This document shows positions 1 to 42,634 of a stretch of 42,634 bases of DNA, in pieces. Source of the stretch: a virus (lineage: Duplodnaviria > Caudoviricetes); IMG/VR virus record IMGVR_UViG_3300033489_000157, positions 1 to 42,634 of that record. One strand, given 5' to 3'. A program made the translations under genes and the position numbers. The notes below the pieces were generated by a model. That model was not told the origin of the DNA. It worked only from the letters and a program-made list of their open reading frames with translations, and did not search any database. Every line of letters begins with the position of its first letter. Within the stretch, counting starts at the first letter, position 1.

Positions 1-152
1 ACGTCCGGGCCGAATGCGGCGGCGGTGGCGGGGGCGGGGGCGGACTGCTATACGACGATGTCTATTCGGTCAGCGGGGCGATGGCTGTAACGGTCGGCGA
101 AGGTGGACTCGGCGGCACGGACAGGGATCTCAAGGGCGGGACCGGCGAGGAT
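1..152. repeat. Terminal overlap with 42483-42634 (circular genome/assembly overlap)
   Basis: 1-152 matches 42483-42634: exact over 27-152, with mismatches at positions 6, 7 and 26. The reading frame continues across the junction. Confidence 0.95.
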
Positions 153-3100
153 TCAATCTTCGGAGTGATGACCGCGAAAGGCGGGGGAGGCGGAGGCGGA
201 CGCGAAATCGCGGGCGATACCGGTGGGTCGGGAGGCGGTGGCGGGGGAAGAGCGAGTGCGGCCGGTGGCACCGGGACGGCCCTCCAGGGCCACGACGGCG
301 GCGACGCGATGCCCTATGGCGTGACGAATAATTATTTGGGCGGGGGCGGCGGTGGTGGGGCCGACACGGCTGGAGCTGATGGAGCCAGCCAAATAGGCGG
401 TGACGGTGGCGATGGTCTGGAGTATTTCGGCTCCTATTACGGCGGCGGCGGGGGTGGGGCGGGTCGATTCGGCTATGGGCTCGGCGGGCTCGGCGGCGGG
501 GCGAATGGCCGATCTTCGGCGGGTGCGGCCAATGCCGGGACGCCCAACACGGGCGGCGGCGGAGGCGGGGCGCTCGATGATGGCGCGGGCGGCCACGGCG
601 GCAAGGGCATCGTCATCATTAAGGTCGCGCTTACGACCCCGGCGCTTCAATCCTATTCTGAAGGCACGATCAAGCAGGAAGGGACCTATTCCCTGAAGTG
701 CGTTGGGGCCATCACGACCAGCCTGAACAAGACGCTGACCCGGACCCTCGCCACGCCGGTTAACCTGACGGGTATCAATACCATAAAATTTGACATCTAT
801 GCCGGGAGGACCGGCTCGAATATCAAGGTCGGCATACACGACGCGGGCGGGACTACATCGGAGACGACGCCGAATGTCGCCGGGGTCGATACCTGGCAGA
901 CCGTCACCTGGGACATCTCCGGCGTTTCGGACGCGAATAAGGACGCCATCGACAAGATCATCGTCACGATCGTCAACGCAGACGCGGCCAATACTTTTTA
1001 CCTGGACAACTGGTATCTCCCGGCCGCGACAACAGGCGCACTTTCGCTTGAGCAAGAGGGAATCATTCTCCGGCCCGAGTGCAAAGGCCGGGTGACCTTT
1101 TGGCTCAAAAGCTCCGTGGCCTCGCCGGGTATTATGGTCAAGTGGGGACTCCAGGATACCGGCGGCAACGTCTGGTATGACGCGACGGCTGAGACCTGGG
1201 GCGCTGAAGCCTATAACGAGGCGGACGGTGTCACGAGTGACGGCTGGACGGAAGTCACCGTGGATTTTACGGCTCACGAGGATTATTCGGATTACCTTTT
1301 GATCGTCAAGACGGGCACGACAGACCTGGGCGAGGTCTATTACTTTTACCTGGACGACTGCTCGCTTGTCCGAATCCTGGAGCCCATGCCCTACCGGGCC
1401 ATCATCCCGCAGGGCGGAGCACCGCAAGTCACGCAGAGTGTCGGGGACTATTACATCGGGGACGTCGCGTTCTCTGCGGGTACGCTCCGATATGGGAACG
1501 ACGGCTGGTGGTATGAAGCACTCGAAGATTACATTTGGCACTTGAAGAAGTTCTGGTTGAAGGCCGGGGCCATCGACTCGGAGTACGCGGAACTCGGGAC
1601 GCTCTTCTTGGGGCGGACGTCAAGGCCCTCCATAAACGACAAGGAGGTCGGCTTCGAGGTCGTCGATGCGCGGGAAGGGCTTTTCGGGACGATCCCAACT
1701 GCCCTCTATGATTTGACGACCTACCCCAATTTGGATCCGACGGCCGTCGGCCGGGCCATCCCGATCCTCTTCGGCGAGCTGGACAACATCACGCCGGTCT
1801 GCATCGACACGACGATCTGGAAATACAAGCCCGCCGGACATGAGCTTGAGGATATCGTCGCAGTCTATAAGGCTGGTGCCACACTGACGATCACTACGGA
1901 TTATACGGTCGATCTGGTGAATGGAGAATTTACGCTCCTCGCAGACCCGGAGGGGGCGGTCATCACCTGCAAGGCGAAGGGCGCGAAGTGCAAGATTCAG
2001 AATGCGACCTACAGCAATATCGGCGCGGATATTCTGTACGCAGTCCTTACCGCGTTCAATTCTCCGGCAATCCCGAAGAGTCAAATCGACCTGGCATCGT
2101 TCCTGGACCTTCAGGCGAACCGGGTCCAGCCGCTGGCCGCCTATCTGACGGACCAGACACCCGGAGGCGTTTTGGATTTCATTCGGAAGCTCCAGGACTC
2201 AAATGTGTTCCATCTCATCCCGTTATCGAACGGGACATTCGGCGCGTTCCGCTATGCGGCTGGGACAACGGGGACCGAGACCCGGATTGACCAACTTGAT
2301 ATGTCATCCTTCTCGCTGAGTTACGACACGGCGCCGGTCAGAAAATCCGTCGTCATCAAATATGGCCAGGACCCGACGACGCAGAACTGGCTGGCGGAGC
2401 AGGTGACGGATGCACTCATCGCTTATCGATATGACCAGGCGGAAGTGCTGGAGAAGGAAACATTATTGACGGTCGATTCCGACGCGGCGCTCCTGGCACA
2501 GTTCTACTTGAACATCATCCGCTCGCCGGAGAAGCGCGTGACCGGATCGGTCCCGGCGCTTCTGCTGGGACACCGGCCCGCGGAGAAAATCATCATATCG
2601 AAGTCCATCCGCGACGGAGAAGGGGTCGCTCAAACTGTACTTGATGAGGATGTCTATCGGGCGCTGATGCTGGTAAAGGACGCGGGCAGGGCGACGGTTG
2701 AAGTCGAGGCGGTCCTGGATATCCAGAGCACGGGGGCGATGCACAACGATGTCTCCCATTCGGACAGTCACACGGACGTCCACGAGGATGTGCCACACCA
2801 GGACAGCCACGGCGATGATACGCACGCGAACGACTGGACCAACATTCCCCACGCGGACAGCTATGACGACACGCCCTATGTCGATGAGGATCACGTCGAA
2901 TCCCATTACGACACCCACGCGAATATTGCTCATGTCGATTCTCACGGAGATGCGGCATATACGGATACCCCTCACGGGAACACCGCACACACGGATACCC
3001 CGCACGAAGATGTTCCACATCAGGACAGCGGAAGTCATTCGAACGTCGCGCACACAGACATTCCGCACCAGGACAATTATGTTGACCACCAGGATGGCTC

Positions 3101-3461
3101 CAAGTGGCATCAGGACAATTATTCCGACTTCGAGTATGACGACCATGCCCATAAGGATAGCGCCTACACGGACATCGACCATGAGAATGTTGCCCATGAC
3201 GATTACGGACACACCAATACAGCTTACATAGACACCGACCACACGGACACACACGCGGACGGTCACACGAATACCCACGTCGATGAGTACACCGACGAAC
3301 ATCTAAACACGGCACACCTGGACAAGCATTGGGACAGGGAGCACGTCGATGAGCACGCCGACGATACGCATTTGGACGAGGCCCATGCCGACGTGACCCA
3401 CGAGGACGTCACCCACCAGGATGAGCATGGAAATATCGCGCACGGAGATTCGGAGTATTAA
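3..3461 (+). CDS. 3' part of large tail tip/central tail protein (starts at 41732): Gly-rich domain, carbohydrate-binding-like jelly-roll domains, tail-hub region and C-terminal H-x-D repeat region
   Basis: ORF 81..3461 is in frame with the open frame from ATG 41732 through the overlap (~1403 aa total). It follows tape measure and Dit. GRAIPILFG and PVCID resemble phage tail-tip proteins. The C-terminal ~240 aa is H/D-rich. Confidence 0.85.
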   Translation, partial: VRAECGGGGGGGGGLLYDDVYSVSGAMAVTVGEGGLGGTDRDLKGGTGEDSIFGVMTAKGGGGGGGREIAGDTGGSGGGGGGRASAAGGTGTALQGHDGGDAMPYGVTNNYLGGGGGGGADTAGADGASQIGGDGGDGLEYFGSYYGGGGGGAGRFGYGLGGLGGGANGRSSAGAANAGTPNTGGGGGGALDDGAGGHGGKGIVIIKVALTTPALQSYSEGTIKQEGTYSLKCVGAITTSLNKTLTRTLATPVNLTGINTIKFDIYAGRTGSNIKVGIHDAGGTTSETTPNVAGVDTWQTVTWDISGVSDANKDAIDKIIVTIVNADAANTFYLDNWYLPAATTGALSLEQEGIILRPECKGRVTFWLKSSVASPGIMVKWGLQDTGGNVWYDATAETWGAEAYNEADGVTSDGWTEVTVDFTAHEDYSDYLLIVKTGTTDLGEVYYFYLDDCSLVRILEPMPYRAIIPQGGAPQVTQSVGDYYIGDVAFSAGTLRYGNDGWWYEALEDYIWHLKKFWLKAGAIDSEYAELGTLFLGRTSRPSINDKEVGFEVVDAREGLFGTIPTALYDLTTYPNLDPTAVGRAIPILFGELDNITPVCIDTTIWKYKPAGHELEDIVAVYKAGATLTITTDYTVDLVNGEFTLLADPEGAVITCKAKGAKCKIQNATYSNIGADILYAVLTAFNSPAIPKSQIDLASFLDLQANRVQPLAAYLTDQTPGGVLDFIRKLQDSNVFHLIPLSNGTFGAFRYAAGTTGTETRIDQLDMSSFSLSYDTAPVRKSVVIKYGQDPTTQNWLAEQVTDALIAYRYDQAEVLEKETLLTVDSDAALLAQFYLNIIRSPEKRVTGSVPALLLGHRPAEKIIISKSIRDGEGVAQTVLDEDVYRALMLVKDAGRATVEVEAVLDIQSTGAMHNDVSHSDSHTDVHEDVPHQDSHGDDTHANDWTNIPHADSYDDTPYVDEDHVESHYDTHANIAHVDSHGDAAYTDTPHGNTAHTDTPHEDVPHQDSGSHSNVAHTDIPHQDNYVDHQDGSKWHQDNYSDFEYDDHAHKDSAYTDIDHENVAHDDYGHTNTAYIDTDHTDTHADGHTNTHVDEYTDEHLNTAHLDKHWDREHVDEHADDTHLDEAHADVTHEDVTHQDEHGNIAHGDSEY
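2739..3458 (+). repeat. Protein-level repeat array of aromatic-x-D/N tripeptides
   Basis: Hand count: about 41 H-x-[D/N/E], 9 Y-x-D and 1 W-x-N, mostly at 4-5 residue period. Only one His is outside the pattern. Degenerate at the DNA level. Confidence 0.95.
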
Positions 3462-4660
3462 TGGGATTACATTTCAAACTGATGGACTGCAACGGGCTCT
3501 GCCGATCCTGCTATGAACGGCGCATCCGAAAGACACAGGGTAAAGTCGCCTACAATCTCGAAGCCATGCTGGCGACGTTGCGGCGGGAGGCGGAGAAAGA
3601 GACGCCGGAGAACCGGCGGAAATATTCGGCACCTTGCGTCCACGGCGGCGAGCCGCTCCTCTTTCCGCCTGCCGACTTGAGGACGATCCTCAAGTCGATG
3701 TTCGACCTTTACGGGAAGGCATCCATCCAGACAAACGGCGTCCTGATAACCGAAGAGCACCTGGCGATGTTCAAGGAGTTCAACGTCGGGGTCGGGGTTT
3801 CAATCGATGGCGACACGGCGGTGACGAATCAGGGCCGCTGGAATGACGGCAATCTGACACCCGGCAAGATTCAAGAGCTGACATATAAGACCCTTGAGAA
3901 TATGGAGCGGGCCGTGGAGGCCGGACTGTGCGTATCGGCAATCGTGCTTCTCCGCCGATACAATGCGGCCCCGGATATTATCGGCTCTACGGAGATGTTC
4001 CTGCTCCGGCTGGAGAATATGGGAATCCGGTCAGTCCGAACGAATGAGGTCATCGTCTATGAGGATAGGTTTCGGGACGAAGAGCTGACGCCCGATGAGC
4101 TGGGATCGGCTTTCGTCCAGCTTGCGAACCTCTGCTTTGGAGATCCGGGCCGGGCCTGGTATCCTTATCGGGACGTTGTGAAGATGCTCATCGAGGGTGG
4201 GGATTCGACCTGCACGTTCAACGGCTGCGATGTCTGGCGAACCCAAGCCGAAACGGCCATCATGGAGGACGGGGCCATCGGTGTCTGTCTCAAGGGAGGA
4301 GCGGCCCTGGACGGGATTCAGGCGCTGGCCGCAGAGGGGCCCGGTGCTGAAAGGGTTCATGCCCTGGCGATGATCCCCCGGGAACTCGGCGGCTGTAAGG
4401 GCTGCGAGTTCTGGGGCTTATGCGGCGGCGGGTGTCCCGGCTCGGGAATCGATAATGACTGGCGGAACCGGACACGGTTCTGCGAGGCATACAAGATGCT
4501 CTTCAATCATGTGAAGGCCAGAATCCGGGGTCTCATGCCGGGGCTCACGCTCAAGGACTCGTGTGACCGGACGCGGAAATGGGCCGGAGGTTCCGGCCAC
4601 GGCGATGCGCACGGCGACGAGCACGGGGACAAGCCACACGGAGATCACACCGATGTCTGA
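3461..4660 (+). CDS. Radical SAM/SPASM domain protein (peptide/protein maturase type) with C-terminal HGD repeats
   Basis: CNGLCRSC (CxxxCxxC), HGGEPLL, IQTNG and VSIDG motifs. SPASM cysteines CTFNGC...C...CKGCEFWGLCGGGC...C. TAATG stop/start overlap with the tail gene. Confidence 0.93.
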   Translation: MGLHFKLMDCNGLCRSCYERRIRKTQGKVAYNLEAMLATLRREAEKETPENRRKYSAPCVHGGEPLLFPPADLRTILKSMFDLYGKASIQTNGVLITEEHLAMFKEFNVGVGVSIDGDTAVTNQGRWNDGNLTPGKIQELTYKTLENMERAVEAGLCVSAIVLLRRYNAAPDIIGSTEMFLLRLENMGIRSVRTNEVIVYEDRFRDEELTPDELGSAFVQLANLCFGDPGRAWYPYRDVVKMLIEGGDSTCTFNGCDVWRTQAETAIMEDGAIGVCLKGGAALDGIQALAAEGPGAERVHALAMIPRELGGCKGCEFWGLCGGGCPGSGIDNDWRNRTRFCEAYKMLFNHVKARIRGLMPGLTLKDSCDRTRKWAGGSGHGDAHGDEHGDKPHGDHTDV

Positions 4661-5555
4661 AATGAGACTGATACCTGGACTTGACCTGGCGCCGTCATGC
4701 CGGACGGTCTGGCTGAGTGAAGAGGCGCGGAAAGAATGGGCATCTATAATCCCCAAGCTCGGCGCGATGGTATCGGACCTTGAGGTTTCGAGCGTCGCGG
4801 CGGGACATCGACCCTGCGCATGGCAGACGATAGGGGAGGCGGAGTTCCCGCGACTTGCGGCGATTTGGGCCGAGCAGGGGCTTGTCAGCCTGCCGATAAA
4901 GCGCGTCCGAAACTTTACCGGGTTCGCGCACCGGCATGAGGAGCCACGGGCGGGCGAGCGGGCGAGCCTGTGCGTCATCGTATCCAAGATGCTTGCGGAC
5001 ACACTGCGATTCAAGGCGGCTTTCGAGAAAGGCGACAATGACGCCCAGGGCGAGCTTCTGGGGTTCCCGAAGTGTTGCCGGGAGTTCTTCTGCGCGACTT
5101 GGGCGAAGGGATATTTCGACCCCGTATGGCAGGCGGCGCTGAATTCCAAACACGAAGTCATCGGCGAAAGGCATATCAGGGTCCAGGGCCATCCTTTCGC
5201 AAATCCCGTCCTTCGCTATGCGGGCCTGCGGGTCGGATTCCACATTCCCCATGCGCTTGATTGCCCGGAGACGATTACCGTTGCGACGGAGAGAATGAAG
5301 CTGGCCAAGGCAACCGACCCGAACCTGACGAAACTTTTAGGGGCATTGCTTTCGATGCCGATGAGCTGGGACGTTTATCATGGGATCGCTGTCGTGCGGA
5401 CGCCCATCTTCGACCTCATCGTGCCCTCGGTCCCGACGGTTGAGCGGCACGTCGTGGAGTTTATCGCGGAGCCAATGTTCCGACCACGGGAAGGCGTTGG
5501 GGGCATCGGGTTCCCATTTGAGGAGGACGCCCATGAGCGATGCTTGGCCCAGTAA
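4653..5555 (+). CDS. Hypothetical Cys-motif protein (DUF483-like GxLLGF/YPxCC motif), probable partner of the radical SAM enzyme
   Basis: ATG 4653 with GGAG upstream, overlapping the end of the rSAM gene. Motifs GELLGFPKCCREFF and FHIPHALDC. The family call is tentative. Confidence 0.7.
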   Translation: MSEMRLIPGLDLAPSCRTVWLSEEARKEWASIIPKLGAMVSDLEVSSVAAGHRPCAWQTIGEAEFPRLAAIWAEQGLVSLPIKRVRNFTGFAHRHEEPRAGERASLCVIVSKMLADTLRFKAAFEKGDNDAQGELLGFPKCCREFFCATWAKGYFDPVWQAALNSKHEVIGERHIRVQGHPFANPVLRYAGLRVGFHIPHALDCPETITVATERMKLAKATDPNLTKLLGALLSMPMSWDVYHGIAVVRTPIFDLIVPSVPTVERHVVEFIAEPMFRPREGVGGIGFPFEEDAHERCLAQ

Positions 5556-5946
5556 AAAAGAATACGAAGCTGCGCTCCGGCAGATTCATCGTCGGCTCGA
5601 AGCGTTGGCGGCGGCCGCTGGCGGAGGAGGCGAAATGATTTACACAACGGCGGCGACGGACACGCACAGCGGGGGGGGAAACTACGAAACAGTAATCGAC
5701 GTTTCGGGTGCGGGGCAAGCCATTGTTTTTACGGGTGGAACACCAGCTAATGCCGCCTATCAATACTTGAAAATAACAGTGGACGGGACGGCCGTAGTGA
5801 CCGATATGATAACAAAAAAGGCGGGCGTGGCGTATCCTTACAATGAGATTTGCTGGGGCGTCTGGAACTTCAGCGTCAGCCTGAAAATAGAACACAAGTC
5901 GGACAGCTCTGCGGCCACCTGCCGAGTTGCCTATTGCTGCGCTTAG
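5533..5946 (+). CDS. Small fibre/adhesin-like protein (N-terminal helix, GGGG linker, beta-rich head)
   Basis: GAGGAGGA RBS then ATG 5533 (MSDAWPSKKEYEAALRQIHRRLEALAAAAGGGG...); 137 aa. Confidence 0.65.
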   Translation: MSDAWPSKKEYEAALRQIHRRLEALAAAAGGGGEMIYTTAATDTHSGGGNYETVIDVSGAGQAIVFTGGTPANAAYQYLKITVDGTAVVTDMITKKAGVAYPYNEICWGVWNFSVSLKIEHKSDSSAATCRVAYCCA

Positions 5947-5958
5947 GAGGAGAGGTTA

Positions 5959-7032
5959 ATGCTTCACGACGATAAGATCGGTATCTGCTTCGGGCGTCTC
6001 GCCCCTATGGACGAGTTCGGGACCTTCGATGGGAAGAAGTTCATCCTCAATGAGGCGCGGCTCGGGATCGAATGCGACGCGGCGGCCTATGCCGGCGCGA
6101 ACCTCGAGCGCTTCATGGCCTACGGCGTCTGGGGCAAACATCCTTACGGCCGGCGCTCCCAGTTCCAGCCATTCGTTTACGACCTAAAGACGAAGCGATG
6201 GGAGCTAGGACCAAAGGGTATCCCCCAGTATAATGATTACTATTTCCCGATCATGAGGAAAATCGTGGCCGGGAATCAGCGGTCGAACAAGACCACGATC
6301 TTCTCGGTCTTCGACGGCTGCGAGCTCCACGCCGGCGCGCGCGGCTGGAGTCCATGGGTCGTGAACAACCAGGGGATCTCTAGCTTCTACGAGCCGAAGG
6401 CGGACAAATATACCAGCGGCTTTTTCCAAGACTGCATCACAGAGTTCAAGGGCTATGATGTCATCTGGGACTTCAACGAACCGGAGAACTGGGCCTTTCC
6501 GGGGATGTTCGAGCGGGTGATCCTGCCGATCGTCATAAAGAACAAGATCCCCTGGAAGCGGCTGACCTACGGCGCAACGACGAAGATCGAGAAGCGTCCG
6601 TCCATCCAGGACCAGGTCCGCGCGATCGTCCTGAAGGAATACGGCCGGGCCGCGGATCGGACGATCATCCGGCCCGACCACGGCTTCCCGTTCGAGGAGT
6701 CGCTCGCGGCGCTCGAGCCCTATAACACGGATCTCTACTCGGTTGACGGGACCTATCTTCCACCCGGCCCGAATGCTTCCGCCTGCGACGTGCGTCCCGG
6801 GAAGGGGGCGCGGCCATCACCCGCGGCGCTCCGGCGCGTCGCGCTCGCGATCCTCAAGGCCCATCCGGTCGCGGCCGGCGGCCGCGCGCCGCTCGTCTAT
6901 CTCGAATACCTCCCGGCCGGATTCTCGACCGGGAATCTCGCCTGCTGGATGGCGGCGATCCGGGCGTTCAGCGCGGCCTACCGCGCGACGTTCGCCGTCT
7001 GGCCATCGAACTATGGGAAGCATCCCATGTAA
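5959..7032 (+). CDS. Putative glycoside-hydrolase-like (clan GH-A TIM barrel) protein
   Basis: Strong AGGAGG RBS; 357 aa; VIWDFNEP acid/base-like motif and YLEYL nucleophile-like motif. Last gene before the terminator. Confidence 0.5.
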   Translation: MLHDDKIGICFGRLAPMDEFGTFDGKKFILNEARLGIECDAAAYAGANLERFMAYGVWGKHPYGRRSQFQPFVYDLKTKRWELGPKGIPQYNDYYFPIMRKIVAGNQRSNKTTIFSVFDGCELHAGARGWSPWVVNNQGISSFYEPKADKYTSGFFQDCITEFKGYDVIWDFNEPENWAFPGMFERVILPIVIKNKIPWKRLTYGATTKIEKRPSIQDQVRAIVLKEYGRAADRTIIRPDHGFPFEESLAALEPYNTDLYSVDGTYLPPGPNASACDVRPGKGARPSPAALRRVALAILKAHPVAAGGRAPLVYLEYLPAGFSTGNLACWMAAIRAFSAAYRATFAVWPSNYGKHPM

Positions 7033-7047
7033 TCTATTCGACACATT

Positions 7048-7083
7048 GGCCCGTTCTCCGAAAGGGGGGCGGGCCTTTTTTTT
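7048..7083 (+). terminator. Rho-independent terminator ending the late operon
   Basis: GGCCCGTTCTCC-GAAA-GGGGGGCGGGCC, a 12-bp stem (3 G-U pairs) with GNRA loop, followed by T8. Confidence 0.9.
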
Positions 7084-7187
7084 GTCCCCGTTTTTGTAAC
7101 TCGACCATTATTGTAACCGGATTTTCATGGACTCGACGGGACGGATTTTCCCCAAGAAACAGGAGTTCCCCCTGGGCCTCCACACTT

Positions 7188-7209
7188 GTTCGAATCCCTC
7201 TCCCTCCGC
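7188..7209 (+). other. attP: Probable attP core: 3' end of a tRNA (Ser-like)
   Basis: GTTCGAATCCCTCTCCCTCCGC = T-loop, 3' T-stem, acceptor strand and G discriminator. Lies just beyond the integrase stop. Confidence 0.8.
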
Positions 7210-7226
7210 TTACTTTCTGTTTATTA

Positions 7227-8318
7227 TCAATCACTTGCCGAGAGGGGGCGAATTATCGTCCCCAGTTTTGTTGCTACCGCCCTCATTTTTTCGTCGTCCG
7301 TATGGGTATAGCGGAGCGTCGTCCTGATATCCGCGTGCCAGGCCATCCTTCGCACGGTCGGGGTATCCGTGAGCTCAGAGATCCGCGTGATCCAGGTATG
7401 GCGGAGCGCGTGGAACGTGAAACCGGGGACGCCGAGCAGTCCCGCCCTTGATAATTGCCAGATCGCCTTAGAGATGACGCGGCGGTCCCGGCGACGGAAT
7501 GCGAAAACGTATCCGCCCGCACATGACGGCTGACGCCTGACGATCTCAAGCGCCTCGGCCGGAACGTAAATCAGCTTTTCCTTCTGCGGGGCTTGTCGGC
7601 CGCGTCGGCGGAACTTCACCCGGCTGACGCTGAGCCGGATGATATCGCCGTCGATATCGGAATGGCGGAGCTGGACGACCTCATTCAGCCGGGCCCCCGT
7701 ATAGAGTCCGAAAAGAACCATGTCGTAAAGGACCTCGTGGACAGGCTGATCGCGCTTGCTCTTCAGGGTCTCGTCGCGGATTTTTCGGAGAGTATCGAGG
7801 AGCGTCCGTATCTCCTCGTCGGACAGAGCCCGGCGGCTGCCCTGGGATTCAACGAAGTATTCGAAGCCATCGAGCGGATTCTTGTGGACGGCATGCTCCC
7901 GGATGGCGATCTCGAAAAAATGATGAAGCGCCTGCATATACCTATTGACCGTTGAGTTCGCATGCCCTTCAAGGAGTTTCTTTTCAAGGTTCTGAAAATC
8001 ATCCATCCGATAAGTTGCAAGGCGCTTGTTTCCTATGATCTTCTGGGCTGACCGAAGTCGCTGAAGGTCCTTGTCCAGCGATGCTTTCCCGGACTTGCGC
8101 TTTTCATAGACGGGAAGGAACTCCGAGAAAAGGATGTCCCGGTTCGAGGTTGACGGTTTTAGGCCGAAATGATCCGCCGCGATGTCCTCATCGACCTGGG
8201 CGATCCTGGCGGATAAGAAGTTTTCCTGGCCCTTCCGGATTTTGAGGGGGCGGTAGTATGGAACCTTGTCGATAGTCCGCTTATACCACCACCAACGGCC
8301 ACGGAGATAGGCACCCAA
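7227..8318 (-). CDS. int: Tyrosine recombinase (phage integrase)
   Basis: TGARLNE (R), FHALRH (HxxR), WH and TTLRYTH (Y) motifs; N-terminal arm-binding-like YLRGRWWWY; TTG start. Confidence 0.95.
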   Translation of the reverse strand: MGAYLRGRWWWYKRTIDKVPYYRPLKIRKGQENFLSARIAQVDEDIAADHFGLKPSTSNRDILFSEFLPVYEKRKSGKASLDKDLQRLRSAQKIIGNKRLATYRMDDFQNLEKKLLEGHANSTVNRYMQALHHFFEIAIREHAVHKNPLDGFEYFVESQGSRRALSDEEIRTLLDTLRKIRDETLKSKRDQPVHEVLYDMVLFGLYTGARLNEVVQLRHSDIDGDIIRLSVSRVKFRRRGRQAPQKEKLIYVPAEALEIVRRQPSCAGGYVFAFRRRDRRVISKAIWQLSRAGLLGVPGFTFHALRHTWITRISELTDTPTVRRMAWHADIRTTLRYTHTDDEKMRAVATKLGTIIRPLSASD

Positions 8319-8321
8319 GAC

Positions 8322-8513
8322 TCAACTCTTCTTCAACTTCTCCGCCGTGATGTTTCCCGTGATGTGATCGGTTACGACCTGAAGCTCCGCGCCGCACCAC
8401 TCGCAGGTTTTCACGGCTAGGCTAGGCTCATGCGTGCCCTTGACTTCCGAGGCGATAATCATGTTCCCGCACTCCGGGCACTTGAACCCGCTGAACGATG
8501 CCATGATGGACAC
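8322..8513 (-). CDS. Small Zn-ribbon protein
   Basis: CPECG...CEWCG; tightly packed between the lipoprotein gene and int. Confidence 0.6.
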   Translation of the reverse strand: MSIMASFSGFKCPECGNMIIASEVKGTHEPSLAVKTCEWCGAELQVVTDHITGNITAEKLKKS

Positions 8514-8520
8514 GGTTGCC

Positions 8521-8997
8521 TCACTTTGTTTTTTCTAATACGCGGTCATAGATTTCCTTTTCTAGTTTTCCCGTTGAGACGCAGGGTCGGGTTCTGGTTG
8601 CACCAGAGTTAGAAACCACATCCGCGCTAAACTGTTCGAACACGGCATTAACCTTTATTTCGCAAGGGGCATAGGAGACCTTTTTGACATACACGTTGAA
8701 CTTACCCGAACGATCCTGTTCGCGGAAAGGATATCCCGCACTCCCGCATGAGCAATATCCCGTTTCATTCTTCTGACCCCTGAAACTTATCCAGTCCGTC
8801 GTGATAAGACCGGACGCTTTTTCCATGTTCATAATCGGTAAGTTCAGCTCGGCGAAGATTTCAATAACCGCCTGCCACACTTCCTCGAACGGCTGGTCCA
8901 CAGAAAAAGAATTTTGAATCTGCCGGGGCACCGGGACCGAAGCACAGGCCGCCAGCGCGAGACAGACCAACCCCACCAAGAAAATTCGCTTTACCAT
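8521..8997 (-). CDS. Lipoprotein (BamC/NlpB-like motif), possible lysogen-expressed membrane factor
   Basis: Signal peptide with lipobox LAAC; VWQAVIE...KASGLITTDW motif; AGGGG RBS. Confidence 0.8.
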   Translation of the reverse strand: MVKRIFLVGLVCLALAACASVPVPRQIQNSFSVDQPFEEVWQAVIEIFAELNLPIMNMEKASGLITTDWISFRGQKNETGYCSCGSAGYPFREQDRSGKFNVYVKKVSYAPCEIKVNAVFEQFSADVVSNSGATRTRPCVSTGKLEKEIYDRVLEKTK

Positions 8998-9013
8998 GTT
9001 ACCCCCTTAAAAT

Positions 9014-9322
9014 TTATTTTTTGAGCTCGTCTAAGCGCTCCCTGATTTTTTGATCGACGATTTCATCGATTGTTTTAGGCGGCTTAATTTCGTCCGCCCT
9101 TGGGCATAAGTCGCCCATCTGGACCCCCAATAACTCTGCTATCTTGGATAGCTCCCCGATTGACAGACTGCGTTTGTTTTTCATGACCATGCTTAACCAC
9201 GGCCCGGTATAACCGAGAGCATTGGCAATTGAAACGCCCGTTATTTTTTTATCTTTCATCAGCTTTTTTAGGAGGGCGGTGACGGGCACTTGCCGACGCA
9301 GTTCTTCTTCTAAGTCAACCAT
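9014..9322 (-). CDS. XRE-family HTH repressor (cI-like, no peptidase domain)
   Basis: ITGVSIANALGYTGPWLSMVMKNKRSLSIGELSKIAELLGV; divergent from the cro-like gene. Confidence 0.85.
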   Translation of the reverse strand: MVDLEEELRRQVPVTALLKKLMKDKKITGVSIANALGYTGPWLSMVMKNKRSLSIGELSKIAELLGVQMGDLCPRADEIKPPKTIDEIVDQKIRERLDELKK

Positions 9323-9331
9323 TGTGTGAAT

Positions 9332-9360
9332 ATTATTTTCCTTTATTTACTCGCTGTCAA
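9332..9360 (-). promoter_or_regulatory. Leftward (repressor) sigma70-type promoter
   Basis: Minus strand TTGACA (9360-9355), 17 bp, AATAAT (9337-9332); ATG 9 nt later with no SD. Confidence 0.65.
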
Positions 9361-9416
9361 GGCTAAATCTAATATAAACAATAACTTAACGAGTTGAAAA
9401 TAATTGAAGATTTTAC

Positions 9417-9445
9417 TTGACATCCGGTTAAGGTTTACATATATT
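9417..9445 (+). promoter_or_regulatory. Rightward early (PR-like) promoter
   Basis: TTGACA (9417-9422), 17 bp, TATATT (9440-9445); ATG at 9455. Confidence 0.8.
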
Positions 9446-9454
9446 AGTAACAGG

Positions 9455-9646
9455 ATGTTAAGCATAGCCAAGTTTATCAGGGAACGCGGAATTACCCAGG
9501 CGGCCTTTGCTAAGCAATTACAGATATCTGAAGCGATGCTTTCCATGTGCCTTCGTGGAAAGCGCCGACTCGGTATCGATACTGCGCTCAGGGTAAAGAA
9601 AATCACGGGAATGGACTTGGACGAAATATATCGAGGAGCCCAATGA
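9455..9646 (+). CDS. Cro-like XRE HTH protein
   Basis: GITQAAFAKQLQISEAMLSMCLRGKRR; first gene of the rightward operon. Confidence 0.85.
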   Translation: MLSIAKFIRERGITQAAFAKQLQISEAMLSMCLRGKRRLGIDTALRVKKITGMDLDEIYRGAQ

Positions 9647-9831
9647 CATCTTTGCTGACCTTCAACGAAGCGCAAGCCGTGCTTAGGGTGCCGCGCTCCA
9701 CGCTGTTCGCGCTCCTGGCCCGGCACAACGTTAAGCGCGTAAAGCTCGGCAAGCGCGTCATGTTCCGTGAGCAGGACATCGAGGGGCTTATCAACGCCTG
9801 CCTGACGCCGAAACGGGTGTCTAAATTCTGA
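9643..9831 (+). CDS. xis: Excisionase-like HTH DNA-binding protein
   Basis: LLTFNEAQAVLRVPRSTLFALL...VKLGKRVMFREQDI; GAGGAG RBS; ATGA overlap. Confidence 0.8.
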   Translation: MTSLLTFNEAQAVLRVPRSTLFALLARHNVKRVKLGKRVMFREQDIEGLINACLTPKRVSKF

Positions 9832-9841
9832 GAGCGACATC

Positions 9842-10321
9842 ATGGAAAATATAAACGCCCTCACGCTCCCGCGTCAAACGAATACCTCCGAGACGATTCG
9901 GGTAAGCATCAAGCGGCTGGCTTCGAATAACGGCGGACTGGCCTCTTTCATGCGCGCGCTCGGGATGCCCTACAACAAGACGTGGGAGCGCATTAACCGG
10001 AATAAGGGTGATCTTATCGACGGCATCATCGAGCTTGCACAAGTAGGCTTTGATGATCCGCTCAGGATCGCCGCTGATGCCGCCGGATACGACGTAACGC
10101 CGAAATTGAAGTTTCTCCGCACGTCTCGACCGCCTCGACCCGTGAGGAGTTACGGGCTTGAGCTACACCACGTGACGTCCAGGATCACCATGCTACTCGA
10201 AGAAGCGCTTGCGGATCAGAGAATTGACGAGAAAGAGATCAGGGCGCTGCAATCCAGGGTACACAATGCGAGAAAGACGCTCGCCGAGTTCGAGGCCAAG
10301 ATCACGGGGGTGCTGCCATGA
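9842..10321 (+). CDS. Phage regulatory protein, CII-like
   Basis: 159 aa with C-terminal EEALADQRIDEKE motif typical of CII/YmfL-like regulators; position after cro/xis. Confidence 0.6.
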   Translation: MENINALTLPRQTNTSETIRVSIKRLASNNGGLASFMRALGMPYNKTWERINRNKGDLIDGIIELAQVGFDDPLRIAADAAGYDVTPKLKFLRTSRPPRPVRSYGLELHHVTSRITMLLEEALADQRIDEKEIRALQSRVHNARKTLAEFEAKITGVLP

Positions 10322-10485
10322 AGGCCATCGTCGACAAGGCGGGCCATAAGGTTCAGTTCATCTTCAACGGCAGGTGGGTAGAGGTTGAACTGCCGTATTC
10401 GATCTATGACATGGTTGAGCTGGCGATGAAGCAGATGGAGCCGAAAGAACCGGGGGACGGGGCAAGTGCAGGGGAGGGGCGGTGA
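10318..10485 (+). CDS. Hypothetical protein (55 aa, not in the ORF track)
   Basis: MKAIVDKAGHKVQFIFNGRWVEVELPYSIYDMVELAMKQME...; ATGA and GTGA overlaps on both sides. Confidence 0.6.
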   Translation: MKAIVDKAGHKVQFIFNGRWVEVELPYSIYDMVELAMKQMEPKEPGDGASAGEGR

Positions 10486-10715
10486 ACGCAATTAAACAAA
10501 GCGTTCGGACGCTATCAGAGGCCCGTAGAGGGCAAAATAAGCCGGAATCCGCCTTGTGCCCTCAATGTGGCAAGCCCTTCGTTCCTAAGCGAAAAACCCA
10601 GAAGTTCGATTCTCCCAATTGTCGGAAGCGGGCATTTGACGAAAAGAAGATTATCGAGACCGCGATCAAGGCTCTTCAATTAGTGCGCGAAAAGAAATAC
10701 GGAATCAAAGGATAA
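10482..10715 (+). CDS. Small Zn-finger-like protein
   Basis: CPQCGKPF...FDSPNCR; GGAGG RBS with GTG start. Confidence 0.65.
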   Translation: MNAIKQSVRTLSEARRGQNKPESALCPQCGKPFVPKRKTQKFDSPNCRKRAFDEKKIIETAIKALQLVREKKYGIKG

Positions 10716-10717
10716 GC

Positions 10718-10948
10718 ATGGGTCATATAAGCGCTAGCGTGGGGGCGACTCGAAAGAGTGCTTGGGCAACGCCATGCGTTGGTCACCGGCAGTCAGTAAA
10801 AGGCCGACACAGCTGCCGCACAGCTACAACCCCGATGGCTGATGATGCCATCCGCCCGAAAGAAGGGTGCAATAAAGATAGGCCATTGATCCATGCTTCT
10901 CCTTATCGCCTCTCCCGGATCGAGGCGAAGATGGGGACAGGAGCATGA
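10718..10948 (+). CDS. Hypothetical protein
   Basis: Fills the gap, with ATGA overlap to the next gene; composition is unconvincing. Confidence 0.35.
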   Translation: MGHISASVGATRKSAWATPCVGHRQSVKGRHSCRTATTPMADDAIRPKEGCNKDRPLIHASPYRLSRIEAKMGTGA

Positions 10949-11238
10949 AGTTCCTCAAGGTCAAGCCATCCGAAACTCGCTTCGGACTCCGCGATGCCAT
11001 AGAGGTTAATCCTCTCATGTTCTGCGAGAGCTGTAACCACGTCGTCCGGGAGAGCGAGATGACCGGCGATATTTGCAATATTTGTTATAACGCAAACGAA
11101 GGAAAGGAGGTGATGGATTCAGAAAACCTTAGTCTGAAGGCTCAAGGAGACAGTGCTCCCCATTCGCGTGGGGAGCGGGAATTAAAACCGGATGGCCCCG
11201 ATGGCCAGCTATCGCTCAATATAAGCCGCGATAGCTGA
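10945..11238 (+). CDS. Hypothetical protein with CxxC...CxxC
   Basis: CESC...CNIC; purine-rich upstream region. Confidence 0.5.
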   Translation: MKFLKVKPSETRFGLRDAIEVNPLMFCESCNHVVRESEMTGDICNICYNANEGKEVMDSENLSLKAQGDSAPHSRGERELKPDGPDGQLSLNISRDS

Positions 11239-11267
11239 CTTGTCAAGGGCCAGATAAAGGAGAAATC

Positions 11268-12332
11268 ATGAACGAAGAAAAACCAAAAGCTACGGCGGCG
11301 CTTTCCGCGGCGAAGACCGCGGAAGCCAAGCCTCCGAAGAAGCTCGCCCTTGCAGCCGACTTCGGTGCCGTCTACACGAAGGTCCAGGGCGGCCAGCTCA
11401 TGGCTCCCGTCCGCGCCGACATGACCCTTTTCGAGAAGCTCGGTCATATCTACAGACAGAAGGACAAATATCTGGTGACGGCCACGGGATACAGATATCT
11501 CAATAAGGTCGCGTCGATCTCAACCGTCACGCCGCAATCCGTCATCGTCGATGGCCGCCAGGTCCCGAATCCGCACATTGAACGGAATCCCAGGACCAAG
11601 GCGATCGAGTCCGTCAACATCCGCAAGATGGGGATCGGCTATTCGCCGGCGGGGAATATTGTCGTCATCGATAAGACGCTGTTTTACAACGTCTACACCT
11701 ATTTCATCCAGGCTATTCAAGCCAAAATGGGCCGCGCCGAGTGGACGACGATCGAAGGGCGACGCCAGAAGACCGATAAGAAGGAGTTCCCGAACTGCGC
11801 GCTTTACGGCACCGCCGACGAAAAGCCGGTCATCACCGGACGGTGGGCATTCTATCCAACCGAGGAGCCGCTCGGCATCTGGATAAACTATGAGGACCAG
11901 GCCATCATCGATTGCCTCGAAGAGCACACGCAGCGGCAACGTTTCGGCGACCGTATGGCGACGACGATCGTTGAGAGGAACATTCTCAAGGATCACCCCG
12001 CGATTGCCGTTTCCCAGGTTTTCGAGAAAAACGGCACTGCCGGAATTCAAGCGACCGTGACGGTCCACGGCTGGCGGAACGACAACTCGCCGCGGAACAT
12101 CTCCGAGATCATGCGGCAGGCTGAAGGCGGTAAGGATTCCGCGGACTTCGAAGTCCAGGCCGAGGTCATCATGGAGGTGGATGCCGAGGAAGAGAAGGCG
12201 GCCAGGAAGGAAGTCGTCGAGGCTGAGGGCGAGGCAATAGAACCCGAGGTCATGGGCAATCCGGCGAAGGACAAGGAACCGCCTCAGTCATTCTTTGAGA
12301 AGCAGCGCAAAGAGCAGAAAGGCGGAAAGTGA
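11268..12332 (+). CDS. Hypothetical protein, candidate recombination/ssDNA-annealing protein
   Basis: AAGGAG RBS; 354 aa with acidic C-terminal region; directly upstream of an exonuclease. Function inferred from position only. Confidence 0.5.
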   Translation: MNEEKPKATAALSAAKTAEAKPPKKLALAADFGAVYTKVQGGQLMAPVRADMTLFEKLGHIYRQKDKYLVTATGYRYLNKVASISTVTPQSVIVDGRQVPNPHIERNPRTKAIESVNIRKMGIGYSPAGNIVVIDKTLFYNVYTYFIQAIQAKMGRAEWTTIEGRRQKTDKKEFPNCALYGTADEKPVITGRWAFYPTEEPLGIWINYEDQAIIDCLEEHTQRQRFGDRMATTIVERNILKDHPAIAVSQVFEKNGTAGIQATVTVHGWRNDNSPRNISEIMRQAEGGKDSADFEVQAEVIMEVDAEEEKAARKEVVEAEGEAIEPEVMGNPAKDKEPPQSFFEKQRKEQKGGK

Positions 12333-13558
12333 TGGAGACCCTCGAGCGCGAACAAATGAAGAGGGAGGCGGACGCACGGGCGCGCCTCCGCGAGAAGGTC
12401 TCGGCCGAACGCGCTGGTTTCAGGCCGCACCCGAAGGAGCCCCAACCGGAGAATCCGGCGATCTCCGAACTCTCAAAGCCCCGTCCCGTGGTCCGGCCCG
12501 AGCTGTTTCCCGAAATCGCCCCTCAGCCCCCGGCTTCGGATGAAGCCGTCCTCCTGGAACAACTCGGGGAGATCGGCGCCGAAATCGAAATGCGCCTGGA
12601 CGATGAACTCCAACGGGAACGGAATGAAAAGAACGGCGGCAAGCCCTACGAGCATCCGGACTGGAACTGGGCATCGCAGCTGGGGCACCCGTGTGCCCGG
12701 AATCTCGTCTACCAGCGCCTGAATGGTGCCGAGCAGAAGGCGCCCGATATCGCAAGCCTCTGGCGTTTCCGCGAAGGGAATGAACTCGAGGCTAAAATTA
12801 AGCGGCAGTTGAGCGTCATCGGTTATGAGATCGAGGGCAGCCAGAACCGTTTGCGATGGGACGCTTACAAGATAAGCGGCCGGATCGACGGTCTGGTCCC
12901 GGTCGGCCGGCGCTTCCCTGCGCCCTTCGAGAATCTCCGGAACGTCGATGGCGAGATCAAATCCATGAACCCGCTTTTTTGGGATAAGCACAAGACGATC
13001 GATGATATCAAGAACAGCCGCTACTGGTGGATCCGGAAGTACCCGTCTCAGCTCAACCTCTACTGCCTGATGAACGACAAGCCGGGCGGTCTCTTGATTT
13101 TGGGTACCTTCGGAAAGCGGCCCCGGATCCTGCCGATGCTCATCGACTATGACCTAGCCGAGCGGGACCTCCACATGGCGGAGGCGGTCAACCGGCACGT
13201 CGAGGCCGGCACCTATCCGGAACCGATTCCCCTTGAACCATCAGTCTGCGGCATGTGCGAATTCAGCCACATCTGCATGCCGCTCAAGGCCTCGCCCTAT
13301 ACCGAGATCTCGAAAGGCGATTATTTCGAGCTCAGTCTCTACATCGAGGCGAAAGCCGAACGGGACAGGGCCGAGGAGGAATTCAAGCGCTGGCACGACA
13401 AGCTCATCGGCAACAATAAAAAGCCCGGGCGTTTCTATGGAAAGAACGCGGTCCTCGAGGACATCGAGATCGAATCGAGGGAGGTCGACCGGAAGGCCTA
13501 CGAAGTGAGGGCCGGTCAATACATGATCACTACGATCGAAAGGACTACGGACAGATGA
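12329..13558 (+). CDS. PD-(D/E)xK exonuclease, Cas4/AddB-like with Fe-S cysteines
   Basis: ASQLGHPC...ISGRIDG...EIKS...QLNLY...CGMCEFSHIC. Confidence 0.8.
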   Translation: MMETLEREQMKREADARARLREKVSAERAGFRPHPKEPQPENPAISELSKPRPVVRPELFPEIAPQPPASDEAVLLEQLGEIGAEIEMRLDDELQRERNEKNGGKPYEHPDWNWASQLGHPCARNLVYQRLNGAEQKAPDIASLWRFREGNELEAKIKRQLSVIGYEIEGSQNRLRWDAYKISGRIDGLVPVGRRFPAPFENLRNVDGEIKSMNPLFWDKHKTIDDIKNSRYWWIRKYPSQLNLYCLMNDKPGGLLILGTFGKRPRILPMLIDYDLAERDLHMAEAVNRHVEAGTYPEPIPLEPSVCGMCEFSHICMPLKASPYTEISKGDYFELSLYIEAKAERDRAEEEFKRWHDKLIGNNKKPGRFYGKNAVLEDIEIESREVDRKAYEVRAGQYMITTIERTTDR

Positions 13559-14367
13559 TGAACGAAATTGAAAGACTCTCAACGGATTTGGCAACGCAGG
13601 CCCAGGGGCTTGCAGTCACGGACCGGGCGTCGGCGAACAGGGCGACGGAGCTCATCCTAGCCGGGAAGGATGCTGTCCGAAAAATTAAGGCTTTCTTCAT
13701 GCCCCTAAAAGAAGCCGCAAACGCCACGCATCGACAGCTCATCGAAAAGGAAAAGGCGGAACTGGCGAAGGTAGAGCCCATTGTAGAAAGTCTTTCCCGG
13801 AGCATCTCAAGCTGGCGGACTGAAGAGGAGCGGAAACGCAGGGAGGCTGAGACTGAAGCCCGGCGCCGCGAGGAAGAGCGCAAGCGGCTTGAAGAGGAGG
13901 CCCTAAGGAAAGCCAGGGAGGCTGAAGAGAAAGCCGAGCGTGAGCGGCAAAGGCTTGAAGCTGAGGCTGAAAAGCTCCGACAGGAGGCCCTGAAAAAGGC
14001 CGATGATGCAGTTGCCCTGAAACGCATTGAGGAGGAGCGCGAGAAGCTCCGCCTTCAAGCCGAGGAGGCTCGAAGGATTGCGGATGATGAGACGACGCTG
14101 GCCATCGACGAGGCCGCAAAGGCTGAGGCCGCGATGGCTCCGGCGCCGATCATCCCCGAGGCTCCGCGGACGGCTGGCCTCGCAATGCAGGATCACTGGT
14201 GCTTCGAGGTCGTCGATCCGATGGCCGTACCAAGAGAATTCCTGGCCGTTGACGAGATCAAGATCGGCAAGGTCGTCCGGGCGCTCAAGGGCCAGATCAC
14301 AATCCCAGGCGTCCGGATATTCAATCGTCCGATCATGGCGTCGATCGGGAACAGAACTAAGTCATGA
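13555..14367 (+). CDS. Coiled-coil phage protein of the recombination module
   Basis: Long E/R/K/A helix; C-terminal WCFEVVDPMAVPREFL...IPGVRIF motif common in phages. Confidence 0.7.
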   Translation: MMNEIERLSTDLATQAQGLAVTDRASANRATELILAGKDAVRKIKAFFMPLKEAANATHRQLIEKEKAELAKVEPIVESLSRSISSWRTEEERKRREAETEARRREEERKRLEEEALRKAREAEEKAERERQRLEAEAEKLRQEALKKADDAVALKRIEEEREKLRLQAEEARRIADDETTLAIDEAAKAEAAMAPAPIIPEAPRTAGLAMQDHWCFEVVDPMAVPREFLAVDEIKIGKVVRALKGQITIPGVRIFNRPIMASIGNRTKS

Positions 14368-14483
14368 ATCCAATGGCCCGGCTGTCCATGCGCGAATCTG
14401 CGGAGAGTGGCAATAAATGGCTAGCTTGCCGACTGCTCTCCCGGCCGGGCCTTATACGATGAGAAAAACGAAAGGATGATGAC

Positions 14484-15299
14484 GTGGAAGATGGGCGTGA
14501 AGATAAAAATCCGTGGGTCAAATGGTTCTGGTCCGATTACCTTTCAGATACCGGGCTGGCATCATCAAGCCTAGCGGCTCAGGGGCTGTGGATGAGGATG
14601 CTTTCTATTATGGCGAAAAGCAAAATAGTGGGATTCATGCTTGATGGTGAAGGCAAAATGGAAAGCAAAACCTTAGCAAAATTAGTAGGCGAAGATGTCG
14701 CCGTCGTGGACTCGCTTCTTGCCGAGTTAAAGACTCATAACGTTTACTCGCAAGGTGATGGTGGGGTTATATTTAACCGAAGGATGGCAAGGACTGGATA
14801 TATATCTGAGATAAGGGCTGAATCAGGTCGAAAGGGCGGCCGTTCTAAAAGCAAAGCCGGAAGCAAAATTGAAGCAAGGGTAGAAAGCAAAACGAAAGCG
14901 GCCTCTGCTTCTGCTTCTGCATATGCTTCTATTTCTTTCATAGAAGGGGTGTGGGGGAACATCCAGGAAGTCGATATTGCCGCATGGTCCGAGGCCTATC
15001 CGGCGTGTGATGTTCGGGGCGAACTGAAAAAGATGGCGGAGTGGCTGAAAGCAAACCCGGACAAGAAGAAGATCAAATATCGGCGGTTCATCGTGAACTG
15101 GTTGGCGCGGACGCAGGATCGGGGAGGGAGTGGAAGTGTCTTGGGACGCCGCGAGCCCGATCCTCCCCACATTGGGGCCAACGTCAAGCGAGACAAGCCG
15201 GATTCGTATTGGACCGAAGTGCGCAAGCTCAAGGCGCAGGGCTTGGAGGGCCAGGCGTTGACCGACGCAATCGCGGAGATAGAAGGGAGGAAGACATGA
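14484..15299 (+). CDS. Replication initiator/replisome organiser-like protein
   Basis: PWVKWFWSDYLSD...SLAAQGLWMRML N-terminus; WSEAYP...ELKKMAEWLKANP...RFIVNWLAR C-domain; internal AAGCAAA repeats. Confidence 0.7.
   Translation: MEDGREDKNPWVKWFWSDYLSDTGLASSSLAAQGLWMRMLSIMAKSKIVGFMLDGEGKMESKTLAKLVGEDVAVVDSLLAELKTHNVYSQGDGGVIFNRRMARTGYISEIRAESGRKGGRSKSKAGSKIEARVESKTKAASASASAYASISFIEGVWGNIQEVDIAAWSEAYPACDVRGELKKMAEWLKANPDKKKIKYRRFIVNWLARTQDRGGSGSVLGRREPDPPHIGANVKRDKPDSYWTEVRKLKAQGLEGQALTDAIAEIEGRKT
14849..14930. repeat. AAGCAA(A) iteron-like cluster, candidate origin
   Basis: AAGCAA at 14849, 14861, 14872 and 14885, then inverted TGCTT copies at 14906-14929; further copies at about 14618-14681. 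Confidence 0.5.
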
Positions 15300-15640
15300 A
15301 GGTAATTTATATTGCTGGACCATATCGGGCAAGAACCGAATGGGGAGTTGCCGAAAACATCCACCGGGCGGAGTTGGTAGCCGTCGAACTTTGGAAAAAT
15401 GGGTGGGCCGTTTTCTGTCCCCATAAGAATACCGCGTTTTTCGGGGGGAGTTGTGATGACCGAGTTTGGCTTGCCGGGGATCTGGAAATCCTTTTCAGAT
15501 GCGATGCCATTTGTTTCATCGACGGCTGGGACAGAAGTTTAGGGTGTATGGCTGAAAAAAAAGAGGCGGATCGGATTGGACTAAAAATCTATTTTGGAGC
15601 CGAGGCCGTCCCGGTTATGGTTGAAGGGGGAAGACCATGA
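15296..15640 (+). CDS. DUF4406-like / nucleoside 2-deoxyribosyltransferase-fold protein
   Basis: MKVIYIAGPY...FCPH...GDLEILFRCDAI...GWDRSLGCMAE. Confidence 0.8.
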   Translation: MKVIYIAGPYRARTEWGVAENIHRAELVAVELWKNGWAVFCPHKNTAFFGGSCDDRVWLAGDLEILFRCDAICFIDGWDRSLGCMAEKKEADRIGLKIYFGAEAVPVMVEGGRP

Positions 15641-15915
15641 AGCTCTTTGAATATCGCTGGCCGTGGGAAACGATGTGGATTCTCACGTTAATTGTCGTTT
15701 TAGCTTTCGGCATCTACGCCGGCCATTCCGTCACCGCCGCCTATAAGGACACGGAGATTTATGACCTCCAGGCCCAGGTTGAGACGGCCAACGCGAGCCT
15801 TGCAGAGCTGAATGTGGAATTGGCTTTTTGGAGAGACACGATGAGGGGCCTTGCCGAGGGCGGACAATTTGCGGGAGTCGATATTAAGTATGGGCGACCG
15901 AGCACCGGAGATTAA
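15637..15915 (+). CDS. Membrane-anchored coiled-coil hypothetical protein
   Basis: N-terminal hydrophobic segment plus heptad region; ATGA overlap. Confidence 0.6.
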   Translation: MKLFEYRWPWETMWILTLIVVLAFGIYAGHSVTAAYKDTEIYDLQAQVETANASLAELNVELAFWRDTMRGLAEGGQFAGVDIKYGRPSTGD

Positions 15916-15916
15916 T

Positions 15917-16567
15917 ATGGCTATCTTCATATGCAAGGCATGCGGGAAACAATTCGAAAGAAATCCATCAAATCTTAGAGCTGGATATTGCAGCCATGAA
16001 TGCGGATATCAACAGAGACGAGGGATGAAGCTCCCAAAAGAATGGGTCGATAAAGTTAGACGATCTCGGATGGGTCATATCACGAGCGAAGAGACGAAAA
16101 GAAAAATAAGCGCCGCGCAAAAAGGCCGACCCAAAGACAGGGCGTTTTGTGAAAGAATGCGCATAATCAGCAATCGGCCTGAGATCAAGGAGCGACAAAG
16201 CCGCGCAAAAACGGGGCCGTTGAATCCTGCATGGGCCGGGGGAAGATATATTTCAACCGAGGGGTATATTATGCGATGGAAGCCGGATCATCCATTTGCC
16301 ACAAAGCGGGGAATGGTTCCCGAGCATCGTTTAATTGCAGAGCGAGCACTAGGCCGGCATCTTAAATCAACGGAAATCGTTCATCATATCAACGGAGATT
16401 CAACTGACAACAGAAATAAAAACTTAGTTATTTGTGAACGCAAAGGCTGTCACAAGCTCTTGCATAATCGGGCTCGCCGCCTCGGCATGGAGCACGACGG
16501 CGTCATCCCGGCGCCGATGATAAGCATACCGGGAAGGCCGAGCGATAGAGATTGGGGTCGAAAATGA
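15917..16567 (+). CDS. HNH homing endonuclease with NUMOD3-like motifs
   Basis: SEETKRKISAAQKG; EHRLIAE...VHHINGDSTDNRNKNL...HKLLH; GGAG RBS. Confidence 0.85.
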   Translation: MAIFICKACGKQFERNPSNLRAGYCSHECGYQQRRGMKLPKEWVDKVRRSRMGHITSEETKRKISAAQKGRPKDRAFCERMRIISNRPEIKERQSRAKTGPLNPAWAGGRYISTEGYIMRWKPDHPFATKRGMVPEHRLIAERALGRHLKSTEIVHHINGDSTDNRNKNLVICERKGCHKLLHNRARRLGMEHDGVIPAPMISIPGRPSDRDWGRK

Positions 16568-17529
16568 ATCCGGATAATATTTTCTGGGATCGAATAGCTG
16601 AACGGACCACAGAGACAATATCTGCTTTGCGTGCCGGAAAACCGATTCCCATCATTCGATATGCCGTTCATGTTACATCTGCATGTAATATGCGGTGTCA
16701 ATACTGCCATGACAGAAAACCCTCGGGGCAAATGATTGATCGAGTGTTATTTGCGGAACTTTGCCGACGGGCTGGCAAAGGCGGGATTGTTCATATAACG
16801 GGGGGGGAGCCATCCCTCGTTCCGTGGATATATGATGAAATTCGGCAAAATAAAGATTTAACGAAATTTGCATGGAACAGCAATCTTCTACGGTTACCGC
16901 CCGATGATGTTTTGGAAGCCCTATTTCGAATTAAGACCTCCCTCGATGACTATCATGCTGATCGCTGGAATACATTGGTTGGCGGAGATTTCTTTGATAC
17001 CGTCGTAGCGAATATCAAGTGGGCCATTCGGGTTACGAAGCATGTTTCGGTAAGTTTTGTTGCAACACATCAGAGTGCCCATCGGTTCGATAATTTTATT
17101 CGATTTTGCCAAGATGAATTTCCTGGATTATTTTCAATATCGGCATCATTTTACAAGGGGAATGAAAACGCAGAATTATCCCTCGATCAAGATGATCTAG
17201 CCATCTTGTTTGAGCATGCTGATTTATTGGATTCAACATCAAAACAGATTTTTTATTCGACACATGATTCAAACAAAAACGAATTCCCGGAGAATCTGCA
17301 AATCCCCTGTTATCTTTCTATGTCGGAGAGGCTTTTCGATGAATTTGGACGAGAATTTTTTTGCTCTCATCTTTTCCGAGATGGCGTGATGGCTCCGGGA
17401 AGACCAGGGTTAGATCATCATTGTGTTACCGGATGCAACGCCCGGTTCTATAAATTCAACAAGGAAATTCAGGACGTCCTGGATAACTTGGGGCCGAAGC
17501 CCGACCGACATGACCGCAAGGAGGAATAG
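16564..17529 (+). CDS. Radical SAM protein with C-terminal Cys (Twitch-like) extension
   Basis: CNMRCQYC, ITGGEP, TSLD; C-terminal CYL...FFC...CVTGC; visibly AT-richer than the genome. Confidence 0.85.
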   Translation: MNPDNIFWDRIAERTTETISALRAGKPIPIIRYAVHVTSACNMRCQYCHDRKPSGQMIDRVLFAELCRRAGKGGIVHITGGEPSLVPWIYDEIRQNKDLTKFAWNSNLLRLPPDDVLEALFRIKTSLDDYHADRWNTLVGGDFFDTVVANIKWAIRVTKHVSVSFVATHQSAHRFDNFIRFCQDEFPGLFSISASFYKGNENAELSLDQDDLAILFEHADLLDSTSKQIFYSTHDSNKNEFPENLQIPCYLSMSERLFDEFGREFFCSHLFRDGVMAPGRPGLDHHCVTGCNARFYKFNKEIQDVLDNLGPKPDRHDRKEE

Positions 17530-17943
17530 ATGAGCGAGAACCAACGGCCAAAGAACTTTCCAAAGATCATCTGCCTCTGCGGATCAACGCGGTTCACGGA
17601 AGAAATGCTCATCAAACAATGGGAATTTACGAAGCGAGGATCGATCGTTCTTTCCTGGTGTGCTCTTCCGGATGCTTATTTCGATAATTTTCCCGAAGAG
17701 GATAATGCCCACGTCGGCGATAGAGAGTGCGTGAAAGAACTCGTTGATGAAATCCACAAGCGGAAGATCGACCTGGCTGATGAGGTCTTCATTCTCAACG
17801 TCGGGGGCTATGTCGGCTCTTCCACGCGAAGCGAGATCAAATATGCTATCGAGCATGAAAAGCCCATACGCTGGTTAGAGCCGGATTCTGCCGATGCGAT
17901 CCTTCGATCTCTCGAATCCCTGCCGGAGCGGAGGAAGGAGTAA
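17530..17943 (+). CDS. Nucleoside 2-deoxyribosyltransferase-fold protein
   Basis: IICLCGSTRF...HKRKIDLADEVFILNVGGYVGSSTRSEIKYA; GGAGG RBS. Confidence 0.75.
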   Translation: MSENQRPKNFPKIICLCGSTRFTEEMLIKQWEFTKRGSIVLSWCALPDAYFDNFPEEDNAHVGDRECVKELVDEIHKRKIDLADEVFILNVGGYVGSSTRSEIKYAIEHEKPIRWLEPDSADAILRSLESLPERRKE

Positions 17944-17946
17944 AAA

Positions 17947-18123
17947 ATGGATATTGAACGAACGGACGGAGCCAGGGAGAGACGAACGTATGTTTCGATG
18001 GAGGAGATGATGAAAGATGCAGAGAAAGAAGCTAAAAATCCAGCAACAAAAAAGCTGACTTTGCATTTTCCACGGTTGAGAATTCCTGGTCGTCATGTTC
18101 GCCGGAGGAAGGAGAAACCATGA
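17947..18123 (+). CDS. Hypothetical protein (58 aa, not in the ORF track)
   Basis: AAGGAG RBS; MDIERTDGARERRTYVSMEEMMKDAEK...; ATGA overlap with the next gene. Confidence 0.55.
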   Translation: MDIERTDGARERRTYVSMEEMMKDAEKEAKNPATKKLTLHFPRLRIPGRHVRRRKEKP

Positions 18124-18335
18124 AGGTTTACATCGCATTTTCCATCGGGTGCATTCTCGGTTTTTTCATGTGTGCCATCCTCTCCAGCACGAAGACCGCG
18201 AAATTCGAAGCCCGGCTCCCATCCTCGGAGAACATCATGCGTCTTGCCATCAAGGTCATCGGCTATCTTGGCCTATGGGATGACCACGAGTTTGACGAGC
18301 TAAGAAAGGAAATCGATAAGCATGAGGAGGAATGA
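18120..18335 (+). CDS. Small membrane-anchored hypothetical protein
   Basis: AAGGAG RBS; hydrophobic N-terminus. Confidence 0.6.
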   Translation: MKVYIAFSIGCILGFFMCAILSSTKTAKFEARLPSSENIMRLAIKVIGYLGLWDDHEFDELRKEIDKHEEE

Positions 18336-18688
18336 GCTTGAACACCTTCATCCGTGACCAGGTTATGAGGATCATGTCCGGCCATCGCGGACGATCCAAT
18401 GCGCTATCCCGCCGCGACCTCCTGGCCCACCTTCAGCTTTTCCGGCCCACGTTGAGCGACAGAGAAATGCGCGAGCTGTATAGCGGCCTACCAATTTGCT
18501 CATGTGCGGAAGGGCTGTTTCTTCCCGACCATCAAAACATTCCGAAGGGTGTTCAGGAAGTGCTTGAATTCAAAACCTATCTTACAAAGCAAAGCGGTCC
18601 CATTGTGGCTTATCGGCGGTGCGCGACGATATATGCCTATTATCCAAAGTTGGTTCCGCCGGCCTGCCAAATGGATTTACCTCTATGA
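18332..18688 (+). CDS. Hypothetical protein, possible winged-helix regulator
   Basis: HRGRSNALSRRDLL...SDREMRE...PICSCAEGLF. Confidence 0.55.
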   Translation: MSLNTFIRDQVMRIMSGHRGRSNALSRRDLLAHLQLFRPTLSDREMRELYSGLPICSCAEGLFLPDHQNIPKGVQEVLEFKTYLTKQSGPIVAYRRCATIYAYYPKLVPPACQMDLPL

Positions 18689-18771
18689 GTCCGATCATCA
18701 TCTTTGTTTACGTTCTCGCGTTGGTCTGCGGCATCGGCTACGAGATCACGCGAGATAAAAATTCTCAATAG
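18685..18771 (+). CDS. Tiny single-TM peptide (28 aa)
   Basis: MSPIIIFVYVLALVCGIGYEITRDKNSQ; ATGA overlap; stop merges into the next RBS. Confidence 0.4.
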   Translation: MSPIIIFVYVLALVCGIGYEITRDKNSQ

Positions 18772-18781
18772 GAGGTCTGCC

Positions 18782-19198
18782 ATGAGCAGAAAAACCATCT
18801 TGACGGTTATCGCCGTTCTCGGCGCGATCCTCGGCGTCATCGGGTCGACGCTCGGGCTCACTCTCAACGGCGCAGCTGCCGCTTCCGGACTCGGGGCGGT
18901 TTTGCTTTATGTCCTTTTCGAGGCCAAGCTCGACTTGAAGAAATTCGGCGCTCAGGCCGGAAAATTTAAAGACCCGAAATTCTGGCTGGCCGTTGTATCG
19001 GCGGTGATCGCCGCGCTCGCTCAGGCCGGGGTGACACTCCCGATTTCCCCGGAACTGATTGTTGCAATCCTTACTGCCATCATGACTGCCTTGTTTGGGG
19101 CCAAATTCAAAGACAATGCCGACGAAATAAAAGAGGCATTGGCCCGCGACATCGCCAAGGAAGCGTTTCGGAAAGTTCATCCGGCCAAATCTGATTAA
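18782..19198 (+). CDS. Four-TM membrane protein, holin candidate
   Basis: AGGAGG RBS; two similar TM hairpins; KFKDPKFWLAVV resembles holin KxKSRKFW motifs; charged C-terminal tail. Confidence 0.55.
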   Translation: MSRKTILTVIAVLGAILGVIGSTLGLTLNGAAAASGLGAVLLYVLFEAKLDLKKFGAQAGKFKDPKFWLAVVSAVIAALAQAGVTLPISPELIVAILTAIMTALFGAKFKDNADEIKEALARDIAKEAFRKVHPAKSD

Positions 19199-19266
19199 CG
19201 CGCCCCGGGGGGCCGGGTCTTACCTCCTTTCGCCCGACCCCTTTCCGGGGCTGAACGGAGCACACA

Positions 19267-19545
19267 ATGTCAATCGTTCTATTTTTGCACGACGGACTCA
19301 AGTTGGAAATCCAGGGCGAAGAGCCGATGGCCAGCAGGATTCTCAGGGCTCGACGTCCTATCGTCGTCAAGTCCAGGAAGGGCGGTCGGACGGTCCTGAT
19401 CCGGCCCCGCGACGTCATGGCTGCCGAAGTCATCACGGCGGCTGAAGAGGCGATCCTGGCAGCGCAGGCCGCAGCGAAGGCTGAGGCTGAGGCGAAGAAG
19501 AATCCTAACCCGGGCCGGGCGCCGAGGCTGGTTGTGCCGAGGTGA
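19267..19545 (+). CDS. Hypothetical protein
   Basis: GGAG RBS; 92 aa. Confidence 0.6.
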   Translation: MSIVLFLHDGLKLEIQGEEPMASRILRARRPIVVKSRKGGRTVLIRPRDVMAAEVITAAEEAILAAQAAAKAEAEAKKNPNPGRAPRLVVPR

Positions 19546-19549
19546 GCGC

Positions 19550-19885
19550 ATGAAGCACGGCAAGCGAAAGCCTCGGAAGATCGTCCGGCTACTCTGCAAG
19601 GCATGTCCAAGCTATCAGCCGGTAAAAAACAAAAAGCAGAAATTCTACTGCTTGGTTCAAGACAAGTTTTTCAGGCTGACGGATAAACTGCCCCCTTCCC
19701 CGGAATGCCCGCCGATGTTCATTGAGATGACGTATAAGAACCTTCCCAAGATACGGTGCGGGATTTGCGGCAGGCTGTTCCGTCCGGCCACTCCGCACAC
19801 AAGATACTGCGGCTGGAATTGCCGCGACTTATCGTTCGACGACTCATGGATGCCGAAAATACATCAGGAGGACCTACGTGGCTAG
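19550..19885 (+). CDS. Cys-rich hypothetical protein
   Basis: CKAC...C...C and CGIC...YCGWNC. Confidence 0.55.
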   Translation: MKHGKRKPRKIVRLLCKACPSYQPVKNKKQKFYCLVQDKFFRLTDKLPPSPECPPMFIEMTYKNLPKIRCGICGRLFRPATPHTRYCGWNCRDLSFDDSWMPKIHQEDLRG

Positions 19886-20159
19886 AATTAAATTTTTCGT
19901 TATCTCATGCTCATCTGACGTGCCTACCGACGCCCGAAGTCTCTACGTGTGGGGAGAGGGCCAGGCCGCGCCCTGGCTGCCGGATACCATACGAGAGGCC
20001 GGTCGCAGAATCCGGCGGTGCAAAATGAAAACAGGCTGTACGGAATGCGACGCCGAGATTCATGAGGTCGAGATCAACCGGACGAAGGCGACGCTGTTCA
20101 ATCGACTAGAATCATCCGAAAAGAACTGGAAGAGTGCCGAGCCGTATCGGGACAAGTAA
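19878..20159 (+). CDS. Hypothetical protein
   Basis: AGGAGGA RBS with GTG start; last gene before an AT-rich gap. Confidence 0.55.
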   Translation: MARIKFFVISCSSDVPTDARSLYVWGEGQAAPWLPDTIREAGRRIRRCKMKTGCTECDAEIHEVEINRTKATLFNRLESSEKNWKSAEPYRDK

Positions 20160-20241
20160 CGATTTTTCAAAAACTATTTGATATATTTTCATACCTACCA
20201 GTAACTTAAGTCCCCTCAAAAAAACGATTTCCAACAGAAGT

Positions 20242-20269
20242 TTGACATACTTTTTCTGCGCGCTATGTT
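20242..20269 (+). promoter_or_regulatory. Candidate late promoter
   Basis: TTGACA, 16 bp, TATGTT, then 6 nt to GTG 20276; sits in an AT-rich intergenic gap. Confidence 0.55.
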
Positions 20270-20275
20270 CTAAGT

Positions 20276-20728
20276 GTGAAGCCCGAGGACCACGTCCGAT
20301 CCGCTTACCGCCGTGCGCTGGCGGTGGACTATGCCAAGCACTTTATAGGGACGTTCTATAGCTGGGGCGGCAACGACCCGTCCGGCTTCGATTGCTCGGG
20401 TTTCGTCGTTGAGGTCCTCCAAGCCGTAGGCGTCCTTCCTCACGGCAAGGATTATTCGGCTCACGACCTCTACACCATCTTCAAATCCAACGTCGTCTTC
20501 CTGGGCTACCAGGGCTGTCTCGCGTTCTGGTTCAACGCCGAGCACACGGCGACCCACGTCATGCTTCTTCTGGACAACGAGCACGTGATCGGGACGATCG
20601 GCGGGGGGTCTCATACGATCACGGCGGCGGATGCAGTCCGCGATAACGCTTTCCTCGCCGTTCGTCCCCTTAACTATCGTCGGCCCCAGGTTCCGATAAT
20701 CGTCGATCCGTTCAAGGAGGGCGTGTGA
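20276..20728 (+). CDS. NlpC/P60 peptidoglycan endopeptidase (endolysin)
   Basis: YSWGGNDPSGFDCSGFV catalytic Cys motif; THVMLL His. Confidence 0.88.
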   Translation: MKPEDHVRSAYRRALAVDYAKHFIGTFYSWGGNDPSGFDCSGFVVEVLQAVGVLPHGKDYSAHDLYTIFKSNVVFLGYQGCLAFWFNAEHTATHVMLLLDNEHVIGTIGGGSHTITAADAVRDNAFLAVRPLNYRRPQVPIIVDPFKEGV

Positions 20729-20919
20729 TGGACAAGATCATCGAGCTTCTTCTGGCGATCATTCCCTTCCTGAAAAAGAAAACGGACCTCGAAAAAATAA
20801 AAGACGCGACTGAAAAACAGGAGATGAAGAATGCGGAAGAAAAGCAGGCGTTGCTTCGCGCTGTCGCTTCTGGCGACGTTGACGCTATCAACGCTCTTGT
20901 TTTCGGCGACGACGTGTAA
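20725..20919 (+). CDS. i-spanin-like small protein
   Basis: AAGGAGG RBS; hydrophobic N-terminus plus helix; follows the endolysin and is overlapped by a lipoprotein-like ORF. Confidence 0.5.
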   Translation: MMDKIIELLLAIIPFLKKKTDLEKIKDATEKQEMKNAEEKQALLRAVASGDVDAINALVFGDDV

Positions 20920-21094
20920 GACGAAGCCGCCCGTCCTCATCCCGATCGGGGATGCCCGCGTTGTGGCAAAACTCCCGAACGGAAACTTCGAGGTCACTCC
21001 TGCTTTTATCGTAGAGTTCAAGGCTCGCGGGGATGAAATCGCACTCCTCAAACTTGAGATAAAGAAGCTCGAAGCGAAGGGGGATAAGGAATGA
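20831..21094 (+). CDS. o-spanin-like lipoprotein overlapping the previous gene
   Basis: Basic N-terminus, hydrophobic stretch, then FSATTC-KTKPP; out-of-frame overlap as in Rz/Rz1. Confidence 0.5.
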   Translation: MRKKSRRCFALSLLATLTLSTLLFSATTCKTKPPVLIPIGDARVVAKLPNGNFEVTPAFIVEFKARGDEIALLKLEIKKLEAKGDKE

Positions 21095-21561
21095 CCGAGC
21101 CGTTCTTCACGCCCGAAGAAAAAATCCAGCGGTGTCTCGCGCGACACCCCGGCTGGCTGGATTGGCAAGTTGCGAAATCGGCAAACGTTCATGCGGATGC
21201 GGTCAAGAGCGCCCGGGCCGGGCTTCCCGTTAACCCACAAAGTGAGATATCAACTCCAGCGGGGGATAATGGCAATGCGGCCTTGGTCTCGCTCGATAAG
21301 GTCATCGCCCGCTATGACATCAAGGCGGCCATCCTCCGCGAGATCGACAGTCTTCCCAAGGGCAAGCTCATCGTCGAGTCAGAGCTGTGCCAGCGGACGG
21401 CGGGGACGGACAGGAACAGATTTAGGCGGACCTGCGAAAACAACGCCGATGAATTAAAGCCCCTGAGAATCAAGCTCCGCCTCGATGATGGCACGGACGG
21501 TAAGTGGTATTGGGGCCGCGCTTCGGAAATCGCAGAAGCCCAGAAGATAGTGAGTCTATGA
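21091..21561 (+). CDS. Hypothetical protein, possible N-terminal HTH
   Basis: ATGA overlaps on both sides; 156 aa. Confidence 0.6.
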   Translation: MTEPFFTPEEKIQRCLARHPGWLDWQVAKSANVHADAVKSARAGLPVNPQSEISTPAGDNGNAALVSLDKVIARYDIKAAILREIDSLPKGKLIVESELCQRTAGTDRNRFRRTCENNADELKPLRIKLRLDDGTDGKWYWGRASEIAEAQKIVSL

Positions 21562-22622
21562 AAATGAGAAAAATCGTCGATTTATCCGAAGTCAGGGACA
21601 TCCTAAAACCACCTGAGCGAGTTCTTGCTCTTCAAGCGGAGCGCGATCAAATCTCCGCAGCTTATAAGGAATACAAAAAAGAACATGGCCAACTCGATCA
21701 ATTAATGGCCGAGGTTTTGGCCGCTGTTCCCGCTATCAAGTCACAAGCGTTGATGTATAAGCCGTCGAAAATAAGGCGCGTTGATCGGGATGTGACCGTC
21801 GCCCTCCATATTACCGATTCTCATCATGGCGCGATTCAAGCCAAAGATGAAATCGAGGGATTCGGTTGTTATTCCCCCGAATTATCCAGGCTTCGGCAGA
21901 TCGGATTTATCCAAGATGTTATGGATTGGGTGGAACTTCACCGAACCGTCTATTCAATTCCAGAAGCGCGATTCCTTGTTACCGGGGACCTAATCTCCGG
22001 CGATATCCAAGATCTTCGTGTGACCAATGCTTTCCCGGCCCCCCGTCAAGCTGTTGAAGCCGGAGAAATCCTTGCTCATCAAGTGGCGATGGCGGCTCCA
22101 CGCTTTGAAAGGGTCATCCTCGACATTATCACCCTCGACAATCACGGCCGAATGACGAAGAAGCCACAATCGAAGGAAGGCGGGGTCAATAACTGGATGT
22201 ATGTCGTCGGCCACATTGCCAAGATTCTCCTCTCCGCGCACAAAAATGTAACCGTCAATATTTGGGCGCAACCGGAGAAGGTGGTCACGGTCAACGGCCG
22301 GAATTATCTCCTCTGTCATGGTCACGAGGTTTCTGGCTGGATGGGCTTTCCCTATTACGGAATCGAACGGAAGGCCGCCCGCGAGGCCATGAAGCGGATG
22401 AACGGACCCGACTTCACGCGCTTCCATCGAATCATCATGGGCCATTGGCATGCGCCATTATCGCACCCTTATTTTTGGATCGGGGGAAGCGTAAGCGGAA
22501 CCGATGCTTACGATCATCAGGCCGGTCGGCAGGCTAACCCCCAGCAGGTGAGCTGGATGATTCATCCTCAATGGGGGGAGTTTGACCGGACGGAATGGCA
22601 ACTTATGAAGTGGGACAAGTGA
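21558..22622 (+). CDS. Calcineurin-like metallophosphoesterase
   Basis: ITDSHHG, GDLISG, DNHGR, LCHGH and GHWH motifs. Confidence 0.85.
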   Translation: MKMRKIVDLSEVRDILKPPERVLALQAERDQISAAYKEYKKEHGQLDQLMAEVLAAVPAIKSQALMYKPSKIRRVDRDVTVALHITDSHHGAIQAKDEIEGFGCYSPELSRLRQIGFIQDVMDWVELHRTVYSIPEARFLVTGDLISGDIQDLRVTNAFPAPRQAVEAGEILAHQVAMAAPRFERVILDIITLDNHGRMTKKPQSKEGGVNNWMYVVGHIAKILLSAHKNVTVNIWAQPEKVVTVNGRNYLLCHGHEVSGWMGFPYYGIERKAAREAMKRMNGPDFTRFHRIIMGHWHAPLSHPYFWIGGSVSGTDAYDHQAGRQANPQQVSWMIHPQWGEFDRTEWQLMKWDK

Positions 22623-22627
22623 AATGC

Positions 22628-23260
22628 TTAGGCAGATACCGTTATCCATTTTTGGCTATTGCAGTTTCCGCATAGCCCCTGGATGTTCGATGGATAATTG
22701 CTCCCCCCGAGTGCGAGCGGAATAATATGATCAACCGTCAATTTCTTTTTTCTTCCGCAAATAATGCATCGATGATTCTGTTTAATCTTAATGCTATTCC
22801 AGTCAAAAGCCGTAAAGTGTCCGCCTGCACCATTTTTCAAAGCTCGGCGCCGAGATTTCATGGCCTGGGTCCATCCGGGATGTTCGCGACGAAATTTTTT
22901 ATTATACAAAAAGCGACGACGCTTAAATTCTTCTTCTGGCAAACGCATAGATTCCCAATGACATTCCTGGGAGCAAAATCTGTTTTTCTTCGTCTGCTGG
23001 TTAGGGTGAAACTTTTTATGGCAGACTTCACAAACGCAATCAACTATTGCCGTAGTTTTTCTATAACATTTTATCGAACAATACTTATCTCCCTTTTGGG
23101 ATATAGGATGTCTCCATGTTTTGCCACAGGTGAGACAAGTACACATTTTGGTTCGAGCTTCTTGCTCACATTTATGCGAACAATATTTTCCCTTGCCGAC
23201 AGCACGCCTGGACGGAAAGGTTTGGAAGGGCTTACCACAATGGATACATTTGATTATCAT
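22628..23260 (-). CDS. HNH endonuclease with N-terminal Zn-finger repeats, inserted antisense
   Basis: Three CxxC...Y/FCSxxC units; CIICG...LTVDHIIPLALGGSNYPSNIQGLCGNCNSQK; AT-rich. Confidence 0.9.
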   Translation of the reverse strand: MIIKCIHCGKPFQTFPSRRAVGKGKYCSHKCEQEARTKMCTCLTCGKTWRHPISQKGDKYCSIKCYRKTTAIVDCVCEVCHKKFHPNQQTKKNRFCSQECHWESMRLPEEEFKRRRFLYNKKFRREHPGWTQAMKSRRRALKNGAGGHFTAFDWNSIKIKQNHRCIICGRKKKLTVDHIIPLALGGSNYPSNIQGLCGNCNSQKWITVSA

Positions 23261-23266
23261 GGCCCA

Positions 23267-23295
23267 AGTATACTCAATAACCATTGGCATGTCAA
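23267..23295 (-). promoter_or_regulatory. Near-consensus promoter of the antisense HNH gene (leaderless)
   Basis: TTGACA (23295-23290), 17 bp, TATACT (23272-23267), 6 nt, ATG (23260). Confidence 0.8.
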
Positions 23296-23325
23296 GAGAT
23301 TTTATCATCCCGAGGAGAGAAAGCC

Positions 23326-23640
23326 ATGATGCTCTTATCCATGCTCACCCAGGCGGCGGTCGAGGCCGTGCGGAGCGATCCTGTAACCTGGCCCGTTGTA
23401 GGTCTGGCCACTGTTGCCGCAGTCGGATCATGGTTATCAATCATCTATGCGAATCGAAAATTAAAGTCGATCGGGAACGGAACATCGAATTCAACCCCGG
23501 TGGAAAAGCCCGGGATGGGTGAAACCTGCCGGGAACACGAAAAAGCGATCTCGATTCTTGTTGAATCCAAGAAGAGCACTGACGCTTGGCTTGCGCGGAT
23601 CGATGGCAAGGTCGATGCGCTTCTGCTGAGGAAGGGATAG
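23326..23640 (+). CDS. Single-TM protein with C-terminal coiled coil (holin/XhlA-like candidate)
   Basis: GAGGAG RBS; WPVVGLATVAAVGSWLSIIYA TM; LARIDGKVDALL. Confidence 0.55.
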   Translation: MMLLSMLTQAAVEAVRSDPVTWPVVGLATVAAVGSWLSIIYANRKLKSIGNGTSNSTPVEKPGMGETCREHEKAISILVESKKSTDAWLARIDGKVDALLLRKG

Positions 23641-23642
23641 GG

Positions 23643-24209
23643 ATGAAGAAGCTTACGCCTCGCCAGCGCCTGTTCGTCCATGAATATCTTGCGGACCTCA
23701 ATGCAACGCAGGCGGCTTCTCGGGCGGGGTATAGCCGAAAGACAGCTCCAGAACAGGGAGCGCGGTTGTTAAAAAATGTTAAGGTTGCGGCTGTTATTTC
23801 GAGGGCTCAGAAAAAGCGGGCCAAACGGTTGGAGATTACGGCCGACATGTGGCTGCGCGAACTCTGGATCATCGGGCATTCCGATATCAAGGACTATCTG
23901 ACTATCGACGAAGGCGGCTCTATCATCGCCAAGACATTTGAGGAGATGCCCGAGGAGGCCAGCCGGGCGCTGGAAGCGATTGAGGAGAACAGGACGATCA
24001 AGGAGTCCTCGAGCGGCGACGAATCCAATATCATCAACAGTAAGATCAAGTTCAAGATGCACTGCAAAATTCCCGCTCTTGATCTTATCGGAAAACATCT
24101 CGGGTTTTTCAAGGACCCCAAGCTCGGAATCTATGGTGAATTAAATCTCAATGCCAAGCTCTCTCTGTCCGACTTCAAGAAATCCATGAAGGGGGTCTCC
24201 GGTGATTGA
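23643..24209 (+). CDS. terS: Terminase small subunit
   Basis: LTPRQRLFVHEYLADLNATQAASRAGYSRKTA...GARLLKNVKV; ALDLIGKHLG. Confidence 0.95.
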   Translation: MKKLTPRQRLFVHEYLADLNATQAASRAGYSRKTAPEQGARLLKNVKVAAVISRAQKKRAKRLEITADMWLRELWIIGHSDIKDYLTIDEGGSIIAKTFEEMPEEASRALEAIEENRTIKESSSGDESNIINSKIKFKMHCKIPALDLIGKHLGFFKDPKLGIYGELNLNAKLSLSDFKKSMKGVSGD

Positions 24210-25671
24210 CGTTGAGACCCGCGCCGTCATGACTGATCTCATGCTCGAATACCGCAGGGACCCATCGTTTTTCTGTGAGCATGCCCTGGGTCATCTTACT
24301 TGGTCTAAGCAGAGAGAGATCCTTCAATCCGTAAGGGATAACGAGAAGACCGCCGTCAGGTCCAGCCACGGGGTATCCAAGACGTTCAGCGCCGCCGAAC
24401 TGGTGGTGTGGTTTCTTAACTGCTTCGACAATTCGAAGGTTATCACCACGGCTCCGACCTTCACCCAAATAAAGATGCTTCTGTGGTCTGAGATAAATGC
24501 GATCTACGCCCGGAGCCGGTTTGTGCTCGAAGGCGAATGCCTTATGACGGAGATAAAGTCGGACGATGCGGACCATTATGCGATAGGCTTCTCGACCGAT
24601 AAGCCGGCCAGGGCCGAAGGATGGCACGCGCCGGCGATTCTTTTTATCTTCGACGAAGGCAAGGGGATTCCTCAATGGCTTTGGGATGCCGTGCGCGGAA
24701 CTATGACTGGCGGATTCTGCCGCTGGCTGGTCATTTCGACGACCGATGGCATCCAGGTGGGCGAGCAATACTGGAAGATTTTCCAGGGCGACAAAAGCGA
24801 CTGGAACAGAATCCATATCTCGGCCTTCGATTCGCCATATGTTACCGGCGAGAAGTTCCGGGGGATTGACATACCCGATCTCGTGCGACCCGACAGGTTC
24901 AAGCGGACGTGGACAGATCCTGCCGCCATATCAATTCAGATCGCAACGCCGAAATACATCGCGGACAGCAAGAAAGACTGGGGCGATGATTCCGTTCTCT
25001 ATCAGACGAAAGTCCTGGGCGAGATCGTGGATGCCGGGGCCGATTCGATCATCAAACTCAGCCAGGTCAATCAGATGTTCGCTAACTGGGATAACCCGGC
25101 ATTCAATGGCGATGGGGCCGAGGAAGGCGGGATAGACGTGGCTCGCGGTGGAACGGATGATACGACATTCACATATCGAAAGGGTTTGAAGATCGTCAAA
25201 AGGAAGATCATCGCATCAAGTCAACTCCCGGATAAGGAGAAGCTCGTTTTCTTGGCGGACGAGGCCGAGACCTTTTTTGAATACAACAAAAAGATGCGGA
25301 TAAAGATCGATGACACCGGCGTCGGCGGCGGTCTCACGGACATCATGCAATCACGTAAATACAATATCGTCCCCGTAAATTTTGGTGAGACAGCCAGTGA
25401 GCCGGACAAGTATCCAAATATCGCATCGGAGATGTGGTTCGAAGTTGGGAAGATCATCCATGAGATCGCATGTCCTAAGAACGATCGGCTTATGACGGAA
25501 CTCGTGAATCGAAAGAGCAAGGGATTGGATAAAAAGGGCCGCCGGGTCGTCGAAAGTAAGGACGATTACAAGGCACGAGGGTTTCGATCGCCGGACGATG
25601 CGGATTCGTTTCTGTTGGCTTTCTATAATCCGCGCATTCTTCTTCCCGGCATAGCGAGGCTCAACTGGTGA
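24202..25671 (+). CDS. terL: Terminase large subunit
   Basis: Q motif WSKQ; Walker A variant SSHGVSKT; Walker B FIFDE; nuclease GIDVARGGTD and SPDDADS. Confidence 0.93.
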   Translation: MIDVETRAVMTDLMLEYRRDPSFFCEHALGHLTWSKQREILQSVRDNEKTAVRSSHGVSKTFSAAELVVWFLNCFDNSKVITTAPTFTQIKMLLWSEINAIYARSRFVLEGECLMTEIKSDDADHYAIGFSTDKPARAEGWHAPAILFIFDEGKGIPQWLWDAVRGTMTGGFCRWLVISTTDGIQVGEQYWKIFQGDKSDWNRIHISAFDSPYVTGEKFRGIDIPDLVRPDRFKRTWTDPAAISIQIATPKYIADSKKDWGDDSVLYQTKVLGEIVDAGADSIIKLSQVNQMFANWDNPAFNGDGAEEGGIDVARGGTDDTTFTYRKGLKIVKRKIIASSQLPDKEKLVFLADEAETFFEYNKKMRIKIDDTGVGGGLTDIMQSRKYNIVPVNFGETASEPDKYPNIASEMWFEVGKIIHEIACPKNDRLMTELVNRKSKGLDKKGRRVVESKDDYKARGFRSPDDADSFLLAFYNPRILLPGIARLNW

Positions 25672-25678
25672 GGATCGA

Positions 25679-27877
25679 ATGAACGTCTTCCAGCGAATAT
25701 TCCCGAGGCTCCAGAAGAAGGAGAATCCAGCCTACCGCGCCATAATGTCTATCTACGGAGCGGGCACTCCGATCTGGACGCCGAGGGACTACGGGAACCT
25801 GACCAGGGCCGGATACCAATACTGTTCGACGGTCTTCGCCTGCGTCTCGAAGATAGCCAAGGGCGGCAGCCGGATCGCCTGGACGCTGGGGAAAAAGCAG
25901 AGGGGCGGCGGCATGGGTGAGATTGAGGAGCATCCTTTGCTCAAGCTCCTGGCAAAGCCGAACGAGTTCGAGGGCGGCTCAAGGTTCAGCGAGAAGGTGT
26001 TGTCGTATCTTCTCCTGGCCGGGAACAGCTACGTCCTCAAGGTCCACGGCGTTCAGTCGATGCCTCCGCCTTTCCTCTATTCGCTCCGACCCGACAGGAT
26101 GACTGCCGTCGCCGGCAATTGGAAGGCTCCGATCGCCCGTTATGAATACTCGACAGGAATAGCGCCGGAGAAGTTCGAGGCCCGAGACATCCTGCATCTC
26201 AGGGAGTTCCATCCGACTAATGATTTCTACGGCTTGAGCAGGCTTGAGGTTGCGGCCCGGGCTATCGACATATCCAACAAGAGCATGGAGTGGAATAAGA
26301 AGCTCCTCGATAACGATATGAGGCCGCCGGGGATTGTCAAGCTCAATCCTGCGCTCATGGAAGAGCAGTTCAGAGAATTCGTGACCAAGTTCAATGAGCA
26401 ATACGCGGGCTATAGCAACGCCGGGTCCGTGCCGATCTTTAACGCCGGTGTCGAATGGCAATCGACCTCGATGAGCCCGAAGGACCTCGACTGGACAACC
26501 GGGCAGAAAGAGATCATGCGGCAGATTTGCACGATTTTCGATGTCTGTTCGCAGCTCCTGGGCGATACGGAGAATACGACGTATTCGAATATGCAGGAGG
26601 CTAGGAAGGCGCTTTACATGGAAGCGATCCTTCCGCTCATGGACCTCTACCGCGACGAGCTTAACGCCTGGCTCGTGCCGCTCTATGACGACGGGCTTTA
26701 TCTCGATTATGACCGGGATGCCATTGAGGCCCTGCAAGAGGAGCGGGCACAGAAATATGCTTACTTGAACGCATCATACTTCCTCTCTATTAACGAGAAA
26801 CGGATAGCCGTCGGCGAGGACGAAGTCGAGGGGGGCGATGTGATTCTTGTGCCGATTGGCATGATCCCGCTTGAGCAGGCAACGGCTGAGCCGGAGCCCG
26901 TGCCGGATGCGCTTCAATCGGGAACTGAAGGGAAGCCTGCAGACGAGGAGGAGCCCGTGGACGAGGAAAAATCGGGCGCGGGTGCAGATGAAAAGGCCGC
27001 CACGGGCCTTAAACCGGCCTCCAAGCCTATTCCTGAGCATAAGGCGACGGGCTTCTGGTCTAAGCCCGAGCGCAAGGAACGGCTCTGGCAGACGTTCGAG
27101 ACGCGGGTCAAGGCGCGGGAGCGATCCTTCGAGCAGATAGCGAAAGGTTATCTCAGGGCCCAGGCTGATGCGTTGAGGCAGAAGGCGGCTCGGCTCGGCT
27201 CCGTGAGCGGCGCTCATGCGACCGATATCTTCAGTGTCAAGGAAGAGGCGAAGCGGTATGCCAAGACCTTCACGGCCTGGTACATCGATCACTTCATCCG
27301 TGCAGGGAACGCAGGTATGCACGCATCGAAAGGCGAGCTGTTCGACGATGCGGAGTTCAAGTCCCTGGCCTGGAAGGGTGATCCGAAGAAGCCGACGTCA
27401 TGGGTATTCGAGATGACGCCGGAACAGGCAGAAAAACTCAAGGATATGATCTTCAATTCGGGGACGAAAGTCAACGAAACGATGCTTGATACCGTTGAGA
27501 AGATGATTAAGACGGCGAATGAGAATAACTGGACGGTCGGGGAATTCGCGCAGAACCTATCCGACAAGATCGGCGATCTCGGACCGTGGAAGGCGCAACT
27601 ATGGGCGAGGACAGAGAGCGTGCGTGTGGATTCGTTTGGGGCCCTGGAGGGCATGAAGCAAACGGAATTTGTGGAACGTAAAGTTTGGATATGTTCTTTC
27701 GTTCCCGATTCGAGAGAAGAGCACAGGGCAGCCGATGATCAAGAAGTTGATCTAGACGATGACTTTATGGTTGGAGGAGAAGCATTGGCATATCCCTGCG
27801 ATGCTAGGGGTAGTGCCGCTAACACGTGTAATTGTCTTTGTGCGATTGCCCCCGTTGTCGGGGAAGCGGAGGGATGA
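25679..27877 (+). CDS. HK97-family portal protein fused to a Mu gpF/SPP1 gp7-like head morphogenesis domain
   Basis: Portal motifs LLLAGNSY, LRPDRM, ILHLR, YGLS, YSNMQE, SINEKR; acidic linker; C-terminal ARTE...KVW...REEH...YPCD...NCLC. Confidence 0.9.
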   Translation: MNVFQRIFPRLQKKENPAYRAIMSIYGAGTPIWTPRDYGNLTRAGYQYCSTVFACVSKIAKGGSRIAWTLGKKQRGGGMGEIEEHPLLKLLAKPNEFEGGSRFSEKVLSYLLLAGNSYVLKVHGVQSMPPPFLYSLRPDRMTAVAGNWKAPIARYEYSTGIAPEKFEARDILHLREFHPTNDFYGLSRLEVAARAIDISNKSMEWNKKLLDNDMRPPGIVKLNPALMEEQFREFVTKFNEQYAGYSNAGSVPIFNAGVEWQSTSMSPKDLDWTTGQKEIMRQICTIFDVCSQLLGDTENTTYSNMQEARKALYMEAILPLMDLYRDELNAWLVPLYDDGLYLDYDRDAIEALQEERAQKYAYLNASYFLSINEKRIAVGEDEVEGGDVILVPIGMIPLEQATAEPEPVPDALQSGTEGKPADEEEPVDEEKSGAGADEKAATGLKPASKPIPEHKATGFWSKPERKERLWQTFETRVKARERSFEQIAKGYLRAQADALRQKAARLGSVSGAHATDIFSVKEEAKRYAKTFTAWYIDHFIRAGNAGMHASKGELFDDAEFKSLAWKGDPKKPTSWVFEMTPEQAEKLKDMIFNSGTKVNETMLDTVEKMIKTANENNWTVGEFAQNLSDKIGDLGPWKAQLWARTESVRVDSFGALEGMKQTEFVERKVWICSFVPDSREEHRAADDQEVDLDDDFMVGGEALAYPCDARGSAANTCNCLCAIAPVVGEAEG

Positions 27878-27878
27878 C

Positions 27879-28481
27879 ATGACTACAAGAAAAACAGAGA
27901 CCAAAGAATTCAAGTTTACGCTCGACGATATCGACGAGGAAAAGGGGAGCTTTGCGGGCTACGCATCCATTTGGGATGTCGTCGATTCTTATGGCGATAC
28001 GGTTGTGAAGGGTGCTTTCAAACGCTCGCTCAAGGAAAGCAAGCAGTTTCCGCTCCTCTGGAGTCATAACCTCATGGAACCTATCGGGATCGTCAGCGGC
28101 GAAGAGGATGACCGGGGGCTTAAAATCTCCGGCCAACTTAATATCGACGTCCAGCGCGGGCGCGAGATCAGGTCGCTCATGAAGCAGGGCGCGGTTACCG
28201 GACTGAGCATCGGATTCCAAACCGTCCGCGAAGAGAATGACAAGGATGCCAACACACGGAGACTGAAAGAAGTGAAACTCTGGGAGATTTCCCCGTGTGT
28301 CTTTCAAGCCTGTCCGAACGCCCAGATCGACGAGGTCAAAGCGGACCTTACCTCTCCTGGCGGAGATACGGATGACTCCAACCTCAGCCAGGAAGAGAGG
28401 GATAAAAAGAGCACAACGGAGATAATCCATCTGCTCGAAGCCTGGCGGCTCTTGATTGAGCAGGTCAGGAAAAATCTTTAG
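27879..28481 (+). CDS. HK97-family prohead protease
   Basis: FAGYASIW, LLWSH, GLSIGF and LWEISPCVF motifs. Confidence 0.95.
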   Translation: MTTRKTETKEFKFTLDDIDEEKGSFAGYASIWDVVDSYGDTVVKGAFKRSLKESKQFPLLWSHNLMEPIGIVSGEEDDRGLKISGQLNIDVQRGREIRSLMKQGAVTGLSIGFQTVREENDKDANTRRLKEVKLWEISPCVFQACPNAQIDEVKADLTSPGGDTDDSNLSQEERDKKSTTEIIHLLEAWRLLIEQVRKNL

Positions 28482-28492
28482 GAGGTTTCCAA

Positions 28493-29695
28493 ATGGAAAC
28501 AGACATTGTCAAGAAAGTAGAAGAGCTTCAGATTGAATTCAAGAAGCTCCTGACGAACGAACGGGAGGCCAACGATAAGAAGATCGAAGGCAAGCTCCCG
28601 GCATCCGATTTCAAGACGTTCTCGGAAAAGCTTGAGACCAGGATGGTCGAGATCAACGCCGAGATCGCCAAGCTGAAACTCCCGAATACCAAGCTCGAAA
28701 ACAAGAGCGAAGTTGACGGGAAGACCGAGTACAAAAAGAGCTTCTTCCAATTCATGCGGTCGGGCAAGCTCGAACTCGGCGACAAGGCCGCAGCTTACAA
28801 CCTCGAGCGGAAAGCGCTCGTGGCCGACACCACGGGCCAGATCCTCATCCCCGAAGAGGTCGAGTCGGAAATCTACCGGGCACTTCCTCAGCTTAACGTC
28901 ATCCGGCCATTCTGCACGGTCCGGACCATCACGCGCGACAGGATCAGACTCCGCAGCCTGACCGAAGTTGAGGTCGGATGGGGCAAGCTGGAACTTGGCG
29001 GGGCGCCGGCTGAGACGACACTCGTCCCGGGCGAACTCTGGCAGTATGTCGAAGACCAGGAAGGCTTGACCAAGATCGGCAAGGATGAGCTTTCCGACAG
29101 CGATGTCTCTCTTGAACCCATCATCGCTGACAGCTTCGCACGGGCGATGGCGGATGCGGAAGAGGCGGCATTCGTCAGCGGCACGGGCCATGCCAACCAG
29201 CAGCCGACGGGGATCCTCAACGGGACCACGGTGACGCGGGTCACTTCGGCGGCTTCGGGAGCGGTTACGGTTGACGACATCCTCAACCTCATCTACGCCG
29301 TGCCCTCACAGTACAGGGGCAACGGCAACTTCATCATGCACTCCGGGACCGAGCTCCTGCTCCGGCTGCTCCGCGCAACCACTTACGACGCGACTCACTT
29401 CGGCTCCTATATTTGGCAACCCTCAGTCCAGGCCGGCAAGCCCGCGACCCTTTGCGGCTTTCCTAGCGTCGCCTGCGATTCTATGCCCCAGGTCGGGGAC
29501 GGGGCCTTGCAGGACGTCGTGATCTTCGGCGACATGCGGGCCGGGTACAGGATTCTCGACAGGGCCGGGATGACCATTCAGCGGCTGCTCGAGCTCTACG
29601 CGACGGCGGGCCTGGTCGGGTTCCTGGCCTCAAGGCGCGTCGGCGGGTCAATCATTCGGGCGAATGCTCTGCGGATTCTCCAAGAGCACGCATAA
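28493..29695 (+). CDS. HK97-fold major capsid protein
   Basis: AGGAGG RBS; coiled-coil delta domain; GQILIPEE, FVSGTG.NQ.PTGIL, IFGDM, RRVGG. Confidence 0.95.
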   Translation: METDIVKKVEELQIEFKKLLTNEREANDKKIEGKLPASDFKTFSEKLETRMVEINAEIAKLKLPNTKLENKSEVDGKTEYKKSFFQFMRSGKLELGDKAAAYNLERKALVADTTGQILIPEEVESEIYRALPQLNVIRPFCTVRTITRDRIRLRSLTEVEVGWGKLELGGAPAETTLVPGELWQYVEDQEGLTKIGKDELSDSDVSLEPIIADSFARAMADAEEAAFVSGTGHANQQPTGILNGTTVTRVTSAASGAVTVDDILNLIYAVPSQYRGNGNFIMHSGTELLLRLLRATTYDATHFGSYIWQPSVQAGKPATLCGFPSVACDSMPQVGDGALQDVVIFGDMRAGYRILDRAGMTIQRLLELYATAGLVGFLASRRVGGSIIRANALRILQEHA

Positions 29696-29718
29696 TCTTT
29701 GAGCTATAGGAGGACAAA

Positions 29719-30564
29719 TTGAAAGCTCATTACATTCCTAAGCGGTTTTCAAACGGGCTCGCATTCGGCCATCTCATCTCGGACGGTGAGTTGCTGGCGG
29801 GCAAGGACTTCCAGGACCCCAACGAGCTGTCCACGACTCAGAAGTTTTCCATCGGGACGCGGCTCGTCATCGGCGAGCGGGCCTTCCGGTATGGATTCTT
29901 CCATACCGCAGTCGGCGAGCTGAGCTATGCGCTCGTCAACGGGAACATCATCCCGGACGACGGGGCCGAGGTGGCCTTTGGTGGGACCCCGGCAATCGGC
30001 GACAGGACGCTCGTCGTCCTGGACACGGGCGCAGCGGGCGATAGGCCGGTCAACTTCTATCAGGGCGGGTATTGCTTCATTTACAGAAACCCCGCCATCG
30101 CGCAGGGCGCGACCAACTTCGACCAGCTGCGGCGGATCGCGGCGTCCACGGTCGGCAACGGCGTCTCCATCACATTGACGCTGGACTACCCGCTGACCTG
30201 CGTCCCGGCCGCGACGGTTGACGTCTATCCGTCGGCCTATTCCAAAATCTGCACGCCGGGTCATTCCGAAAGCGGCGCCGAGATGTTCGTCGGCTATGCT
30301 CATGCGTTCCACGCCGTGAGCGGCTACGGGTGGGTGCAAACCTGGGGGCCAGTCAATGGCCACTACACCGGTGGTGGGACCGAATGGCCGGGCAACAATC
30401 CGCCGAACGATCGGCAGGTTGTCTTCTCGGTCGAAGGCGGGCTCAGGACGACCAAGTCCTCGGGGACGGTCGTTGCGTTGGCCTCGCAGATCGCGGGATA
30501 CGTCATCCCCTGCACCAAGAGTACTTACGGGTCGGTTTTCTGCTATCTCCAGATCGCGCCCTGA
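29719..30564 (+). CDS. Probable capsid decoration/auxiliary protein
   Basis: AGGAGG RBS with TTG start; directly after the MCP gene and before a terminator; beta-rich. Confidence 0.55.
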   Translation: MKAHYIPKRFSNGLAFGHLISDGELLAGKDFQDPNELSTTQKFSIGTRLVIGERAFRYGFFHTAVGELSYALVNGNIIPDDGAEVAFGGTPAIGDRTLVVLDTGAAGDRPVNFYQGGYCFIYRNPAIAQGATNFDQLRRIAASTVGNGVSITLTLDYPLTCVPAATVDVYPSAYSKICTPGHSESGAEMFVGYAHAFHAVSGYGWVQTWGPVNGHYTGGGTEWPGNNPPNDRQVVFSVEGGLRTTKSSGTVVALASQIAGYVIPCTKSTYGSVFCYLQIAP

Positions 30565-30593
30565 GAAAGCGCACGGAAAGGCAACTCAAGTCG

Positions 30594-30625
30594 GGGCGGG
30601 TCGCAAGGCCCGCCCTGCATTTTTT
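30594..30625 (+). terminator. Terminator/attenuator after the capsid genes
   Basis: GGGCGGGTC-GCAA-GGCCCGCCC hairpin followed by TGCATTTTTT. Confidence 0.75.
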
Positions 30626-30641
30626 GATTGAGGAGGTGCGG

Positions 30642-30866
30642 ATGATTCAGAGGATCAGGATGCTCAAGGGCGTCGCCCGGAAATATAACTATATTTCGGA
30701 AGGCACTGTGCTTCGTGTGCCGGAGCATATCGACGAGGCGACGGCTCTGTCCTGGCTCAGCGCGGGCCTGGCCGCCGAGGACAAGATGATCGACCGAATC
30801 CCGGAGACCAAGGCCGAAGTCGTCGATGAAAAGCCCGTGAAAAAAGGGAAGGGCAAGAGGAGCTGA
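30642..30866 (+). CDS. Small basic hypothetical head-region protein
   Basis: GAGGAGG RBS; ALSWLSAGLA motif and Lys-rich tail. Confidence 0.65.
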   Translation: MIQRIRMLKGVARKYNYISEGTVLRVPEHIDEATALSWLSAGLAAEDKMIDRIPETKAEVVDEKPVKKGKGKRS

Positions 30867-30868
30867 AC

Positions 30869-31783
30869 ATGGACCTCGTGACGCTCGCGAACGTTAAAAC
30901 ATATCTTTGGCCGGGGGAAACGATCACGACATGGGACGCGATCCTCCCGGCGATTATCTCCGCCGTCTCGGAACTCATCGAGCGGGAGATCGGGAGCAGG
31001 CTTGACTATGCTTTTTACACGGTGGGGGCAGGGCTGTCTTTTGTCGTGGATGCGACGAATAACAAGATCAATTTCGACGAGGGCGGCGCGGAGCTTACGG
31101 GGACCGTGACGGCCGGGACTTACACGGGAACGACGCTGGCCACGGCGATCGCGGCGGCCCTGAACACCGCTCCCGGGAAGGCCCTGACCTATACCTGCGC
31201 GTATTCGACGACGACGGGAAAATTCACGATAGCGGCGGGTTCGAACTTCACCATCCGCTGGAACTCGGGAACCTTGAAGGCGACGGACATCTCGAATCTC
31301 ACGGGATTCCCGGACACGGCGAACTCCACGGGAGCCCTGACCTACACGGGTTATCGCGTCGGCGACGAGGCGAAGGCGAGCGGAGACGGGACATCGCTTC
31401 TTCACCTTCCCAATTGGCCGATCGTGTCGGTCATCTCCGTGGTCGACAAGGACGGGACCGCCTACACGGAAGGCGACGACGAGGATTTTACGATCACGCC
31501 GGGCCCGGACCACTTCAGCCTCAAGCTCAATGATGGAACTTGGGCAAAGGGGAGCGGCAACTATGCCGTCAATTATCAGGCGGGCTACACGACAATCCCG
31601 TCCGACATAGTTCTCATCTGCTACGAATTGATCGCTCGAAAATGGAAAACCATGAAGGGGCAGGAATGGGGCGAGAGCGGGCGGACCATGCCCGACGGCT
31701 CGACGAGCTCTATCAATGCAGAAGGCGAGTTGACGAAATCTCAGCGGGAAATCCTACAGAAATACAAGAGGGTGATTCTGTGA
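30869..31783 (+). CDS. Head-tail adaptor (gp6/gp15-like) with a ~100-aa inserted domain
   Basis: LVTLANVKTYL; LHLPNWPIVSV; YQAGYTTIPSDI; ILQKYKR; insert at 31040-31351. Confidence 0.85.
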   Translation: MDLVTLANVKTYLWPGETITTWDAILPAIISAVSELIEREIGSRLDYAFYTVGAGLSFVVDATNNKINFDEGGAELTGTVTAGTYTGTTLATAIAAALNTAPGKALTYTCAYSTTTGKFTIAAGSNFTIRWNSGTLKATDISNLTGFPDTANSTGALTYTGYRVGDEAKASGDGTSLLHLPNWPIVSVISVVDKDGTAYTEGDDEDFTITPGPDHFSLKLNDGTWAKGSGNYAVNYQAGYTTIPSDIVLICYELIARKWKTMKGQEWGESGRTMPDGSTSSINAEGELTKSQREILQKYKRVIL

Positions 31784-32340
31784 CAAACGGCGTTGGACTA
31801 AGGGCAGACTTCAGCGGTGCTATTCGCAAGACAGAGACGCTGAAGAATCTACCGAAGGCCCATAAATATCAGGCGACGTCGTGGACGGCTGATGTGATTA
31901 AGCTTCTCATGCGCTCTGCCGCGAATATGCAGAAGTCATCGAAGTATAAAAAGAAAACCTCGATGATGATGCGCAACATCGGACAGCTCGTCGCCGCCGG
32001 GGATGAGCGCTGGACCATCGCCATTGGCACCGGCATCGGCGGCAAGCAATCCGTTCCCTACGCAAAGATTCAAGACGTGGGCGGGACGACGCACCCCGTT
32101 GTCACGGCCAGGATGCGGAAGTGGGCGTGGTGGGCGTTCTATAAATTCAAAGAGGACAGGTTCAAGGCTATCGCGCTCACGAAGCAGGGGACGCTTACCG
32201 TCAACGTCCCGGAGTCCAAATGGTTTTCGGGTGTCATTGCGGAACAGGAGCCGAGGCTGTCGATGCTGATGAGCAAACCTGCCGTCCTCAAGCTCGCGGA
32301 GATGATGGCCGGAAGCTCGGCAGGAAAATTAGCGAAATGA
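31780..32340 (+). CDS. Neck/virion morphogenesis protein
   Basis: GTGA overlap; SVPYAKIQDVGG motif. Confidence 0.7.
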   Translation: MTNGVGLRADFSGAIRKTETLKNLPKAHKYQATSWTADVIKLLMRSAANMQKSSKYKKKTSMMMRNIGQLVAAGDERWTIAIGTGIGGKQSVPYAKIQDVGGTTHPVVTARMRKWAWWAFYKFKEDRFKAIALTKQGTLTVNVPESKWFSGVIAEQEPRLSMLMSKPAVLKLAEMMAGSSAGKLAK

Positions 32341-32355
32341 ATTTAGGAGGATAAC

Positions 32356-32829
32356 ATGAGAAAGAACTTATTCAGGTTTTTAGCGGCATTGTTCTTGATA
32401 GCAATTCTCTTTTTGCCGTTGTCTAGCTCCTGGCAGAACAACCGGCCGTTCTTGGCGGCCGGCGTGAGCTGCGGTGTATCGACAACCCTAGTGAATGGGA
32501 CGGGATTTACGTCGAACGAGTTGGCGATAACTTTAGCTGGCTACGATGTGATAAACAATGGCTTATTGAACATTACGTTTACCGCGGCGGCCGGATCGGC
32601 CCTGACTGTGGATTTTGAGTTTCAGGTTAGCTATGACGGCGGAACAACCTGGACAACGGCCTATTATGTGAGGATACAAACGCCCACAAACGAGACGGCC
32701 GTAACGAACGTGGTCAGAGTATCGAAGCCGATTTATTTATACGGCATCTCGCACATTCGACTTTATCGGATTGTGAATAACGATGATGCAAACAATCTCA
32801 CGGTCTGCAATGCAAGTATGAGCCTCTGA
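32356..32829 (+). CDS. Beta-sandwich protein with N-terminal signal-peptide-like segment
   Basis: AGGAGG RBS; MRKNLFRFLAALFLIAILFLPLSS; FQVSYDGGTTW Asp-box. Confidence 0.7.
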   Translation: MRKNLFRFLAALFLIAILFLPLSSSWQNNRPFLAAGVSCGVSTTLVNGTGFTSNELAITLAGYDVINNGLLNITFTAAAGSALTVDFEFQVSYDGGTTWTTAYYVRIQTPTNETAVTNVVRVSKPIYLYGISHIRLYRIVNNDDANNLTVCNASMSL

Positions 32830-32840
32830 GGAGCATTGAG

Positions 32841-34166
32841 ATGAAAAAGATATTTGAGAAAATTAGCCTTATCGGGGCTTTTCTTATTGCGCTGATATTT
32901 ATCGGTTCGGCGCAGATCCCGACCATTCTTCCCGTAAGTCCGGTGACGGAGAATATCATCTTCGAGAAAAATGTCACAATCAACGGGACGCTGACAGCAT
33001 CAATTTCGGCACTTACAGGCACGCTAGCAGTGGCAAACGGCGGGACGGGCGCGTCAACATTTGCGCTAAATGGTGTCCTTTATGGCAACGCGGCTAATGC
33101 GATTGGTATTACGGCCATCGGTGCAGAAGGGCAAGTTCTACGCGTCGGGGCGAACCCGTATGTTCCGGCATGGTCAACGCTGACACTTCCTAATACTGGA
33201 ACGGCGTATCGCCTGCCGGTATTCTCTGCCACGAACGTGATGACGGAGTTGGCGGCGGTGGGCGCGACGGGTGAATACCTCGCCGGGGCGACCGGCGCGA
33301 TACCTGCATGGGCGACGCTGAACCAGGCGGCGGTTGCGGGCCTGACGACGGCTGACGGGCCATCTTGGGATCACTTACATATAACAGGCGGCACAAGCGC
33401 ATTATTCTCGACGTACAAGGGCGCAAATAGTGACGGGAATAATATATTTATTGGTGGCGGCGGGCAGAGTTCGGTAGGGGCAGTTGGGGAGACATACAAG
33501 GGCGGCCAAAACACCTTTATCGGGATAAATGCTGGAATCTCCAACACCACGGGCTACGATAACACCTTTAGTGGGATGAATGCTGGACTCATCAACACCA
33601 CGGGCTACTACAACACCTTTAGTGGGATGTATGCTGGATACTCCAACACCACGGGCTACTACAACACCTTTAGTGGGGTGAATGCCGGACGCTTCAACAC
33701 CACGGGCTACTACAACACCTTTAGTGGGGTGAATGCTGGATACTCCAACACCACGGGTTCCAACAACGGCGTGCTGGGGTATGCCGCACTCTACGACCTC
33801 AACATCACGGCTGGCGACGGATCGGGTGCGAATACCGCCGTCGGCTACAACACGGGACGCGGAATCGTCACGGGCGTAAACAATACCATCCTCGGCGCGG
33901 GGGTCACGGGACTCGCCTCCGCACTCTCCAACAACATCATCCTCGCCAACGGCGCGGGGACTATCAATGCGCAACACGACAACACCAACTGGACGCTCAC
34001 CGGGAACATCTATCCGGGCGCGGACAATACCTATTATCTCGGCAAAAACGATGACGACACACCCTTGGCATACAAGGGCGTTATTCTCAAGGACACCACC
34101 GATGGCAAATATTATCGCATCGAAGTCATTAGTGGTGTGGTCACTGCAACGGATTTGACCGATTAA
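32841..34166 (+). CDS. Fibre/adhesin-like protein with signal peptide and NTTG beta-solenoid repeats
   Basis: MKKIFEKISLIGAFLIALIFIGSA-Q; LAVANGGTGA fibre motif; 17-aa NTTGxxNTFSGxxAGxx repeats; C-terminal ILKDTTDGKYYRIEVISG. Confidence 0.75.
   Translation: MKKIFEKISLIGAFLIALIFIGSAQIPTILPVSPVTENIIFEKNVTINGTLTASISALTGTLAVANGGTGASTFALNGVLYGNAANAIGITAIGAEGQVLRVGANPYVPAWSTLTLPNTGTAYRLPVFSATNVMTELAAVGATGEYLAGATGAIPAWATLNQAAVAGLTTADGPSWDHLHITGGTSALFSTYKGANSDGNNIFIGGGGQSSVGAVGETYKGGQNTFIGINAGISNTTGYDNTFSGMNAGLINTTGYYNTFSGMYAGYSNTTGYYNTFSGVNAGRFNTTGYYNTFSGVNAGYSNTTGSNNGVLGYAALYDLNITAGDGSGANTAVGYNTGRGIVTGVNNTILGAGVTGLASALSNNIILANGAGTINAQHDNTNWTLTGNIYPGADNTYYLGKNDDDTPLAYKGVILKDTTDGKYYRIEVISGVVTATDLTD
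33543..33757 (+). repeat. 51-bp tandem repeat (4 full copies plus a partial)
   Basis: AACACCACGGG at 33543, 33594, 33645, 33696 and 33747. Confidence 0.95.
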
Positions 34167-34182
34167 AGCTAGGAGGCACATC

Positions 34183-34266
34183 ATGCTATATAGAAAAATC
34201 AATGATTCGACGGTGGAGACTACCGATACCATCGTTGCCCAACTTCGCACTCGCCCGAATGACTGA
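34183..34266 (+). pseudogene. 27-aa ORF with strong RBS, possible truncated gene
   Basis: AGGAGG then MLYRKINDSTVETTDTIVAQLRTRPND*. Confidence 0.35.
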
Positions 34267-34318
34267 TACGGCAGCAAGTATTATAAAAGTTGCATTTATT
34301 GGAATGTAAGATAAGACA

Positions 34319-34729
34319 ATGAGAGATAAACGCTTTCTAATTGCGGCCATCGTCAGCGTTATGTTAGCGACACTATGCGCCATACCGTTATTCTCCGATG
34401 AAAAACCCGTTGCGCCCATCAAACACGACTCGTTCTACCGTTATCTACAAGTTGAATACACGGCCATGTCATGGGCAGACCTTACCGTGTCTTATATCGC
34501 CATCAACCATATCAAGGGTTACAAGGAACGATATGCGCCCGCCCGCCTTATGTTGCGTCACCCAGAATTCATCATTGGCGCACAAGTCCTCACCGACATC
34601 GCGGTCCATTACTTCGCAGACCTCATCTACAAGGACAACAAGAAGGTGGCATACGCTTTCGTTATCGTTATGAACGTGGCCCGCGCCTACGTTCTCTATC
34701 ATAACTTCAAGGCATTGAGGGGGGATTGA
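34319..34729 (+). CDS. Membrane protein with signal peptide, moron-like
   Basis: Signal-like N-terminus plus hydrophobic helices; AT-rich upstream with TAAGAT, 6 nt, ATG. Confidence 0.6.
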   Translation: MRDKRFLIAAIVSVMLATLCAIPLFSDEKPVAPIKHDSFYRYLQVEYTAMSWADLTVSYIAINHIKGYKERYAPARLMLRHPEFIIGAQVLTDIAVHYFADLIYKDNKKVAYAFVIVMNVARAYVLYHNFKALRGD

Positions 34730-34948
34730 ATGAAGCTTCAGATTGATTTGAAGGATGTCATCGTTTTCGGTCTTGTCCTACTTTGCATTGGGTTCTGCCT
34801 GAATCTCTATTTTAAAATGGAGAGCATCAAACTCGCCCAGCAGGTCAATGCAAATACGCAAAGTATCCAGCAGATCGTGACATTCCTGAACCAACAGACG
34901 AAGCCGGTAAGTCAGCTGGAACAAAAACTGAAAGAGGGAAAAGAATAA
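34730..34948 (+). CDS. Single-TM coiled-coil small protein
   Basis: GAGGGG RBS; TM then Gln-rich helix. Confidence 0.6.
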   Translation: MKLQIDLKDVIVFGLVLLCIGFCLNLYFKMESIKLAQQVNANTQSIQQIVTFLNQQTKPVSQLEQKLKEGKE

Positions 34949-35428
34949 ATGCCAGCAACACCGCTTCGCCTTCAGATCATAGACCGGATCATCGCGGTCC
35001 TTCAGGCCATCGTGACGGGTGAGACTTATTTCTACACGCCCGGAGAGGTTGCCAAGCGATTCATCCATTGGACCGAGTGCAAGGCTTTCCCGACCTATAT
35101 GGTGTTCACCGCTCCCGGCGGTACGGTGGAACTTAGTGGAGCGGCGGGAGATGACAGCGAATACACCGAGGACTTTTTCGTCTCAATCAAGGGGATCGTC
35201 AAGGACAGCGTGGACACCGTGACCCGGATGGAACGGTGCATCGCGGACATACGGAAAGCCATCGACGCCGACTCGCGGAGCGGGGCAGCGGGGACGCTGG
35301 GCGTCCTGGCGGTTCAAGTGAGGATCGAGGATTCGCCGGAAACCGATGATGGGTATTTATCACTCGAGGGATTCGGATTCTTTGACCAGAAAATCCGGGT
35401 GAGTATCGCAGGGGTCATGGGGGTATAG
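34949..35428 (+). CDS. Tail terminator-like protein
   Basis: RLQIIDRIIAVLQAI...IADIRKAIDAD; acidic; upstream of the tube genes. Confidence 0.7.
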   Translation: MPATPLRLQIIDRIIAVLQAIVTGETYFYTPGEVAKRFIHWTECKAFPTYMVFTAPGGTVELSGAAGDDSEYTEDFFVSIKGIVKDSVDTVTRMERCIADIRKAIDADSRSGAAGTLGVLAVQVRIEDSPETDDGYLSLEGFGFFDQKIRVSIAGVMGV

Positions 35429-35429
35429 C

Positions 35430-35654
35430 ATGAAAATCAGATGGTTAAACAGCGATCAACACCTGCCGCCGATAATGAGACTGCTAAGAGTCGGCGACAT
35501 TATCGACACCGACGGCACGGACATTTCGGATGATGTAGTGCGGGATTGGATTGCCCAGGGCTTTGCGGAACGGACGACCGATCCGTTGCCTGAGCCTGAG
35601 GAAGAAGAAATCAATAGATCGGTTAATCCAAAGGGCAAAAGGAAAAAACCATAG
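35430..35654 (+). CDS. Small hypothetical protein
   Basis: 74 aa; WIAQGFAE motif and basic tail, similar in style to 30642-30866. Confidence 0.6.
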   Translation: MKIRWLNSDQHLPPIMRLLRVGDIIDTDGTDISDDVVRDWIAQGFAERTTDPLPEPEEEEINRSVNPKGKRKKP

Positions 35655-35671
35655 AGGCATAGGAGGCTAAC

Positions 35672-36712
35672 ATGGGGGATGTGGAAAAAAGGCTAAACAA
35701 GGCAGCTATTAAGAAAGCAACGGAATGGGGTGTGGTCGTTGCCGGGCTGGACGGGGCTGGCAACGGATTCCTGCCGCTGAACCCGGGCTCGCCGAAGCGG
35801 AACGTCCAGATGCTTGAGGACGAAAGCGCCTCGGCATTTGACGTCAACCTTGACATTGGTCCTTACGGTCCGTCCGACTTCAGCCTGGACTTCGACTACC
35901 GGTGGGACGGCCTGGAAAACATTCTGCTCGGCCTGCTCATGGGAGTCGATACCGCACCGGCCCAGCAGGGCGGGACCGCGGCCTATCTTCACACGATCAC
36001 GCTGGTGAATTCCGTCGTGGGGCTTTACGGTTCATACGCGGTCGAAAAGGGAGACATGGTCCACACCGTTCCGACATTCAAGGTGCTCAAGGCAACGCTG
36101 TCGACAAGCGGTGGGCTTCTCAAGGCGGCTTTCAATCTGAGGGGAAGTCATATCACGGACGCAACGGCAACGCTTGGCTCGACGACGGTCCCGGCCAATT
36201 CGCATATCCGGGCGAAATTCCAACAGGCGGTATTCCGCATGAACGACTATACGCTCGCGGGCGGGGGCACGACCCTGGGCGCGGGCCACGTCATCAAGCC
36301 GAAGACGTTCAGCCTTGAGATCGAACGCAAGATGGACGGCGAACACGTCTCGGGCGATCAAGTGATCATCGAGCCGATCGAGAATGACAAGCCCGGAGTG
36401 AAGCTCACAATGGAATTCCCTAGGATGGACGACACGAACGCAGCCTACTTCGCGGCCTGGCTTGCCGCGACGGACAAGAAGGCGGATATCGTCGTGACCG
36501 GACCCCTGGCAGCGGTCGGCTATTACTACGTTCTCAATATCCAATTCCCGCACCTCATCATCGAAGACGTCGAATATGCCGATTCGAAGATCATTCCCGC
36601 GAAGATCGTCCTTCGGGGCGCGACGGCCGATGTGGCACAAACGGGAATCACGGGGCTTTTGCCCGTCGGGATTTTCCTGACCAACCTTCGAGTGGCGAGT
36701 CTCATCGCATAG
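35672..36712 (+). CDS. Major tail tube protein, paralog 1
   Basis: AGGAGG RBS; between the terminator-like gene and the chaperone; AYLHTIT motif; clearly paralogous to 36722. Confidence 0.8.
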   Translation: MGDVEKRLNKAAIKKATEWGVVVAGLDGAGNGFLPLNPGSPKRNVQMLEDESASAFDVNLDIGPYGPSDFSLDFDYRWDGLENILLGLLMGVDTAPAQQGGTAAYLHTITLVNSVVGLYGSYAVEKGDMVHTVPTFKVLKATLSTSGGLLKAAFNLRGSHITDATATLGSTTVPANSHIRAKFQQAVFRMNDYTLAGGGTTLGAGHVIKPKTFSLEIERKMDGEHVSGDQVIIEPIENDKPGVKLTMEFPRMDDTNAAYFAAWLAATDKKADIVVTGPLAAVGYYYVLNIQFPHLIIEDVEYADSKIIPAKIVLRGATADVAQTGITGLLPVGIFLTNLRVASLIA

Positions 36713-36721
36713 GAGGACATC

Positions 36722-38080
36722 ATGGGGGACATTGAGAAAAGGCTAAATAAGGCAGCTGTAAAACTTGCCGATGACTGGGGGACGGCGGTCGATACCGACG
36801 CCGCCGGGATGGGATTCTTACCGCTTAATCCCGGAGCTCCGAAGGCTGCGGTCCAAATGATGGAGGACGAGAGTTACGGAGCTTTCGAATCAAATCTCGA
36901 CGTAGGGCTCATAAACCCAACGGACTTCTCTCTGGACTTCGATTACCGCTGGGATGGTCGGGAGAATCTACTCCTGGCGATGCTCATGGGAACGGCCGGG
37001 CTGCCCGGGATGTACTTCATCGTGAGCGCCGCGAACAACAAGCTCGACTTTGGGGAAGGTGCGGCGGAGATCACGGCAACGCTGACGAATGCGACTTATA
37101 CCGGAGCGGCCTTGGCGGCGGAGATCAAGACGCAGCTTGATGCCGGGGGAGCCCTGACTTACACGGTGACATATTCGGCGACGACCCGGAAGTTTACAAT
37201 CGCGGCGGGTGGGAACTTCGAACTCAAATGGTTCACGGGAACGCACAAGGCTACGGATTGTTCAACGCTCTGCGGCTTTTCGGACGCGGCGGATGATACC
37301 GGAGCGGCAACCTACACGTCGGATGTAGCCGGTATTGGACTGGCGCTCAACTACCTTCATTCGTTCGTTCTCGGTAATTCCGCTTTCGGGATTTTCGGGA
37401 CCTACGCGACGGAGAAGTATTCCAAAATCCACACGGTCCCGAGCTTCAAGGTTCTAAAAGGCACGTTCTCGTTGAGCGGCGGGCTGATTAAAGTCGCTTT
37501 CAATCTGAGGGGAATCCAGGTCCTCGACGACTCGGCGCTCCCCGCCGCGTTCACATCGACAACGGTGACGGGTAACACGCACGCGCGCGCGAAGTTCAGC
37601 CAAGCCGTCTTTCACATGAATGCCCAAGCTGGGGACGACTTTGTGGACGGCGATATCGTCCGGCCCAAAACCTTCACGCTGGAGACCGAACGGAAGATGG
37701 ATTCGGAGCACGTCGCCGGGGTACAGACGATCGTCGAGCCAAGGGAGAATGATAAGCCGAGCGTCAAACTGACCCTGGAATTCCCGCGCATGGACACGGC
37801 CAACGCGGCCTATTTCGCCGATTGGATCGCGGGGACCGAGAAGAAGGCGGATCTGACCATCACCGGTCCGGTCATCGAGGGGGCTTATAGTTACTACCTG
37901 AAATTCCAATTCCCGCGGTTCATCATCGAGGACGTCGAATATGCCGATTCGAAGATCATCCCTGCCAAGATCGTCTTGCGCGGGGTGACGGCGGACTCGG
38001 CCCCGACCGGAATGACGGGGGTCCTGGTCCCTGTCGTTTGCCAGATTCAGAACACGAGGGATGCGGACTATCTCGCTTGA
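36722..38080 (+). CDS. Tail tube protein, paralog 2, with a ~105-aa insertion
   Basis: Shares EKRLNKAA, DFSLDFDYRWDG and IIEDVEYADSKIIPAKIVLRG with paralog 1; insert at 37016-37321. Confidence 0.8.
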   Translation: MGDIEKRLNKAAVKLADDWGTAVDTDAAGMGFLPLNPGAPKAAVQMMEDESYGAFESNLDVGLINPTDFSLDFDYRWDGRENLLLAMLMGTAGLPGMYFIVSAANNKLDFGEGAAEITATLTNATYTGAALAAEIKTQLDAGGALTYTVTYSATTRKFTIAAGGNFELKWFTGTHKATDCSTLCGFSDAADDTGAATYTSDVAGIGLALNYLHSFVLGNSAFGIFGTYATEKYSKIHTVPSFKVLKGTFSLSGGLIKVAFNLRGIQVLDDSALPAAFTSTTVTGNTHARAKFSQAVFHMNAQAGDDFVDGDIVRPKTFTLETERKMDSEHVAGVQTIVEPRENDKPSVKLTLEFPRMDTANAAYFADWIAGTEKKADLTITGPVIEGAYSYYLKFQFPRFIIEDVEYADSKIIPAKIVLRGVTADSAPTGMTGVLVPVVCQIQNTRDADYLA

Positions 38081-38094
38081 TGAAGGAGAACTGC

Positions 38095-38517
38095 ATGGAC
38101 ATAAAAAAGTTACAGCCGGAGGCTGAGGTTACCTATGAATTGGAGACGACCGGAGAGCCTATCTCGATCACGTTCAGGGTTGGGTTTATCGCGCTGGACG
38201 GCATCGATGATTACGTCAAGGAATCCGTAAGAACCGATGGCGGGGTCCCCCGATTGTCAAGCATCATCCGCAAGGCCGTGAGCGAAGCAATCCATGACTG
38301 GGATTTGACGGAAGATGGCAAGCCTCTTTCCTGCACGCAGGAAAACAAGAACAAGTACCTTCCGTTGCTTTTCGGTCTGAGGGTCAAGCCGGAGAAGGAA
38401 CCGGAGGTTGTGCTGGACGCCGACGGGAAGTCCATACTCCCGGACCCGGCGGCCACGACGTTGGTCAGGATGCTGGCGGAGTTCGCAGGCAACGCGGAGA
38501 ACTTCGTAAAAAATTAG
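38095..38517 (+). CDS. Tail assembly chaperone (gpG-like)
   Basis: AAGGAG RBS; IHDWDLTEDGKPLSCTQENK motif; ends in a slippery site. Confidence 0.8.
   Translation: MDIKKLQPEAEVTYELETTGEPISITFRVGFIALDGIDDYVKESVRTDGGVPRLSSIIRKAVSEAIHDWDLTEDGKPLSCTQENKNKYLPLLFGLRVKPEKEPEVVLDADGKSILPDPAATTLVRMLAEFAGNAENFVKN
38508..38514 (+). other. -1 programmed frameshift site A AAA AAT
   Basis: X XXY YYZ heptamer just before TAG; the -1 frame is open from 38514 to 38852. Confidence 0.8.
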
Positions 38518-38852
38518 CGGCCTATCTCGACCTCTACGCCGATCGGTGGGATTCGATACTCGGACCGAAGGACCACGGGCACGGGATAGGCGAGACGACG
38601 GAGGATTGCGTGAATTGCAGACTTGACGCCATAGAAGCGAAGTTCAGTAGCTTCGAGCTGGGCGTCTGGCACTGGTATTTCGAGACGGTGAATCATTTCA
38701 CGCTTGAGACCGGGATCGTGGCCGAAGAATTTCGGCGACTGAACCTTCGCGGCATAGCGCGTCGGCTTGCTTTGGCTGCACTCAATAAAATCCATCTTGC
38801 ATTCCAGGCTGTCGCCGCCGAGCGGGCACGTAAAGCACACGGGGAAAGCTGA
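38514..38852 (+). CDS. gpT-like extension of the tail chaperone (reached by -1 frameshift)
   Basis: LAAYLDLYADRWDSILGPKDHGHGIGETTEDCVNCRL... reads in frame into ORF 38610..38852; TGATG overlap with the tape measure gene. Confidence 0.75.
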   Translation, partial: LAAYLDLYADRWDSILGPKDHGHGIGETTEDCVNCRLDAIEAKFSSFELGVWHWYFETVNHFTLETGIVAEEFRRLNLRGIARRLALAALNKIHLAFQAVAAERARKAHGES

Positions 38853-40969
38853 TGGCCGACGTTAAGTATATTGTAGAGTGCGACGCCACGGGTGCCTTGA
38901 AGTCTATCAAGGACCTGGACGGGGCGATCAATGCCGCCGCCGGAACGACGGCTAAAGCTAGCGGATCGTCCGGGCCATTCGGCAGCCTCTTCGCTCAATT
39001 CACTGCCGGAACACTCGTAGCCTCCGCGCTTCAAAAAGGGATCGGTGCACTTAGAGGCGTTGTCGAAAGTTCAATTACGGCCGCTATCGAATCCGAACAG
39101 GCCGAGAATAACCTAAGCGCCGCGCTTGAGATTACAGGCCGGACGGTCGAAGGGAACATCCAGCACTATAAGAAGTTTGCCGCTGAGCAGATGCGGGCTA
39201 CGACCTACACGGACGAGCAGGTCATGGCGAGCCAGGCGCTTCTCCTCCAGCTCACAAGTCTCGACCAGCAGGGGCTTGACCGGGCGACGAAGGGCGCGAT
39301 GGGTCTGGCGTCCACGATGGGGATAGACCTTCACAGCGCGACCATGATGGTCACGAAGGCGATGGAGGGAAACTACGGGGCGTTGGGCCGGGTCGGGATT
39401 AGGGTTGCCGAGAACTTGACGACGGAACAGAAGCAGGCGTCGCTTCTCGATCAGTTGAATAAGCTCTATTCGCGTTCCACGGCTGAGACGGAGACCTTCG
39501 GAGGGGCGCTGAAGCAATTAGCTAATAACTGGGATGAGGTCAAGGAGGCAGCGGGGACGGCGGTCATTAAGACCGAGGGACTTGGCACGGCCATCGTGGC
39601 CCTCAATAAAGCTATGGGAGGCTTTGTAGCTTCCGGCGCATTTGCGAATTTCCTGAACCAACTTGTTAGGTCAAGTCCGATTCTCGATCACTTCACGATG
39701 GGCTTGAAGCAGGTCACGCTTTTATTGAGCCTTGAATCGGCGAAGGCAGAACACGCCTCGAAGGTCAATGCCGGGTTGGGCGTCGCGGTCGATGTCGTGG
39801 GCAAGACCTTTGCGAAGGCGGCCCCGATGGTCAAGATTTTCGGCATCGACTTCAAGAGTCTTGTCGATATGTTCACGGGTGCCCCGGCCAAGATCAACCA
39901 GACCGGGACAGCCGTCCATAACTTGACGGCGGCGGAGATCAAGGCGGCAAAGGAAGCGGCAGATGCGAAGCATAAGTTGGCGGCCGCAGCCCAGGAGATC
40001 ATCAATAAATACCAGCCCTTGAAGGCGGCGATGGCCGCCGTGTTCAATGAGCAGAAGATGCTGACGGCGGCTTTCAAGGCCGGGGCTATCAGTGAGGCGA
40101 CATACACCATCGGCATGGATGCCGCCACGAAATCGCTCAGGGCTTTCGGGGATACGGTTATCGACACGGTCATCCCGGCATACAACAAAATGGAGGAGGT
40201 TGCTAAGAAAGCGATTGCAAATATGGCGGCCGGTCCGGCGAAAGTCACGAAGGCATATACCACGGAACTACCCAAATGGATAATGAAATTTGTAGAGACC
40301 TCGAACAAAATCACAGCGCAAGCCTCAAACTTCGTCGGTCAAGTCGACGCCATCATGCAACAGTCAACGACAAACCGGATGCTCATGCTCGACCAGGAAT
40401 ATCAGAAACGGCTTGAGCTTATCAACAACAGCAAAATGAACGAAGAGGAGAAAGAGAAAGCCATCACGGCGCTTGAGGCTGAGTATAACATGAAGCGCCG
40501 GGCGGCTCAGGTCGCGGCGGCCAAACAGCAAAAAATAATCGCCATAGCGATGGCCATAATCAACGTGGCTGAGGCATTCACAAAAGCGCTGACAGCCGGA
40601 CCAATCATCGGTCCGATCCTGGCCGGGATAATTGCCGCGATGGGCGCCGTCCAGATCGCACTCATCAAGTCCCAGCCGATCGGGGCGGCGAAGGGCGCCA
40701 TCTTCAAACAACGGGCGCTCCTCATGTCCCAGGCCAGCGGCCAGGAGTACGAGGTTGCCGAGGGCGGGGAGGCGGAGATCGTCAGCTCTCCGCGCCAACT
40801 CCGCGAGGCCATCATGGGGCCGGGCGGCACGGCCAGCGGACCCGGCTTCATCGAGATTCACCTCTACATCGACGGGAAAGAAATGAAGGACTTTATCGTC
40901 AAGACGATTCGTGAACGGGGCAGGTCGGAACTCATGCTGATTCATCCACGGGCGGTGAGGGCATACTGA
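38852..40969 (+). CDS. Tape measure protein
   Basis: 705 aa, Ala-rich and helical; follows the chaperone; C-terminal IHLYIDGKE. Confidence 0.92.
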   Translation: MADVKYIVECDATGALKSIKDLDGAINAAAGTTAKASGSSGPFGSLFAQFTAGTLVASALQKGIGALRGVVESSITAAIESEQAENNLSAALEITGRTVEGNIQHYKKFAAEQMRATTYTDEQVMASQALLLQLTSLDQQGLDRATKGAMGLASTMGIDLHSATMMVTKAMEGNYGALGRVGIRVAENLTTEQKQASLLDQLNKLYSRSTAETETFGGALKQLANNWDEVKEAAGTAVIKTEGLGTAIVALNKAMGGFVASGAFANFLNQLVRSSPILDHFTMGLKQVTLLLSLESAKAEHASKVNAGLGVAVDVVGKTFAKAAPMVKIFGIDFKSLVDMFTGAPAKINQTGTAVHNLTAAEIKAAKEAADAKHKLAAAAQEIINKYQPLKAAMAAVFNEQKMLTAAFKAGAISEATYTIGMDAATKSLRAFGDTVIDTVIPAYNKMEEVAKKAIANMAAGPAKVTKAYTTELPKWIMKFVETSNKITAQASNFVGQVDAIMQQSTTNRMLMLDQEYQKRLELINNSKMNEEEKEKAITALEAEYNMKRRAAQVAAAKQQKIIAIAMAIINVAEAFTKALTAGPIIGPILAGIIAAMGAVQIALIKSQPIGAAKGAIFKQRALLMSQASGQEYEVAEGGEAEIVSSPRQLREAIMGPGGTASGPGFIEIHLYIDGKEMKDFIVKTIRERGRSELMLIHPRAVRAY

Positions 40970-40970
40970 C

Positions 40971-41729
40971 ATGGCTAACTGCAAGTTTCTATACGACAAC
41001 CTCTGGAAGGGAATTGAGGGCACGGACCTGACGATGACGGCGTTGTCAGAGGAGACGAATTTCCCGGTGACAAACACTCAGCGCCGAATTCCGGGGCGGC
41101 GCTGGCGCTCAACCGGCTGTGTCGAGGACCAGACCATCACGGTCAACTTCTATGCCGAAGTTACGGTCCAGGCATTCTGCATTCGAGGGAATAACTTCAG
41201 CGCCGATGCCGTGGTCAAGATTCAAGGTAACGACGAGGATGTTTGGGCCGACCCCGGATTCGAGGCAACGCTGAGCCCGATAGATGAACGGGTGATGGCC
41301 GCCTACTTCGACGACCCGACGACCTATCAGTATTGGCGGCTCCTGATTTCAGACGCCTCAAACACGGATGGATATGTCGAGGCCGGGCCGATTTTCATCG
41401 GGCCGTGCTTCACGCCGCTGATTAATTACAAAAATGGATTCGCGTTCACGCCGGAGGACCTGAGCGTCATCACGACGAGCGCGGGCGGACAGCGGACGGT
41501 CGTCGTTCAGGACCAGCCGGGGGCCTGGCAGTATACATTCAGAACATCGGAGAAGGTCAACTTCGAGACTCTCCGGGCAGCCGTCGGAAGATCGCTCCCG
41601 TTCTGGTTCTGCGAGGACCCGGATGATCCTAATACAAAAACCCAATACGTGATCGCCCTGGCCTGGAAGTGGGATCACGTTCACATGGACGTCTGGAACT
41701 TGACGTTGACCCTGGCCGAAGAGATGTAA
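40971..41729 (+). CDS. Distal tail (Dit-like) protein with galactose-binding-like domain
   Basis: Directly after the tape measure gene; RWRST...YQYWRLLISD...GYVEAG; LTLAEE terminus. Confidence 0.7.
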   Translation: MANCKFLYDNLWKGIEGTDLTMTALSEETNFPVTNTQRRIPGRRWRSTGCVEDQTITVNFYAEVTVQAFCIRGNNFSADAVVKIQGNDEDVWADPGFEATLSPIDERVMAAYFDDPTTYQYWRLLISDASNTDGYVEAGPIFIGPCFTPLINYKNGFAFTPEDLSVITTSAGGQRTVVVQDQPGAWQYTFRTSEKVNFETLRAAVGRSLPFWFCEDPDDPNTKTQYVIALAWKWDHVHMDVWNLTLTLAEEM

Positions 41730-41731
41730 GC

Positions 41732-42634
41732 ATGAATTTCGCCGATCTGCTCGAACTTCCCGATTCCCGGCGGCTCGTTGTCTGCGAGCACTATCCGGCC
41801 ATCGAACTGGAATATCTGGAGTGGACGGCGACGGGCGACGGGGCTTATTACGCAGACATGGCGGACGGGGAGATTATCGAGGTCCTGGAGGACGGGTCAG
41901 GATACGCCGAGGTTTTTTCGGCGGCGGACTGCGATGCGACGACATCGACGTTCTTTATGGATGTGACCAATCGGCGGCTCTACCTTCACACCTCGAACGG
42001 GGATAGCCCGGCGCATCAGACCGACGGGACCTATGACTTTTGCATCCTGGGATATTTCATCATTGGATTCAGCGACCGCATGGACTCAAGCGGTCGGGAC
42101 CCCGTATTCGAACCAGAGATCGAGAAACTTCTGGACGGCGGACTGGAGGACTGGATCGATGCGGATGAGCTGACCTACTGGACCAAGAGCGAATCGAGTG
42201 GCTCGTCAATAAGCCGGGAGGAGACCGAGGTTCACGGCGGGGCCTACGCGGCCAAGTTCACGGTCGATGCCGGGGACAAATGGTTTGAGCGTATGGAGTA
42301 CGCGACGGACGCCCTGGCCCAGGCGGCCTATGTCGCCGAGTATAACACGACGGGCGGGATCGTGACGATGGCCGGTGGCTATCGCATCCATACGTTCTAT
42401 GAGAGCGGAACGTTTACGGTCTTGTCCGGGTCGGTTGATGCCGAGGTCCTGGTCGTCGGGGGCGGCGGCGGAGGAGGCGGAGACGTCACGGCCGAATGCG
42501 GCGGCGGAGGCGGGGGCGGGGGCGGACTGCTATACGACGATGTCTATTCGGTCAGCGGGGCGATGGCTGTAACGGTCGGCGAAGGTGGACTCGGCGGCAC
42601 GGACAGGGATCTCAAGGGCGGGACCGGCGAGGAT
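41732..42634 (+). CDS. 5' part of the large tail tip protein (continues at window start; missed by the ORF track)
   Basis: Manual translation from ATG 41732 (MNFADLLELPDSRRLVV...) is open for 301 codons and joins ORF 81..3461 in frame. Confidence 0.9.
   Translation, partial: MNFADLLELPDSRRLVVCEHYPAIELEYLEWTATGDGAYYADMADGEIIEVLEDGSGYAEVFSAADCDATTSTFFMDVTNRRLYLHTSNGDSPAHQTDGTYDFCILGYFIIGFSDRMDSSGRDPVFEPEIEKLLDGGLEDWIDADELTYWTKSESSGSSISREETEVHGGAYAAKFTVDAGDKWFERMEYATDALAQAAYVAEYNTTGGIVTMAGGYRIHTFYESGTFTVLSGSVDAEVLVVGGGGGGGGDVTAECGGGGGGGGGLLYDDVYSVSGAMAVTVGEGGLGGTDRDLKGGTGED
42483..42634. repeat. Terminal overlap with 1-152
   Basis: Direct comparison with the window start. Confidence 0.95.

Follow-up and report, generated by a model that had tools for sequence, protein, structure and literature searches.

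An array of aromatic-x-Asp/Asn triplets on a phage tail protein and the radical SAM/SPASM enzyme that probably modifies it

In the phage described here, a tail gene whose product ends in fifty aromatic-x-Asp/Asn triplets is followed, with overlap, by a gene for a radical SAM/SPASM enzyme, which raises the question of whether, and by what chemistry, the enzyme acts on this array. Because the gene trio recurs in many other viruses and the enzyme adjoins the array, the sequences suggest that the enzyme probably staples the triplets into rings by chemistry of the type known from peptide antibiotics. We favour, with moderate confidence, the reading that the enzyme and its DUF483-like partner modify the array triplets, most likely as ring-to-Cβ crosslinks of the triceptide type on a virion protein.

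The locus and its genome

The window, by which we mean the whole stretch of 42,634 nucleotides that was analysed, comes from a circular, temperate phage; the source record is classed as 'linear' and 53% complete. The two ends of the window overlap by 152 bp, of which 149 are identical, indicating that the array-carrying tail gene wraps around them (about 41732..42634 plus 1..3461), and in a relative (L004) the array-carrying protein is 1403 aa long with the same N-terminus as the 41732..42634 part. Ahead of the array gene lie the tail tube (36722), the tape measure (38852) and a gene in the Dit position (40971), the array gene being a tail gene that follows them directly. The features are as follows.

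41732..42634, plus strand: upstream (5') portion of the tail gene that bears the array (end overlap; L004 N-terminus; gene order)
3..3461, plus strand: 3' part of the tail-tip-like protein, with Gly-rich domain, hub-like domain and C-terminal array (PF21722, phrog_2295, phrog_8917)
1386..2738, plus strand: tail-tip/hub-like domain, before the array (phrog_8917, E 5e-16; ESM Atlas 0.97)
2739..3458, plus strand: array of 50 (H/Y/W)-x-(D/N) triplets, the predicted substrate
3461..4660, plus strand: radical SAM/SPASM enzyme (PF04055; CxxxCxxC; eight SPASM Cys)
4598..4657, plus strand: C-terminal tail of the enzyme itself, with 5 H-G-D motifs
4653..5555, plus strand: DUF483-like partner (Cys/Cys/(Cys,His)/Cys site; Atlas 0.95)

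Both gene junctions described in the earlier note were recovered, the stop of the array gene and the start of the radical SAM gene overlapping as TAATG at 3459-3463 and the end of the radical SAM gene overlapping the ATG at 4653 of the next gene. A contig from run X1, which may be the source, covers 2400-5600 with zero differences, and run X3, from another study, holds diverged relatives across all 30 bins.

Judging from its sequence features, the array-bearing product is likely a tail-tip protein. That name, already used in the earlier note, agrees with the position of the gene and with feature similarity, but it has no curated family match behind it: the hub-like domain returned no match in either Pfam or PDB sequences, while its ESM Atlas similarity is to viral clusters, with PF13550 (Phage-tail_3) in 19-26% of members.

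The array, its grammar and its carriers

The array of the window (2739-3458) is 240 aa long and includes 42 His, which form 31 H-x-D, 9 H-x-N, 1 H-x-E and 1 H-x-H; Y-x-D accounts for 9 of 11 scorable Tyr and W-x-N for 1 of 3 Trp. These counts reproduce the earlier tally of about 240 aa with 41 H-x-D/N/E, 9 Y-x-D and 1 W-x-N. The 50 [HYWF]-x-[DN] motifs compare with 14.9 ± 2.9 (maximum 27) when the same residues are shuffled 20,000 times, and the remaining 912 aa of the open reading frame contain 11. Motifs are spaced by 5 residues 29 times, by 4 residues 18 times and by 3, 6 and 7 once each, and H-x-S is absent from this array (Ser at i+2 for 0 of 42 His). Among close relatives, slot 1 swaps only between H and Y and slot 3 between D and N, with one exception of D to H.

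The same grammar was measured in 124 arrays (26,387 aa; median of 33 motifs per array). The frequency of D/N at i+2 is 0.96 after H, 0.57 after Y, 0.56 after F and 0.41 after W, against at most 0.12 after other residues and a background of 0.24; when spans are defined from His motifs alone, it is 0.72 after Y, 0.39 after both W and F and at most 0.08 after others. Slot 1 had been described as aromatic and slot 3 as nearly always D/N, and both descriptions extend to this larger set, where aromatic residues fill 1855 of 2004 in-register slot-1 positions and the 4343 His include 736 H-x-N and 19 H-x-E. Spacings of 3, 4 and 5 make up 721, 997 and 2247 of 5015, and Pro stands at -1 in 841 cases.

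This grammar bears on a reading that we consider improbable, in which the array stays unmodified as a metal-binding (or β-solenoid) fibre while the target of the radical SAM module lies elsewhere, for instance phage DNA, as Kolesnik et al. propose, or a cofactor. His and Asp are good ligands, and metal binding keeps some weight because the same slot is also occupied by H-x-H variants, which are mixed into the array in the L017 lineage, and by Cys arrays, found at the same junction in 2 of 21 hub homologues. However, metal ligation is impossible for Phe and Trp and would be expected for Glu. F and W in slot 1, an approximately 40-fold excess of N over E in slot 3, the irregular spacing of 3/4/5 and the Pro at -1 match neither a ligand rule nor a solenoid of fixed period. 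An H/Y/F/W slot 1, a slot 3 of D/N and almost never E, and irregular spacing thus favour radical chemistry over plain metal binding. The triceptide-type form of that chemistry gains support from the same residues, since Phe and Trp are non-ligands, Glu is avoided, and Asp and Asn share the Cβ that, according to PMC11002830, is crosslinked by OscB, XncB and YxdB. His is crosslinked at C2 by HtkB, HaaB and YhhB, and HtkB accepts Phe and Trp as well (PMC11499958).

A search for arrays near enzyme homologues, of the kind that the earlier note had proposed, came out clearly in favour of the pairing: counted by informative enzyme cluster at 90% identity (n=77), the array is present in 76 of 77 and the partner in all 77, compared to 1 of 17 and 0 of 17, respectively, for other viral radical SAM enzymes. 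A scan starting from the arrays gave 11 contigs whose arrays are diverse and hold at least 26 H-motifs; each has the enzyme beside the array, one of them being a cut fragment. The arrays are borne by several unrelated tail proteins, including a homologue of the central tail fibre J (L154, E 6e-47) and a collagen fibre (L131), and 19 of 48 scanned carriers are phrog_8917 proteins. Among 82 of 120 listed upstream genes, 34 match tail or virion PHROGs, 6 have other functions and 42 are unknown or without a match. In the cultured phages Cumys (gp13), phiMa (gp29) and phiLo (gp135-137) the arrays lie downstream of baseplate/collar genes and contain neither Lys nor Arg.

The few loci with only an array or only an enzyme count against the favoured reading and fit an unmodified fibre. 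L118 and a Halorussus plasmid carry enzyme and partner with no array nearby; a collagen protein with 13-14 motifs (L227, L259, L283, L286) sits in a locus without the family enzyme, with no radical SAM gene at all in three searched fragments that bear it; and the complete records L230 and L261 have near-perfect H-x-D repeats and no enzyme. As for a DNA target, cyanobacterial homologues are reported in PMC11437467 to lie among deazapurine DNA-modification genes. Yet the enzyme resides within tail operons, overlapping the array gene and away from DNA genes. Moreover, the substrates of SPASM enzymes of the anSME branch are peptides.

We regard as highly improbable that the array is modified and functions off the particle, cut off or inside the host, as a released RiPP, a defence decoy or a superinfection block. 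Fifteen carriers out of 124, the 'N-terminal' ones, are nearly all array and lack a structural domain, and HxsA counters phage DNA entry in the periplasm (PMC13128918), but the array of the window is the in-frame C-terminus of a tail gene of roughly 1400 aa, arrays are fused to several unrelated fibre types, and the gene that comes next, scanned in 60 cases, is not recurrently a peptidase or exporter.

Enzyme, partner and the proposed chemistry

The enzyme matches PF04055; CxxxCxxC lies at residues 10-17, and its eight SPASM Cys align with the anSME ones. C10, C14 and C17 are conserved in 96 of 96 members, and the SPASM Cys in 94-95 of 96. No NCBIfam cut-off is reached by the enzyme (best 75.3 bits vs 445, YhhB; 63.7 vs 349 for anSME, TIGR03942) or by three relatives (75-85 bits vs 425-450), and its chemistry is therefore not assignable by family. 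The top match of all four tested members is nonetheless a cyclophane former (YhhB, DynA, AmcB and AmcB), with anSME second. What stands of the modification proposed earlier is a predicted array substrate on tail proteins across lineages, with a grammar that matches the triceptide motif Ω1-X2-X3, whereas by score the enzyme lies outside the named families XyeB, GrrM, FxsB, YhhB and HxsB. Behind the third SPASM Cys, where anSME has the Asp that is its catalytic base, the enzyme of the window has Leu277, and Asp is found there in 10 of 96 members. For an Asp at X3, a basic residue is predicted at the position of HtkB D214 and HaaB H204, for which R193 or N/H195 is a candidate. Among enzyme clusters with a complete C-terminus, 103 of 123 have a C-terminal tail with at least two H-x-D/N, and H-G-D makes up 324 of 509 tail motifs; the tail at 4598-4657 had gone unmentioned in the first description of the locus.

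The partner of the window has no match to PF04467 (DUF483) or in NCBIfam, while 42 of 47 family members match PF04467 weakly (E<=0.1; best 4.5e-07). Its conserved Cys/Cys/(Cys,His)/Cys site is of a metal type (C141 in 108, C142 in 107, C204 in 109 and D156 in 109 of 109 sequences), and its predicted model (pLDDT 94) has a fold without a clear match. A C-terminal methyltransferase domain is present in 19 of 23 long partners, which points to additional chemistry in some members of the family. Such findings could point to other radical chemistry on the same substrate: a carbon might be inserted or a methylene bridge formed (HXS-like +C/-4H), or the triplets might be crosslinked N-C, desaturated, epimerised or methylated, and the DUF483-like metalloprotein would serve as a second catalyst. 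The partner is obligatory and is fused to the radical SAM enzyme in distant members, no cyclophane-synthase cut-off is passed, and HXS provides a precedent (PMC13128918). We nevertheless hold this to be rather unlikely, as four interchanging aromatics with D/N at i+2 are the triceptide motif, the HxsB score is 22 bits vs 370, and the partner of the window lacks the methyltransferase domain.

The triceptide-type reading starts from what is observed, namely the gene trio, the motif grammar, the Fe-S ligands and the co-occurrence. A 5'-deoxyadenosyl radical would take the Cβ-H of Asp or Asn, and the resulting radical would attack the ring at i-2, bonding the ring of His, Tyr or Trp to the Cβ two residues on in a three-residue cyclophane; the fully Cys-ligated auxiliary clusters would accept the electron, at -2 Da per triplet. 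The enzyme has no N-terminal extension of RRE length, as CxxxCxxC begins at residue 10, and array carriers have no leader in common, which argues for leader-independent recognition and, in turn, for a partner whose role may be to hold the chain or to modify it further. The product would be retained on the tail, where the 240 aa could form a stiff, protease-resistant, acidic filament with a role in adsorption or particle stability. More broadly, we lean slightly towards the view that the adsorption apparatus of tailed viruses of bacteria and archaea is partly a stapled polymer, in which a dedicated, leader-free rSAM/DUF483 pair installs dozens of serial His/Tyr-to-Asp/Asn cyclophanes on a portable module that has been joined to hubs and to central and side fibres, and for which Cys-array (thioether-type) modules can stand in at the same junction.

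If true, RiPP-type radical chemistry would reach beyond secreted peptides to a protein that is part of the virus particle's structure, a leader-independent enzyme able to place tens of His-Asp crosslinks along a single chain would be at hand, DUF483 would gain a function, and a published DNA-modification guess for a Thermus phage module would be corrected. Three phages that are grown in culture on Thermus thermophilus HB8 carry the cassette, which makes the reading directly testable.

Comparison with known systems

The triceptide synthases (3-CyFEs: XncB/XyeB, OscB/GrrM, MscB/FxsB, YxdB, HaaB, YhhB, HtkB, ChlB) are likewise radical SAM/SPASM enzymes of the anSME branch, acting on several Ω1-X2-X3 motifs per substrate with an aromatic residue in position 1 and Asp/Asn in position 3. 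Unlike their short leader-core precursors, which are processed and exported, the substrate here would be the end of a virion protein of roughly 1400 aa, with about 50 motifs and no leader; the system lacks an exporter or peptidase and has an obligatory DUF483-like partner and an H-G-D tail on the enzyme, which scores 6-fold below the family cut-offs. By sequence, the closest solved structure is anSME (PDB 4K36), over the full length and with the eight SPASM Cys alike, although the window contains no sulfatase.

Kolesnik et al. 2024 (PMC11437467) described a three-gene 'rSAM module' in the Thermus phages Cumys and phiMa and proposed DNA modification; 'histidine' is absent from the accessible part of the main text of that paper. 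Its enzyme and partner are homologous and syntenic to those described here (34-35% identity over 88-96%), and its third gene (Cumys_13, phiMa_29) encodes 343 aa that combine a triple GxxWIEG domain with 61-62 motifs, whereas in the window the motifs are on the likely tail-tip protein itself. The earlier remark that no described system with this substrate was known has to be narrowed: the module had already been noted in these phages, and radical SAM maturation of a His-x-Ser repeat protein has been shown in bacteria for the HXS system (PMC13128918). There the repeats, which also lie next to radical SAM genes, are changed by +8 Da (+C/-4H) with no simple -2 Da link, a point against the favoured reading. 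HxsABCD (TIGR03976-03979) differs in being a bacterial anti-phage system with two radical SAM enzymes, five basic H-x-S repeats and a signal-peptide route, whereas the cassette of the window has one radical SAM enzyme (22.3 bits vs 370 for HxsB). In both, a radical SAM enzyme and a small partner mature, or here would mature, a protein with His-x-Y repeats, and HXS is the nearest protein-maturing counterpart.

An aromatic-x-D/N array in the tail operon

Domain and profile matches identify integrase, terminase, portal, capsid, tail tube and tape-measure genes in the window, which is the genome of a temperate tailed phage. Its ends overlap by 152 bp (149 identities), so that the ORF at 3..3461 is the 3' portion of a gene whose start lies near 41732, immediately behind the tape-measure and Dit-position genes; the database record is classed as linear, with 53% completeness. 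The array-carrying gene is intact in the relative L004 (1403 aa). Sequences of this kind come from soil and sediment metagenomes, and two homologues are labelled Candidatus Aminicenantes, which is a lead only. The genes concerned are:

3..3461, array-carrying ORF, 3' part (array at 2739-3458)
3461..4660 (+), radical SAM/SPASM enzyme, 399 aa
4653-5555 (+), DUF483-like partner, 300 aa

The earlier note had described about 41 H-x-D/N/E, 9 Y-x-D and 1 W-x-N motifs in about 240 aa, and our recount agrees, with 31 H-x-D, 9 H-x-N, 1 H-x-E, 9 Y-x-D and 1 W-x-N. Leaving H-x-E aside, these are 50 aromatic-x-D/N triplets in the final 240 aa, compared with 14.9 ± 2.9 (maximum 27) in 20,000 shuffles, and 47 of the 50 steps span 4 or 5 residues. 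Both gene overlaps it had claimed are present: the array ORF's stop overlaps the start of the radical SAM gene, which in turn overlaps the partner gene at 4653. The pre-array domain matches phrog_8917; it also matches Atlas clusters at 0.97, and Phage-tail_3 is present in 19-26% of the members of those clusters. The window carrier is likely a tail tip protein. The product of a 137-aa gene at 5533-5946 has an N-terminus that looks by eye like the short N-terminal segments of two small array proteins of locus L055 (3380-3586, 3577-4872), and it may have the attachment helix of those proteins but no array. A second radical SAM gene (16552-17529), behind an HNH gene in the early/replication region, is unrelated to the tail-operon enzyme.

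Judged by sequence, array carriers in general appear to be virion proteins. Among 48 non-array parts scanned, 19 matched phrog_8917 and three matched 'virion structural protein' models; that of L154 is a homologue of central tail fibre J, and that of L131 is a collagen tail fibre. A GxxWIEG repeat domain of about 100 aa, for which a family search gave no convincing match, characterises the small carrier seen most often (45 of 124); genes directly upstream of small carriers (n=82) belong to tail/virion PHROGs in 34 cases, other functions in 6 and unknown ones in 42. Cumys and phiMa, both cultured Thermus phages, encode the enzyme downstream of the array gene (61 and 62 motifs), which itself comes after baseplate and collar-fibre genes, and in phiLo three array genes (72, 113 and 81 motifs) lie downstream of baseplate wedge genes.

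Conservation of array, enzyme and partner

The 172 loci fall into 131 enzyme clusters at 90% identity, 77 of them informative (an upstream flank of 3 kb or more and a downstream flank of 1.5 kb or more). Requiring at least 8 motifs within 60 aa, we found an array in 76 of the 77, bearing out the expectation that neighbours of homologues would carry aromatic-x-D arrays, and the partner in all 77; in the same scan, informative clusters of other viral radical SAM enzymes had an array in 1 of 17 and the partner in 0 of 17. The trio is strongly conserved and the observation is real. Enzyme and partner occur in L118 and on the Halorussus plasmid L206 (NZ_CP100402) with no array found within the stretch read; in that of L206, the partner is diverged and phage genes are absent. 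The Halomicrococcus plasmid L126 (NZ_CP100467) has the full trio downstream of a baseplate J gene.

Searching from the array, we retained 19 of 80 long-flank loci after a diversity filter; the enzyme adjoins the array in 14 (11 contigs, each with at least 26 H-motifs) and is absent beside it in 5, four of which are a single lineage with a collagen protein of 13-14 motifs. No radical SAM gene was found in three records of this lineage (15-41% complete) or in two complete records with near-perfect repeats. In this lineage (L227, L259, L283 and L286) the collagen-containing protein, of 360-365 aa with 13-14 H-x-D motifs, stands ahead of a glycosyltransferase-type gene block, with no radical SAM gene in the fragments searched. 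Two small H/Y-x-N repeat ORFs in L196/L197 (4979-5707), near a more distant, apparently broken radical SAM gene and without a DUF483 partner, are a possible sister system.

Motif grammar and metal binding

Across 124 arrays (26,387 aa), D/N stands at i+2 with frequency 0.96 after H, 0.57 after Y, 0.56 after F and 0.41 after W, compared with at most 0.12 after any other residue and a background of 0.24; the contrast is the same when spans are set by His motifs alone. In-register slot 1 is aromatic in 1855 of 2004 positions, H-x-E occurs 19 times versus 736 for H-x-N, and Pro 8 times at X2 versus 841 at -1. Between close relatives slot 1 exchanges only H/Y and slot 3 D/N, one D-to-H change aside, while spacers differ by 10-40%. 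The array could alternatively be a metal-ligand or solenoid element. A pure ligand rule, however, would accept Glu and refuse Phe/Trp, and a solenoid would require a fixed period, whereas spacings of 3, 4 or 5 (3965 of 5015 steps) come in mixed order. Counting against crosslinking of the triplets, and compatible with metal binding, are the H-x-H mixed with H-x-D in the L017 lineage and the Cys-x-x-Cys arrays at the H-x-D junction in 2 of 21 hub homologues, though His also has an activated Cβ; an unmodified metal-binding array we regard as improbable. The two Cys homologues, P0267 and P0270, end in repeat arrays with 15 and 24 Cys at the exact junction; the L017 lineage (L017 3419-11208; P0263-P0266), where H-x-H alternates with H-x-D, has extra cassette genes, one 572-aa protein there having the DUF483-like domain as its C-terminal portion.

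Enzyme, partner and proposed chemistry

The SAM-cluster Cys are invariant in 96 aligned family members and the eight SPASM Cys, retained in 94-95, align with the eight of the anaerobic sulfatase maturase anSME, suggesting two fully ligated auxiliary clusters; the Asp after the third SPASM Cys of anSME is found in only 10 of the 96. In the window enzyme CxxxCxxC begins at residue 10, leaving no space for an N-terminal RRE. Top NCBIfam matches of four family members were the cyclophane formers YhhB, DynA, AmcB and AmcB, followed by anSME, all far below cut-off, and the enzyme is outside every named maturase family. Its family is large, with 521 proteins in a word-indexed search (E<=0.001) and 423 50%-clusters at E<=1e-30, with membership of the latter vetted above the lower part of the range only. 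The window enzyme's clade (FastTree support 1.0) holds 22 clusters with the array fused to the same hub-like protein and 2 with stand-alone arrays. Where the C-terminus is complete (123 clusters), the enzyme of 103 ends in at least two H-x-D/N, mostly H-G-D, and this tail may be a self-substrate, decoy or metal site. Long insertions at the first SPASM Cys of P0150, P0212, P0214 and P0240 look by eye like inteins with homing-endonuclease domains.

The partner family matches PF04467 weakly in 42 of 47 members, and an Atlas comparison agrees with this DUF483-like assignment. Among 109 aligned partners P139, D156 and C204 are always kept, C141 in 108 and C142 in 107, and position 200 is Cys or His, which suggests a metal site. 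Its structure model is confident (pLDDT 94) and gave no clear match in structural comparison. In distant members the partner is fused to the radical SAM enzyme, and a methyltransferase domain makes up the C-terminus of 19 of the 23 long forms. A glycosyltransferase family 2 gene directly 3' of the partner in L007, L024, L036 and L097 makes further tailoring possible.

We think it very probable that the array is the enzyme's substrate and, if it is, cyclophane chemistry is probable; both together we judge somewhat favoured. Gene structure, motif statistics, Fe-S ligands and linkage are observations; the chemical steps are inferred. The Cβ-H of Asp/Asn would be abstracted and the ring closed onto His/Tyr/Trp/Phe at i-2, with oxidation via the auxiliary clusters. 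Modification would be leader-free and repeated down the chain, with the partner assisting, and the product would be kept as a stiff acidic tail-tip extension serving adsorption or stability.

The literature searched, in which subscription journals are largely outside coverage, holds no report of radical SAM crosslinking of a virion protein, and the accessible portions of PMC10288494, PMC9062424, PMC12186529 and PMC6452258 describe no array-type substrate. The three-gene module is already in print for Cumys and phiMa (Kolesnik et al. 2024, PMC11437467), where DNA modification is suggested and the available main text does not mention the array gene's repeat. The nearest analogue is the bacterial HXS system, in which, from the accessible part of PMC13128918, a His-x-Ser repeat protein undergoes radical SAM-dependent maturation with +8 Da, a warning that the array chemistry may differ. 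Triceptide synthases, as described in the available parts of PMC11002830 and PMC11499958, crosslink an aromatic ring to the Asp/Asn Cβ two residues downstream, the same geometry as the array triplets, and the enzyme most likely acts like one, on a new substrate class.
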